From the NCBI GenBank assembly GCA_963824555.1, contig CAWGPW010000016.1, forward strand, positions 291,109-355,108: a stretch of DNA of 64,000 nucleotides, in the 5' to 3' direction. Positions 1 through 64,000 of the stretch are shown one piece after another (the stretch's first letter is position 1; each line of letters opens with the position of its first letter). The stretch comes from an uncultured delta proteobacterium (lineage in GTDB: Bacteria; Myxococcota_A; Polyangia; Fen-1088). The translations under genes and the position numbers were made by a program. The notes below the pieces were generated by a model that did no database searches, had not been told where the DNA came from, and was given only the letters and a program-made list of their open reading frames with translations.

Positions 1-62
1 AACTTGGAACTCATCTTGACCTCGTCCTCTCATGTTCGATCAATTGAATTGTGGTGCCTCGA

Positions 63-653
63 TTACCAATAGCTCACTCGATCATTGGTATCCCCAAGCG
101 ATCTCATGATGGGGTTCTCTGCGTTCCTGACGTTGTACATCATGTCGATCTTCATATCGTAATAGCCCAATGCCGCGTGGCCGAGTTCGTGGGCCAAGAT
201 CCTTTCGTATGAAAATTTCCCGCCCGGAATCCTAGATGTATAGCTACTGCCGAGGTCATGTTGTACGTCCACGACAATGGTGTTTCCACCCGGGTTCGAA
301 TAGCTGTTGTATGAACGGGTCAGGACAATGTCTAGAGGCCTAACCGAGCCATCCGCTGTGGTACGGCTGAGCAAGTCCTGGCTCATTGCTTTGGCGACGT
401 CTCCACCCTTCGTGAGATCCGTCTTGAGAGCTGCAAACGCCGTGTCCCGCTCAGCACCTGTTTCACCGTAGACCTCAACCGGCAAATCGCCCAATTGGTA
501 ATTGGAAACCTGTCCATTCTTGACAGCAAGGCTCTTCACATACTCAGTGTGTTCAGCTCTTCTTGCCTGGTACTCCTCATCACCCGCCAGTCCCTGTTGC
601 CCCCCCTGCTGTGTTTGGTCGCCCCACCACGATTTCACCGTAAACCAAGGCAT
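63..653 (-). CDS. HExxH zinc-metallopeptidase-like protein (possible secreted effector or orphan toxin domain)
   Basis: ORF 63..839 trimmed to the ATG at 653 (MPWFTVKSWW...). The C-terminal ILAHELGHAALGY carries an HExxH motif. Lies in a visibly lower-G+C patch at the window edge. Confidence 0.55.
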   Translation of the reverse strand: MPWFTVKSWWGDQTQQGGQQGLAGDEEYQARRAEHTEYVKSLAVKNGQVSNYQLGDLPVEVYGETGAERDTAFAALKTDLTKGGDVAKAMSQDLLSRTTADGSVRPLDIVLTRSYNSYSNPGGNTIVVDVQHDLGSSYTSRIPGGKFSYERILAHELGHAALGYYDMKIDMMYNVRNAENPIMRSLGDTNDRVSYW

Positions 654-1054
654 TTCCCTGATGCCTTCCGCAGGCTTACACCGCTTCGGCCGGGGCGCGA
701 CCTGCCGAAAATTTGTCGCGAGGCCCAGACGTGCGTTTTCGGATCTGCAACACCTCGGCCGAGGGCGCGTGCTGGCGCACCGACGGGTGTTCCCCGTCGA
801 GACTTCTTTTTTAGCTGCCTGCTGCTGAGCCAGGACCATCGTGGTGCTGCCGATTCTACCGGGAAGGGCGATTAAGGGAAGGAAGTCGCCAAGACCGACG
901 GTGGCGCCGGCGAGACGCGCGGCGAGCCCGTCGCCAGCGAGCCAGCGGCGAGCCGGCCCCAGATGGTCGGGCCTCCGACGGTGGTGTAGAATTCAAGGCC
1001 CAATACTTCTCCCAACGACGGGCAGCTTCCGGTAGAAATGAAGGCACGGCGACC

Positions 1055-1279
1055 ATGCCACCGCTTCCCATCATCTCCGGCGCTGACTGCATTCAGGCTC
1101 TGCGAAAATTTGGATACGAGTTCGCCCGGCAGAATGGCAGCCACGTGAGCTTGGTGTGTCCTGGACGGATGCCCGTGACCGTACCGATGCACAAGCCGAT
1201 CAAGCGCGGGACCCTGCGATCGATTCTCCGCACTGCCGAGATCGAGGTCGAGGTATTCGTGACCGCGTTACGTCGCTAG
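1055..1279 (+). CDS. hicA: HicA-family mRNA interferase toxin
   Basis: 74 aa, ATG start. SGADCIQALRKFGYEFARQNGSHVSL...PMHKPIKRGTLRSILRTAEI matches the HicA/YcfA pattern. Confidence 0.8.
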   Translation: MPPLPIISGADCIQALRKFGYEFARQNGSHVSLVCPGRMPVTVPMHKPIKRGTLRSILRTAEIEVEVFVTALRR

Positions 1280-1495
1280 ACCGCGACCTTCGTGATCTCG
1301 ATTTGGCCCGGCAGCGTCCAGCCTTCGGCTGCCTGATTTTCAAGGCACAGCTCGATGGCTTCGCGGATGTTGGCCAGGGCCTCGTCCCGGGTGTCGCCCT
1401 GGCTGATGCAGCCTGGGATCACAGGACACTCGACGACAAAACCGCCTATCTTCGTCGGGCGTCAAAATCGCTGGCAGTTCATGCGCGGTGGCCAT
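1276..1495 (-). CDS. hicB: HicB-family (UPF0150) antitoxin, interrupted by a 1-nt frame switch
   Basis: The minus strand reads MATAHELPAILTPDED, then after one extra base near 1440 continues GGFVVECPVIPGCISQGDTRDEALANIREAIELCLENQAAEGWTLPGQIEITKVAV*. The span is 220 nt, which is 3n+1. Its stop overlaps the hicA stop in a CTAG. Confidence 0.6.
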
Positions 1496-1882
1496 GGGCC
1501 AGTCTACCAGATTCTGGGACCAGGTCTTGGAGGGGAGCGGACCGACGATTGCCGGCGGCGAGCGCAGCGAGCCGCCTGTGCAATCGGCGGGACGCGAGCC
1601 GGGCGAGAGAAAGCCCCAATTCACCCTGATCGTCGAGGCGGAGAGCGCAAGCGCGAGCGGCGGAGGCGCCGTGGCCGGCGCCGGAGCCGCGGTGTCAAAG
1701 AGCGCGCCGTCGGCCGAGCCCCGATGCCTGCCCCACGCCAGCCGGGCCCCAGCACACGCGTGCAATGCACGCTGCAGGACGGCCCGGCCGCCGGACCGGG
1801 GCCCGTGGTCCGGCGCCGTTTCCCCCTAGGCGGAGCGGGCGGCGCCGTCCGCGGCGCTCAGATCGCCCGCGCAGCCAGAGCG

Positions 1883-1931
1883 CCCCTCCCCTTTGGGGAT
1901 TCCTTAAAAAAAGGGGGTGCCAGGGGAGGGG
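1883..1931. repeat. Perfect 10-bp inverted repeat (CCCCTCCCCT / AGGGGAGGGG) with a 29-nt A-rich loop
   Basis: Read directly: arms at 1883-1892 and 1922-1931. Lies in a roughly 850-bp ultra-G+C stretch with no convincing ORF. Confidence 0.5.
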
Positions 1932-2357
1932 TGTCCAGAGGGGAGGGGCGCGGCGGGGGAAACGGCGGCCAAAGCGTGCTTGCACGCGTGTGCGTAAGGG
2001 GCCCGGCGTCGATCGAGCTGCGATGCCGGCGCTAGGCGCGCGCCGCCGCTTTGTGCACGATCGTCGCGCTGGCGTCCGTGAGCTGTCGTCGCCGCTTTCC
2101 CGGATGCAGCGACCATGCCGAGGCGTCCGATGCGAGCACAAGTTGACCGCCGCTGTGTCCCCGATGGCACTTGCGAGCGAGGCGCCGCGGCATGGGAGCG
2201 TCTTCCGTGTGCCGCCGCTTTCTCCGATGGAGTCGTGCGCGCGGGCGCCCGGCAGGGGGCACGCGCGCGCGACGGGCTCGGGGAGATCGCGGCGCTGAGC
2301 GCCTGCACGATGGAGCGGACTGGGCCTTGCCAGCGCGAGCGCGGCGCTGGCCGGCGC

Positions 2358-2885
2358 TCATGTCCGCACCCGCGCGCGAGCGCGTGCAAGGACCAGGACG
2401 CGGTGACCGGGGCACAGATCGCGGCGCTGCGAGCCCCGCACCACCCCGATGGAGCGGGCGCCCGTGCGGTCGCAGCTTGAGGAAATGCTGTGGCCAAGCT
2501 GAAGGTGGAGAGACGGCACGGGCGCCCGCGGGGCCGCAGCCACGGAGCGCGGCTCACAGCCGCTGCTTACGCGTGGCCGGATTGCCGCCGCTGGATCACG
2601 TTGCTCGGCCTCGGCGATCCACGCCTCGATGGCCTCAGCACCCCGCCCCGCCGCGATCATCAATTTGCCCAGCATGGTCAGGCTCGTGCTGTCCAAGTTG
2701 TAAAAGACCTCACCCACGGTCACGTGGCTGCAAGCGGTCCACAGCGACCACGCCACCAGCAGCAGCAAACGCTCGCCGCTCGACAATGGCCCGCCGCCAT
2801 GTTCTGCAAGATCCCTGGCCAACGCCGTCGGGCCCGCGTCGGTCCACAGCTCGGTCAGCCGAGCTGAGCACAGAATGCCCGGCAC
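2358..2885 (-). CDS. Hypothetical protein (only the N-terminal ~100 aa look protein-like)
   Basis: GTG-start ORF. ELWTDAGPTALARDLAEHGGGPLSSGERLLLLVAWSLWTAC...AIEAWIAEAEQRD looks coding. The Arg-rich tail suggests a further frame error or a different true end. Confidence 0.3.
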   Translation of the reverse strand: MPGILCSARLTELWTDAGPTALARDLAEHGGGPLSSGERLLLLVAWSLWTACSHVTVGEVFYNLDSTSLTMLGKLMIAAGRGAEAIEAWIAEAEQRDPAAAIRPRVSSGCEPRSVAAAPRAPVPSLHLQLGHSISSSCDRTGARSIGVVRGSQRRDLCPGHRVLVLARARARVRT

Positions 2886-2935
2886 ACCCGCGAAAGTTGC
2901 GACTCTGAGCTAAACACGATCGTCCTCTCTCCTCG

Positions 2936-3967
2936 TCAGCCTCGGCGGCTAAAGAGGTAAGCAATTCCTCGGCGTCCTTCTCGCTGACCACCGGCTTCTG
3001 CGATTCCCGTCGACCGAGATGCGCCCCGGGGTGGGTCAGCTCGTGCACTTCCTTGAGCTTCTTGATCGACACCAGCGTGTAGATGCTCGTCGTCTCGAGA
3101 CTCGCGTGCCCAAGCATCGCCTGGATGAAGCGGATGTCGGCCCCGCTCTCCAGCATCAAGGTGGCCATCGTGTGCCGGAAAAGATGGCACCACCCCGACC
3201 TTCCCGATTTTCGCCTGCTCGATGTAGCCCCGCACGATATCCGTCAGCGTATGCGGCATAAAGCCGTTCCCAAGGTGCGAGATAAACAGCACGCCCTCGT
3301 CCGGCTCCACCACGACCTTCGGCCGCACCTCGACGAGGTACTTCTCGATCCAAGACAGTGCCCGCTCCCCGATGGGCACCACGCGATCTTTCCGGCCTTT
3401 GCCCAGCCGCACCATCAGCGTGCCGGCCTCGGGCTGCACGTCGTAGATCCCGAGCCTGACCAGCTCGCTCCGCCGGATTCCCGTCGAGTACAGCGTCTCC
3501 AGCATCGCCCGGTCACGGATCCCGCTCAGCTTCGTCACGTCCGGCAAGCTCAGGACGTGCTCCACCTCGGCGATGGTCAGTACGTCCCGCGGTAACCGCC
3601 GGTCCAGCCGCGGCAGATCGATCTCCGACGCCGGATTGAAGAGGATCATGTTCGACTTGGCCATCCACTTGAAAAACGCCAGCACCGCAGCCAGCCGCTT
3701 GTGTTGAGAGGCGATGGTCAGGGGCTTGCCCAGCTTCGTCCGGTAGTAGAAAAGCCAGCGCTGGTACCGTTCCAAGATCGGCCGCGTAATCTCCGTCGGG
3801 TTGCGCAGGCTGCGCTCCTCGCACCAATTGAAGAAGGCCCGCAGGTTGCTCTCGTTCCACTCGATGGTTCCCGCCGAAAAGTGCTTCGCCCGCCGCATGT
3901 CCAGAAACTCGGCCGCCCTCACCCCGAGCGTCCCGTAGCTTGCAAGCTCGCGCAGTGTCCTGGCCAT
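2936..3967 (-). CDS. Tyrosine recombinase / phage-type integrase, frame-switched
   Basis: The N-terminal SAM-like and core domains lie in ORF 2936..3967 (…RAMLETLYSTGIRRSELVRL…GKGRKDRVVPIG…). The catalytic C-terminus (GWCHLFRHTMATLMLESGADIRFIQAMLGHASLETTSIYT) lies in ORF 2710..3168. The switch falls in a C4/G4 run at 3193-3196. The 3' end is uncertain (2936 or 2710). Confidence 0.85.
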   Translation of the reverse strand: MARTLRELASYGTLGVRAAEFLDMRRAKHFSAGTIEWNESNLRAFFNWCEERSLRNPTEITRPILERYQRWLFYYRTKLGKPLTIASQHKRLAAVLAFFKWMAKSNMILFNPASEIDLPRLDRRLPRDVLTIAEVEHVLSLPDVTKLSGIRDRAMLETLYSTGIRRSELVRLGIYDVQPEAGTLMVRLGKGRKDRVVPIGERALSWIEKYLVEVRPKVVVEPDEGVLFISHLGNGFMPHTLTDIVRGYIEQAKIGKVGVVPSFPAHDGHLDAGERGRHPLHPGDAWARESRDDEHLHAGVDQEAQGSARADPPRGASRSTGIAEAGGQREGRRGIAYLFSRRG

Positions 3968-5502
3968 CAGTTCACCTTGGCCACGGCTGCGGGTACGACG
4001 GGCACATCAGGGTACGATGCGATTTTGGGCTCTGCCCCCCTATGTGCTGTTTTCGACTCAAAATGTCCGATTTCAGCGTTTCCCTCGGGAATTGCAGCCA
4101 AAACCGCACCCCGACCACCCCCCGACACCCCCCCGACTTCGGCCCGACTTGGGCCCGACTGCTTTGCCTTCAGCCCCGACCACCCCGCCAATACCCCCGA
4201 CTTCTTTTCGTCGTACCCCAAGCGTCCGAGCTTGATCAGCCCCGACAGAAACGGCGTCCCGTCCTTGCCCTTGCCGTCGTAGGCCAGCTCGTAGACGAAG
4301 CCCTGGCCGCGGCTCCCTCGGTGCACCGCCAGGTATTCCAGATCCTCCAGCCGGGCAAGATGGATCTTGAGCTGCGTGTTGCCCCAGCCCGTCGCGTCCC
4401 GCACCTCGCGCCGGCTGAAACGAAAATCCTTCCGCTCCATCGCCAGCCGCTGGCACTCCGCCGTCACGTGCGCATCCACCAGCAGCAAAAGCCGCCGCGT
4501 CTGCGGCGGCAGCTCGTCGAGCGATCGCCCCAGCACCTGGTCGGCCAGGCGGTTCGCGACCGCGATGTCGTCGAGCGTGACCTCGATGTATTCGATGGCT
4601 TGCACGCCTTGCTGCGCGGTCTTCACCGGCCGCTGGTGCTGGTGAAGAAGCGCCACCGTCTCGATCAGCGTCAGGTATTTCATGTGGTCCCGCCGTGTTC
4701 GCGTCTGCCGATCCACAAACGTCAGATCACGGGCGTAGGGGTTCACCACCATCAGCGGACGCAGCAGGCGCTGCGCATTCCGGTGGACCTTCAGCACATC
4801 TTTCTTTCCCGCCCGGGCCAGCAGGCCTTCAAGCGTCTGCGCCTCGCGCTGGATCTCGTGGATCGCCTGCGTCTGCTCCCGGTCTTCGTCGACCGTCAGC
4901 ACCAGGCAGCGGTTCAGTAGCTCCTCGTCGATCTCGATCGCCGTCGTCGTCAGAAAGATCATCACCGGCCCTTCCACCCGGTACTCGTGCGTCACCAGCT
5001 TCCCGCTCTCGGGGTCTTTCCCCGTCGACGCGATGGTCAGCTCGCCCTCGCTCTGCAAGATCTTCAGCGCGTACGACGCCCGCGACGCGCCCTCTTCCTC
5101 GACGATGGCGAGGATCTTGTGCTTCAGGTTCGTCTCGCCCATGTAGAAGAGCGACTGCCCCGTCATCGCCGCGTACTTCACCCGTTCTTCCTCGGGCATG
5201 AAGGCCAGGACTGCTTCCATCAGCGACGATTTCCCCGCCGCAGACGAAGACTGGATCACCACCGCCAAGGGCTCGTCCAGCTTGCGCGACACCGCCGCCA
5301 GATAGCCGACGAGCTTGTTTGTCTCCTCGCCCACCACCCCGCATCGTCGGAAATCCTCGAGGATGCGGTCGAGCAGCCGCGGATTCTTCAGCAGCCCCAG
5401 CGCCGCTGCCGTCTCCTCGTCGGTGAGCCGGACCGCCGTGTCCTTCGGCGCCATCGCCGCGCGGATCTGCTGGTCCTGTAGCTGTTCCAGCTTCAGCAGC
5501 AC
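3967..5502 (-). CDS. P-loop NTPase / helicase-like replication protein associated with the primase
   Basis: 511 aa with Walker A QSSSAAGKSSL and a Walker B-like ILAIVEEEG. Its stop overlaps the integrase ATG (TGATG). The upstream frame reads through (…EEDVIKADLGKVLLKLEQ), so it may originally be fused to the primase. Confidence 0.7.
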   Translation of the reverse strand: MLLKLEQLQDQQIRAAMAPKDTAVRLTDEETAAALGLLKNPRLLDRILEDFRRCGVVGEETNKLVGYLAAVSRKLDEPLAVVIQSSSAAGKSSLMEAVLAFMPEEERVKYAAMTGQSLFYMGETNLKHKILAIVEEEGASRASYALKILQSEGELTIASTGKDPESGKLVTHEYRVEGPVMIFLTTTAIEIDEELLNRCLVLTVDEDREQTQAIHEIQREAQTLEGLLARAGKKDVLKVHRNAQRLLRPLMVVNPYARDLTFVDRQTRTRRDHMKYLTLIETVALLHQHQRPVKTAQQGVQAIEYIEVTLDDIAVANRLADQVLGRSLDELPPQTRRLLLLVDAHVTAECQRLAMERKDFRFSRREVRDATGWGNTQLKIHLARLEDLEYLAVHRGSRGQGFVYELAYDGKGKDGTPFLSGLIKLGRLGYDEKKSGVLAGWSGLKAKQSGPSRAEVGGVSGGGRGAVLAAIPEGNAEIGHFESKTAHRGAEPKIASYPDVPVVPAAVAKVN

Positions 5503-5522
5503 CTTGCCGAGATCTGCCTTGA

Positions 5523-7058
5523 TTACGTCTTCTTCACGCCCAGCTCGGTCGAGGCTTGCTTCAAAAAGATCGCCCGTTGCCGGGCGCCGTACACATCCAA
5601 GGTGTCCACGTGAAAATGCTCACCACGGCCGACGTGCAGGTTTACCTTCAGCGAGTCGAAGGCCGTGTTCTTGGACAAACCGCGCACCCGATACCGACGG
5701 TCGGCGAAACGGAAGATCACATCCTCGCCCTGGTGCTCGCAAGGCACGTCCGCCACCGGCACAGCCTCGGGCGCCGTCGTTTCCATGATCGCCACCGGCG
5801 CCGCCAGCGACTCCGGCGTGGTCTCCGTGGTGGGCGATGCCTCCGCGTTGGCGGCTAAAGAAGGATGGTCAGCCGCTGCCGTCATCTCCGTCGGCGCTTC
5901 GGCTGTCGCCGCGGCCGCGATGTCGAGCGCGGGCGCCTCCGGGCGCGCGCCCTTGCCCATGAAGACCGCGCTTTTCAACGCCAGCTCCAGCGACTTTGCT
6001 GCCGGCGTCACCTTGCACGCGTACTCGTTCGCATCCATGCCCCGAGGGAATTGCACCCGGTAGCACGAGATACCGGCGGCCATCAGTTGCTTGGCCACCT
6101 TCTCGGCGCCACGGTCGCCGGCCTCGTCGCGATCAAAAGCGATCAGCACCTGCTTCGTGCCGTAGCTTTTGAAAGCCGCCACGTGCTCGGTGATATGGCT
6201 TTCGATGCCATAGACCGAGGTCACGTTGCGGAAGCCGTGGCACCAGAAGGTCAGGGCATCGATCAGCGCTTCGCACAGGATGATCGACTTCGACACCCGC
6301 AAGGCTTCCCAGTTGAAGATCCCTCGGTGCGGGCCGGGCAAGTACATGTGCAGCGGCGTCCCCTCCCGCAGCCCTGGCGTGATCTTCCGCCCGTACATCC
6401 CGACCACGTTTCCTTCCTCGTCGAAGATCGGAATCACCACCGAGCCGTTCATGTGCTCGTGTCCGCTCTCGCGCAGCACGCCGAGCTTCTGCAGCCGCCC
6501 CCGGATCTCGCCGCCGGCCTTCCACTGCTTCATCGGCAGCCGCAGCCCCAGCGTCCGGTTGGCAAAGCCCAGCTTGAAGCGATCGATCATCTCCGACGAC
6601 TGCAGCCCCCGGCTTTCCAGGTACTTCAGCGCCTCCGGGCTCTGCTTCAGCGTCTCGTGGTAGTAGCCCACCACCTGCGCCAAGAGTTCTCGGTCGTCCG
6701 AATCAGCCTGCACCGGCGGCGCCAGCTTTCGCACTACGGACGTCTTCACCACGTTCGTCGACGGCGACGTCAAAGGCAGGTCGGCCCGCAGCAGCTCCAC
6801 CGCGTGCCGAAATGAAACGCCCTCGGCCTTCATCACCCAGTCGATCACCGATCCACCGGTCTGGCAGGCACCAAGGCAGTGCCAAAGGTTCTTCCGAGAG
6901 CTGATCACCAGTGACGGCTTCTTGTCGTCGTGGAAAGGGCACAGCCCGATCAAGTCCGCGCCGTGTCGCTTCAGCTCCACACCCCGCGCCTCCGCCAGCC
7001 GCTGGATCGAGACCTGGGCCTTGAGTCGTTCGAGTTCGTCTTCGGGCACACGCGCCAT
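5523..7058 (-). CDS. DNA primase, CHC2 zinc finger + Toprim
   Basis: CPFHDDKKPSLVISSRKNLWHCLGACQTGGSVIDWV is a CHC2 zinc finger. The Toprim-like region is ILCEALIDALT…IAFDRDEAGDRG. Trimmed to the ATG at 7058 (MARVPEDELERL); the track ORF extends to a GTG at 7163. Confidence 0.85.
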   Translation of the reverse strand: MARVPEDELERLKAQVSIQRLAEARGVELKRHGADLIGLCPFHDDKKPSLVISSRKNLWHCLGACQTGGSVIDWVMKAEGVSFRHAVELLRADLPLTSPSTNVVKTSVVRKLAPPVQADSDDRELLAQVVGYYHETLKQSPEALKYLESRGLQSSEMIDRFKLGFANRTLGLRLPMKQWKAGGEIRGRLQKLGVLRESGHEHMNGSVVIPIFDEEGNVVGMYGRKITPGLREGTPLHMYLPGPHRGIFNWEALRVSKSIILCEALIDALTFWCHGFRNVTSVYGIESHITEHVAAFKSYGTKQVLIAFDRDEAGDRGAEKVAKQLMAAGISCYRVQFPRGMDANEYACKVTPAAKSLELALKSAVFMGKGARPEAPALDIAAAATAEAPTEMTAAADHPSLAANAEASPTTETTPESLAAPVAIMETTAPEAVPVADVPCEHQGEDVIFRFADRRYRVRGLSKNTAFDSLKVNLHVGRGEHFHVDTLDVYGARQRAIFLKQASTELGVKKT

Positions 7059-7292
7059 CAGACTCGACCCTCCGGCCGTCGCCGTCGTCCCCGCCGCGGT
7101 CGAGGCGGCGTCGCCAGAGGCGGCTTCATCCGGATCGCCCAAAAGCCTTCGGGCGCCTGCCACAGCTCGAGTCCGACAGCGGCCAAGAGGGCGGCGAATT
7201 CAGACCGCGAAACGCTCTCGGCCGGATCTTCTGTCAAGTGCCTTGTGGGCTGCAAAAGGGCCTCCTTCCACATGGACTAACATCCTAACCTT

Positions 7293-7312
7293 TTGTACAG
7301 TTTACTGTACAA
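7293..7312. promoter_or_regulatory. Operator-like palindrome TTGTACAG-TTTA-CTGTACAA overlapping the XRE start codon
   Basis: Perfect 8-bp inverted arms read directly. Located in the divergent primase/XRE intergenic region. Confidence 0.45.
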
Positions 7313-7779
7313 TGCTGTCAAGCCCGATTTCGCTACCCGATCCGATCTCGGCCTTACGATGGTTGCGTTCAACCATCGAAGGTCTGCCCTTGCCACCTCG
7401 CAAAAATACCAGAGACTCTTTCGGCAAACGCCTCGCGGCCCTACGCAAGGCGGCCGGCTTCACCCAGCAGCAGCTCGCGGACAAGACGGAGATCTCCCGC
7501 CGGATGGTCGCCCACTACGAAACCCAGCCGAGCAATCCCCCCTCCGAGGTCATCCTCACTCTTGCGAGGGCCCTTCATGTGACCACCGACCAGCTCCTGG
7601 GCTTCCAGCAGCCTGCCAAGCTCTCGCAGGCCCATGGTCCCCAATCTACGGTCGACCTTCGCCTTTGGCGCAAGCTCCAGCGCATCAGCGAGCTGCCCGA
7701 AGACAAGCGCCGGGCCATCCAGCAGGTCCTCGACGGCTTCCTCGCTGGCCAAACGGACGACGTCAGCCAGTCTCGCTGA
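7312..7779 (+). CDS. XRE-family helix-turn-helix transcriptional regulator
   Basis: FGKRLAALRKAAGFTQQQLADKTEISRRMVAHYE is a classic HTH_3 motif. Trimmed from ORF 6922..7779 to the ATG at 7312. Confidence 0.8.
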   Translation: MLSSPISLPDPISALRWLRSTIEGLPLPPRKNTRDSFGKRLAALRKAAGFTQQQLADKTEISRRMVAHYETQPSNPPSEVILTLARALHVTTDQLLGFQQPAKLSQAHGPQSTVDLRLWRKLQRISELPEDKRRAIQQVLDGFLAGQTDDVSQSR

Positions 7780-7845
7780 CGCGCGATGGGTTCTAGAGCT
7801 TAGTGATCCAAGCAGAAGAGTTCTCGGGCACCGCCCCAAACAGAG

Positions 7846-8391
7846 TTACGGATTTGTGCCTTCCCGAAATCCGTCGCTGCCCTTGCCTCGTCCTGCCACA
7901 CCGGACTGGTCAGTGACCTTGACGAAACCGTTCTTCTTTAATTCGTTGAACTCACGATCATTCATCAGTTGCACGGTGCCGTCGTAGAATAGAACATGCC
8001 TTCGACCATTGTGGAATCTGCTCTTCTCAAAGACGATGGCAACCAATGAGGCTTCCACCTTCTTCGCCAGCAAGTCCACAGCCTTGTCCACAATCACATA
8101 GCTTGTCCGGAAAGCAGCCTTCTCCTCTGCTTGCACAGGCTTCACCTTGTCCTTTGGGCACACAAAAAGACTAGGATCTTCAGTCATCAGATACAAAGTG
8201 TACAGATCCTCCGGAAAAGGAGCGGCGCCTCCGGAATGATGCTCGCGCCTCTCTATAAGATTGAATATCTTTTCCAAGTTCGACGCGCAAACTTCCGCCG
8301 CCCTATCCTCAGGTCGTCGATCGCTTTGCTCAGCACCGACTATTGCTGGTGCCCTAACCAGCAGTAATTGGAGAGCCCAGAACAGAAGCAT
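7846..8391 (-). CDS. Putative immunity protein for the adjacent toxin tip (signal-peptide-like N-terminus)
   Basis: Starts 8 nt after the toxin-tip stop on the same strand. MLLFWALQLLLVRAPAIVGA is hydrophobic. Shares the low G+C of the toxin tip. Contains HNGRRHVLFYDG (H-x9-DG). No family recognised. Confidence 0.5.
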   Translation of the reverse strand: MLLFWALQLLLVRAPAIVGAEQSDRRPEDRAAEVCASNLEKIFNLIERREHHSGGAAPFPEDLYTLYLMTEDPSLFVCPKDKVKPVQAEEKAAFRTSYVIVDKAVDLLAKKVEASLVAIVFEKSRFHNGRRHVLFYDGTVQLMNDREFNELKKNGFVKVTDQSGVAGRGKGSDGFREGTNP

Positions 8392-8398
8392 CCTACCC

Positions 8399-8989
8399 TC
8401 ATAGCCAATCCAGGGACATCTGGAGATATCGATTAGCTGCACCGTATGCCGCCATTTCATCGTTGCCCCAGTTCACGGGATCGTTCCACCATCTAGCAAA
8501 GTCGGCTGTTTCTCCACCGAATTGCTTGATGCCCTGACTGTAGGTCACGGTATGGACTCCCTCATGTTCCTCGGTGGCCTCGCGAAATATTGAGTCTGGA
8601 TTCCTTCCAACAGACTTCGCCCCCGACCCCCCAACTGAACCAGCCTCGTACACCAATCCATACCGCTGCTTCGCGTTTGCCAAAACCATACTGTCCAACT
8701 CGTCGCCACTCTTCGCAGCGTATTTGTAGCAATCGTACAGGCTGGCCATGTCGTCGTTGAACGCCATTCCTTTCTCAACCCTTATCCTCTCCAGAAGAAG
8801 TTCACATCGCTGTTCACTGGTGAGGCCATCTCCTGGCCCAAGAGCGCTATTCAGCTGCTCATCAAATGACTGTCCACCACCAGCGGCGCTGCTTGTTGCT
8901 GCCGCCTGCACCCTATCCGCCCCACTGCTACCCCCACCCCCCTGCTGTGCGTCCACGTCCGCCTGAGTAAGCATGCTTTGATGAAGCAC
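8399..8989 (-). CDS. Toxin tip / C-terminal effector domain with HExxH motif
   Basis: 196-aa ORF with FREATEEHEGVHTVTY (HExxH). It is in the same frame as the Rhs core end, but separated from it by TAG (9287) and TAA (9056) and by a Gly-zipper stretch that reads best in other frames. G+C is visibly lower than the Rhs shell. Confidence 0.6.
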   Translation of the reverse strand: MLHQSMLTQADVDAQQGGGGSSGADRVQAAATSSAAGGGQSFDEQLNSALGPGDGLTSEQRCELLLERIRVEKGMAFNDDMASLYDCYKYAAKSGDELDSMVLANAKQRYGLVYEAGSVGGSGAKSVGRNPDSIFREATEEHEGVHTVTYSQGIKQFGGETADFARWWNDPVNWGNDEMAAYGAANRYLQMSLDWL

Positions 8990-18093: not shown

Positions 18094-18276
18094 TCACGCA
18101 GTGCCGACGTGCCGACACTTTTCCTTCCCGGTGAGCAGCACCACGTCGAGCCGCTGAACGCGAAACGCATCGACCCCGAATTTGGCGAGGCCCCACGCAA
18201 TCGCGTCCTCTGCGACGATGAAGAGCGCTGCCGGTTGTCCGCTCTGGTCCGTTACGATGGCGTAAAGGCGCATCAT
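18094..18276 (-). CDS. Small hypothetical protein (60 aa)
   Basis: ATGATG start preceded by GAGGAGAA at good spacing. The sequence MMRLYAIVTDQSGQPAALFIVAEDAIAWGLAKFGVDAFRVQRLDVVLL is protein-like. A near-consensus sigma54 promoter lies upstream. Confidence 0.55.
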   Translation of the reverse strand: MMRLYAIVTDQSGQPAALFIVAEDAIAWGLAKFGVDAFRVQRLDVVLLTGKEKCRHVGTA

Positions 18277-18326
18277 GATGTGTTCTCCTCTGCTGATTTT
18301 TCCCGGGTGGTTGCGTCAGCAAGCAA

Positions 18327-18342
18327 AGCAATGCCCGAGCCC
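18327..18342 (-). promoter_or_regulatory. Near-consensus sigma54 promoter gGGCtCG-GGCA-TTGCT upstream of the 60-aa ORF
   Basis: The minus strand reads GGGCTCGGGCATTGCT, with GG and TTGC at canonical spacing and two mismatches to TGGCACG-N4-TTGCW. Confidence 0.5.
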
Positions 18343-18444
18343 AACGCGGCTGCCCACGCACCGGCGCGAGGCGCGCGCGCTCAGTCCCCGAATCGCAGGC
18401 GGTCTGAACGTACCCAGGCGGCGGCGCACGGCTGGCCCGTCGGT

Positions 18445-18484
18445 CGAGTCCATATGACTCGCCCCGAACAGAGGCCGAGTCATA
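18445..18484. promoter_or_regulatory. Candidate enhancer sites CGAGTCCATATGACTCG and CGAGTCATA
   Basis: The same motif as at 18064. The palindrome centre is about 113 bp upstream of the -24 GG of the 18327-18342 promoter. It also lies 60-100 bp upstream of the activator gene. Confidence 0.5.
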
Positions 18485-18542
18485 GTGGCCAGGGGCCGCG
18501 ATCCTCTCCGTCCACGACCACGTTGGGTTACAATCTTGCCTC

Positions 18543-19926
<1,384 letters not shown>

Positions 19927-19953
19927 GCACCATCTGCGCGAGGGCCGTCAACG

Positions 19954-22900
19954 TCAGCCATGCGCCGTGTGCTGGCGGGCGAGCTCGAGGATGCGGCGAT
20001 GCTCGGGGATGCGGGTGAGAAAGGACTCGCGCATGGCAGGGTCGTCGATGGTTTGGGCGCGAGCGCGGAGCCATTGCGCGGCGGCGGTCACCGCTGCTTG
20101 CGCGGCTGGCTGGTCGCCGGTGGCGATCAGGCACTCGGCGAGCGCCAAGCGAATGGTGGCCTCGCCGTCGTCTACGAAGCCGAGACGATCGAGCTGAGCA
20201 TGTGCCTCGCGAGCGTTGGGGAGAGCTTCGTCCAGGCGACCTTGGGCAAGAAGGGCGCGAGCCAGAAGGGCGAGCGCGAAGGGACGGGCGGAGGGCACTG
20301 GCATCCCACGTCGGCATGGCGGCGCGTGCGAAGTGCTCGGCACGTGGGTAGTCACCCGCCAGGTACTCGGTTACCGAGAGATACGCCTCGGCAAAACCCT
20401 GAAATCGTCGATCGTTTTGAGCGCTGGTCACGGCCACAGCCTGCTCGCCAACGGCGCGCGCCTCGTCAAGTGATCCCTGGTACGCGCAGGATATTCGTCA
20501 AGGCCTGCAAGCCACCTCCAAGCAGGTGCTTGAGATCCATCCGCTTGGCAGTGGCCAGGACCTGCCGCATGCACGCTTCGGCTTCTTCCAGTAGGCCGAT
20601 TTCAAGAAGTCCTACGCTTAGGTTTCCAAGCGCACCGCACGCGTCTCGCCGAAGACCGATGCTCGTCGAAGTGGTCAGCGGCACGCCTGGAGAGCGCCAG
20701 ATACTCAGCCAGACTTCCGTTGTTGCGCAAGCCATACGCTCTCGATGCCATCGGCACTTCCAAGAAGGATGGGCTCAAGCTGTTCTCGCGAATTTTTCCA
20801 GAAGGGCCACAGTTCGCTCGCGCACCCGGTAGTCGCCATCAAGATCAAGGTGTGGCGGTCGCGGTCATCAGTACAGTCCAGCCAGATTCAGATCAACTCG
20901 GGCTCCGTCGGTCGTTCGAGGCCCCGGAATAGCGTTGCAATCTCCTCGTACTTGGCCTGCGGCCCAAGCGCATCGAAAAGCGTGCTCAGGGCACGCAAGC
21001 GGGTCCGGGCGTCGCTGGAAAGGAGTGCCTGTCTGCTCGCTCGACTCTGCCTCTCTGTACTCGCCTCGCCAATAGCGCGCATTCGACTCGATCACGCGCA
21101 TCGCGCACAGCACCTCGCCTTCCGCACCGAGACCCGCGGCCCGCTCGACGCGCGCAATGGCCTCTACCAAGTCATCCGCATCGAGCGCCTGCTGCGCGGC
21201 CACGGCCAGCCAGTGAATGGCCCGCGCCTTTTCCTCCGCGCGCTCGAAGTGGTCGGCCAGCACGATGCCGTCGCGCTCTCCCGCCTGCTCCAGATACTGG
21301 CCAGCAAGCAGGTGGCCCAAGCGCTCTTCCTCGGCCGGCAGCATCTCGTAGGCCGCCTGGCGCAGAAGCGCGTGGCGGAATGCATACTCGCGCAGCTCGC
21401 CGGTCGACCGCGAAAAGAGGATCTCCTGCTTTTCAAGTATGTCCAGCCAGCGGTCCACGTCCTTGCGCACGTTCCCGTCGACCAGGGCCTTGACCCCCGC
21501 GGGCCGAAAGACCTGGCCAAAGACGCTACCCGCGCGCAACACCAGCTTGGCGTCCGGGCCGAAACCATCGAAGCGCGCCTGCACCATGGCCAGCACGGTG
21601 TCGGGCAAGTTGCTGTCGTCGCCTACCGTGCCCCCGTCGGCCACCGCGCGCAGCAATTCCTGCAGATAGAAAGGATTCCCTTGCGCGCGCTCCACGATCC
21701 AGCGCGCGCTCTGCTCGGGAAGCTGGCCCGCCACGTGCTCGACCATGCGCTGGCTCCAGCGCGGCGAGAGGGGCGCCAGCTTGATGTGCTGCGGGTTACG
21801 CTCGCTCCACAAGGCGGGAAAGCGCCGCTCGACCTGGGGGCGCGCAAGCGCCAGGACCATCAGTGGTTTCTCGGCCAGCACGCGCAAGGCCGCGTCCACG
21901 AGGCTCACGCTGGGCGCGTCGCCCCAGTGCAAGTCTTCCAGCACGAGTAGCACGGGATGCTGGCTGCACACCGCCTCGATCCATTCCAGCCAGGCCATCA
22001 GCTTCTGGTCGGCCATCAGGCGCGCGTCTTTGCGGGCCGCGCGCAAGGGCAGAAGATCGTCGTCGGGGAAGGGCAAATTGGCCAGCTCGCCAAGAAACGC
22101 CACCGTCGCCGCGGTCCGCGAGCCATCCTTTTCGGGCAGAAAGCGCGCGATATGGGCGGTCAGGAGCTTCCGCTGCTCGGCCTCGGGCTCGCCGCCGGCG
22201 ATCCCGGCAGCCGCCAGCAAGGCCGGACCCAACAGCGCGAACGGCGCGCTGGCGCGCATGGGATCGCCGCGGCCGACCAGAAGCTCGAAGGGGCGGCCTC
22301 GGCCTTGGATGCGCTCGCGGAATTCATGGCAAACCCGCGATTTGCCTCCGCCCGCTGGCGCCGTCATCAACATCACGCGCGCCGCCGGCTCCTCGCACGC
22401 CTCGATCCACAGGGTTTCCAAGAGGTCAATCTCGCGCGCGCGGCCGAAGCAGGGGAGGTCTTTCCCCATGAGGGTCCGAGGCACCTCGGGAAGTCCCTTC
22501 TCGAACAGCAACCGCGAGGCTTGGGCCGAGAGCGGCTGGAAGCTCGAAACGGCTTTCGATCAGGCGGGCGGTGGGTCCATCGACGTGGATCGTCCCGACC
22601 GGGGTATTGGGCAACAAACGAGCCGCCTTGACGGTGGCTTGCTGCAACGAGAGCGTGCCCCCGGACTCGGTGCGGCTGGAGCTCATGCCCAGGCTGGACT
22701 CGGGAAAGACACTCTTCAGGCGCAGCGCCAGACGCGCGGCTTGCGCGCTCTGGTCCGCGGGGATGCGCAGCCCCGTGAAGGCGATGGCCGTCAGCCCATC
22801 GGCCGTGTGCTCGGCCCGCGCGCCGTAGGCGGCCAGCAAGTCCCGTAGCGCCGCTTCGCGCGTCTTACCGTGGTCTTCTCCTAACGCTTGCGAGAGCCCG

Positions 22901-23901
22901 GAAATGACCAGCACCGCGGCCACACGCTGTTCGCTCGCCGAGAGCGTCCGGTTTTGCCGCGGGTACGGCAGGTCGAATCCCGCCGCCGCCAAACCCTCGG
23001 CGACCGCGGACAGCTCGCCGGAGATCTTTCCGGCGTCGTCCGGCCGCTGTTCGGGTTCCAGTGCTAGCATGGGCTCCAGCACAGCCCGCAAAGCCTGCGG
23101 CAACGCCGAATGCAGCTCCTCCAGCTCTGCATCGTCCCAGATGTCCGTCTTGCTGCCTTGATTTCCGTGCCAGCGAGGCGGCTTCCCGGTCGCGCACTCG
23201 ACCAGTACGCAGCCCAGGGAGAAGATGTCCGCGCGCCGGTCGACCGCGTCTCCGTCGCGTGCCTGCTCGGGCGCTATGTAAAGCGGCGTACCGATCGCCG
23301 TACCCGGTCGGGTCACTTGCCAATCGTCGTGGGCCCGGTGGGCGATACCGAAGTCGAGCAGCTTGACCTGAGCGAGATCCGCCCCGGGCAGGAACAGATT
23401 CGACGGCTTGATGTCTCGGTGAACCAGGCCGCGCGCGTGCGCCACCGCCAGCGCCTGCGACACGCGGCTGCCCAGGCGGGCCGCAGCCGCGGGTCCGAGC
23501 GCCCCGCGCGCCAGACGATCGGCCAGAGTTTCGCCGTCCAGCCACTCCATGGCCAGGTACAGCTCGCCCTGCGGGGTCGCGCCGTGGGCCACGTAGCGCA
23601 CGATGGCCGGGTGCGCGAGCGCGGCCAGCACCTCTGCTTCGCGCAGGAAGCGCTCGCTGGCCGCGTGCCCCCGGCGATGCAGCACCTTCAGCGCGACCGC
23701 TTGTCCGTCCACCCGATCGCGACCGCGAAACACCATTCCCATTCCCCCGCTACCCACCAGCGCCTCGACCTCGAAGCGCTCGCCGAAGAGCCTCTGCTCG
23801 CGTGCCACGCACAGAGGCTCTTCCCGGGTCTCGTTCAGGCCTTCATCCTTCACGGCGCCAGGACGGGAAATACCACGAAAAGGCGCCCATGTGATGGACA
23901 T
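19954..23901 (-). CDS. Ser/Thr kinase / cyclase-like / STAND (AAA_16-like) ATPase / TPR protein, paralog 2, broken into at least 4 frames
   Basis: The fragments align collinearly with the intact paralog at 26054..30022. They are the kinase (22426..23901), ATPase (20868..22511), and TPR pieces (20888..21082, 20466..20735, 19954..20355, ending …RIPEHRRILELARQ). Confidence 0.8.
20868..22511 (-). CDS. Paralog 2 fragment: STAND/AAA ATPase region
   Basis: Walker A APAGGGKSRV and Walker B VLLVLEDLHWGD, collinear with paralog 1. Confidence 0.8.
   Translation of the reverse strand: MLFEKGLPEVPRTLMGKDLPCFGRAREIDLLETLWIEACEEPAARVMLMTAPAGGGKSRVCHEFRERIQGRGRPFELLVGRGDPMRASAPFALLGPALLAAAGIAGGEPEAEQRKLLTAHIARFLPEKDGSRTAATVAFLGELANLPFPDDDLLPLRAARKDARLMADQKLMAWLEWIEAVCSQHPVLLVLEDLHWGDAPSVSLVDAALRVLAEKPLMVLALARPQVERRFPALWSERNPQHIKLAPLSPRWSQRMVEHVAGQLPEQSARWIVERAQGNPFYLQELLRAVADGGTVGDDSNLPDTVLAMVQARFDGFGPDAKLVLRAGSVFGQVFRPAGVKALVDGNVRKDVDRWLDILEKQEILFSRSTGELREYAFRHALLRQAAYEMLPAEEERLGHLLAGQYLEQAGERDGIVLADHFERAEEKARAIHWLAVAAQQALDADDLVEAIARVERAAGLGAEGEVLCAMRVIESNARYWRGEYREAESSEQTGTPFQRRPDPLACPEHAFRCAWAAGQVRGDCNAIPGPRTTDGARVDLNLAGLY
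22426..23901 (-). CDS. Paralog 2 fragment: Ser/Thr kinase plus degenerate nucleotide-cyclase-like domain
   Basis: GSGGMGMVFRG, AVALK, HRDIKPSNLF, DFG and GTPLYIAPE. Trimmed to the ATG at 23901. Confidence 0.8.
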   Translation of the reverse strand: MSITWAPFRGISRPGAVKDEGLNETREEPLCVAREQRLFGERFEVEALVGSGGMGMVFRGRDRVDGQAVALKVLHRRGHAASERFLREAEVLAALAHPAIVRYVAHGATPQGELYLAMEWLDGETLADRLARGALGPAAAARLGSRVSQALAVAHARGLVHRDIKPSNLFLPGADLAQVKLLDFGIAHRAHDDWQVTRPGTAIGTPLYIAPEQARDGDAVDRRADIFSLGCVLVECATGKPPRWHGNQGSKTDIWDDAELEELHSALPQALRAVLEPMLALEPEQRPDDAGKISGELSAVAEGLAAAGFDLPYPRQNRTLSASEQRVAAVLVISGLSQALGEDHGKTREAALRDLLAAYGARAEHTADGLTAIAFTGLRIPADQSAQAARLALRLKSVFPESSLGMSSSRTESGGTLSLQQATVKAARLLPNTPVGTIHVDGPTARLIESRFELPAALGPSLAVAVREGTSRGASDPHGERPPLLRPRARD

Positions 23902-24031
23902 CACCCCCAATCCCGCGATAGCCGCAGAAGGTCGTGGTCGTGGCCGGTTGTAATTGCCGTCGGCTACCCATGTCCTCAGGGCGAAAGTTGTGCAGCGTCT
24001 TGCGGAACGGTCTTGACCAATCCGCATTGTA

Positions 24032-25171
24032 TTGCAGAATGGTCAGGGCGTGGAGCGAGCACAAACGAAAGCGATCCTTCGCGATCTCGACAAGAAGATG
24101 GTCCTCTTGTCTGGTCCCCGGCAGGTGGGCAAGTCGTACCTGGCTCGCATGCTGATGGCCGGATTCCGCGCGCCACAATACCTCAACTACGACAGTGCCC
24201 AGGACCGCGCAGTCATCAGGGCCGAGTCCTGGCGGGGCGACACGGATCTGCTGATCCTCGACGAGCTCCACAAGCTTCCCTGCTGGAAAAGCTACCTCAA
24301 GGGAATCTACGACACGCGGAGGCCTCATCTCCGCATCCTGGTGACGGGCAGCGCCCGGCTCGAGACTTTCCGGCAATCGGGCGACAGCCTGGCTGGCCGG
24401 TATTTTCTGCACCGGCTGCTTCCGGTCTCGCCGGCCGAGGCCGGCCAGGCGGGCATCAGCGCCGGAATCGATCGTTTCCTCGATAGCGGTGGTTTTCCCG
24501 AGCCGTTCCTGTCTGATGATCCGCTGGACGTGGGGCGCTGGAGGCGGCAGTACCTGGACGGTCTGGTTCGCGAAGACATTCTCACCTTCGACAACGTTCA
24601 CGATCTCCGGGCCATTTCCCTACTGGTCGAGCTGCTGCGCGAGCGGGTTGCGTCGCCGCTCAGCTACCAGAGCCTGGCCGAGGATCTGGGCATTGCGCCC
24701 AATACGGTCAAACGTTACGTCGAGATCCTGGAGGCGCTCTATATCGTCTTCCGCGTGCGGCCCCACACCCGCTCGATTGCGCGCTCGCTTCAGCGGCAGC
24801 CGAAGCTGTATTTCTACGACACCGGGCTGGTGAAGGGAGACGAGGGGCAACGCCTGGAGAACCTGGTGGCGATGTGTCTGCAGAAGCGCCTGTTCCATCT
24901 CGAGGACCGCGACGGAAAACCGCGCTCGCTCCACTACCTGAGAACCAAGGAAGGCAAGGAGGTGGATTTCGTGACCGTCGAAAACGGGCAGCCCTTGCTG
25001 ATGGTTGAAGCCAAGGCGAGCGATCGCACCCTCACCCCCGGCTTGCGCCACTTTCGCGACCGGTATGGCATACCCGGGGTGCAGCTCGTGGGCGATCTTC
25101 GTGTGGAGACAGAACACAACGGGCTTTCAGTACGCCAGGCATTCCCTTGGCTGCAGGCGCTGGAAGCGTGA
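24032..25171 (+). CDS. AAA-family ATPase with DUF4143-type C-terminal domain
   Basis: LLSGPRQVGKSY (Walker A), LLILDELHK (Walker B), and a typical AAA_14/DUF4143 layout. The TTG start is uncertain; a GTG at 24050 is possible. Confidence 0.8.
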   Translation: MQNGQGVERAQTKAILRDLDKKMVLLSGPRQVGKSYLARMLMAGFRAPQYLNYDSAQDRAVIRAESWRGDTDLLILDELHKLPCWKSYLKGIYDTRRPHLRILVTGSARLETFRQSGDSLAGRYFLHRLLPVSPAEAGQAGISAGIDRFLDSGGFPEPFLSDDPLDVGRWRRQYLDGLVREDILTFDNVHDLRAISLLVELLRERVASPLSYQSLAEDLGIAPNTVKRYVEILEALYIVFRVRPHTRSIARSLQRQPKLYFYDTGLVKGDEGQRLENLVAMCLQKRLFHLEDRDGKPRSLHYLRTKEGKEVDFVTVENGQPLLMVEAKASDRTLTPGLRHFRDRYGIPGVQLVGDLRVETEHNGLSVRQAFPWLQALEA

Positions 25172-25194
25172 TCGTGCAAAGTCCGCCCCCTCGT

Positions 25195-25271
25195 TGGTGG
25201 GCGCGGCGGGACTCGAACCCACTACCCCCGGCTTCGGAGGCCGGTACTCTATCCAGATGAGCTACGCGCCC
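25195..25271 (-). tRNA. tRNA-Arg (anticodon CCG), CCA encoded
   Basis: I folded a 77-nt cloverleaf by hand: acceptor GGGCGCG/CGCGCCC, anticodon stem CCGGC/GCCGG with loop CTCCGAA, and T-loop TTCGAGT. Confidence 0.9.
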
Positions 25272-25883
25272 GGAACCCCCGATTCATAGCCCGCGTCTCG
25301 CGCCAGCGCAAGCTCGCCTAGATCTCGCTGTAACCGCGAAGGTCGAGGTCGTGGCCGTAGTCGTGGCCGTGGCCGATTCTTCCTCGGCCACGGCCTGGGC
25401 CACGACCACGTCTACGTCCACCATGCGCCGCTCCGGCAAGATGAGCGTCTCCATCATGGAAAGCTGTCTCTTCTGGTCCGAGCAAGAAATGTCCTCGCAA
25501 GAGCAAAAGGCCACATCCTTCGCCGCGCCAGCGCATCGCATTTTCCAGGGTGGTAACGCCATGTAGCGCAATGCGTGTGCGTGTACGGAACACCCAGCCA
25601 TGTGGGTGTCACTTTTTTGACGGCCAAAGGATCGACGCCGATTAACTGATTGAAACCATTAGGCCGTCAATTCCATGACCACTTGCCAGTGTGTTGACGA
25701 TAACGCGGATCATGACAATTGCGCGTAACAGACGCGGCCGAAATTCATTGATGAAACTGCGCAATAGCCCAAGCAACCGTCAATACCATGTCCAATAGTC
25801 ACACAATTGACTTGTGTTCGGCATAATTGAGTGTTCTAATGAGATTAGCCCATTCAATTGGCACCCAACCAAGGAGAAGGACC

Positions 25884-25952
25884 ATGAAGAAAAAGGCAGG
25901 ACTCAAGGTCAAGAGCAAGGTTCGCAGCGGCGGCGGTAAGTGGCCTCTATAG
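25884..25952 (+). CDS. Candidate 22-aa basic peptide MKKKAGLKVKSKVRSGGGKWPL
   Basis: AAGGAGAAGG lies 4-13 nt upstream of the ATG. The ORF is isolated in an AT-rich island and followed by a strong hairpin. It is too short for compositional support. Confidence 0.3.
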   Translation: MKKKAGLKVKSKVRSGGGKWPL

Positions 25953-25979
25953 ACGAGGCAGAACCACGGTCATCGACCC

Positions 25980-26011
25980 GCAAAACGTCGTCCATCGGGG
26001 CGGCGTTTTGC
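25980..26011. terminator. 14-bp stem / tetraloop hairpin (GCAAAACGTCGTCC-ATCG-GGGCGGCGTTTTGC)
   Basis: Paired by hand (two G-U pairs) and followed by GTTTCC on the plus strand. Lies between the small ORF and the convergent kinase gene stop. Confidence 0.45.
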
Positions 26012-26053
26012 GTTTCCGGAATTGCCAGAAACCAATTGGCGAATAGTGACTGT

Positions 26054-29000
26054 CTAGCTGTCCAATACTTTCAATTCAGCAGTACTTAGCAGCTGGTGTG
26101 CGAGTTCGACAGTTCGCTTGTGCTCGGGAATGCGGGCAAGAAAGGACGCGCGCCAATCAGAATTGTCGATGTTGGTGGCCTGCATGCGAAGCCGTCCCAC
26201 AGCCTTGCCAATCACTTCCTTGGCTGCTGAAAAATCGGACGAGGCCATCAGGCATTCCGCCAAGGCTAACCGGACCGTCGCTTCGCCATCTTGAACTTGA
26301 CCCAGCACATCAAGACACGAATGAGCCTCACGTGCACATAGGAGTGCCTCCTCGATCTTGCCCTGGCCGCACAGGGACCGGGCCAACAGTGCCAGAGCGA
26401 ATGGCCGCGACGAAGGGTTGTTGTCGAGCATTGCTAGCGCGAACCTCGCATGTGACTCGGCGGCCGGGTAATCCTGCGCCAGGTATTCGATGACGGACAA
26501 ATAGAGTCGAGCGAAGCTGCCGAAGAATTTGTCGCCAGTCTCTGTGGTCCGCTTGATTGCGCGCTCGCCGAAACCGCGGGCCTCGACCAAACGGCCTTGG
26601 TAGGCGAGAACATTGGAAAGGAGATAGAGGGTTCCACCCAGCAGGTGGTTCAGCCCCATTCTTTCCGCAATTGCCCATAGCTTCCTCGCGTGTACCTCCG
26701 CTTCTTCTAGTTGACCCATTTCCATGAGAGCCACACTAGCATTCCCAAGGGCCATCGTGCCCGCCCGTAGGTGACCAGCATTCTCGAAGAATTTCCAGGC
26801 CCGTAGGAAGCCGATGGTTTGGTCGCCAGGACGCCCTGCGGCCCCTGCCAAGTGAGCCCTTATGCTTTCAGTGCGGCCCACCAAAATTGGATCTAAGTTG
26901 CTTCGTTCTGCTTCCAGCAATTCTAAGGTGCGTTCTCTTAACTCCAATTGTCCAGTGGTTGCCAGAAACGCAGCTGAGCTGTACTTGCATTCGACCCAGG
27001 CATTTAGCAACTCCGACTGCACTGGCCTTTCCTCTAGATCCGCGGCCAGTTTTCCAATCTCCTCGTATTTGGCTTGGGACCCCAATCCCATAATGAGTGC
27101 GCTCGTTGCCCGCAGCGCAAGCTTCGGATCCTCGCACTTTCTTCCCTCCCTTGCGGCGCGCTCGGCTTCAACGTATTCGCCCTTCCAATAGCGCGCCTCC
27201 GACTCCACGATCCGCAGCTCCGCCAAGTCGTCGCCCTGCGCGCCCAGGCGCACGCCGCGCTCCACGCGGTCGAGGGCCGCTTTCAGGTCGTCCACCTCCA
27301 TGGCTTGGTTGGCGGCCACCCGCAGCCAGGGCACGGCGCGCTCGGGCTTTTGGCCTTTCTCGAAGTGGTCGGCCAGGACGATGGCGTCGCGGTCGCCCTG
27401 CTCTTCCAGGAAATCGCCGGCCAGGTAGTGCCCGTTCACTTCCTCTTTCGGCGACAGCATGGCGTAGGCGGCCTGGTGCAAAAGGGCGTGGCGAAAGACG
27501 TGCTGGCGGGTCGCGCCGACCGGGCGCGAGAACAGGATTTCCTTGCTCACCAGGATCTCGAGCCAGCGATCGACGTCCTCGTCGGCCATGTCGTCGACCA
27601 GGGCCTTGACCCCCGCGGCGCTGAAGCTTTGGCCGAAAATGCTGGCCGCGCGCACCACCAGCTTCGACCCCTCGCCGACAGCATCGAAACGGACCTGTAC
27701 GGTGCCGAGCACGGTGTCGGGGATCTGCGCCAGCTCGCCACCTGCGGCCGCCGCGCGCACCAGTTCTTCGAGGTAGAAGGGGTTGCCCTGGGCGTGGTCG
27801 AGCAGCCAGTCCATCTTCTCGGATGCCACGTCGCCCAGCACGCGCCGCACGAATTCCTGCTCGGCCCGCTTGCCGAGAGGCGGCAGGGAGATGCGCTGCA
27901 CGTGCCGCTCGCGCCACAGACCGTAGAAGCGCTCGTCGACCTCGGGCCGCGCCAGGGCCAGCACCATCAGGGGCTTGTCACGCAACACGCGCAGGGCCGA
28001 ATCGATGTAGTTCACGCTGGCGAAGTCGCCCCAGTGCAAGTCTTCGAGCAGCAGGAACACGGGGTGGTGCCCGGCCTCGGCTTCCAGCCAATCGACCCAA
28101 GCCGCCATGGTCTGGTCTGCCATCAAGCGCGCGTCCCGCCGCGCGGCCTGCAACTGCGGCAACTCGTCGTCGGGGAAACGTATGTTGGTGATCTCGCCCA
28201 GAAAAGCCGCCGTGGTGTCCGCACTCTTGGCCGGCAAGAAGCGGGAGGTGTGCGCTTGTAGGCGTTTGCGCTGGACCTCGTCGGGCTCGGTGCCGGTGAT
28301 GCCCGCGGCGCCGCGCACGGCCTGGCCCACGAGCCCCAGCGAGACATTGATGCGCATGGGATCGCCGCGGCCGATGAGCAGCTCGAAGCCGTGTCCGCTG
28401 TCGCGCTTGCGTTCGAGGAACTCGTAGACCACGCGCGACTTGCCGCAGCCCGCGGAGCCGCTGAGCACCACGGCCTGGGCCTGGGGCTCTTCCACGCAGG
28501 CTTCGAACAGACTGTCCAGCTCCCTGATTTCACGATCGCGCCCGATGCACGGGATCTCTTTCCCGAGGACCGTGCGCGGGGCCTCGCGCAGACCCTTCTC
28601 GAACAGCAGGCGCGCCCGGCCATCCGGCTCGACCACGATTTCGAAGCGCGCGTCGAGCAGCCGCTTCATTTCCTCGCTGATGTGAATCGAACCGAGGTGC
28701 TGCTTGCTCACCAGGTGGACGGCGCTGTCGACCAGATGCTCGGTGCGCAGCTCGTCTTCCTTGATGGCGTGGCCCAGGCTGATGCCCAGCGACGAGTCCG
28801 GTCGCGCCAGCTTGACCTTGAGTGCGCAGCGCGCGGAGCGCACGGCCAAGTCGAGCGGCGTGGACTGCGCCTCGCCGGTCATGCTGACCACCAACCCGCC
28901 GTTGGCCAGGCGGCGGATATGCGCGCCGAAGGCGGCGATGTCGCCGGCCAAACGATCCAGTCGTGCCTCGTCGAATTCGGCGTCGGAAAGCCTGCGCGCG

Positions 29001-30022
29001 AGCAGGTTTCCCAAATCCGCCGTCGCGCCAAGGTCGAAGTGGGGCTGCTGGGCGGGCATCGTTCGCGACGACACCACGATGACCGCCACCAGCCGCCGCT
29101 CGCCCGTGGCCACCAGCAACGAGGCGCCCGCGGGCGCGCGGCGCTCCTTGGGGGCCAAGGGGAAGAAGCCGGTGGTCTTCAGCTCCACGGTGACGTTGCC
29201 GAGCTCGCCCAGGACGTCGAGCATGGTCGAGGGACGATCGCCGGGCCGCTTGGCCAGCATGCGGCGAAGCAGGTCGGTCAGACGCGGCGGCACGCCCACG
29301 CACCTCGCCTCTACGTCCACGGTCTCGTCGGCGGTGATTCTGGCCAGGGTTCCGGTGGTGCTATCGGCCATGAAGGGCGGGGTGCCAGTCAAGCACTCGA
29401 AGAAGACACAGCCGAGCGAGAACACGTCGGCGCGCGCGTCGACGTCCAGCGATCCCTGTGCCTGTTCGGGCGACATGTACATGGGCGTCCCCAGGGCCGA
29501 GCCCGCCTGGGTCAGGCGCAGCGAGGCCGGGTCGAACAGGCGGCGCGCGATGCCGAAATCGAGCAACTTGATTTTGGAAACGTCCTTGGCAGGCAGGAAG
29601 ATGTTGGCGGGCTTGATGTCCCGGTGGATGACCCCGTGCTGGTGGGCCACGGCCAGGGCTTCCGCGACCCGGCGGATCATGCGCACCGTGGCGCCCAGGT
29701 TGATGGAACCGCGGGCCAGCCGGTCCTCGAGAGTCTCGCCATCGAGCCATTCCATAACCAGGTAGTGCTCGCCGTGGGCAGTCTTGCCGTGCGCGATATA
29801 ACGCACGATGGCCGGATGGGCGATGGCAGCCAGGCAGTTCGCCTCTTGCTGAAAACGCTCGCCAAGCTGCGACCCAAAGCCGGACGATATCTTCACCGCC
29901 ACGGTTTCGCCGGTGGATAGATCGACGCCCCGGTAGACCATGCCCATGCCGCCCGCGACGCGGTCGCCTTGCAGTCGAAATCGACCGTCGATCTCTCGGG
30001 GCATGTCATCCGATGGCAACAC
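26054..30022 (-). CDS. Ser/Thr kinase / cyclase-like / STAND (AAA_16-like) ATPase / TPR protein, paralog 1 (intact, 1322 aa)
   Basis: Kinase motifs: GGMGMVYRG, AVKI, HRDIKPANIF, DFG, GTPMYMSPE. Walker A GSAGCGKSRV and Walker B FLLLEDLHWGD. Long TPR-like C-terminus. GTG start at 30022; the alternative ATG at 30004 gives MPREIDG. Confidence 0.9.
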   Translation of the reverse strand: MLPSDDMPREIDGRFRLQGDRVAGGMGMVYRGVDLSTGETVAVKISSGFGSQLGERFQQEANCLAAIAHPAIVRYIAHGKTAHGEHYLVMEWLDGETLEDRLARGSINLGATVRMIRRVAEALAVAHQHGVIHRDIKPANIFLPAKDVSKIKLLDFGIARRLFDPASLRLTQAGSALGTPMYMSPEQAQGSLDVDARADVFSLGCVFFECLTGTPPFMADSTTGTLARITADETVDVEARCVGVPPRLTDLLRRMLAKRPGDRPSTMLDVLGELGNVTVELKTTGFFPLAPKERRAPAGASLLVATGERRLVAVIVVSSRTMPAQQPHFDLGATADLGNLLARRLSDAEFDEARLDRLAGDIAAFGAHIRRLANGGLVVSMTGEAQSTPLDLAVRSARCALKVKLARPDSSLGISLGHAIKEDELRTEHLVDSAVHLVSKQHLGSIHISEEMKRLLDARFEIVVEPDGRARLLFEKGLREAPRTVLGKEIPCIGRDREIRELDSLFEACVEEPQAQAVVLSGSAGCGKSRVVYEFLERKRDSGHGFELLIGRGDPMRINVSLGLVGQAVRGAAGITGTEPDEVQRKRLQAHTSRFLPAKSADTTAAFLGEITNIRFPDDELPQLQAARRDARLMADQTMAAWVDWLEAEAGHHPVFLLLEDLHWGDFASVNYIDSALRVLRDKPLMVLALARPEVDERFYGLWRERHVQRISLPPLGKRAEQEFVRRVLGDVASEKMDWLLDHAQGNPFYLEELVRAAAAGGELAQIPDTVLGTVQVRFDAVGEGSKLVVRAASIFGQSFSAAGVKALVDDMADEDVDRWLEILVSKEILFSRPVGATRQHVFRHALLHQAAYAMLSPKEEVNGHYLAGDFLEEQGDRDAIVLADHFEKGQKPERAVPWLRVAANQAMEVDDLKAALDRVERGVRLGAQGDDLAELRIVESEARYWKGEYVEAERAAREGRKCEDPKLALRATSALIMGLGSQAKYEEIGKLAADLEERPVQSELLNAWVECKYSSAAFLATTGQLELRERTLELLEAERSNLDPILVGRTESIRAHLAGAAGRPGDQTIGFLRAWKFFENAGHLRAGTMALGNASVALMEMGQLEEAEVHARKLWAIAERMGLNHLLGGTLYLLSNVLAYQGRLVEARGFGERAIKRTTETGDKFFGSFARLYLSVIEYLAQDYPAAESHARFALAMLDNNPSSRPFALALLARSLCGQGKIEEALLCAREAHSCLDVLGQVQDGEATVRLALAECLMASSDFSAAKEVIGKAVGRLRMQATNIDNSDWRASFLARIPEHKRTVELAHQLLSTAELKVLDS

Positions 30023-30248
30023 GGTAAATCTCGGGGTCAGTCTAGAAACGAGTCCATCCAGGGGAGTTTATCCCCGATGTCGCGTTCTGCGAACATACTG
30101 GCTCGACACATACTGGCTCGTCGCAGTGGCCCAAAGTGCCTCCGGCGGCGCAGACAAGTGTTTCCGTGCTGGCGTTCCGGCGGCGAAAATCGCGATTTTA
30201 CGTCCGAACGGCGCTGCCTTGCCCTTCCGGTGGTTACCGCCACGCGTC

Positions 30249-30407
30249 TGGTCCCACTCCGAGGGTACTTTTCTGGTCCTCTGGTCCCACTCTTTCTGCT
30301 GGTCCCACTCCGAGGGTACTTTTCTGGTCCTCTGGTCCCACTCCGAGGGTACTCTTGAGGCAACTACCCCACTGGTCCCACTCCGAGGGTACTCTTGAGG
30401 CAACTAC
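30249..30407. repeat. Tandem array of TGGTCCCACTCCGAGGGTACT (4 full copies plus 1 partial) in 33-bp and 40-bp units
   Basis: Full copies start at 30249, 30300, 30333 and 30373, with a partial at 30282. Read directly. Confidence 0.85.
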
Positions 30408-30643
30408 TTCAGCGCCCGTCCGAGACTGGATGATAGGCTTACAGTTTTCGTGAAAGGCGTCGGTACCGCGACGACAAACGCGAAGGGGATTTCGGGGTCT
30501 TCTGGAAATGTGGCTCCTCGCCTTGCCCGTCTTGTGTGCGCATCCGATTGGCTCGGCAGTCTTTGGGCCGCAGCAACATTCAGGCCTGTGCCAGGCCGCG
30601 GTGGTGTCGCCTGGTCGCCTTCGAGGGGAGCAGTGTGCGCCGG

Positions 30644-31594
30644 CTATGCAGGTGCGGGATTCGGCGCCGGGTCTCGGGTTGCTGCCTCGACTGCCTCGGC
30701 AGCTTCGCAGGCAACTCTGGCGATTTTCCGCATCCAGTAGGTTCCAAATGGAAACAGCACGTTTGCGAGCCCAGCGACGTGGGCCAAGAACGCCGCTCGG
30801 TACTTCTCGAGAAAGCCGCGATTGCGAAGCAGGGCCTCGATCCTCGCCCATTTGTTCTTGGCGGCGATTTGCGGGCTCATCTGAAAGCGAGGCGCGTGGC
30901 CAGACGGACAATCAGACGGCTTCTGGCGGAGAAGGCGTTCGCGGCCAAGCACGGTAATGCCTTGGGTCGTTCGTCTTTGCCGGTGGTCGGCCTCTTTGGC
31001 CCGGACGCGCTCGGTGATGAGGGTGGCCCACTGGCTTGACTCGAGATCCTCGAAGCCATGAGGCCTGGCAATGCGCAGGCTGATGACTTCGGGCATGCCA
31101 CCGTCGTCGCGGAAGAAGTGCTTGGGGCGCGTGGCGGTGATGCATCCACCGGAGAGGGTGGCGTCGAACGTGGCGACGCCTGGCCATTCCTCGACGGTGT
31201 CGACCAAATCGGCCGCGGAGGGATTGGTAAAGGCGTAGGTCATCTTCTCGATGATGTCGTCGGCTTCGACCAGCCTGACAACCGAGGTCGCTTCGGAAGA
31301 CCAGAAGTTCTCGAATCGGCCGAGGTGCGCGTTTTGGCAGCGGGCGAGAAGGCCGTGGAAGTGCTCGGTGAAGATAGGGAAATTGCCGTCGGGGTCGTGA
31401 ATGCCTGTGTGGTGATGGTTCGACATGGCGACCGAGAAGGTGACCTGGACATTCGCACGTTGGGCAGCCAAACCGAGGCAATAGATGAAGGCGTTGTTCG
31501 TGTCCTCGTCGGGGTGCAGGAAGAAGCGCCGCTCGGAACAGCGGCGGGTTATCATGTAGTCACAACCGGGCACGACTTGGCGAGGGAGGGTCAT
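30644..31594 (-). CDS. Y1 HUH transposase (IS200/IS605-like or REP-associated tyrosine transposase)
   Basis: MTLPRQVVPGCDYMITRRCSERRFFL…, an HUH-like MSNHHHTGI, and a catalytic-Tyr region MTYAFTNPSAADLV (Y-x3-NP). Confidence 0.75.
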   Translation of the reverse strand: MTLPRQVVPGCDYMITRRCSERRFFLHPDEDTNNAFIYCLGLAAQRANVQVTFSVAMSNHHHTGIHDPDGNFPIFTEHFHGLLARCQNAHLGRFENFWSSEATSVVRLVEADDIIEKMTYAFTNPSAADLVDTVEEWPGVATFDATLSGGCITATRPKHFFRDDGGMPEVISLRIARPHGFEDLESSQWATLITERVRAKEADHRQRRTTQGITVLGRERLLRQKPSDCPSGHAPRFQMSPQIAAKNKWARIEALLRNRGFLEKYRAAFLAHVAGLANVLFPFGTYWMRKIARVACEAAEAVEAATRDPAPNPAPA

Positions 31595-31636
31595 GCGTGG
31601 GTTCTCGGAAGCGCGGCCAGGAAAGTTGCGCGCAGA

Positions 31637-31785
31637 AGTACCCTCGGAAGGAGTCTACGAAAGGGGTCTAAAGGTAGACATGAGAGGTACCCTCGGAAGG
31701 GGTCTGGAAGAGGAGGGAGGAGGAGGGTCTACAGGAAGGCAGTACCCTCGGAAGGGGTCTAGGGGGAAGGGGTCTAGGGGTCTAG
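31637..31785. repeat. Three spaced copies of (A)GTACCCTCGGAAGG(A/G)GTCT plus GGGGTCT sub-repeats
   Basis: Copies at 31637, 31687 and 31741, about 50 bp apart, inverted relative to the left array. Confidence 0.8.
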
Positions 31786-31952
31786 CGTTCCGTCCAGGCC
31801 AACGGCATCGTGTCATTCGGTCCCCATGACGGAAATCTGATGCCGTGGAAATGAATGCTCACGCGATTGCGAGGGATTCGCTCCCAAGTCATCCACCTTT
31901 GGATCGGCACGGTGATTGCTGAGTCTCGGTTGGTAAGAAGAAGGAGATTCCA

Positions 31953-32855
31953 ATGCCCAGGATGTCAACGGCCGTCGTGCCGATCTTCATAGTCAGCTTG
32001 ACTGGGTTGGCTTGTACCGACCAATCGGGCCTGAATTTGCGTGATGATGGCGGTGGCCAGCTTGCTGGAGGAAGTGGCGGCAATGCCGGCGGCGGAGGCG
32101 GGAGCCAGTCTGGTAGCGGAGGAATGCAATCGGGCTCGGGTGGAATCAGTGGCACCGGGGGATGTATCCCGCCTCCGTGCGCTTTGCTCGATTGCCCGTA
32201 CGGCTATGCGCCATCCAGTTCTCCCTGCGGCTGTGGCCAGTGCGTGCCGCCACCCGACGCTGGCGCCGGTGGAGCGGGCCTGGGGGGCGCCATCGGTTCC
32301 GGCGGGACGGGCCCGGGCGGGACAAGCTCTGGTGGAGCGGGAGGCACGACCTCATGCTCCACGGCCGTGTGCTTCTTGCCCGCCTGCGTGGGGGGCGAGT
32401 TTCAGCCGAACCCGGACGACACCTGTGGTTGTCCCATCTGTGTCACCGACGGCGGGGCGGCGATGGACGGAGGGAAGCAGGACGCGGCGGCCGATAGCAG
32501 CCCTCACGTCTGCGGCCCGGTCTGCGACATCTACTGCCAATACGGCAATGTGATGGATCCCTCGGGTTGCCCGACTTGCCAGTGCAAACCGGCTCCGACA
32601 TGTCCAGCCGGATCGCACGCGGTGACCTGTTCCACCGCCACGGCGTGTACGCTCGACTGCAGCGAGTATCAACGCGGGGCCGACGGCTGTCAGCGGTGCG
32701 CGTGCAAAACGCCGGCAACCTGCGCGCTTCCCGGAGAGGCCGCATGTATCTACTGTCCGTTCGGCTACCGAGCCGGTCCCGGCGGGTGCATCACCTGCTC
32801 GTGCGCGGATCCGCCGATTGGTTGCGCCGCCGATTCCAGCGACGCTGGTGCGTAA
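31953..32855 (+). CDS. Cys-rich lipoprotein with five antistasin-like modules
   Basis: AAGAAGGAGAT SD sequence and lipobox LTGLAC. Repeated C…G…D/P..GC..C.C modules: CPYGYAPSSSPCGCGQC, CVGGEFQPNPDDTCGCPIC, CQYGNVMDPSGCPTCQC, CSEYQRGADGCQRCAC, CPFGYRAGPGGCITCSC. Confidence 0.7.
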   Translation: MPRMSTAVVPIFIVSLTGLACTDQSGLNLRDDGGGQLAGGSGGNAGGGGGSQSGSGGMQSGSGGISGTGGCIPPPCALLDCPYGYAPSSSPCGCGQCVPPPDAGAGGAGLGGAIGSGGTGPGGTSSGGAGGTTSCSTAVCFLPACVGGEFQPNPDDTCGCPICVTDGGAAMDGGKQDAAADSSPHVCGPVCDIYCQYGNVMDPSGCPTCQCKPAPTCPAGSHAVTCSTATACTLDCSEYQRGADGCQRCACKTPATCALPGEAACIYCPFGYRAGPGGCITCSCADPPIGCAADSSDAGA

Positions 32856-32965
32856 TTCTCTTTTCGTCACGTCCCCAAGGGCATTGGGGCCCTTTGCTGT
32901 GATCGCTGTCGCTTTGATTCGATTCGCGGCAAGGGTACCATCGTGGGTATGCTTGGGAGCAGATC

Positions 32966-33583
32966 ATGAAAGAGCGAGATATCCGAGACCACATCAACGC
33001 CTTTCTCCGAACTAGGCTCCAGAATTTGGTGGTGCCCGCTTCGATGGGGATCGGTCTTGCCTTGGGGGCGTGCAACACTTCGGCGCTGCAATCCAACCTG
33101 GACGGCTCCGGGGACGCTTCAGCCATCCAGCCCAGCTCCGGTGGTACCGGTGGTGGCTTGACCGGGGCGGGTGGATCGCTCTACGGGCTCGGAGGATCGA
33201 CGAACCCCGGCCATGGGGGATCCGGTGGCTCCGCGGGTGCCGGCGGTGCCGCTGGTTCGGGTGGTGGCTTGGCCGGGACGAGCGGAACGGCCTACGGGCT
33301 CGGAGGATCGACAATCCCCCGCTCGGGCGGTGCCGGCGGTGGCTTGACCGGAGCGGGCGGCATGGTTTACGGAACGGGAGGATTCAGCTCCCCTCGCTCG
33401 GGTGGTGCCGGTGGCGGCTTGGCCGGGGCGAGCGGAACGGTGTATGGAATGCCGGGATTCAAAGACGCCGGCCCGGACAGTGGTGGCAACGCGATCGATT
33501 CTGGGGTCATTCCCGAGGCGGGCAAGGGCGAGGCGGGGCACAGTCCAGACATGTCGCCCCCCGACGGATTTGTGAATGAGTAG
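32966..33583 (+). CDS. Gly-rich repeat lipoprotein, candidate radical-SAM substrate
   Basis: Lipobox LALGAC. Four repeats of GG(A/T)GGGL(T/A)G(A/T)(G/S)G.(L/A/V)YG(L/T/M)(G/P)G(S/F)…, each with a single Tyr (aa 73, 110, 135, 160). Ends 43 nt before the rSAM gene. Confidence 0.7.
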   Translation: MKERDIRDHINAFLRTRLQNLVVPASMGIGLALGACNTSALQSNLDGSGDASAIQPSSGGTGGGLTGAGGSLYGLGGSTNPGHGGSGGSAGAGGAAGSGGGLAGTSGTAYGLGGSTIPRSGGAGGGLTGAGGMVYGTGGFSSPRSGGAGGGLAGASGTVYGMPGFKDAGPDSGGNAIDSGVIPEAGKGEAGHSPDMSPPDGFVNE

Positions 33584-33626
33584 ACCGTGCTCTTCGGCGC
33601 CGTCCCGCGCTTGATCGAGAAGAACC

Positions 33627-34769
33627 GTGATCGAAGTTTTGCAGCAGGTCGGATTCTTTCCCCACACTTGCGTGTGGGAGCTGACACTCGCGTGCAATAT
33701 GCGGTGCAAGCACTGCGGCTCCGTAGCCGGCAGGCGGCGTGCGGACGAGCTGTCGCTCGACGAGTGTCTGCGTGTGGCTGGCGAATTGGTGGCGCTGGGA
33801 TGCCAGCGCATCACCCTGATCGGCGGCGAGCCAATCCTCTACCCGGGCTGGCACGAAGTGGCCAGGCGTCTGGTCGAGCTGGGAGCTCAGGTCAACATGA
33901 TCTCGAACGGCCTGATCTGGTCGCCCAAACATCTCGACCAAGCGAAGGAGGCGGGCCTGTGCGCGGTGGGCTTCAGCCTCGACGGTTTCGAGAAGGAGCA
34001 TGACGCGTTCCGGGTGCCTGGCTCGTTCGAGCGGGTGGTGCACGCCATCGACATGTGCGTGGCGGCCGGCATGCGGACGGCGGTAAACACGACCATCAAC
34101 CGGCTCAATCAAGGCCTCATCGAGGAGATGCGCACCTTCTTGATGGAGCACGGGGTTTTCGCCTGGCAACCGCAGCTGGCCACCGCCGCGGGAAACATGG
34201 GAGAGCACCGCGATCTGCTCGTGCGTCCAGAAGATTTGTTGTGGCTGGTGCCGAAGATAGCGGAGCTGTGCCGGATCGATTGTCCGGAATTCGAGATCTG
34301 CGTAGGCCACAACATCGGCTACTTCGGCAATCCCGAATCGGCCCTGCGCGCCGCGGACATCGCCCTCCCCTTCTGGCTCGGGTGCAGAGCCGGTTGCCAA
34401 GTGATCGGGATCGAGAGTGGCGGAGATGTGAAGGGCTGTCTGTCCTTGCCCTCGTCGGTGCACGGCGAGCACCGCTTTGTCGAAGGCAATGTGAAGGAGA
34501 AGAGCCTGCCCGACATTTGGAATCGCGCGGATGCTTTCGCGTACAACCGGCTCTTCCAAGAACGGCAACTGCGCGGCTTCTGCCGCGTTTGTCGCTTTCG
34601 CGATGTGTGTCGCGGCGGCTGCAGTTGGGCTATCTATGCCCAAGGTGGCGGCGGAAACGAGCAGTGCTTCTATCACCAGGCGGTCAAGCACGGGCGCTTC
34701 GATCTGCTCGCCGAGGTGCCGACCGCGGACGAGAAGAGTTACTTCGAGAGCAGCATACCGGCGCGTTGA
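33627..34769 (+). CDS. Radical SAM enzyme with a full SPASM domain (peptide/protein-modifying maturase type)
   Basis: CNMRCKHC (Cx3Cx2C). SPASM elements: CQVIGIESGGDVKGC (…Gx4C) and CRVCRFRDVCRGGC (Cx2Cx5Cx3C), plus a distal Cys (NEQC). Confidence 0.9.
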   Translation: MIEVLQQVGFFPHTCVWELTLACNMRCKHCGSVAGRRRADELSLDECLRVAGELVALGCQRITLIGGEPILYPGWHEVARRLVELGAQVNMISNGLIWSPKHLDQAKEAGLCAVGFSLDGFEKEHDAFRVPGSFERVVHAIDMCVAAGMRTAVNTTINRLNQGLIEEMRTFLMEHGVFAWQPQLATAAGNMGEHRDLLVRPEDLLWLVPKIAELCRIDCPEFEICVGHNIGYFGNPESALRAADIALPFWLGCRAGCQVIGIESGGDVKGCLSLPSSVHGEHRFVEGNVKEKSLPDIWNRADAFAYNRLFQERQLRGFCRVCRFRDVCRGGCSWAIYAQGGGGNEQCFYHQAVKHGRFDLLAEVPTADEKSYFESSIPAR

Positions 34770-34776
34770 CCTCCGG

Positions 34777-37707
34777 CTACCGCCGCACGAGCAGTTTCAA
34801 CTTCCCGATGCCCAAGCCGGGCCGGTAGTGGGCAAGCAGAAACTGCTGCAGCTCGGGAAAGCCGGCCAACGACTGGACACTGTCCAATCTGTCTCCGGTC
34901 ACGAACGGGAAGACGTCCTTCTCCTCCACGACGACCACCGAGGGCGGGTGGCTCGTCAGGTCGGCCATCAATCGCGGGCGATACCGGCCCCCCCATGCAA
35001 CCCGTTGCGGGACATCGTAGATGTAGCGGGTGGAGGATGACCGTCCAGCCAAGTCGTAGATGACGGGTTCGAATCCCCACACGTAGATCGGTTGGTCGGG
35101 AGGTGTATTGCGCGCAATCCAGCTCGCGATCCTGCGGCTGTCGCCCGCGCTCACGTCCGACGCCGAATGAAGACGGTCCATCAGGTCTTGGCGTGGCTCG
35201 TCGTGACTGAAAACAGCCTGCACGCGCAGCCCGTTGCGCGCCCACAAGGAGGCGCGATAGGGCGGAAGAATGCGTTCGTCCTTGAGCAACACAAGCACGC
35301 CTACCAGCGCAAGCACGGGCAGAAGGTGCGTCCGCAGGCGAACCCACAGCTTCCAAGCTCCCCACGCGGCGGGCAGCCCCAACAGGAGAACGACCGCGGC
35401 ATAGTGATACGGGAAGAATTTGGCTTGGAGCGCGACACCGATGATGGGAAAGAATGCGACGGCAAGGACATGCGCCAGACCAAGACGCTCGCGCGTGGCC
35501 AAGACGGGCAGCGAGACCGCGAGCAGAACGCCGAAGGCATCGTGGCGGGAGAAATCGAACAACGACTCGTCCCACGCGCGCGCGAGGAGTCCAAGGGCGT
35601 CCTGATCGTAATGTCCAAGCCTGGTGTAACTCGGCACGAACCCGAACAGCGTTTCGATCATCGCGGGCATGGCCCCCTTCGCGGCGATGTAGGTCGCGAC
35701 AAGCGCCATGGGGACCGCCGTCCCAAGGGCGACGAAGAGAAGCGGGCCCACGCTGGCTCGCAGCCGCGCGAAACGCCTGCCCGACCCGGCCGCGCGTGCA
35801 TGGCCAAGCAAGAAGGGCGTCAGCACCACCGCTCCGGCGAGCTGGGGTTTGAGCACGCCCGCCACTCCGTAGGCGACGCCGGTCAACAGCCAGAGCAGCT
35901 TCTGCGCGGTGCCGCCACCGCTTGGCAGGGTGGCGCGCTCGCTGGTACATAGGACCAGCGACCAGATCAGGAAGAAACCCGCAAAGCCTTCGGGCTGTGC
36001 CGTGCTCCAGAATTCGAGCTGGACGTAGGCCATGACCGACAGAGCAACGGCGGGCAGGGCCGGGCGCCACGAACCAACCCAGCGTTTGCAGAGCACGATG
36101 AACGCGGGAAAAAGAGATAGAAGCCCGATGGCCTCCACGATGCGGATGCCGTGCATGCCTTGCCCGAACAAGAGACGAGCGACGGCGTAGACGAAGAAGA
36201 TCCCCGGCGGCTTGAAATCCCAGGCATCCCGGTAGGGCGCTCCACCTTCGATCATGGTTCGCGCCACGACGGCGTAGATGCCCTGGTCGCGGCCATACTG
36301 AAAGAGCAGAAGGTGAGCGATGAGATAGAGCGATAGCAGGACACAGGCGACCAGCGCCGCCGCTTCCAGACGCGCCTCGACGGCGCGCGGGAGCGGAATC
36401 AGCCATCGGCCAAACCGCCGCACGCGCTCGGCATAGGCCCGCATCGACGCTTCGCCCCCCAGCACGACCACCCAGACCACACACAAGAGCGCGGCACCCG
36501 CAAACACGTAGGAGGCAGTCAGCAGCGCCACCGCATGCCTCAACCCACGGATTTCGAAAGTGCTGGCCATGAGGACGGCCGAAAGCACCAGGGTGCGCAC
36601 GACGGCGCTCCCTGTTTCGGCGACGGCGGGCGGCAGAGCCGCGAGTCGCTGGTAGAGCAACGCCATGCAGAAGATGGCCGGGGCGAACTGGTGCTCCCAG
36701 GCGATGGGCGCCGCCAGGGTCGCAACCAGCCAGGCGAGGCCCAAGACATCCGCGCGCAAGCTCGCGTCGCGGGGCAGGGCCCGAATCCGGAACGCGAGGT
36801 AGAGGAGGCTCAGACCGCCGAGGCCGAGCGAAACCATACGTGCGGCGACCCCAAGTGGCGCGATCACGAAATGGGCCGCCAATTCCGGGTGGAGCAAACG
36901 GGCCAGGAGCCCATTCCACGATTGGTTGGGATAATAGGCGTAGCCGGACGAAAGCGCCGGCAATACCCGAGTCAGGTAATCCACGTAGGCAGACCAGCCG
37001 GCGTAGACGACCGACAGCAGGGCCAGCACAAGACCCGACAAAAGGGTGCTGACCAGCGTTCGGCGCGCGTGCCAATAGAGGAGCGGCACCATGAGCACAA
37101 GAGCGGGGTGGATGGCGACCGCCAAGGCCAGCGCGATCCCGGCGGCAATCTCCTTTCCCTTTTGCATTGCCACCAGGCTGGCGCCAAGCAGCACCGTGAT
37201 GAGCACCGTGGTCTGGTCGTATTCGATGGCGCACATGAGCGGCTGCCAGAGCAGCAACACGAGCGCGAGGACGGCGGCCCGCCGAGCCGACGCGAAGGTC
37301 GAGGCGCGGTGGTTGGGCCGCACAAGGAGCATCAACAGCACGAAGATCGCCGCGAACAGACAGCGATTGGCAATGAACAGCCAAGATAGCGCGACATAGG
37401 GCGAAAGACCCGCCAACGGCCGGTAGAGCAAGGCGGAGAGCGGCGCGGAAGTGAAGGACGGCCCCTCGGCAGGGATCGTCGCGTACATCGGCTGCCCCCG
37501 AGAAACGCGCAAGGCGGCCTCGGCGGCTGGCCAGACGTCGCGGATGTCCGTGCCTTCGATCCGCCAAAGGCTGACCAGCGCGTCCCATCCCGGGTGGCTT
37601 TCGCTGCTGACGCGGGTTTGGACGAATCCCAACATGACGCCCAGCAGACCGAGGAAGAGCGCTTGGCGCATGAAGGTACGCTGACCCAACCAGGCCCCCC
37701 TCATCAT
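34777..37707 (-). CDS. Large polytopic membrane protein, apparently two GT-C-type glycosyltransferase-like modules fused, plus a C-terminal soluble domain
   Basis: Track ORF 34777..38256 trimmed to ATGATG at 37707, which overlaps the upstream stop. More than 20 hydrophobic segments. The second half begins YGRDQGIYAVVARTMIEGGAPYRDAWDFKPPGIFF (ArnT/PMT-like). Family assignment is by resemblance only. Confidence 0.7.
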   Translation of the reverse strand: MMRGAWLGQRTFMRQALFLGLLGVMLGFVQTRVSSESHPGWDALVSLWRIEGTDIRDVWPAAEAALRVSRGQPMYATIPAEGPSFTSAPLSALLYRPLAGLSPYVALSWLFIANRCLFAAIFVLLMLLVRPNHRASTFASARRAAVLALVLLLWQPLMCAIEYDQTTVLITVLLGASLVAMQKGKEIAAGIALALAVAIHPALVLMVPLLYWHARRTLVSTLLSGLVLALLSVVYAGWSAYVDYLTRVLPALSSGYAYYPNQSWNGLLARLLHPELAAHFVIAPLGVAARMVSLGLGGLSLLYLAFRIRALPRDASLRADVLGLAWLVATLAAPIAWEHQFAPAIFCMALLYQRLAALPPAVAETGSAVVRTLVLSAVLMASTFEIRGLRHAVALLTASYVFAGAALLCVVWVVVLGGEASMRAYAERVRRFGRWLIPLPRAVEARLEAAALVACVLLSLYLIAHLLLFQYGRDQGIYAVVARTMIEGGAPYRDAWDFKPPGIFFVYAVARLLFGQGMHGIRIVEAIGLLSLFPAFIVLCKRWVGSWRPALPAVALSVMAYVQLEFWSTAQPEGFAGFFLIWSLVLCTSERATLPSGGGTAQKLLWLLTGVAYGVAGVLKPQLAGAVVLTPFLLGHARAAGSGRRFARLRASVGPLLFVALGTAVPMALVATYIAAKGAMPAMIETLFGFVPSYTRLGHYDQDALGLLARAWDESLFDFSRHDAFGVLLAVSLPVLATRERLGLAHVLAVAFFPIIGVALQAKFFPYHYAAVVLLLGLPAAWGAWKLWVRLRTHLLPVLALVGVLVLLKDERILPPYRASLWARNGLRVQAVFSHDEPRQDLMDRLHSASDVSAGDSRRIASWIARNTPPDQPIYVWGFEPVIYDLAGRSSSTRYIYDVPQRVAWGGRYRPRLMADLTSHPPSVVVVEEKDVFPFVTGDRLDSVQSLAGFPELQQFLLAHYRPGLGIGKLKLLVRR

Positions 37708-39476
37708 CGACGCCTGAGCCGCGAGAGCGCCCGTCGAAACTGCCCAAGATCGATGGCCGAGCCCTGCCGCACCCACATCCCGGCGTCGATGGGCTTGTAC
37801 CCGAGGCTGCTCAGCTCCGAGCGCACCGCTAGGCCCTGATCCGCGGTGAGAAACCATGGCGCCTGAACGACGTCCGGTCTGAGCCTGCCCACGCTGTAGG
37901 CGTAGTCCCACTTCGTGTGCCCAGGGTAAAAGGGTAAGTGCGACGGGAGATGCGCGATCACCGGGTCGTTCTTGCCGAGCAAGTCGACGGACTGCGCGTG
38001 CGAAAAATAGGGAATCGCTCCGGCCGCGACCACGGCGATCGAGGCGTGCGAATCGAGCGCTTCCCGCAGGGCAAGTCCCGTGCGCGTCAACGTCCCGTCG
38101 TCGCCGATGCTGTATCCGTTCTCGGACAGCCAGCGCGAGACGGGTGTTCCGTCGATGGCAACCAACAGACCAAGCGACATGAGGACGGGAATCAGACCGC
38201 CGCGCAAACGTCCCGTCTCCGAGAACCGCCTGAACAGGTAGGAGCCCAACAGCCAAAGGGCGACGATCTCCACCGCACCGAACGGCACCGGCGCTTGGGC
38301 CAGACCGGCGTCCGGGGCACCGCTAGATCCGACCTTGACGACCGTCGCCAGGCCGACGGCGGCGGCGCAGGCGAGCAGGGCTGCCACTGCGGCGCGCCCG
38401 CCGAACGTGCACCGCGCGATGTTGGCCAGACCGGCGGACGCCAGAATCAAGAGAAGCGGGACCAGCGGGGTGACGTACCGGTTGCTGTAGAGCATCCACT
38501 CCCAGGCATCACCCCCGACAAACACCGAATAAATCGCCGCGGTCACCACGAGGATCGCCAACAACAGCGGCTCACGCGCCGGCCCCCGACGCGGCAGAAA
38601 CACGAACGCGGCGGCAACCGTGGGGGCGAGCAGGTGCGCGATCTCCAATTCCGCAAGGGCTTTCAGCCCGCGGCCAAGGCGCGCCCCCAGCGCGATCCCC
38701 GTCATCTTGAGGTAGTAGGTGTTCGGAAGTAGTGCGTGGTAATAGCTTTCGCGAAAGGCAGCCACGGCCGCAAGGGGAATCACGATCGCAGTGGCCAGAG
38801 GGATCCCGAAACGGTAGCGCTCGGTGCAAGGCAGGACAGCCACCAGCCAGAGCGCGATGACCGCCACCAGCAGGGTCGCATCATCGCGGGTGAGCTCGGC
38901 GGCGGCGAACAGCACACACAGGACGGCCACGTCGAGCGGTCGGTGATTCCGCTGGATCATGAGCGCCGCGAGGGTCGCGGACGAGACCAGGAAGGTCAGC
39001 AATCCGACCTCCATCCCACGCAGCGTCCAAAAGACGAGTGGATAGTAGAGCGCCGTCAGCGACATCGCGAGAAGCATCGAAAGACGGCTTCCCGTCAGCA
39101 GCAGCGCCAGCTTACCCACGACAAGAACATTCGCGATCAGAAGCACGGCGCCGGTGACCATCACGGCAAGCGAAATCGTAGGCTCGGGCAAACGAAGAAG
39201 ATGGAGCACCGTCATCCACAACGTCCACAAAAGGTTGGAATACCCCTCCACCGGCGCCGCGTGGGGGTTCCACGCAAGACCGAGCCCGTCGGCAAGATTC
39301 CGTGCGTAGCGCATGGAGATCATCGCGTCGTCGAAGAGCGAGAAGTACGTTCGGCCATCCACTTCGAACGCCGATCGCGCGATGAAGACCACCGACGCGG
39401 CGGCGCTCGCCAAAAGGATAGCTGCGGCCACCAAGCAGAGTGTGACGCCGCTTGGACGAGGCGACTTATCGGACAT
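37704..39476 (-). CDS. Polytopic GT-C-like membrane protein
   Basis: N-terminal TM followed by FSLFDDAMISMRYARNLADGLGLAWNP (DD motif in the first loop). Many TM segments and a C-terminal soluble domain. ATG at 39476. Confidence 0.65.
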   Translation of the reverse strand: MSDKSPRPSGVTLCLVAAAILLASAAASVVFIARSAFEVDGRTYFSLFDDAMISMRYARNLADGLGLAWNPHAAPVEGYSNLLWTLWMTVLHLLRLPEPTISLAVMVTGAVLLIANVLVVGKLALLLTGSRLSMLLAMSLTALYYPLVFWTLRGMEVGLLTFLVSSATLAALMIQRNHRPLDVAVLCVLFAAAELTRDDATLLVAVIALWLVAVLPCTERYRFGIPLATAIVIPLAAVAAFRESYYHALLPNTYYLKMTGIALGARLGRGLKALAELEIAHLLAPTVAAAFVFLPRRGPAREPLLLAILVVTAAIYSVFVGGDAWEWMLYSNRYVTPLVPLLLILASAGLANIARCTFGGRAAVAALLACAAAVGLATVVKVGSSGAPDAGLAQAPVPFGAVEIVALWLLGSYLFRRFSETGRLRGGLIPVLMSLGLLVAIDGTPVSRWLSENGYSIGDDGTLTRTGLALREALDSHASIAVVAAGAIPYFSHAQSVDLLGKNDPVIAHLPSHLPFYPGHTKWDYAYSVGRLRPDVVQAPWFLTADQGLAVRSELSSLGYKPIDAGMWVRQGSAIDLGQFRRALSRLRRR

Positions 39477-39509
39477 TGAATGGCCTGGTCCCAATTCCGG
39501 CAAGTGGAA

Positions 39510-39893
39510 CTAGCGCGCGGGAAGCGGACGAGGTGGAGGCGGGGGTGGCGGCAGAGGCGGCGGCGGCGGCGGTGGCAGTGGTGGTGGTGGTGGCGGCGGC
39601 GGCGGCGGCGGCGGGGGCAAGCGGGGGGGCGGGATTGGCACGCCGGCGCTGGGGGTTGGTCGGTATAGCTGCGGCGGCCGCTCGTTTTGCGTCCGAGGCT
39701 GCGCACTACCCTCGGCCTTCGGGCCGCGCGTAGCCGACGGCCACGCCCACAGGACGATGCCGACAGCCACTAGTCCCAAGGACAACCCGGCGGCCTTGCC
39801 CGCCGCGGGCCATCGCATGAGCAGCCTGGAAACGGCGGTGATGGTCAACCCGAGACCACCGAGCACGACGAGCATGATGCCTAGGGATTGCAT
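39510..39893 (-). CDS. Small membrane protein with a C-terminal poly-proline tail
   Basis: Two hydrophobic helices, then PPPRLPPPPPPPPPPPPPLPPPPPPPLPPPPPPPRPLPAR. ATG start. First gene of the GT-C operon. Confidence 0.6.
   Translation of the reverse strand: MQSLGIMLVVLGGLGLTITAVSRLLMRWPAAGKAAGLSLGLVAVGIVLWAWPSATRGPKAEGSAQPRTQNERPPQLYRPTPSAGVPIPPPRLPPPPPPPPPPPPPLPPPPPPPLPPPPPPPRPLPAR
39513..39645. repeat. (GGY/CCR)n trinucleotide tract encoding the poly-Pro tail
   Basis: The plus strand reads runs of ggc/ggt/ggg triplets for about 110 bp. Confidence 0.8.
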
Positions 39894-40082
39894 GGCCTTG
39901 CATAGTAACCCAAACGCGAGGCCCTTGCCTGACCGCCCCTAGGAAACGCGTGGGTTAGCGGCAAGTATCCTGGGCGTATCCCTGCCACGAAGGCCGGGCA
40001 AATTGTACGGCCGCCGGGCCGATTCGTCGCACGGGCCATTGCTGGCACCGAGGTGCATGGACAGACTTGGTTGAGCTCGGCG

Positions 40083-40841
40083 ATGATCAACAGCAACCCA
40101 GAGGCCTTCGAGATCGAAATCGCGGCGCTAAGCGACGCCGGCACCGAACGCGGCCACAACGAAGACCACTGTGGCAAGTACATCAAGAGCAAGACCAGCG
40201 GTCTGGTCGCGGTGGCGGACGGGATGGCCACCCTCGAAGGGGGCGATCTCGCCAGCCAACGCGCCATCTTGGCGCTCCTGCGCTCGTTCCGCGAGCTTGC
40301 CCCGGGAATGACCCAAGTGCAGCGGCTGGTGCGCGCCGCCCGCAACGCCAACTATGAAGTCTACGACATGGCCTTGGTCGTTCCCCAATTGCGCGGCATG
40401 AGCACGACCCTGACCGCGGTGGCGGTCAGCGAAGGCGACCTGACGGCCGCGCACGTGGGCAACAGCCGCATGTATTTGATCCGCGATGGCTACATCAACC
40501 AATTGAGCAAGGACCACACCATCGGCGCCGAGGCGGCGGCGGCGGAAGGCCACTACGCCCTCAAGGGCAGCGAGGTGCTCACGCGGACCCTGGGTCGCGA
40601 GCTGATCGTCTCCGTCGATTTGTTCGAGCTCGATCTCGTACAGGGCGATGTGGTGATCCTTTGCACCGACGGCCTCTACCGCGTGTTCGAGGACCCGGAG
40701 ATTGCGGCGCACGTCAAGGGGCTCGATGCCGCCACCGCCTGCCGCAAGCTCATCGACGAGGCCAACGTCATCGGCACCGTCGACAACGTCACCGTCGCCG
40801 TCGTGCGCGTGATCGGCGAAACGCCCGGGACGCGCAGGTAG
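40083..40841 (+). CDS. PP2C-family Ser/Thr protein phosphatase
   Basis: SDAGTERGHNEDH, VAVADGM, TLTAVAV, HVGNSRMYL, LCTDGL and DNVTVAVVRV. The GTG at 40053 is an alternative start. Confidence 0.85.
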   Translation: MINSNPEAFEIEIAALSDAGTERGHNEDHCGKYIKSKTSGLVAVADGMATLEGGDLASQRAILALLRSFRELAPGMTQVQRLVRAARNANYEVYDMALVVPQLRGMSTTLTAVAVSEGDLTAAHVGNSRMYLIRDGYINQLSKDHTIGAEAAAAEGHYALKGSEVLTRTLGRELIVSVDLFELDLVQGDVVILCTDGLYRVFEDPEIAAHVKGLDAATACRKLIDEANVIGTVDNVTVAVVRVIGETPGTRR

Positions 40842-40847
40842 GGCCTT

Positions 40848-41714
40848 TCACCGTGGCCACGGCAGCAGCGCGGGCGTCTTCTTCATGTGCTCGGCCCAGG
40901 CGGGGTGGCGGGAAAGCATGCGGCGGTCCATCCAGGGCACGCTGACGAGCACGAAGAGCAGCGTGATGGAGACAGGTCCGATGATCGACCAAGCCCAGCC
41001 GGGCCGGGCGGCCACGCCGAAGAGAAACAGTCCCCACCAGAAGAGAATTTCCCCGAGGTAGTTCGGGTGGCGGCACGCTGCCCACAGACCCTGATCGAAA
41101 ATTCTGTCTTGGTCGTGCGGCGAACGCAGGTAGTGTCGGAGTTGACGGTCGGCGATGGTCTCGACCACGATGGCCAGGCCCGCGATGAACGTGGCGGCGA
41201 GATCGACGACGCCGAACTCAGGCCGCGTGAGTGCCGGAAAGATGGGGATCACGCCCAGGAAGACCCAGGCTGTCGGCAGGACGTGAATCGACGCCAGGCT
41301 GGCCGGCCAGTAGGCCTTGCCGGTCTTGGCGCGGATCTCGAGATAACGAAAATCCTCGTCGGCCGGGCCACGCCAGCGCAGGGCCCAATTGGCGGTGAGG
41401 CGCACGCCCCAGACGGCCAGCAGCGCGAGAACGACTAGCTGGCGCAAGCCGAAGTTGGCGCCCGCCGCGACGGTCCAGTAGAGGGCAATCGGCAAGGGTG
41501 CCACGCTCCAGTACGGATCGTAGACGCTGGAGTTGTCGAGCGCGACGCTGAAGGCGAACACGACCAGCGTGGCGGCAAGGTCGGCGACGGCGGCGATCCA
41601 GATCGGGTGCAGTCCCGCTGCCGCGCGCCCGACGATGAGAGCCACCACCAGCGCGACGACATACGCCGCCGCGACGAAGGCTTGTCCGGCAGGTTTGGAT
41701 CGCACGACACGCAC
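40848..41714 (-). CDS. DUF1295 / steroid 5-alpha-reductase-like membrane protein
   Basis: Polytopic, with the signature GLWAACRHPNYLGEILFWWGLFL near the C-terminus. Confidence 0.75.
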   Translation of the reverse strand: MRVVRSKPAGQAFVAAAYVVALVVALIVGRAAAGLHPIWIAAVADLAATLVVFAFSVALDNSSVYDPYWSVAPLPIALYWTVAAGANFGLRQLVVLALLAVWGVRLTANWALRWRGPADEDFRYLEIRAKTGKAYWPASLASIHVLPTAWVFLGVIPIFPALTRPEFGVVDLAATFIAGLAIVVETIADRQLRHYLRSPHDQDRIFDQGLWAACRHPNYLGEILFWWGLFLFGVAARPGWAWSIIGPVSITLLFVLVSVPWMDRRMLSRHPAWAEHMKKTPALLPWPR

Positions 41715-41718
41715 GGGA

Positions 41719-42519
41719 TTATCCTTGGGCCTTGCCGTACAACTTGCGCGTCGCCCGGCCCATGATTCGAATCGCCGTCCGGCGCGGCAGCAGACGATTC
41801 ATGACGAAGGCCGAAAGACGGTAGAATGCGCCCGGGACCACGCTCGGGCCGCGGCCGAGAAACGCGAGGGTCTTCTCGGCGACGTGGTTCGGATCGAGCA
41901 AGGGAACCCGGCTTGGGCGCGGCTTGGAGGCCGCGTAGCCGGGCGTACGCGTGGCCCCCGCGCGACAGGCGACCACGTGCACACCGCTTGCGGCAAGCTC
42001 GTCCCACAGGGCTTCGGCCAAGATCAAGTTGAAGGCCTTGGACGCGGCATAGGCGGCGATCCACGGTCCACCCTGCGATCCGGCAGTGGAGGTCATAAGC
42101 ACGATGCCGCCGCGGCGCCTTGCGGTCATGGCGCGTCCGAAATGGTGCGAAAGAACGAGTGGCGCTCGGCAATTCACGTCGATCACGCGCAGGTGCTCCT
42201 CGACGGGATGGTCGAGAAAGGGGCCGATGATCGAGAAGGCTGCGTTGTAGACCAGCATGCCGACCTCGAGTTGCGCGGTGAAGTCCTGGACGAGGGGCAG
42301 CAGATCCGGCCGCGCCAGATCCGCGGTCAGGGTGCGCACCTCGATGCCGTGGGCTGCCCGCAGGTCGGAGGCCAAGGTGTCCAAAGCGGTCTGGCCGCGC
42401 GCGAGGAGCACCAGGTTGAGCCCACGCGACGCGAGCCGCCTGGCGAAGGCCTCGCCCAGCCCGACGGAGGCTCCGGCGATCACCGCCCAGGGACCGTATT
42501 GCTCGCGGAACGTGCTCAT
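41719..42519 (-). CDS. Short-chain dehydrogenase/reductase (SDR)
   Basis: AVIAGASVGLGEAFA (TGxxxGxG-like), NAA, and YAASKAF (YxxxK). Trimmed to the ATG at 42519, which overlaps the upstream stop (ATGA). Confidence 0.85.
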   Translation of the reverse strand: MSTFREQYGPWAVIAGASVGLGEAFARRLASRGLNLVLLARGQTALDTLASDLRAAHGIEVRTLTADLARPDLLPLVQDFTAQLEVGMLVYNAAFSIIGPFLDHPVEEHLRVIDVNCRAPLVLSHHFGRAMTARRRGGIVLMTSTAGSQGGPWIAAYAASKAFNLILAEALWDELAASGVHVVACRAGATRTPGYAASKPRPSRVPLLDPNHVAEKTLAFLGRGPSVVPGAFYRLSAFVMNRLLPRRTAIRIMGRATRKLYGKAQG

Positions 42520-43040
42520 TCCGTTGGCATCTCCATCTCTTCGGTGAATGGGTGCTCTTTGCGTGCCATCCGCCAAAGCACGATCATGGGAACGACGATC
42601 CAGGAGGCGTTTGCCGCCAACACGACAAGGGGACGGGGCGAGGCGTGCGCGCCCAGCCATTCGTCGAAAAGGATGATGGTCACGTTGGCCAGCATCATCC
42701 CGGACCACAGCACCGAGGGAAGGCGAATCCACTCGCGCCCGCGGGCAAAGGCATAGATGGCCGCGGCGTAGAAAGGCCCGAAGAGCAGGACGTCGATCCA
42801 GATGGTCGCGCGATACCAGGCCGGGCGCGCCCACAGCAAGGGATCGTAGGTCTTCTCCCACCAGTGAATCAACGCGAGGGCGCTGCGTGGGGGCCAGATA
42901 GGGCGAACGAAGGAAGCCGGATTGCCGATGATGATCTGTTCGAGGCTGATCACGTAGCTGACGAAAACCAGATTGACGATGAAGAAGCCCAGAAGCCCGA
43001 TGTCGAGTGGCCGGCGTTTGAGGGGAATGGGCAGCCGCAT
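42516..43040 (-). CDS. EXPERA-domain (TMEM97/EBP-like, DUF2781) membrane protein
   Basis: KRRPLDIGLLGFFIVNLVF…WYRATIWIDVLLFGPFYAAAIYAFARGREWIRLP resembles TMEM97/sigma-2 family helices. Trimmed to the ATG at 43040. Confidence 0.6.
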   Translation of the reverse strand: MRLPIPLKRRPLDIGLLGFFIVNLVFVSYVISLEQIIIGNPASFVRPIWPPRSALALIHWWEKTYDPLLWARPAWYRATIWIDVLLFGPFYAAAIYAFARGREWIRLPSVLWSGMMLANVTIILFDEWLGAHASPRPLVVLAANASWIVVPMIVLWRMARKEHPFTEEMEMPTE

Positions 43041-43101
43041 GGTGCGAAGATTACTCCAAGCGCCGCACCCTGGTACGCTGTTCGGCATCCTAGGGTGATT
43101 C

Positions 43102-44109
43102 ATGACGACTTTGCTTCTGCTGCCCTTCCTCTTGGCTACGAATCTCCCGACTTCCACGCAGTGGACCAAGGTCGAGACCCCTTTGCCCAAGGCGAGCGGC
43201 TTCGTCTCGCTCGACTATTTCGCCGCCGAGCGCGGCGCCGATCGCATTTGGATTCCGGCGGGCAACACCGGCTGCGTCGATGTGCTGGACGTGGCCACCC
43301 GAAAGGTCACCTGCATCGAGGGCTTTGCCGTCGCCGAGCGCGAACGACATGGAAAGATGCGCAAGCTCGGTCCGAGCGCGGTCAGCTTGGGCGGTGGCCG
43401 CGCTTTCGTCGGCAATCGCGCCAGCTCGGAGATCTGCGCAATCGATACCCACAAGCTGGTCAAGACCGGATGCGCTGCCTTGGCGGCCGTCAGCGACGGC
43501 GTCCAGTACGTCGCGGCCACCAAGGAAGTCTGGGTGACGACCCCCAGCGACGCATCCATCACCATCGTGGACGCCAGCGATGGCGACCGACCGAAACAGA
43601 AGGCCCGCATCGCCCTTCCCGGCGAGCCCGAGGGCTACGCGGTGGATGAAGCCCGAGGCCTCTTCTTCACGAACCTGGAGGACAAGGACAAGACGCTCGT
43701 CATCGATGTCAGGTCGCGCAAGGTCGTGCACACGTGGAGCCCGCGCTGCGGCCCGAACGGTCCGCGCGGGTTGGCCTACGATAGCCGGCGCCGATTTCTG
43801 TTCGTCGCCTGCACGGATCGGGCGCTGGTCCTGGATGCAGCCCACGGCGGTACCCAGCTCTCTACGCTGGAGACCGGCGCGGGGGTAGACAACATCGACT
43901 ACCTCGATACCCGGCAGACCCTGTACGTGGCCGCTGGGAAGTCCGCGCGATTGACCGTGGCCCACGTGGATGATCGTGGCGCGCTCAAGGCACTTGCCAC
44001 CGTGCCCACCGCGGAGGGCGGCCGGGTCGTGGTGGTGGCCGGGGACGGAACCGCCATCGTCGGCGATCCCGAGCACGGCGGCGTTCTCATGGTCGCGCCG
44101 CCCCACTGA
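43102..44109 (+). CDS. Secreted beta-propeller (YncE/YVTN-like) protein
   Basis: Signal-like MTTLLLLPFLLATN, then repeated blade-like segments (VWVTTPSDASITIVD, LFFTNLEDKDKTLVIDV, LYVAAGKSARLTVAHVD). Confidence 0.6.
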   Translation: MTTLLLLPFLLATNLPTSTQWTKVETPLPKASGFVSLDYFAAERGADRIWIPAGNTGCVDVLDVATRKVTCIEGFAVAERERHGKMRKLGPSAVSLGGGRAFVGNRASSEICAIDTHKLVKTGCAALAAVSDGVQYVAATKEVWVTTPSDASITIVDASDGDRPKQKARIALPGEPEGYAVDEARGLFFTNLEDKDKTLVIDVRSRKVVHTWSPRCGPNGPRGLAYDSRRRFLFVACTDRALVLDAAHGGTQLSTLETGAGVDNIDYLDTRQTLYVAAGKSARLTVAHVDDRGALKALATVPTAEGGRVVVVAGDGTAIVGDPEHGGVLMVAPPH

Positions 44110-44348
44110 TACGTCTCTATCCCGTATGGGGCAGCCTCGGCATCGTGGCAAATGTACGCCGTCGATATCTCCGGACAGGACATCGCAAGCCTGACCGGGG
44201 GGACGGTTCCCGTACCAAGCAACGCGGATGTTCACCTGGGCGCGCAGCCTCTTAGTTTCTAAAAGGCCCGGCGCCGCCCGGCTCGTAAGTCCCCTGTGCC
44301 GCCCTTCGAGTCTCCGTCCCTCGACTCGTGTTAGCGTGATCCTTCACC

Positions 44349-45275
44349 ATGAACCTGGGCCAGCATCTCGTTGACCTGACCGAGGCCAGTCCCTTCACCG
44401 GGGCCGGCATGAGCCTAGTCACCGCCCTGGTCGCCCTGGTCATCCTGCTGTTCTTGCGCCGGCTGCTCCCGCCCGAAGACCGCGACCATGGCGGCGTGCT
44501 CAAGATCTTCCTCGCCATGGGCGCGCTGCTGGCCTTCGTGCGGCTGGGCCTGCTTACCCTCGGGGTTGGCCTGCTGGCCATGGGCCGCCTGCTCACCATT
44601 TTGTCCACCTTCTTCGTGGCCATGGGGGTCATCGGCACCGCGGTGATGGGCGTGTTCGAGATCCTGCCCCGCCGGGCCAACATTCGTTTCCCGCTGCTCT
44701 TGCGCGATCTCGTCCTGGTGCTCGGTTTCGTGGTGGTGATCGCGGGCGTCCTCGGACAAAGCGGCGTGGACGTGGCGTCGATGGTGACCACCTCCGCGGT
44801 GCTGACCGCCATCCTCGGCCTGGCCCTGCAGAGCACCCTGACCAACCTCTTGGCCGGCATCCTCTTGCACGTAGACCGCTCGCTCGGCGTGGGCGATTGG
44901 GTCCAATTCGGCGAGCGCAAGGGCTGCATCATGGAGATCCGTTGGCGCGTGACGGTGTTGCGCACCACCGACGGCGACACGGTCATCATTCCCAACGGGC
45001 ACATCACCTCGCAAGAGGTAAAGTGGCGTCGAGAACACCCGAGCATCACCGCGCCCTCGGCGAAAAGATCCGGCGCCTGTTCAACCTGTCCTAATCGCAG
45101 GTATAGCACTTTAGAGAACCACGATCTCCCGCAGAATTGCCCGTGCGGTCCGGACTCAGGGACATACTACAGCGTGAGCTCGGGGCGTCTCCCCCAAAAC
45201 GACGGCTGCGTGGCCAGCCGCTGCACGCTGGGGGTCCAGCCACTCTGGCTGACCTGCGATCTTCTCATGAAGTAG
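44349..45275 (+). CDS. MscS-family mechanosensitive channel, C-terminal domain disrupted after about 45030
   Basis: TM region plus TSAVLTAILGLALQSTLTNLLAGILLHVDRSLGVGDWVQF…VIIPNGHITSQEV. The remaining ~80 codons of the ORF are not MscS-like in any frame. Confidence 0.65.
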   Translation: MNLGQHLVDLTEASPFTGAGMSLVTALVALVILLFLRRLLPPEDRDHGGVLKIFLAMGALLAFVRLGLLTLGVGLLAMGRLLTILSTFFVAMGVIGTAVMGVFEILPRRANIRFPLLLRDLVLVLGFVVVIAGVLGQSGVDVASMVTTSAVLTAILGLALQSTLTNLLAGILLHVDRSLGVGDWVQFGERKGCIMEIRWRVTVLRTTDGDTVIIPNGHITSQEVKWRREHPSITAPSAKRSGACSTCPNRRYSTLENHDLPQNCPCGPDSGTYYSVSSGRLPQNDGCVASRCTLGVQPLWLTCDLLMK

Positions 45276-45350
45276 ACCCCGCCCCCCGCCGCATCCGTCT
45301 GTATCTAGGCTGGCTGACGCTCGTCGTCGTCCGTCGACGGCTAGCGTCGT

Positions 45351-46652
45351 CTACGACACGACGGCCGGACTGGGCTTGGACGCAACCTCGGCGGCGTCGG
45401 CGACCGCCACGTCAGCGTGGCCGTAGGTCGAGCTGCCGATGGAGTAGCCTTCCTCGCCGTGCAGGTTGATGTCGAGGCCCTCGCGCTCTTCATCGGCGGT
45501 GACACGCAGTCCGACGGTGGCGTCCACGACCTTCAAGATGACCAACGTGCCGGCCACCGAGAAGGCGACGGTCACGGCGACCGCCAAGAGCTGCTTGCCG
45601 AGGAACGTGGCATTGCCGGTGATGAGCCCATCGGCGCCGCTGGCGTTCCAGGCCTTGGTCGCGAAGACGCCGAGCAGGATGGTGCCGACCGCGCCGCCCA
45701 CGCCGTGGACGCCGAAGGCATCCAGGGTGTCATCGTAGTTGAGCTTGCCCTTAAGCATGACGGCGCCGTAGCAGGCGAGGCCCGCGGCCGTGCCGATGGC
45801 GATGGCACCCATGGGGCCGACGAAGCCCGAGGCCGGGGTCACTGTGGCCAGGCCGGCGACGAGGCCCGAGGCGAAGCCAAGCGCCGACGCCTTGCCGTAG
45901 CGGATCACGTCGATGAGCATCCACGCGGTTCCGCCCGCGGCCGCCGCGAGCTGGGAATTGACCAAGGCCAGGGTCGCGATACCCGAGGCACCGAGCGCGC
46001 TGCCGCCGTTGAAGCCGAACCAGCCGAACCAGAGAATGCCCGCGCCGAGCAGCACCATGGTCAGGTTGTGAGGAAGGCTGCGCTCGCGCGGATAGCCGAT
46101 GCGCTTGCCCACTACCAGGGCCACGACCAGGGCGGACACGCCCGAGCTGACGTGGACCACGATGCCGCCCGCGAAGTCGAGCACGCCCATCTTCGCCATC
46201 CAGCCGCCGCTGCCCCAGACCCAGTGAGCCAGGGGATCATAGACCAGGGTCGCCCACAGGATCGTGAACAGGGCATAGGCCGAGAACTTGAGGCGCTCGG
46301 CGTAGGCGCCCGAGATGAGCGCCGGCGTGATGATGGCGAACATCATCTGGTAGGCGAAGAACAGCATGTGCGGGATGGTGTCACCCGGCCGTGGCGCCAG
46401 ATCCACGCCGCGCATGAACGCAAAGGACAGCCCCCCGATGAGGCCGCCATGATCGGGCCCGTAGGCCAGCGAGTACCCGAAGAGTGTCCATTGCAAGGTC
46501 AGAAGGCCCAGCACCACAAAGCTGTGCATGAAGGTGGAGAGGACGTTCTTGGTGCGGACCAGGCCCCCGTAGAAGAGCGCCAAGCCCGGCAACATGAGCA
46601 GCACGAGCCCAGTCGAAATCAGCATCCATGCGGTGTCGCCGGTATTGATCAT
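45351..46652 (-). CDS. amtB: Ammonium transporter
   Basis: DTAWMLISTGLVLLMLPGLALFYGG, DFAGGIVVHVSSG and FGVHGVGGAVGTILLGVF. Trimmed to the ATG at 46652. Confidence 0.9.
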   Translation of the reverse strand: MINTGDTAWMLISTGLVLLMLPGLALFYGGLVRTKNVLSTFMHSFVVLGLLTLQWTLFGYSLAYGPDHGGLIGGLSFAFMRGVDLAPRPGDTIPHMLFFAYQMMFAIITPALISGAYAERLKFSAYALFTILWATLVYDPLAHWVWGSGGWMAKMGVLDFAGGIVVHVSSGVSALVVALVVGKRIGYPRERSLPHNLTMVLLGAGILWFGWFGFNGGSALGASGIATLALVNSQLAAAAGGTAWMLIDVIRYGKASALGFASGLVAGLATVTPASGFVGPMGAIAIGTAAGLACYGAVMLKGKLNYDDTLDAFGVHGVGGAVGTILLGVFATKAWNASGADGLITGNATFLGKQLLAVAVTVAFSVAGTLVILKVVDATVGLRVTADEEREGLDINLHGEEGYSIGSSTYGHADVAVADAAEVASKPSPAVVS

Positions 46653-46863
46653 GTCGCGCAGGTTGCATCCTGGAAAAAACCGAGAAAAGTGCAGGTTTCG
46701 TGTGACTTGAATAATTTGCCTTGGCGACACTCGGAAGTAACTGCGATTTCTTCATTTGGATACGTAAAAGAAACAATCAGCATCTCCAGCGCGTATTTCC
46801 GTTCCTTGAGGGGCTGCATTCGCGGGTGGCGCGCATGGTTTTGACACGTTATAGACAGTCGCG

Positions 46864-47848
46864 GTGAACCAGCAGGGTGACACGCCGGCCGTCGCTTGTC
46901 GGGGCTTGCGCAAAGTCTTCGACGGCCGGCATGGGCTCTTTCGCAAGCCCTCGCCGGCCGTGGTCGCCGTCGATGGCCTGGACCTGCGCATCGAGCGCGG
47001 CGAGTGCTTTGGTTTGCTTGGACCGAATGGCTCGGGCAAGACCACCACCGTCGAGATGCTGGAAGGGCTGCTTCCGCCCAGCGCCGGGGAGGTGGAGTTG
47101 CTGGGCCTGCGCTGGCAAAGCCATGAGGACAGGTTGCGCGAACGCGTGGGCGTGGCGCTGCAGGAGACCCACTTGCCCGAGAAGCTGATGGTCGAAGAGC
47201 TGCTCACGCTTTTTCGCAGCTTCTATCGCAGGCCACGCCCGCTGGCGGATCTCCTGGCCGAGGTCGAGCTCGAGGAGAAACGGCGGTCGTGGGTGGGCAA
47301 GCTGTCGGGCGGGCAGCGCCAGCGATTGGCCATCGCCTGCGCCATGGTGGGCGAGCCCGAGGTACTCTTCCTCGACGAGCCGACCACGGGGCTCGATCCG
47401 CAGTCGCGGCGCCAGGTGTGGGGGCTCGTCTCAGCCTACCGCGCGCGCGGCGGCACCGTGGTGTTGACCACGCACTACATGGAAGAGGCCGAACGTCTTT
47501 GCGACCGCGTGGCCATCGTCGATCAAGGCAAGCTGGTTCGACTGGGCACGCCTGCGGAGCTGATCGCCGCGCTGCCGGGTGACCACGTCGTGGAGCTCGA
47601 GATCGAAAAGGCCACGGCCGCCGGATTGGATGCCGACGAGCTCTCGCGGCCTACCGTCGGTCGCGGGGGCGCACCTGACCGCCGAGGGTGTGTGGTCGCT
47701 TGCGGTGCGGGAACCCGAGCAAGCGGTGGCCGCGGTGTTGGCCCTGGTCGAGCACAAGGGCTGCACCCTGGCCCGCCTGGGCACGCGCAAGGCCTCCCTC
47801 GAAGATGTTTTCGTGGCGCTCACGGGAAGGCATTTGCGTGACGGCTGA
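46864..47848 (+). CDS. ABC transporter ATP-binding protein (ABC-2/DrrA-like); frame switch near 47645
   Basis: GPNGSGKTT, LSGGQRQRLAIA, LFLDEPTTGLD and TTHYMEEA. The C-terminus (…LEDVFVALTGRHLRDG*) lies in ORF 47579..47848. Confidence 0.85.
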
Positions 47849-48923
47849 TGCGCGGCAAGGACGGTCGAGTCCATCCGATTCGCCCGATCGGACCAATCCG
47901 ATTTTGCAGCTGACGCTGATGAGACTGCGCGAGATCGGTCGCGAGCCTGGTGTCTTGTTCTGGGCCTTCGGCTTTCCCGTGGTGCTGTCCCTGGCGCTTG
48001 GCATCGCCTTTCGCGCGCGCGGGCCCGAGCCGGTGGTGGTGGCGGCCTTGCCCGGCATCTCCGCGCAGGTCGCGCGGGCGCTGACGGAGGCCAAGGTCAA
48101 GGTCAAGGCGCGCGACGAGGCGGCGGCCGAAGCCGACTTGCGCGCCGGACGCGTGAACCTGATCCTGGCGCCGCCGACAACGCCCGGGCAGCCGCTGGTC
48201 TATCGCTTCGATCCGTCGCGCGCCGAGGCCCGCACCGCGCGCGCGGCCGTGAACCAGATCCTCCAGCGTGCGGCTGGACAGACCGAGCCGCGCTTGGTGC
48301 GCGACGAGGAAGTGCGCGAGCCCGGTTCGCGCTATATCGACTTTCTGATTCCGGGGCTCATCGCCATGAACCTCATGTCGGGGTCGATGTGGGGCGTGGC
48401 CTGGGTGGTGGTGCATATGCGGGTGCGCAAGCTACTCAAGCGCCTGCTGGCCGCGCCCATGCGGCGGCGCCATTTGATGTACTCGCTCGGCTTGGCCCGC
48501 CTGGTGATCATTCCCCTGGAATTGATCGTGATCCTGGTCTTTTCTCGGATCTTCTTTTCCGTGCAGGTAGCGGGATCCTACCTCGCGCTCTTGGTCGTGG
48601 CGTTCGGCGGCAGCGCGTGCTTTGCCGCCATGGCCATCGCCGTCGCGAGCCGGGCGCAAAACACCGAAACCGTCAGCGGCCTCATGAACCTGATCATGAT
48701 GCCCATGTTCATCGCCTCGGGCGTGTTCTTCGCCTCGAGCAATTTCCCCGAGTCCATCCAGCCCATCATTCGCCTGCTGCCGCTCACCGCCATGTGCGAC
48801 GGCATGCGCGCGGTGATGATCGACGGCGCCGGTCTCAGCGGCGTGCTGCCTTCCCTGCTCATCCTCGTGCTGTGGGGCGTGCCTTCGTTCGTGCTGGGGC
48901 TGCGCTATTTCCGCTGGACCTGA
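47838..48923 (+). CDS. ABC-2 type transporter permease
   Basis: GTG at 47838 overlaps the ATPase gene end. An N-terminal TM, a large loop, then five to six TM segments. Confidence 0.75.
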   Translation: MTADARQGRSSPSDSPDRTNPILQLTLMRLREIGREPGVLFWAFGFPVVLSLALGIAFRARGPEPVVVAALPGISAQVARALTEAKVKVKARDEAAAEADLRAGRVNLILAPPTTPGQPLVYRFDPSRAEARTARAAVNQILQRAAGQTEPRLVRDEEVREPGSRYIDFLIPGLIAMNLMSGSMWGVAWVVVHMRVRKLLKRLLAAPMRRRHLMYSLGLARLVIIPLELIVILVFSRIFFSVQVAGSYLALLVVAFGGSACFAAMAIAVASRAQNTETVSGLMNLIMMPMFIASGVFFASSNFPESIQPIIRLLPLTAMCDGMRAVMIDGAGLSGVLPSLLILVLWGVPSFVLGLRYFRWT

Positions 48924-49130
48924 GCTTCCCTTTTCGGGTGACACGCATCGACGGCTCCCTCGAGACTCGGCGACCCGAGGAGCACCGGCGCACAATAAAT
49001 TGGCCCCCCGTACTCGGCAGGCTCTCTTCCGTGGACCAAACGGATGCCGAGTACGGAGGGCCCCCCACTTCCACCTAGTTACAGGAGAAACTCCTTTCGA
49101 GTTGTTGCAATCGAACCAAGACCGAATCCT

Positions 49131-50117
49131 TCAACCAAGACCGAGAAGACCTTCGACATACTGACTGGTCGAGAACCCCCAGGGGTCGTTGGGATTGATT
49201 CGCGCGAGCTTTCCGCGGAAATCCTCGACGTTCTTGTAACCATGGGCATCCATCCAGCCACCGAGATCGGTCAGCATCTTGCTGATGACGACGGGCTTTT
49301 CGCGAATGATGACGCCGACAACCTGGGTGGCGCGCGCCCCCGCAAGTAGCATTTTGGCCACATCGCGCCCGCTGCTGATGCCGGTGCTGGCCGCGATGCC
49401 CGAGCGAATGCGATTGGCGAGCAAGGCAACCCAGCGCAGGGGCAAGAGCGAATCTCGCGACTCCGTCTCCTGGTAGCGCGCCTTCTTGGTCTCGGCCTCC
49501 ACGTCGATATCGGGTTGGAACAAGCGGTTGAACATCACGAAACCGTCGGCGCCCGCCTCTTCGAAGCGAGACACGACGTTGAGCAGGTTGGTGTAGAAGG
49601 GGTGCAGCTTCACGCCGATAGGGACACGGACGGCATTGCGAACCTCGTTCAAGATCTCCAGCTCGCGGCTCTCGATATCGGCCGCGGTCACGGCAAGGTC
49701 GTTGACGGGCGAATAGAGGTTGAGCTCGATGCCGTCGATGCCCGCGCCTTCCAATGCCTTGGCGTACTCGGCCCACTGGATCTTGGTCACGCAGTTGATA
49801 CTCGCGATGAGCGGAATCTTGACCGCCTTGCGCGTCTCCGAAACCCAGTACACGTGCGTGCGCGTTCCCGCGTGCTGCAGGTGGGGAAACATCGAGATCG
49901 CTTCCGCCGACGTGTCGTCGTGCTCGGCCAAGTCGCGCTCGAAGGCCTCGGCGTCGATGCGGACCTGTTCCTCGAACAGGGACTTGAGCACCACCGCGGA
50001 AGCCCCCGCGGCCTCCATGGCCTTGATGGTGTCCACGCGGGTCGAGAGCGGGGATGAGCCGACGATGATGGGATTCCTGAGCGGAATTCCCATGTAGCTC
50101 GTTCGTAGATCGGACAT
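49131..50117 (-). CDS. Dihydroorotate dehydrogenase-like FMN TIM-barrel protein
   Basis: MGIPLRNPIIVGSSPLS…IPLIASIN…GIELNLYSP…PIGVKL…GFVMFNR. AAGGGAGG SD before the ATG at 50117. Confidence 0.75.
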   Translation of the reverse strand: MSDLRTSYMGIPLRNPIIVGSSPLSTRVDTIKAMEAAGASAVVLKSLFEEQVRIDAEAFERDLAEHDDTSAEAISMFPHLQHAGTRTHVYWVSETRKAVKIPLIASINCVTKIQWAEYAKALEGAGIDGIELNLYSPVNDLAVTAADIESRELEILNEVRNAVRVPIGVKLHPFYTNLLNVVSRFEEAGADGFVMFNRLFQPDIDVEAETKKARYQETESRDSLLPLRWVALLANRIRSGIAASTGISSGRDVAKMLLAGARATQVVGVIIREKPVVISKMLTDLGGWMDAHGYKNVEDFRGKLARINPNDPWGFSTSQYVEGLLGLG

Positions 50118-50364
50118 GCTGGCCTCCCTTTTTTGAATAGGACCGTATGGGTCCCATTTGGTCCGGGAAAAGGATCCCAAGCTGAACTTGCCTATGGGAT
50201 GCTGCACAGCCGGAAGGGGTGACAAAAAAAGGTGGCTCACCCGAGGTTGGCGGCGCGTCGAGTTATGCTTGGCCTGGGTTGGTCCCAAAGCAGAAGGCCA
50301 TTGCTGCCGCGTCTCTGAGCCCGCGGAAGCAACGGCCCTTAGTCCCCCGTCATTGGTGGCAAGA

Positions 50365-51294
50365 TCAGGCTTCGGCGCCGATCAGGGACTGCAGGCGGGT
50401 CTGCGCCGCTTGCGACCAAGGGCTCTCGACGGATTCGAGGTCGAGATAGCGGCGCAGGTGGTCGGCGGCCTGGCGCTTACCGCCGAGCCTTTCGAGCACG
50501 GTGGCCAGGTTGTAGTGCGCGTCGGCGAACCAAGGGCTTTGTTGCACGACCCGGCGCAGCTCGGAAGCGGCGCGGTCGATCTCGCCTTGCTGGTACAGGA
50601 TACCGGCCAGGTTGTAGCGAGCCTCGGGCTGTTCGGGATCGAGAGAGAGAGCGGCTTCGAATTCGATGCGTGCCAGCGAGACGTCGCCCTTGCGATAGGC
50701 TAAGCCGCCCAGGTTGGTGTGGGCGGCGGCAAGCCCCGGATCGCTTTCCAGCGCCTTGCGATAGCAGGTCTCCGCCGCGTCGGCTGCATCCGGCAGGGCT
50801 TCCTTGTCGAGGCCGCGCGAGAACCAGTCGTAGGCACCCGCCGGTGGTGCGGGCTCAGCCGCCGCTTCATCGGGCGTGGCTGGGGCACCCGAGAGCGCCC
50901 AAACCTCGGCCGCGCGATCGGCCAGATCGGACAAGCCAAAATCGAAACGCCGCTGGCCGGAGATCTCGAAGGTGACGCCATCTTCGACCAGGGCCAACAC
51001 GTTTCCATCCCAGGCTACGCGCAGCTTGTCGAGCGGGCGATTCACCGACGGCAACTTGGCACGGACCTGCTCCAGCGCCTTGCGAATGGTGGCCGGCTGG
51101 AAACCGCGTTCGACCAGCTCCTTGGCCGCGCGCACGCTGACCAAGTCTTGAAACGAGTAGACCTGCCGGCCGCCTCGCCGCAGCGACGGGCCGACGAAGC
51201 CCGATTGCGACCAGTAGCGCAGCTTGGATTCGGGCACGCCCAGGATTCTCGCGGCGGCATTGAAGGTGTATTCGCGTTCAATGGCGGTGGTCAT
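50365..51294 (-). CDS. MerR-family HTH regulator fused to TPR repeats
   Basis: YTFNAAARILGVPESKLRYWSQSGFV…YSFQDLVSVRAAKEL. The C-terminal region carries TPR-like AHTNLGGLAYRKGD and ARYNLAGILYQQGE. Confidence 0.8.
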   Translation of the reverse strand: MTTAIEREYTFNAAARILGVPESKLRYWSQSGFVGPSLRRGGRQVYSFQDLVSVRAAKELVERGFQPATIRKALEQVRAKLPSVNRPLDKLRVAWDGNVLALVEDGVTFEISGQRRFDFGLSDLADRAAEVWALSGAPATPDEAAAEPAPPAGAYDWFSRGLDKEALPDAADAAETCYRKALESDPGLAAAHTNLGGLAYRKGDVSLARIEFEAALSLDPEQPEARYNLAGILYQQGEIDRAASELRRVVQQSPWFADAHYNLATVLERLGGKRQAADHLRRYLDLESVESPWSQAAQTRLQSLIGAEA

Positions 51295-51776
51295 GACAAG
51301 ATAGCCTCCACGTCGATGTCCAGGTAGACGCGCGTGCCGCGCGCTCGGATCCGGGTTTCGCCCCGGACCGACTTGGGCTTGTCGTGCGTGATGCGCTCGA
51401 CTTCGCGACGGACGATGAGCTGCGCCCTGGCGTCGAGAGTCGGTTCGTCGACCAGCAAGGCCGCCATCCGCCTTGCGGTATCTTCGTCGGCAGGCTCGCG
51501 CAGGATCTCAGCCAGGGACGAGACGTCGAACGTCAACATGGTCGATCCGACGAAAGTCGCCTTGCCCAGGACGGCGCTGCTTTCACCCTCGGAGATGACC
51601 TCCGATCGGGCGAAGACCGCGTCGAGGGCCGCTTGCGAAAGATACTCGCGCACCTCGCGTTCGATGAGGGCGATGCGCCGTACCTGAACCATGGGCCGCA
51701 TCTCGTAGGGCGAGGCTATGCGTCTCCCGACCGCCGGGATGGCGGAAGCGGGCACGGTGGCGGGTTCTTCAGGCAT
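51291..51776 (-). CDS. Hypothetical protein
   Basis: 161 aa from the ATG at 51776. Its stop overlaps the MerR-TPR start (ATGA). No family recognised. Confidence 0.5.
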   Translation of the reverse strand: MPEEPATVPASAIPAVGRRIASPYEMRPMVQVRRIALIEREVREYLSQAALDAVFARSEVISEGESSAVLGKATFVGSTMLTFDVSSLAEILREPADEDTARRMAALLVDEPTLDARAQLIVRREVERITHDKPKSVRGETRIRARGTRVYLDIDVEAILS

Positions 51777-51925
51777 GATAATTTTCAGGCGGCAATGTGA
51801 TCCCATGTGCTGACATGTAGGATAATCATGGCCTGACGACTTGGCAAGAAATCGAAGTGTTGCAGTAGCGGGCAGGCTCCTTTTTGCGGCCCGGTGATAG
51901 GGTCCCACCCGACGGCCATTTTGCA

Positions 51926-52684
51926 ATGCCAAGGCTCCTCTGGAATCTCTACGCCCGCTGCTACGACCGGATCACCGGGCTTTTGCCCTATCGGGAGATG
52001 CTGGATGAGGTCGTGGGCGCACTCGAATTGACGCCCGGAATGCGCGTGCTCGACGCCGGCTGCGGAACGGGAGCCCTGGCCGAGCATCTGGCCGCCAAAC
52101 ACCCGAACATCGAGCTGCTGGCGGTGGATTGGTCGCCCGCCATGCTAGAGCGGGCCCAGACGCGGCGTGCTTGGCCGGCCACGTTTACCTTCGTCGAGGG
52201 CAACATCGACGACGTGCTGGCCGCCGATGAGCACGGATTCGATCGCATCGCCAGCGTGAATGTCATCTGGACGCTACCCAACCCGCAGCACACCTTCGCG
52301 CAAATGACCCGGCGCTTGCGCGACGGCGGGCGCATGGTCCACACCACGCCGACTTGGCGCCTGCGTGCGCACGCCATCGTGTGGCGCCACCTGCTCGGGC
52401 AAAGAGGCTGGGACCTGCCGCGCGCCCTGCTGGGCTTGCCCGTGCTCGCTCTCGCGGGTCTGCTCAACCTGCTTCTGTTGGTGCAAGGCAAGCTGTTCGC
52501 CCGCGCCCCCCGCGCCGGCAAGCGATGGCACGCCGATGGGCTGGCCGAGCTGTTTCGCGCCGCTGGCGCGCCTTCGTCCAAGATCCAGCCATGCTACGCG
52601 GGGCAGAACGTCCTGCTCGTGTGCGAGAAAGAAGAATCAGGGACGCACGTTACGCGGTTGCCAGTGCCCGCAAAGCACCTGTAG
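51926..52684 (+). CDS. Class I SAM-dependent methyltransferase
   Basis: Motif I is VLDAGCGTGALAEHL. Followed by a hydrophobic C-terminal segment. Confidence 0.8.
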   Translation: MPRLLWNLYARCYDRITGLLPYREMLDEVVGALELTPGMRVLDAGCGTGALAEHLAAKHPNIELLAVDWSPAMLERAQTRRAWPATFTFVEGNIDDVLAADEHGFDRIASVNVIWTLPNPQHTFAQMTRRLRDGGRMVHTTPTWRLRAHAIVWRHLLGQRGWDLPRALLGLPVLALAGLLNLLLLVQGKLFARAPRAGKRWHADGLAELFRAAGAPSSKIQPCYAGQNVLLVCEKEESGTHVTRLPVPAKHL

Positions 52685-52696
52685 ACTTGCCATCTC

Positions 52697-53558
52697 ATGG
52701 AAGCGCCACTCGAAATCCGCTACGCAGGTGTGGTCATCGGCCGAGCGCAGGAAGTGCGGAGTGCCGAGGGGGATTCTCCATCGCTCTTCATTCCCGTACG
52801 CGACCCCATGCCCGTGGGCTCGGTCTTGCACTTGCGCTCAGGGGAGCGCGAAACCCCGGTGCGCGTGGTCCGGGCGGTCGAGACGACCGACGCCGCCGCG
52901 TGCGGCATGCAAGTGCGCACGTTGGGCGAGGCCGAGGAGGTGGTGCGGGACTTCATTCCGCCACCCGCGGTCGCCGCGGAGAAGATCAAGCCGGCCACGC
53001 CTACACCCGTGGTCGCGGTCGACGTCGCCAAGACGCGGGCCGAAAACACGAGCCCCTCCGCCATGGACCCCCCGTCGGCCAACGCCGAGGTTCCGGTCGC
53101 AAAGCCCGAGGCGACAGCCGCCGACGTCACGCCCGAGGTGATCATTACCGTCGAAGCCACCCCCGGGGTGCAGGGCGCTGCGGCCGAGCCCGAGGTGGCG
53201 GCCGCCGAGGCAGAGTCGAAGGCCGCCGAGGCCTCCCCCGTGGCCTCAGCCGACAGCACGTCCGACAGAGCAGCCGACGGCTCGTCGATCGAAGTCGCCG
53301 CCGTTCCCGAGGCCGTTCCCGTGGCCATCGGATCGTCCATGACCGGGGCCCTGAAGAGCGCGACCGAGTCGGTCGCGGTCGGCGAGCCCACGCCAGCGGC
53401 ACCTTCTCAGCCGGAAAGCGGTGTGGTGGCCGAGGCCGCGCCCGTAGCCGAAGGCTCGGCCGCCGAGCCAAGCGGTGAGTCTGGGACCACGGAGGCTCCC
53501 TCCCGCGCGTCCCATTGCCGGGCCGAGCGGCCGGCGCAAGACCAAGCGGCGCAGGTAG
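52697..53558 (+). CDS. Hypothetical protein with an Ala/Glu/Pro-rich acidic low-complexity region; frame switch near 53500
   Basis: The N-terminal ~80 aa look like a small beta-domain. In a shifted frame the tail ends …PIAGPSGRRKTKRRR* at TAG 53556-53558. The track ORF fuses it artificially to the next gene. Confidence 0.45.
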
Positions 53559-53584
53559 AAGCCACAGCCGCCGCTGCAGGTCGC

Positions 53585-54508
53585 ATGCTTCGGAATCTGA
53601 TTCACCCGCCCCGTCTCCAGCCGGGCGACGTGGTCCGCGTGATCGCGCCGTCGGGCCCGCTGTTTGCCGATGCCTTCGCGGCGGGTGCCGCGGTTCTGTC
53701 CGCCCGCTACCAAGTGCGCTACGACCCGGCGACGTTATTTGCCCGCGATGGATTTCTGGCCGGGCCGGACGACCAGCGGCTGGCGACGCTTGTCGATGCC
53801 GTACGCGATCCCGAGGCCCGCGCCGTGTTCATGGGCCGCGGTGGCCATGGCCTCTTGCGCATCGCCAACCGGATCGATCCGCATCTGCTGCGCGATCACG
53901 CCAAGCCCATCGTGGGATTCTCCGACGGAACAATCTTGCTGGCGCTGGCAGTGCGGGCCGGGGTCGCGGCCATCCATGGCCCCGTGGTCAACCAACTCGG
54001 CCGCTTGCCCGAGGCCGACCGGTCCGCGCTGTTCTCGCTCCTCGAATCGGGCGAGCCAGGACCTTTGCTCGCCGGGCTTGAAACCCTGCGCGCCGGCAGT
54101 GCCCAAGGACCGCTTCTGGGCGGCAACCTGGAGGTATTTTCGCGCCTTCTCGGAACGCCATTTCTGCCCGACCTCGACGGCGCCATCCTGTTCTTCGAGG
54201 AAGTGGGCGAACGGCCCTACCGAATCGATCGGCTACTCACGCACTTGGAGCTGGCCGGGGTTTTCGCGGTGGTGGCCGGCGTGGTGGTGGGCGATCTCGT
54301 CGCCTGCGAGGAGCCGCCCTCCTCGCGCGTGCCTTCGCCCTCGGCCATCGCGGTCGTGCGCGAGCGCCTGGGCCGCTTGAGCATCCCAGTGGCACTCGGC
54401 GCGCGCTTGGGTCACGGCGAACGCAATCTGGCCCTGCCCTACGGCGTTCAGGTCGGGTTGGACGCACAGGCAGGCACCCTGGTTGCGCTCGAAGCCCCGG
54501 TCTGCTGA
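53585..54508 (+). CDS. LD-carboxypeptidase (peptidase S66, LdcA/MccF-like)
   Basis: MLRNLIHPPRLQPGDVVRVIAPSGP…, nucleophile motif IVGFSDGT, and a C-terminal GHGERNLALP. Confidence 0.85.
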   Translation: MLRNLIHPPRLQPGDVVRVIAPSGPLFADAFAAGAAVLSARYQVRYDPATLFARDGFLAGPDDQRLATLVDAVRDPEARAVFMGRGGHGLLRIANRIDPHLLRDHAKPIVGFSDGTILLALAVRAGVAAIHGPVVNQLGRLPEADRSALFSLLESGEPGPLLAGLETLRAGSAQGPLLGGNLEVFSRLLGTPFLPDLDGAILFFEEVGERPYRIDRLLTHLELAGVFAVVAGVVVGDLVACEEPPSSRVPSPSAIAVVRERLGRLSIPVALGARLGHGERNLALPYGVQVGLDAQAGTLVALEAPVC

Positions 54509-54517
54509 GACAAATGC

Positions 54518-64000: not shown

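What the first reader, a model, noticed from the sequence alone, without database searches (positions are those of the whole stretch)
31953..34769. Radical SAM/SPASM operon with a Tyr-punctuated Gly-rich repeat lipoprotein and an antistasin-like Cys-rich lipoprotein
Three tightly spaced co-directional genes make up this locus.

- 33627..34769 has a canonical Cx3Cx2C radical SAM cluster motif. It also has a complete SPASM signature (…Gx4C, Cx2Cx5Cx3C, distal C). That pairing is typical of enzymes that crosslink or modify peptide substrates.
- 32966..33583 ends 43 nt upstream. It has a lipobox, then four degenerate repeats of about 25 aa made almost entirely of Gly/Ala/Ser/Thr. Each repeat has exactly one aromatic residue in the context (L/A/V)-Y-G-(L/T/M)-(G/P)-G-(S/F).
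- 31953..32855 is a lipoprotein with five antistasin-type Cys modules.

The pairing of an rSAM/SPASM enzyme with a Gly-rich repeat protein recalls the little-studied GRRM (GrrA/GrrM) concept. It also recalls three-residue cyclophane (aromatic-X-X) maturases. Here, however, the substrate is a lipoprotein-sized, signal-bearing protein in a Myxococcota-like context, paired with a protease-inhibitor-like partner. I do not recognise this as a described system. A cytoplasmic rSAM enzyme acting on an exported repeat protein would be a protein-scale RiPP-like modification.
Basis: partly seen in the sequence, partly recalled or inferred. Interest (0 to 1): 0.85.

Follow-up and report, generated by a model that had tools for sequence, protein, structure and literature searches.

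The report
Splicease-like enzyme with Tyr-repeat lipoprotein
A radical SAM enzyme related to the tyramine-excising "spliceases" is always found next to an exported lipoprotein studded with tyrosine motifs, so the lipoprotein is probably converted into a membrane-anchored chain of protease-inhibiting ketoamide residues; the neighbouring antistasin-like gene is not part of the system.

Summary
The three ORFs and their motifs are real. The conserved unit, however, is two genes: the lipoprotein gene 32966-33583 and the rSAM/SPASM gene 33627-34769.

- **Conservation.** A homologous leader-bearing Tyr-motif gene lies directly upstream of the rSAM gene in all 13 close Myxococcota/Polyangia loci. It also does so in two clades at 60% identity, one of them TPR-fused.
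- **What is conserved in the substrate.** A 36-aa lipoprotein signal peptide and the Tyr sites. Glycine richness is not conserved (0.04-0.36).
- **Antistasin-like gene 31953-32855.** It is absent from every related locus.
- **Enzyme family.** Its best curated matches are TIGR03913 and TIGR04103, the PlpX splicease family. It is 35% identical to a Nostoc member whose Nif11 precursor ends ALYGLP.
- **Wider family.** Distant homologues from archaea to Bacteroidota sit next to precursors with repeated xYG sites. Some of those carry chagasin inhibitor domains.

Most likely mechanism: the enzyme acts in the cytoplasm before export and excises a tyramine equivalent (-135.07 Da) at each xY(G/M/S/A) site. 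Sec/Lsp processing then yields a lipid-anchored poly-ketoamide protein. The chemistry is inferred, not shown.

It is not a GRRM system. I rate it a new variant of a known kind (spliceotides), of moderate interest.

The parts
32966..33583 (+). Substrate (precursor) gene: a 205-aa pre-lipoprotein whose mature part carries four xYG sites in ~25-aa Gly-rich repeats
   Evidence: ORF. GGGAG Shine-Dalgarno-like sequence upstream of the ATG. Homologous gene directly upstream of the rSAM gene in all 13 close loci and in L081/L084. 29 homologues, all unannotated.
32966..33073 (+). Conserved 36-aa N-terminus (MKERDIRDHINAFLRTRLQNLVVPASMGIGLALGAC). It is a lipoprotein signal peptide (charged n-region, h-region, lipobox LGAC). 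The unusually conserved n-region is proposed to double as the recognition or activation leader for the rSAM enzyme.
   Evidence: M1, E3, R7, F13, L14, P24, A25, G28, G30 and C36 are invariant across clades whose cores cannot be aligned. A phmmer search with this stretch alone finds 74 cluster representatives in 1.84 billion proteins. The leader role is an inference.
33173..33196 (+). Tyr site 1: GSLYGLGG (Tyr73)
   Evidence: The site is conserved in close homologues.
33284..33307 (+). Tyr site 2: GTAYGLGG (Tyr110)
   Evidence: It lies within the 75-nt tandem repeat array 33253-33461.
33359..33382 (+). Tyr site 3: GMVYGTGG (Tyr135)
33434..33457 (+). Tyr site 4: GTVYGMPG (Tyr160)
   Evidence: This is the best conserved site in the sub-clade.
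33627..34769 (+). 380-aa radical SAM/SPASM enzyme of the splicease-like superfamily, without an RRE or TPR domain
   Evidence: Pfam Radical_SAM and SPASM. NCBIfam TIGR03913 263 bits and TIGR04103 240 bits, next family 129 bits. 35.3% identity over 362 aa to the Nostoc TIGR04103 enzyme and 37.6% to the Azospirillum TIGR03913 enzyme. NJ tree. Invariant Cys set. AlphaFold model with pLDDT 75.9, closest in fold to PqqE, SkfB and SuiB.
31953..32855 (+). Neighbouring antistasin-like Cys-rich lipoprotein. It is NOT part of the conserved cassette and is listed only because the finding included it.
   Evidence: Pfam Antistasin for one module, with two weaker modules. It has its own AAGGAG ribosome-binding site. 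No tblastn match in any of about 90 related loci.

Best explanation
The unit is a two-gene cassette: a lipoprotein precursor gene followed by its dedicated radical SAM/SPASM maturase.

**Proposed steps**
1. The precursor is made in the cytoplasm with a 36-aa lipoprotein signal peptide. Its strongly conserved, charged n-region probably also serves as the recognition or activating leader for the enzyme (inferred).
2. Before export, the rSAM enzyme acts on each Tyr site. In this window the sites are [L/A/V]-Y-G-[L/T/M]. In relatives they are x-Y-[M/S/A/L/I]-A-[P/Q]-hydrophobic-P-D-A.
3. By homology with spliceases, the most likely reaction is net excision of a tyramine equivalent (C8H9NO, -135.07 Da per site, about -540.3 Da for four sites). 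This joins the carbonyl of the preceding residue to the former Tyr carbonyl. [quoted passage not shown]
4. The still unfolded, low-complexity chain is exported by Sec. It is lipidated at Cys36 and the signal peptide is removed by signal peptidase II. That cleavage would take the place of a RiPP leader protease.
5. The product would be a lipid-anchored, flexible chain carrying 4 (here) to about 12 (relatives) electrophilic ketoamide warheads. It would plausibly act as a multivalent serine/cysteine-protease inhibitor in the cell envelope.

**Shown:** gene pairing, motif conservation and enzyme family placement.
**Inferred:** the chemistry, the leader role, the order of events and the inhibitor function.
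For: **Pairing**
- The substrate gene lies directly upstream of the rSAM gene in 13 of 13 close loci.
- The same holds in the 60%-identity clades L081 (no TPR) and L084 (TPR-fused).

**Tyr sites are what is conserved**
- 107 Tyr sites in 14 substrates give the consensus [LVKR]-Y-[M/G/S/A]-A-P-M-P-D.
- Nearly all Tyr lie in such sites, and other aromatic residues are rare.
- Linker composition varies freely (Gly 0.04-0.36) (more examples).

**Enzyme family**
- TIGR03913 and TIGR04103 are the top matches at 263 and 240 bits, against 129 bits for the next family.
- PlpX is the founding member of IPR026482, the Nif11-class maturase 3 subclass (PMC11002830).
- The Nostoc TIGR04103 locus has a Nif11 precursor ending ALYGLPPELF and a PlpY-like ORF. 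Its enzyme is 35.3% identical to the window enzyme over 362 aa.
- TIGR03913 loci carry DUF1843 or DUF1842-DUF1843 substrates, each with one x-Y-[G/A/M] site.
- In the NJ tree the window clade has 100% bootstrap support. It is sister, at 70%, to the TIGR04103/TIGR03913 branch, inside a Tyr-site superfamily separated from the TIGR04133 outgroup at 100%.

**Wider family**
- 28 of 67 distant loci have an upstream ORF with at least two xYG sites, against 4 of 2,364 control ORFs.

**Chemistry and function of characterised members (literature)**
- Tyramine excision at XYG, -135.06 Da, giving protease-inhibiting ketoamides.
- The leader helix activates binary spliceases.
- Proteins can be spliced.
- Sources: PMC11414181, PMC11626197, PMC10533398, PMC9811515, PMC10849128.

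**Protease-inhibitor theme**
- Chagasin I42 domains occur on xYG proteins next to distant homologues.
Against: - No experiment exists for this clade.
- Identity to a curated splicease-family member is only about 35%, and the scores are far below the equivalog cut-offs (240 vs 725; 263 vs 592). rSAM/SPASM enzymes at this distance can differ in chemistry.
- I could not obtain the sequences of the experimentally characterised spliceases themselves (PlpX, PcpX, RhaX).
- The equivalence of IPR026482 and TIGR04103 rests on my memory.
- Most relatives have Y-M, Y-S, Y-A, Y-L or Y-I rather than the canonical Y-G. Published spliceases 'normally' target YG.
- The leader shows no significant similarity to a PlpY-like protein or a Nif11 leader.
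- The enzyme lacks the TPR extension present in many homologues.
- The inhibitor role is extrapolated. The only local hint, the antistasin-like neighbour, is not conserved.
- Lipoprotein status rests on sequence rules only.
Confidence: 0.5

Rival explanations
1. The same two-gene cassette and the same Tyr sites, but different radical chemistry. Candidates are a three-residue cyclophane (Tyr ring to the beta-carbon of residue +2), another Tyr-centred C-C or C-O crosslink, or Tyr beta-carbon oxidation. Any of these would give -2 Da or +14/+16 Da per site.
For: - The site has a fixed Y-x-x register (Y-G-L/T/M here, Y-M/S/A-A in relatives), which would also fit an aromatic-X-X cyclophane motif.
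- The +1 residue is mostly not Gly in relatives, unlike published splice sites.
- Scores are far below the curated splicease cut-off.
Against: - The cyclophane-forming families (GrrM, XyeB, FxsB) are not among the 25 best NCBIfam matches, all of which score at least 64 bits. The splicease-related families score 240-263 bits.
- There is no N-terminal RRE domain.
- The window clade groups with the TIGR04103/TIGR03913 branch.
- Non-Gly +1 residues also occur in substrates next to bona fide TIGR03913 enzymes, for example PMYMATM and VLYAAGI.
Confidence: 0.3
2. A three-gene functional unit, as first proposed. The antistasin-like lipoprotein would work together with the modified repeat lipoprotein, as a co-inhibitor or as a target.
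For: - The three genes are co-directional, with 110-nt and 43-nt gaps and no convincing terminator between them.
- Both upstream products are predicted lipoproteins with Gly-rich linkers.
- The protease-inhibitor theme matches what is published for spliceotides and the chagasin fusions found here.
Against: - No homologue of the antistasin-like protein lies within 6 kb of the rSAM gene in any related locus. This includes L001, whose rSAM is 92% identical and whose downstream genes are syntenic.
- The gene has its own strong ribosome-binding site.
- It lies next to a transposase-like gene and a repeat cluster.
Confidence: 0.1
3. The lipoprotein is not the substrate. The rSAM enzyme would act on another peptide, protein or cofactor, and the adjacency would reflect only shared regulation or genome history.
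For: - No direct evidence of modification exists.
- The enzyme lacks a recognisable peptide-binding (RRE or TPR) domain.
Against: - The adjacency persists down to 58-60% enzyme identity while all other neighbours change.
- Leader types track the enzyme clades.
- No other small ORF is conserved in these loci.
- The only shared feature of neighbours across the whole superfamily is the Tyr site.
Confidence: 0.07
4. A GRRM-type system: a GrrA-like Gly-rich repeat protein matured by a GrrM-like enzyme.
For: Only the superficial resemblance in this window: a Gly-rich repeat protein next to an rSAM/SPASM gene.
Against: - The substrate matches no NCBIfam model.
- GrrM is not among the best 25 enzyme families.
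- Orthologous substrates are not Gly-rich: L012 has 4% Gly and L011 has 14%.
Confidence: 0.03

Closest known systems
Spliceotide systems (PlpX/PlpY/PlpA and PcpXYA in Pleurocapsa; binary RhaX/RasX and RcsX in Rheinheimera; surveyed in Scott et al. 2022, Chem 8:2659, which I could not read)
   Same: - An rSAM/SPASM enzyme whose best curated relatives are the PlpX family (TIGR04103) and its sister family TIGR03913.
- The substrate gene lies directly upstream.
- Sites have the form hydrophobic-Y-G-(L/I/V/M)-(P/G). Compare the PlpA splice tag PIRP-M-Y-G-L-PI and the Nostoc precursor ALYGLP.
- It is a binary system without a Y protein, as in Rheinheimera.
- Multiple sites per precursor occur in other branches too.
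   Different: - Identity is about 35%, below the curated cut-offs.
- The substrate is a 200-290-aa Sec/lipoprotein-signal-bearing protein, not a Nif11, NHLP or double-glycine leader peptide.
- No dedicated protease or transporter is encoded nearby.
- There are 4-12 sites embedded in low-complexity linkers.
- Most relatives have M, S, A, L or I instead of Gly after Tyr.
- The chemistry has not been demonstrated for this clade.
[quoted passage not shown]
   Same: - It is the highest-scoring curated family (263 bits; 37.6% identity).
- Its substrates carry x-Y-[G/A/M] sites, including Y-M.
- Some of its substrates are ~200-aa proteins.
   Different: - Those substrates have a single N-terminal site followed by a helical GDL domain. 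They have no signal peptide and no repeats.
- The enzymes are ~490-516 aa with a C-terminal extension.
- The window enzyme scores below the family cut-off (592).
(P)LYG(I/V)-repeat precursor systems next to 35-44% identical homologues in Methanosarcina, Bacteroidales, Bacillota, Spirochaetales and Acidobacteriota (loci L014-L080)
   Same: - Repeated Tyr sites (2-10 per precursor) directly upstream of a homologous enzyme.
- Some substrates are proteins, with chagasin I42 or dockerin-like domains.
   Different: - Most are 40-110-aa peptides with double-glycine leaders and PCAT-type exporters.
- The enzymes are mostly ~510-530 aa with a TPR-like tail.
- None has a lipoprotein signal.
TIGR04133 rSAM/SPASM protein with 'radical SAM-associated putative lipoprotein' (Bacteroidota, Treponema)
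   Same: An rSAM/SPASM gene directly downstream of a lipoprotein gene. It is the third-best curated family (129 bits).
   Different: - 27-28% identity, far below the cut-off (425).
- The associated lipoprotein is a folded, beta-rich protein without Tyr-repeat sites.
- It serves as the outgroup in the tree.
GRRM (GrrA/GrrM) and other three-residue cyclophane (triceptide) systems
   Same: An rSAM/SPASM enzyme plus a repeat substrate with one aromatic residue per repeat. The Gly-rich appearance applies to this window only.
   Different: - These enzyme families are not among the top 25 matches.
- The substrate does not match GrrA-type models.
- Gly-richness is not conserved in orthologues.
- There is no RRE domain.
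Anaerobic sulfatase-maturing enzyme (anSME) acting on Sec-exported sulfatases
   Same: A precedent for a cytoplasmic rSAM/SPASM enzyme modifying a signal-peptide-bearing protein before export. The overall fold is similar.
   Different: - Different family: TIGR03942 is not among the top 25 for the window enzyme.
- It modifies a single Cys or Ser site to formylglycine in a folded enzyme. It does not act on repeated Tyr sites.

Membership tests
Spliceotide / splicease system | rSAM/SPASM enzyme homologous to PlpX (IPR026482 / TIGR04103) | tested here: inconclusive
   The match to TIGR04103 is full-length (E 2e-71, 240 bits) and is the second-best of 69 families, but lies below the equivalog cut-off of 725. 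Identity to an annotated Nostoc member is 35.3% over 362 aa. The window clade is sister to the TIGR04103/TIGR03913 branch with 70% bootstrap support. Sequences of the experimentally characterised enzymes were not available.
Spliceotide / splicease system | Adjacent precursor with XYG splice-site motif(s) | tested here: met
   The window substrate has four [L/A/V]-Y-G sites. In close homologues 45 of 53 Tyr are Y-G. More distant orthologues use Y-M, Y-S, Y-A, Y-L or Y-I instead.
Spliceotide / splicease system | [quoted passage not shown] | not testable with these tools
   This needs co-expression and LC-MS/MS.
Spliceotide / splicease system | Activating Y protein, or a leader helix in the precursor | tested here: inconclusive
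   No Y-like ORF is present. The precursor has a conserved, charged 20-residue n-region. That region has no significant similarity to a PlpY-like protein or to a Nif11 leader.
TIGR03913 GDL-motif peptide system | Enzyme above the family cut-off and a DUF1843 (GDL-motif) substrate | tested here: not met
   The enzyme scores 263 bits against a cut-off of 592. The substrate has no Pfam or NCBIfam match and no GDL domain.
GRRM (GrrA/GrrM) | Enzyme matches the GrrM model and the substrate matches the GrrA Gly-rich repeat model | tested here: not met
   GrrM is not among the 25 best enzyme families (all at least 64 bits). The substrate matches 0 NCBIfam families. Gly-richness is not conserved among orthologues.
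Three-residue cyclophane (triceptide) maturases XyeB / FxsB | Enzyme homology to XyeB/FxsB with an N-terminal RRE | tested here: not met
   Neither family is among the 25 best matches. The rSAM core starts at residue ~10, which leaves no room for an RRE.
TIGR04133/lipoprotein system | Enzyme above the TIGR04133 cut-off, with the associated lipoprotein family | tested here: not met
   The enzyme scores 129 bits against a cut-off of 425. The associated Parabacteroides lipoprotein is unrelated and has no Tyr repeats.
Anaerobic sulfatase maturase | Match to TIGR03942 and a sulfatase substrate | tested here: not met
   TIGR03942 is not among the best 25 families for the window enzyme. No sulfatase gene is adjacent.
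Bacterial lipoprotein (substrate) | Signal peptide with a lipobox [LVI][ASTVIG][GAS]C | tested here: met
   The substrate has a charged n-region, the h-region LVVPASMGIGLAL, and the lipobox LGAC (LVGC, LSGC or VGAC in relatives). Cys36 is invariant. This rests on sequence rules only; no dedicated predictor was available.
Antistasin family (neighbouring gene) | Pfam PF02822 modules | tested here: met
   One module is above the gathering score (32 bits). Two modules score 18 bits, below it. Two modules share only the Cys spacing.

The most novel reading that the evidence does not exclude
This would be a spliceotide pathway that has been moved onto the general lipoprotein export route.

- The n-region of a Sec/Lsp signal peptide would double as the RiPP leader, and signal peptidase II would double as the leader protease.
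- The product would be the first known lipoprotein whose backbone carries multiple alpha-keto-beta-amino acids.
- It would be a lipid-anchored, disordered 'poly-warhead' protease trap displayed in the envelope or on vesicles of Polyangia.
- The enzyme would accept non-Gly residues (M, S, A, L, I) after the excised Tyr, which would widen the known splice-site rule.
Probability: 0.35. Interest if true: 0.8.

Novelty: new variant of a known kind. Interest (0 to 1): 0.55.

Why it matters
**If the inferred chemistry holds**
- Backbone splicing, so far known from small secreted RiPPs and from engineered proteins, would also be used naturally on full-length exported lipoproteins with up to a dozen sites.
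- The ordinary signal peptide would take over the leader function.
- That would extend the splice-site rule beyond Y-G.
- It would give protein engineers a compact 380-aa single-component splicease and a short repeat tag.
- It would point to a previously unrecognised class of envelope-anchored protease inhibitors in soil and peat Myxococcota.

**If the chemistry turns out to be different**
- The cassette would be a well-defined entry point to a new Tyr-directed radical modification, with at least 74 substrate clusters (at 50% identity) available for comparison.

Tried and rejected
1. **GRRM, triceptide and anSME assignments.** Rejected from the NCBIfam ranking and the absence of any substrate model match.
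2. **Three-gene operon.** Rejected because the antistasin-like gene is absent from all related loci. The intergenic hairpin after it is not significant (z = -1.5) and no terminator was detected. Co-transcription in this genome therefore remains possible but is not conserved.
3. **Leader similar to PlpY or the Nif11 leader.** A shared 'AFLR' turned out to be chance (shuffle p = 0.1-0.9).
4. **Profile search with the leader alignment in the word-indexed database.** It returned only 260 candidates and truncated gene calls, so it says nothing about family size. The exhaustive phmmer search replaced it.
5. **Sequences of characterised spliceases.** The supplements of PMC11414181 and PMC11626197 are not held, and that of PMC10533398 has no enzyme sequences. 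Scott et al. 2022 and Vagstad et al. (PMC11879070) are also not held. An annotated Nostoc TIGR04103 locus was used as a proxy instead.
6. **PDB sequence and fold searches.** There is no splicease structure, only generic SPASM maturases.
7. **Literature searches for TIGR04103/TIGR03913, DUF1843, and ketoamide + lipoprotein + Myxococcota.** Nothing was found on this clade.
8. **Extra copies in the window.** No second substrate or rSAM copy was found.

Full report
**1. Observation**

The three co-directional ORFs are present exactly as described.

*The rSAM gene, 33627-34769 (380 aa).*
- It has Pfam Radical_SAM (E 4e-25) and SPASM (E 9e-8) domains.
- In an alignment of 26 clade members these motifs are invariant: C23-x3-C27-x2-C30, G266-x4-C271, C319-x2-C322-x5-C328-x3-C332 and the distal C347.
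- An AlphaFold model (pLDDT 75.9, pTM 0.81) shows a confident partial TIM barrel and low-confidence cluster-binding loops.
- By fold it is closest to PqqE, SkfB, SuiB, CteB and anSME, the generic SPASM peptide-maturase architecture.
- There is no room for an N-terminal RRE and there is no C-terminal TPR domain.

*The substrate gene, 32966-33583 (205 aa).*
- It starts with a charged n-region, a hydrophobic stretch and the lipobox L-G-A-C36.
- The mature part is 34% Gly and has four Tyr, all in [L/A/V]-Y-G context.
- Only 12 of 100,000 shuffles reproduce four such sites.
- Tandem Repeats Finder sees the 25-aa period as a 75-nt unit with 2.8 copies at 33253-33461.

*The antistasin-like gene, 31953-32855.*
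- It has five six-Cys modules.
- One passes the Pfam Antistasin threshold, two score just below it and two give no match.

**2. What is conserved**

A scan of one genome per species found 13 loci whose rSAM is 65-92% identical, all from Myxococcales/Polyangia MAGs. After these, identity drops sharply to 44% or less.

All 13 have a homologue of the 32966-33583 gene immediately upstream of the rSAM gene. In L009 it is frameshifted, and in L013 it lacks the N-terminus.

The pairing extends further. A 60%-identity clade without TPR (L081) and a 59%-identity clade with a C-terminal TPR fusion (L084) show the same arrangement. The TPR-fused form makes up most of the 813 database homologues.

Two things are conserved in the substrate:
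- **The 36-residue N-terminus.** M1, E3, R7, F13, L14, P24, A25, G28, G30 and C36 are invariant even between clades whose mature parts cannot be aligned.
- **The Tyr sites.** 107 sites in 14 proteins give the consensus [L/V/K/R]-Y-[M 53, G 15, S 14, A 11]-A-P-M-P-D. Nearly all Tyr lie in such sites, and other aromatic residues are rare.

Glycine richness is not conserved. Gly is 4% in L012, where the linkers are Asp/Ala/Ser-rich, and 14% in L011, where they are Thr/Gly-rich. Other family members have Pro-rich or Asp/Ala-rich linkers.

A phmmer search with the window's first 50 residues against 1.84 billion cluster representatives finds 74 clusters at E <= 0.001. All substrate homologues are unannotated.

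**3. What is not conserved**

The antistasin-like protein has no tblastn match in any related locus. That includes L001, whose rSAM is 92% identical and whose downstream GT87-like and membrane-protein genes are syntenic with the window. The gene has its own AAGGAG ribosome-binding site. It lies next to a weak transposase-like ORF and a small cluster of direct repeats.

The conserved unit is therefore two genes, not three.

**4. Which family the enzyme belongs to**

- Of 69 NCBIfam matches, two stand out: TIGR03913 (GDL-motif peptide-associated maturase, 263 bits) and TIGR04103 (nif11-class peptide maturase 3, 240 bits).
- Both alignments are full-length and both scores are below the strict equivalog cut-offs.
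- The next family, TIGR04133, scores 129 bits. Heme, PQQ, mycofactocin and sactipeptide enzymes follow.
- GrrM, XyeB, FxsB and anSME are not among the best 25.

According to PMC11002830, PlpX is the founding member of the SPASM subclass IPR026482. PlpX is the first splicease. It was found with Nif11/NHLP precursors and the small protein PlpY. That IPR026482 corresponds to TIGR04103 is my recollection, not a tool result.

An annotated Nostoc plasmid locus serves as a proxy. It has a Nif11 precursor ending ...GGRGSIALYGLPPELF, then a 'nif11-class peptide radical SAM maturase 3', then a 71-aa PlpY-like ORF. The window enzyme is 35.3% identical to that maturase over 362 residues. It is 37.6% identical to an Azospirillum TIGR03913 enzyme. 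The two reference families are 48% identical to each other.

**5. The Tyr site is the common denominator of the whole superfamily**

- TIGR03913 loci in Azospirillum, Burkholderia and Aureibacter carry DUF1843 peptides or ~200-aa DUF1842-DUF1843 proteins. Each has a single site: MLYGGAM, KPYGVAI, PMYMATM, TPYGVAI, AMYGVAI, PMYGVGL, VLYAAGI, PMYAASI or QPYGAGI.
- Homologues at 35-44% identity sit downstream of precursors with 2-10 (P)LYG(I/V) sites. They come from Methanosarcina, Bacteroidales, Bacillota, Spirochaetales, Desulfobacterales and Acidobacteriota.
- 28 of 67 such loci have an upstream ORF with at least two xYG sites, against 4 of 2,364 control ORFs from the same loci.
- These enzymes show the same NCBIfam profile as the window enzyme.
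- Some of their substrates are proteins. Four carry a chagasin-family peptidase-inhibitor I42 domain above the Pfam threshold, and one has a dockerin-like tail.
- In a neighbour-joining tree (45 sequences, 343 columns, 50 bootstraps, TIGR04133 outgroup) the window clade is monophyletic at 100%. It is sister, at 70%, to the branch holding TIGR04103 and TIGR03913. The superfamily as a whole separates from the outgroup at 100%.
- The lipoprotein associated with TIGR04133 is a folded protein without Tyr repeats.

**6. What characterised members do (literature)**

- Spliceases excise a tyramine equivalent (C8H9NO, -135.06 Da) at XYG motifs. [quoted passage not shown]
- The ketoamide is needed for the micromolar-to-nanomolar inhibition of elastase, chymotrypsin and cathepsin B by the Rheinheimera products (PMC11626197).
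- Cyanobacterial systems need a Y protein. Binary systems lack it, and there an alpha-helix of the precursor leader occupies the same enzyme surface and acts as an activator (PMC11414181).
- A combined enzyme and YG-motif survey found such pairs in 189 genera and confirmed 27 of them (summarised in PMC10849128). I could not read the original, Scott et al. 2022.
- The PlpXY splice tag P-I-R-P-(M/G/L)-Y-G-L-P-I (PMC10533398) resembles the window's sites G-x-[L/A/V]-Y-G-[L/T/M]-[G/P]-G.

**7. Most likely mechanism**

The rSAM enzyme acts in the cytoplasm on the unfolded pre-lipoprotein. It is probably guided or activated by the conserved n-region of the signal peptide. It converts each Tyr site, most likely by tyramine excision.

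The chain is then exported by Sec and lipidated at Cys36, and signal peptidase II removes the signal peptide. No dedicated protease or transporter would be needed, and none is encoded nearby.

The product would be a lipid-anchored, flexible chain with four ketoamides in this organism and up to about twelve in relatives. It would plausibly inhibit proteases.

- **Shown here:** the pairing, the site conservation and the family placement.
- **Inferred:** the chemistry, the leader role, the timing and the function.

I put about 0.8 on 'the enzyme modifies the Tyr sites of this lipoprotein'. I put about 0.5 on the full statement including tyramine excision.

**8. Caveats**

- Identity to the reference families is only 35-38%, and rSAM/SPASM chemistry can change over such distances.
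- Outside the window's own sub-clade the residue after Tyr is usually M, S, A, L or I, whereas published sites are Y-G. Y-M and Y-A also occur next to bona fide TIGR03913 enzymes, whose chemistry I could not confirm from the accessible literature.
- The leader has no detectable similarity to a PlpY-like protein or a Nif11 leader.
- The main rival is a different Tyr-centred reaction on the same sites, for example a three-residue cyclophane. I give it about 0.3.

**9. Novelty and score**

This is not a GRRM system and not an unknown kind of system. It is best described as a new variant of the spliceotide kind. The distinguishing features are:
- a Sec/lipoprotein signal peptide in place of a RiPP leader;
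- a protein-sized, multi-site, low-complexity core;
- relaxed +1 specificity in relatives;
- a compact enzyme without TPR or RRE domains.

The family is large but almost entirely from uncultured Polyangia, and it is unannotated. It may already appear in the 2022 survey, which I could not check. Interest is moderate (0.55). It would be high if the lipid-anchored poly-ketoamide reading is confirmed.

Noticed in passing
window 30248-30416 and 30644-31594 (-): Four direct copies of a unit starting CTGGTCCCACTCCGAGGGTACT (two of them 45-nt and identical) lie next to a 316-aa ORF. That ORF weakly matches REP-associated tyrosine transposase (NF047646, 30 bits, below the cut-off of 80). This may be a RAYT/REP-like element just upstream of the antistasin-like gene.
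   Followed up: partly
L060 4949-5761, L065 4865-5812, L066 5164-5937, L079 4645-5202 and 5286-5876: Next to distant rSAM homologues lie 185-315-aa proteins. They combine an N-terminal chagasin-family peptidase inhibitor I42 domain with C-terminal x-Y-[G/A/N/M] sites. This links the enzyme superfamily to protease inhibition at the protein level.
   Followed up: partly
L013 5100-5940: In this long-read MAG a Ser/Thr kinase gene with a C-terminal transmembrane segment runs directly into a leader-less Gly-rich Tyr-motif ORF upstream of the rSAM gene. This is either a frameshift artefact or a kinase-substrate fusion.
   Followed up: no
L006 2884 (-), L007 2490 (-), L010 507 (-): A second leader-bearing Tyr-motif lipoprotein paralogue lies 2.5-5 kb from the cassette on the opposite strand, with no rSAM gene of its own beside it. 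It is Pro/Asp-rich with PPYM sites, and its leader is of the L081 type. One enzyme may serve several substrates.
   Followed up: partly
P0176 (506 aa): The same conserved leader and a short Gly-rich stretch are fused to a Cys-rich region and RCC1-like repeats. The leader therefore also occurs on a large protein with folded domains.
   Followed up: no
Homologues P0045-P0116; L084 4001-5629: Most database homologues at 57-62% identity are ~540 aa with a C-terminal TPR domain. Distant 510-530-aa homologues also have a TPR-like tail (L079 residues 364-490). The window's 380-aa enzyme belongs to a lineage that lacks it.
   Followed up: partly
window 34777-38256 (-) and 37704-39503 (-): Downstream on the opposite strand lie a large GT87-family (PF09594) membrane glycosyltransferase-like ORF and a 599-aa polytopic membrane protein. 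They are syntenic only with the closest relative, L001, so they are not part of the cassette.
   Followed up: partly
window 39510-39893 (-): A 127-aa ORF has an N-terminal hydrophobic segment and a long poly-proline run (about 30 Pro).
   Followed up: no
L019 807-1382: A 191-aa protein upstream of a Spirochaetales rSAM homologue has a transmembrane segment, PIYT/PEYGI/PLYGI sites and a dockerin-like C-terminus. This is another protein-sized candidate substrate.
   Followed up: no
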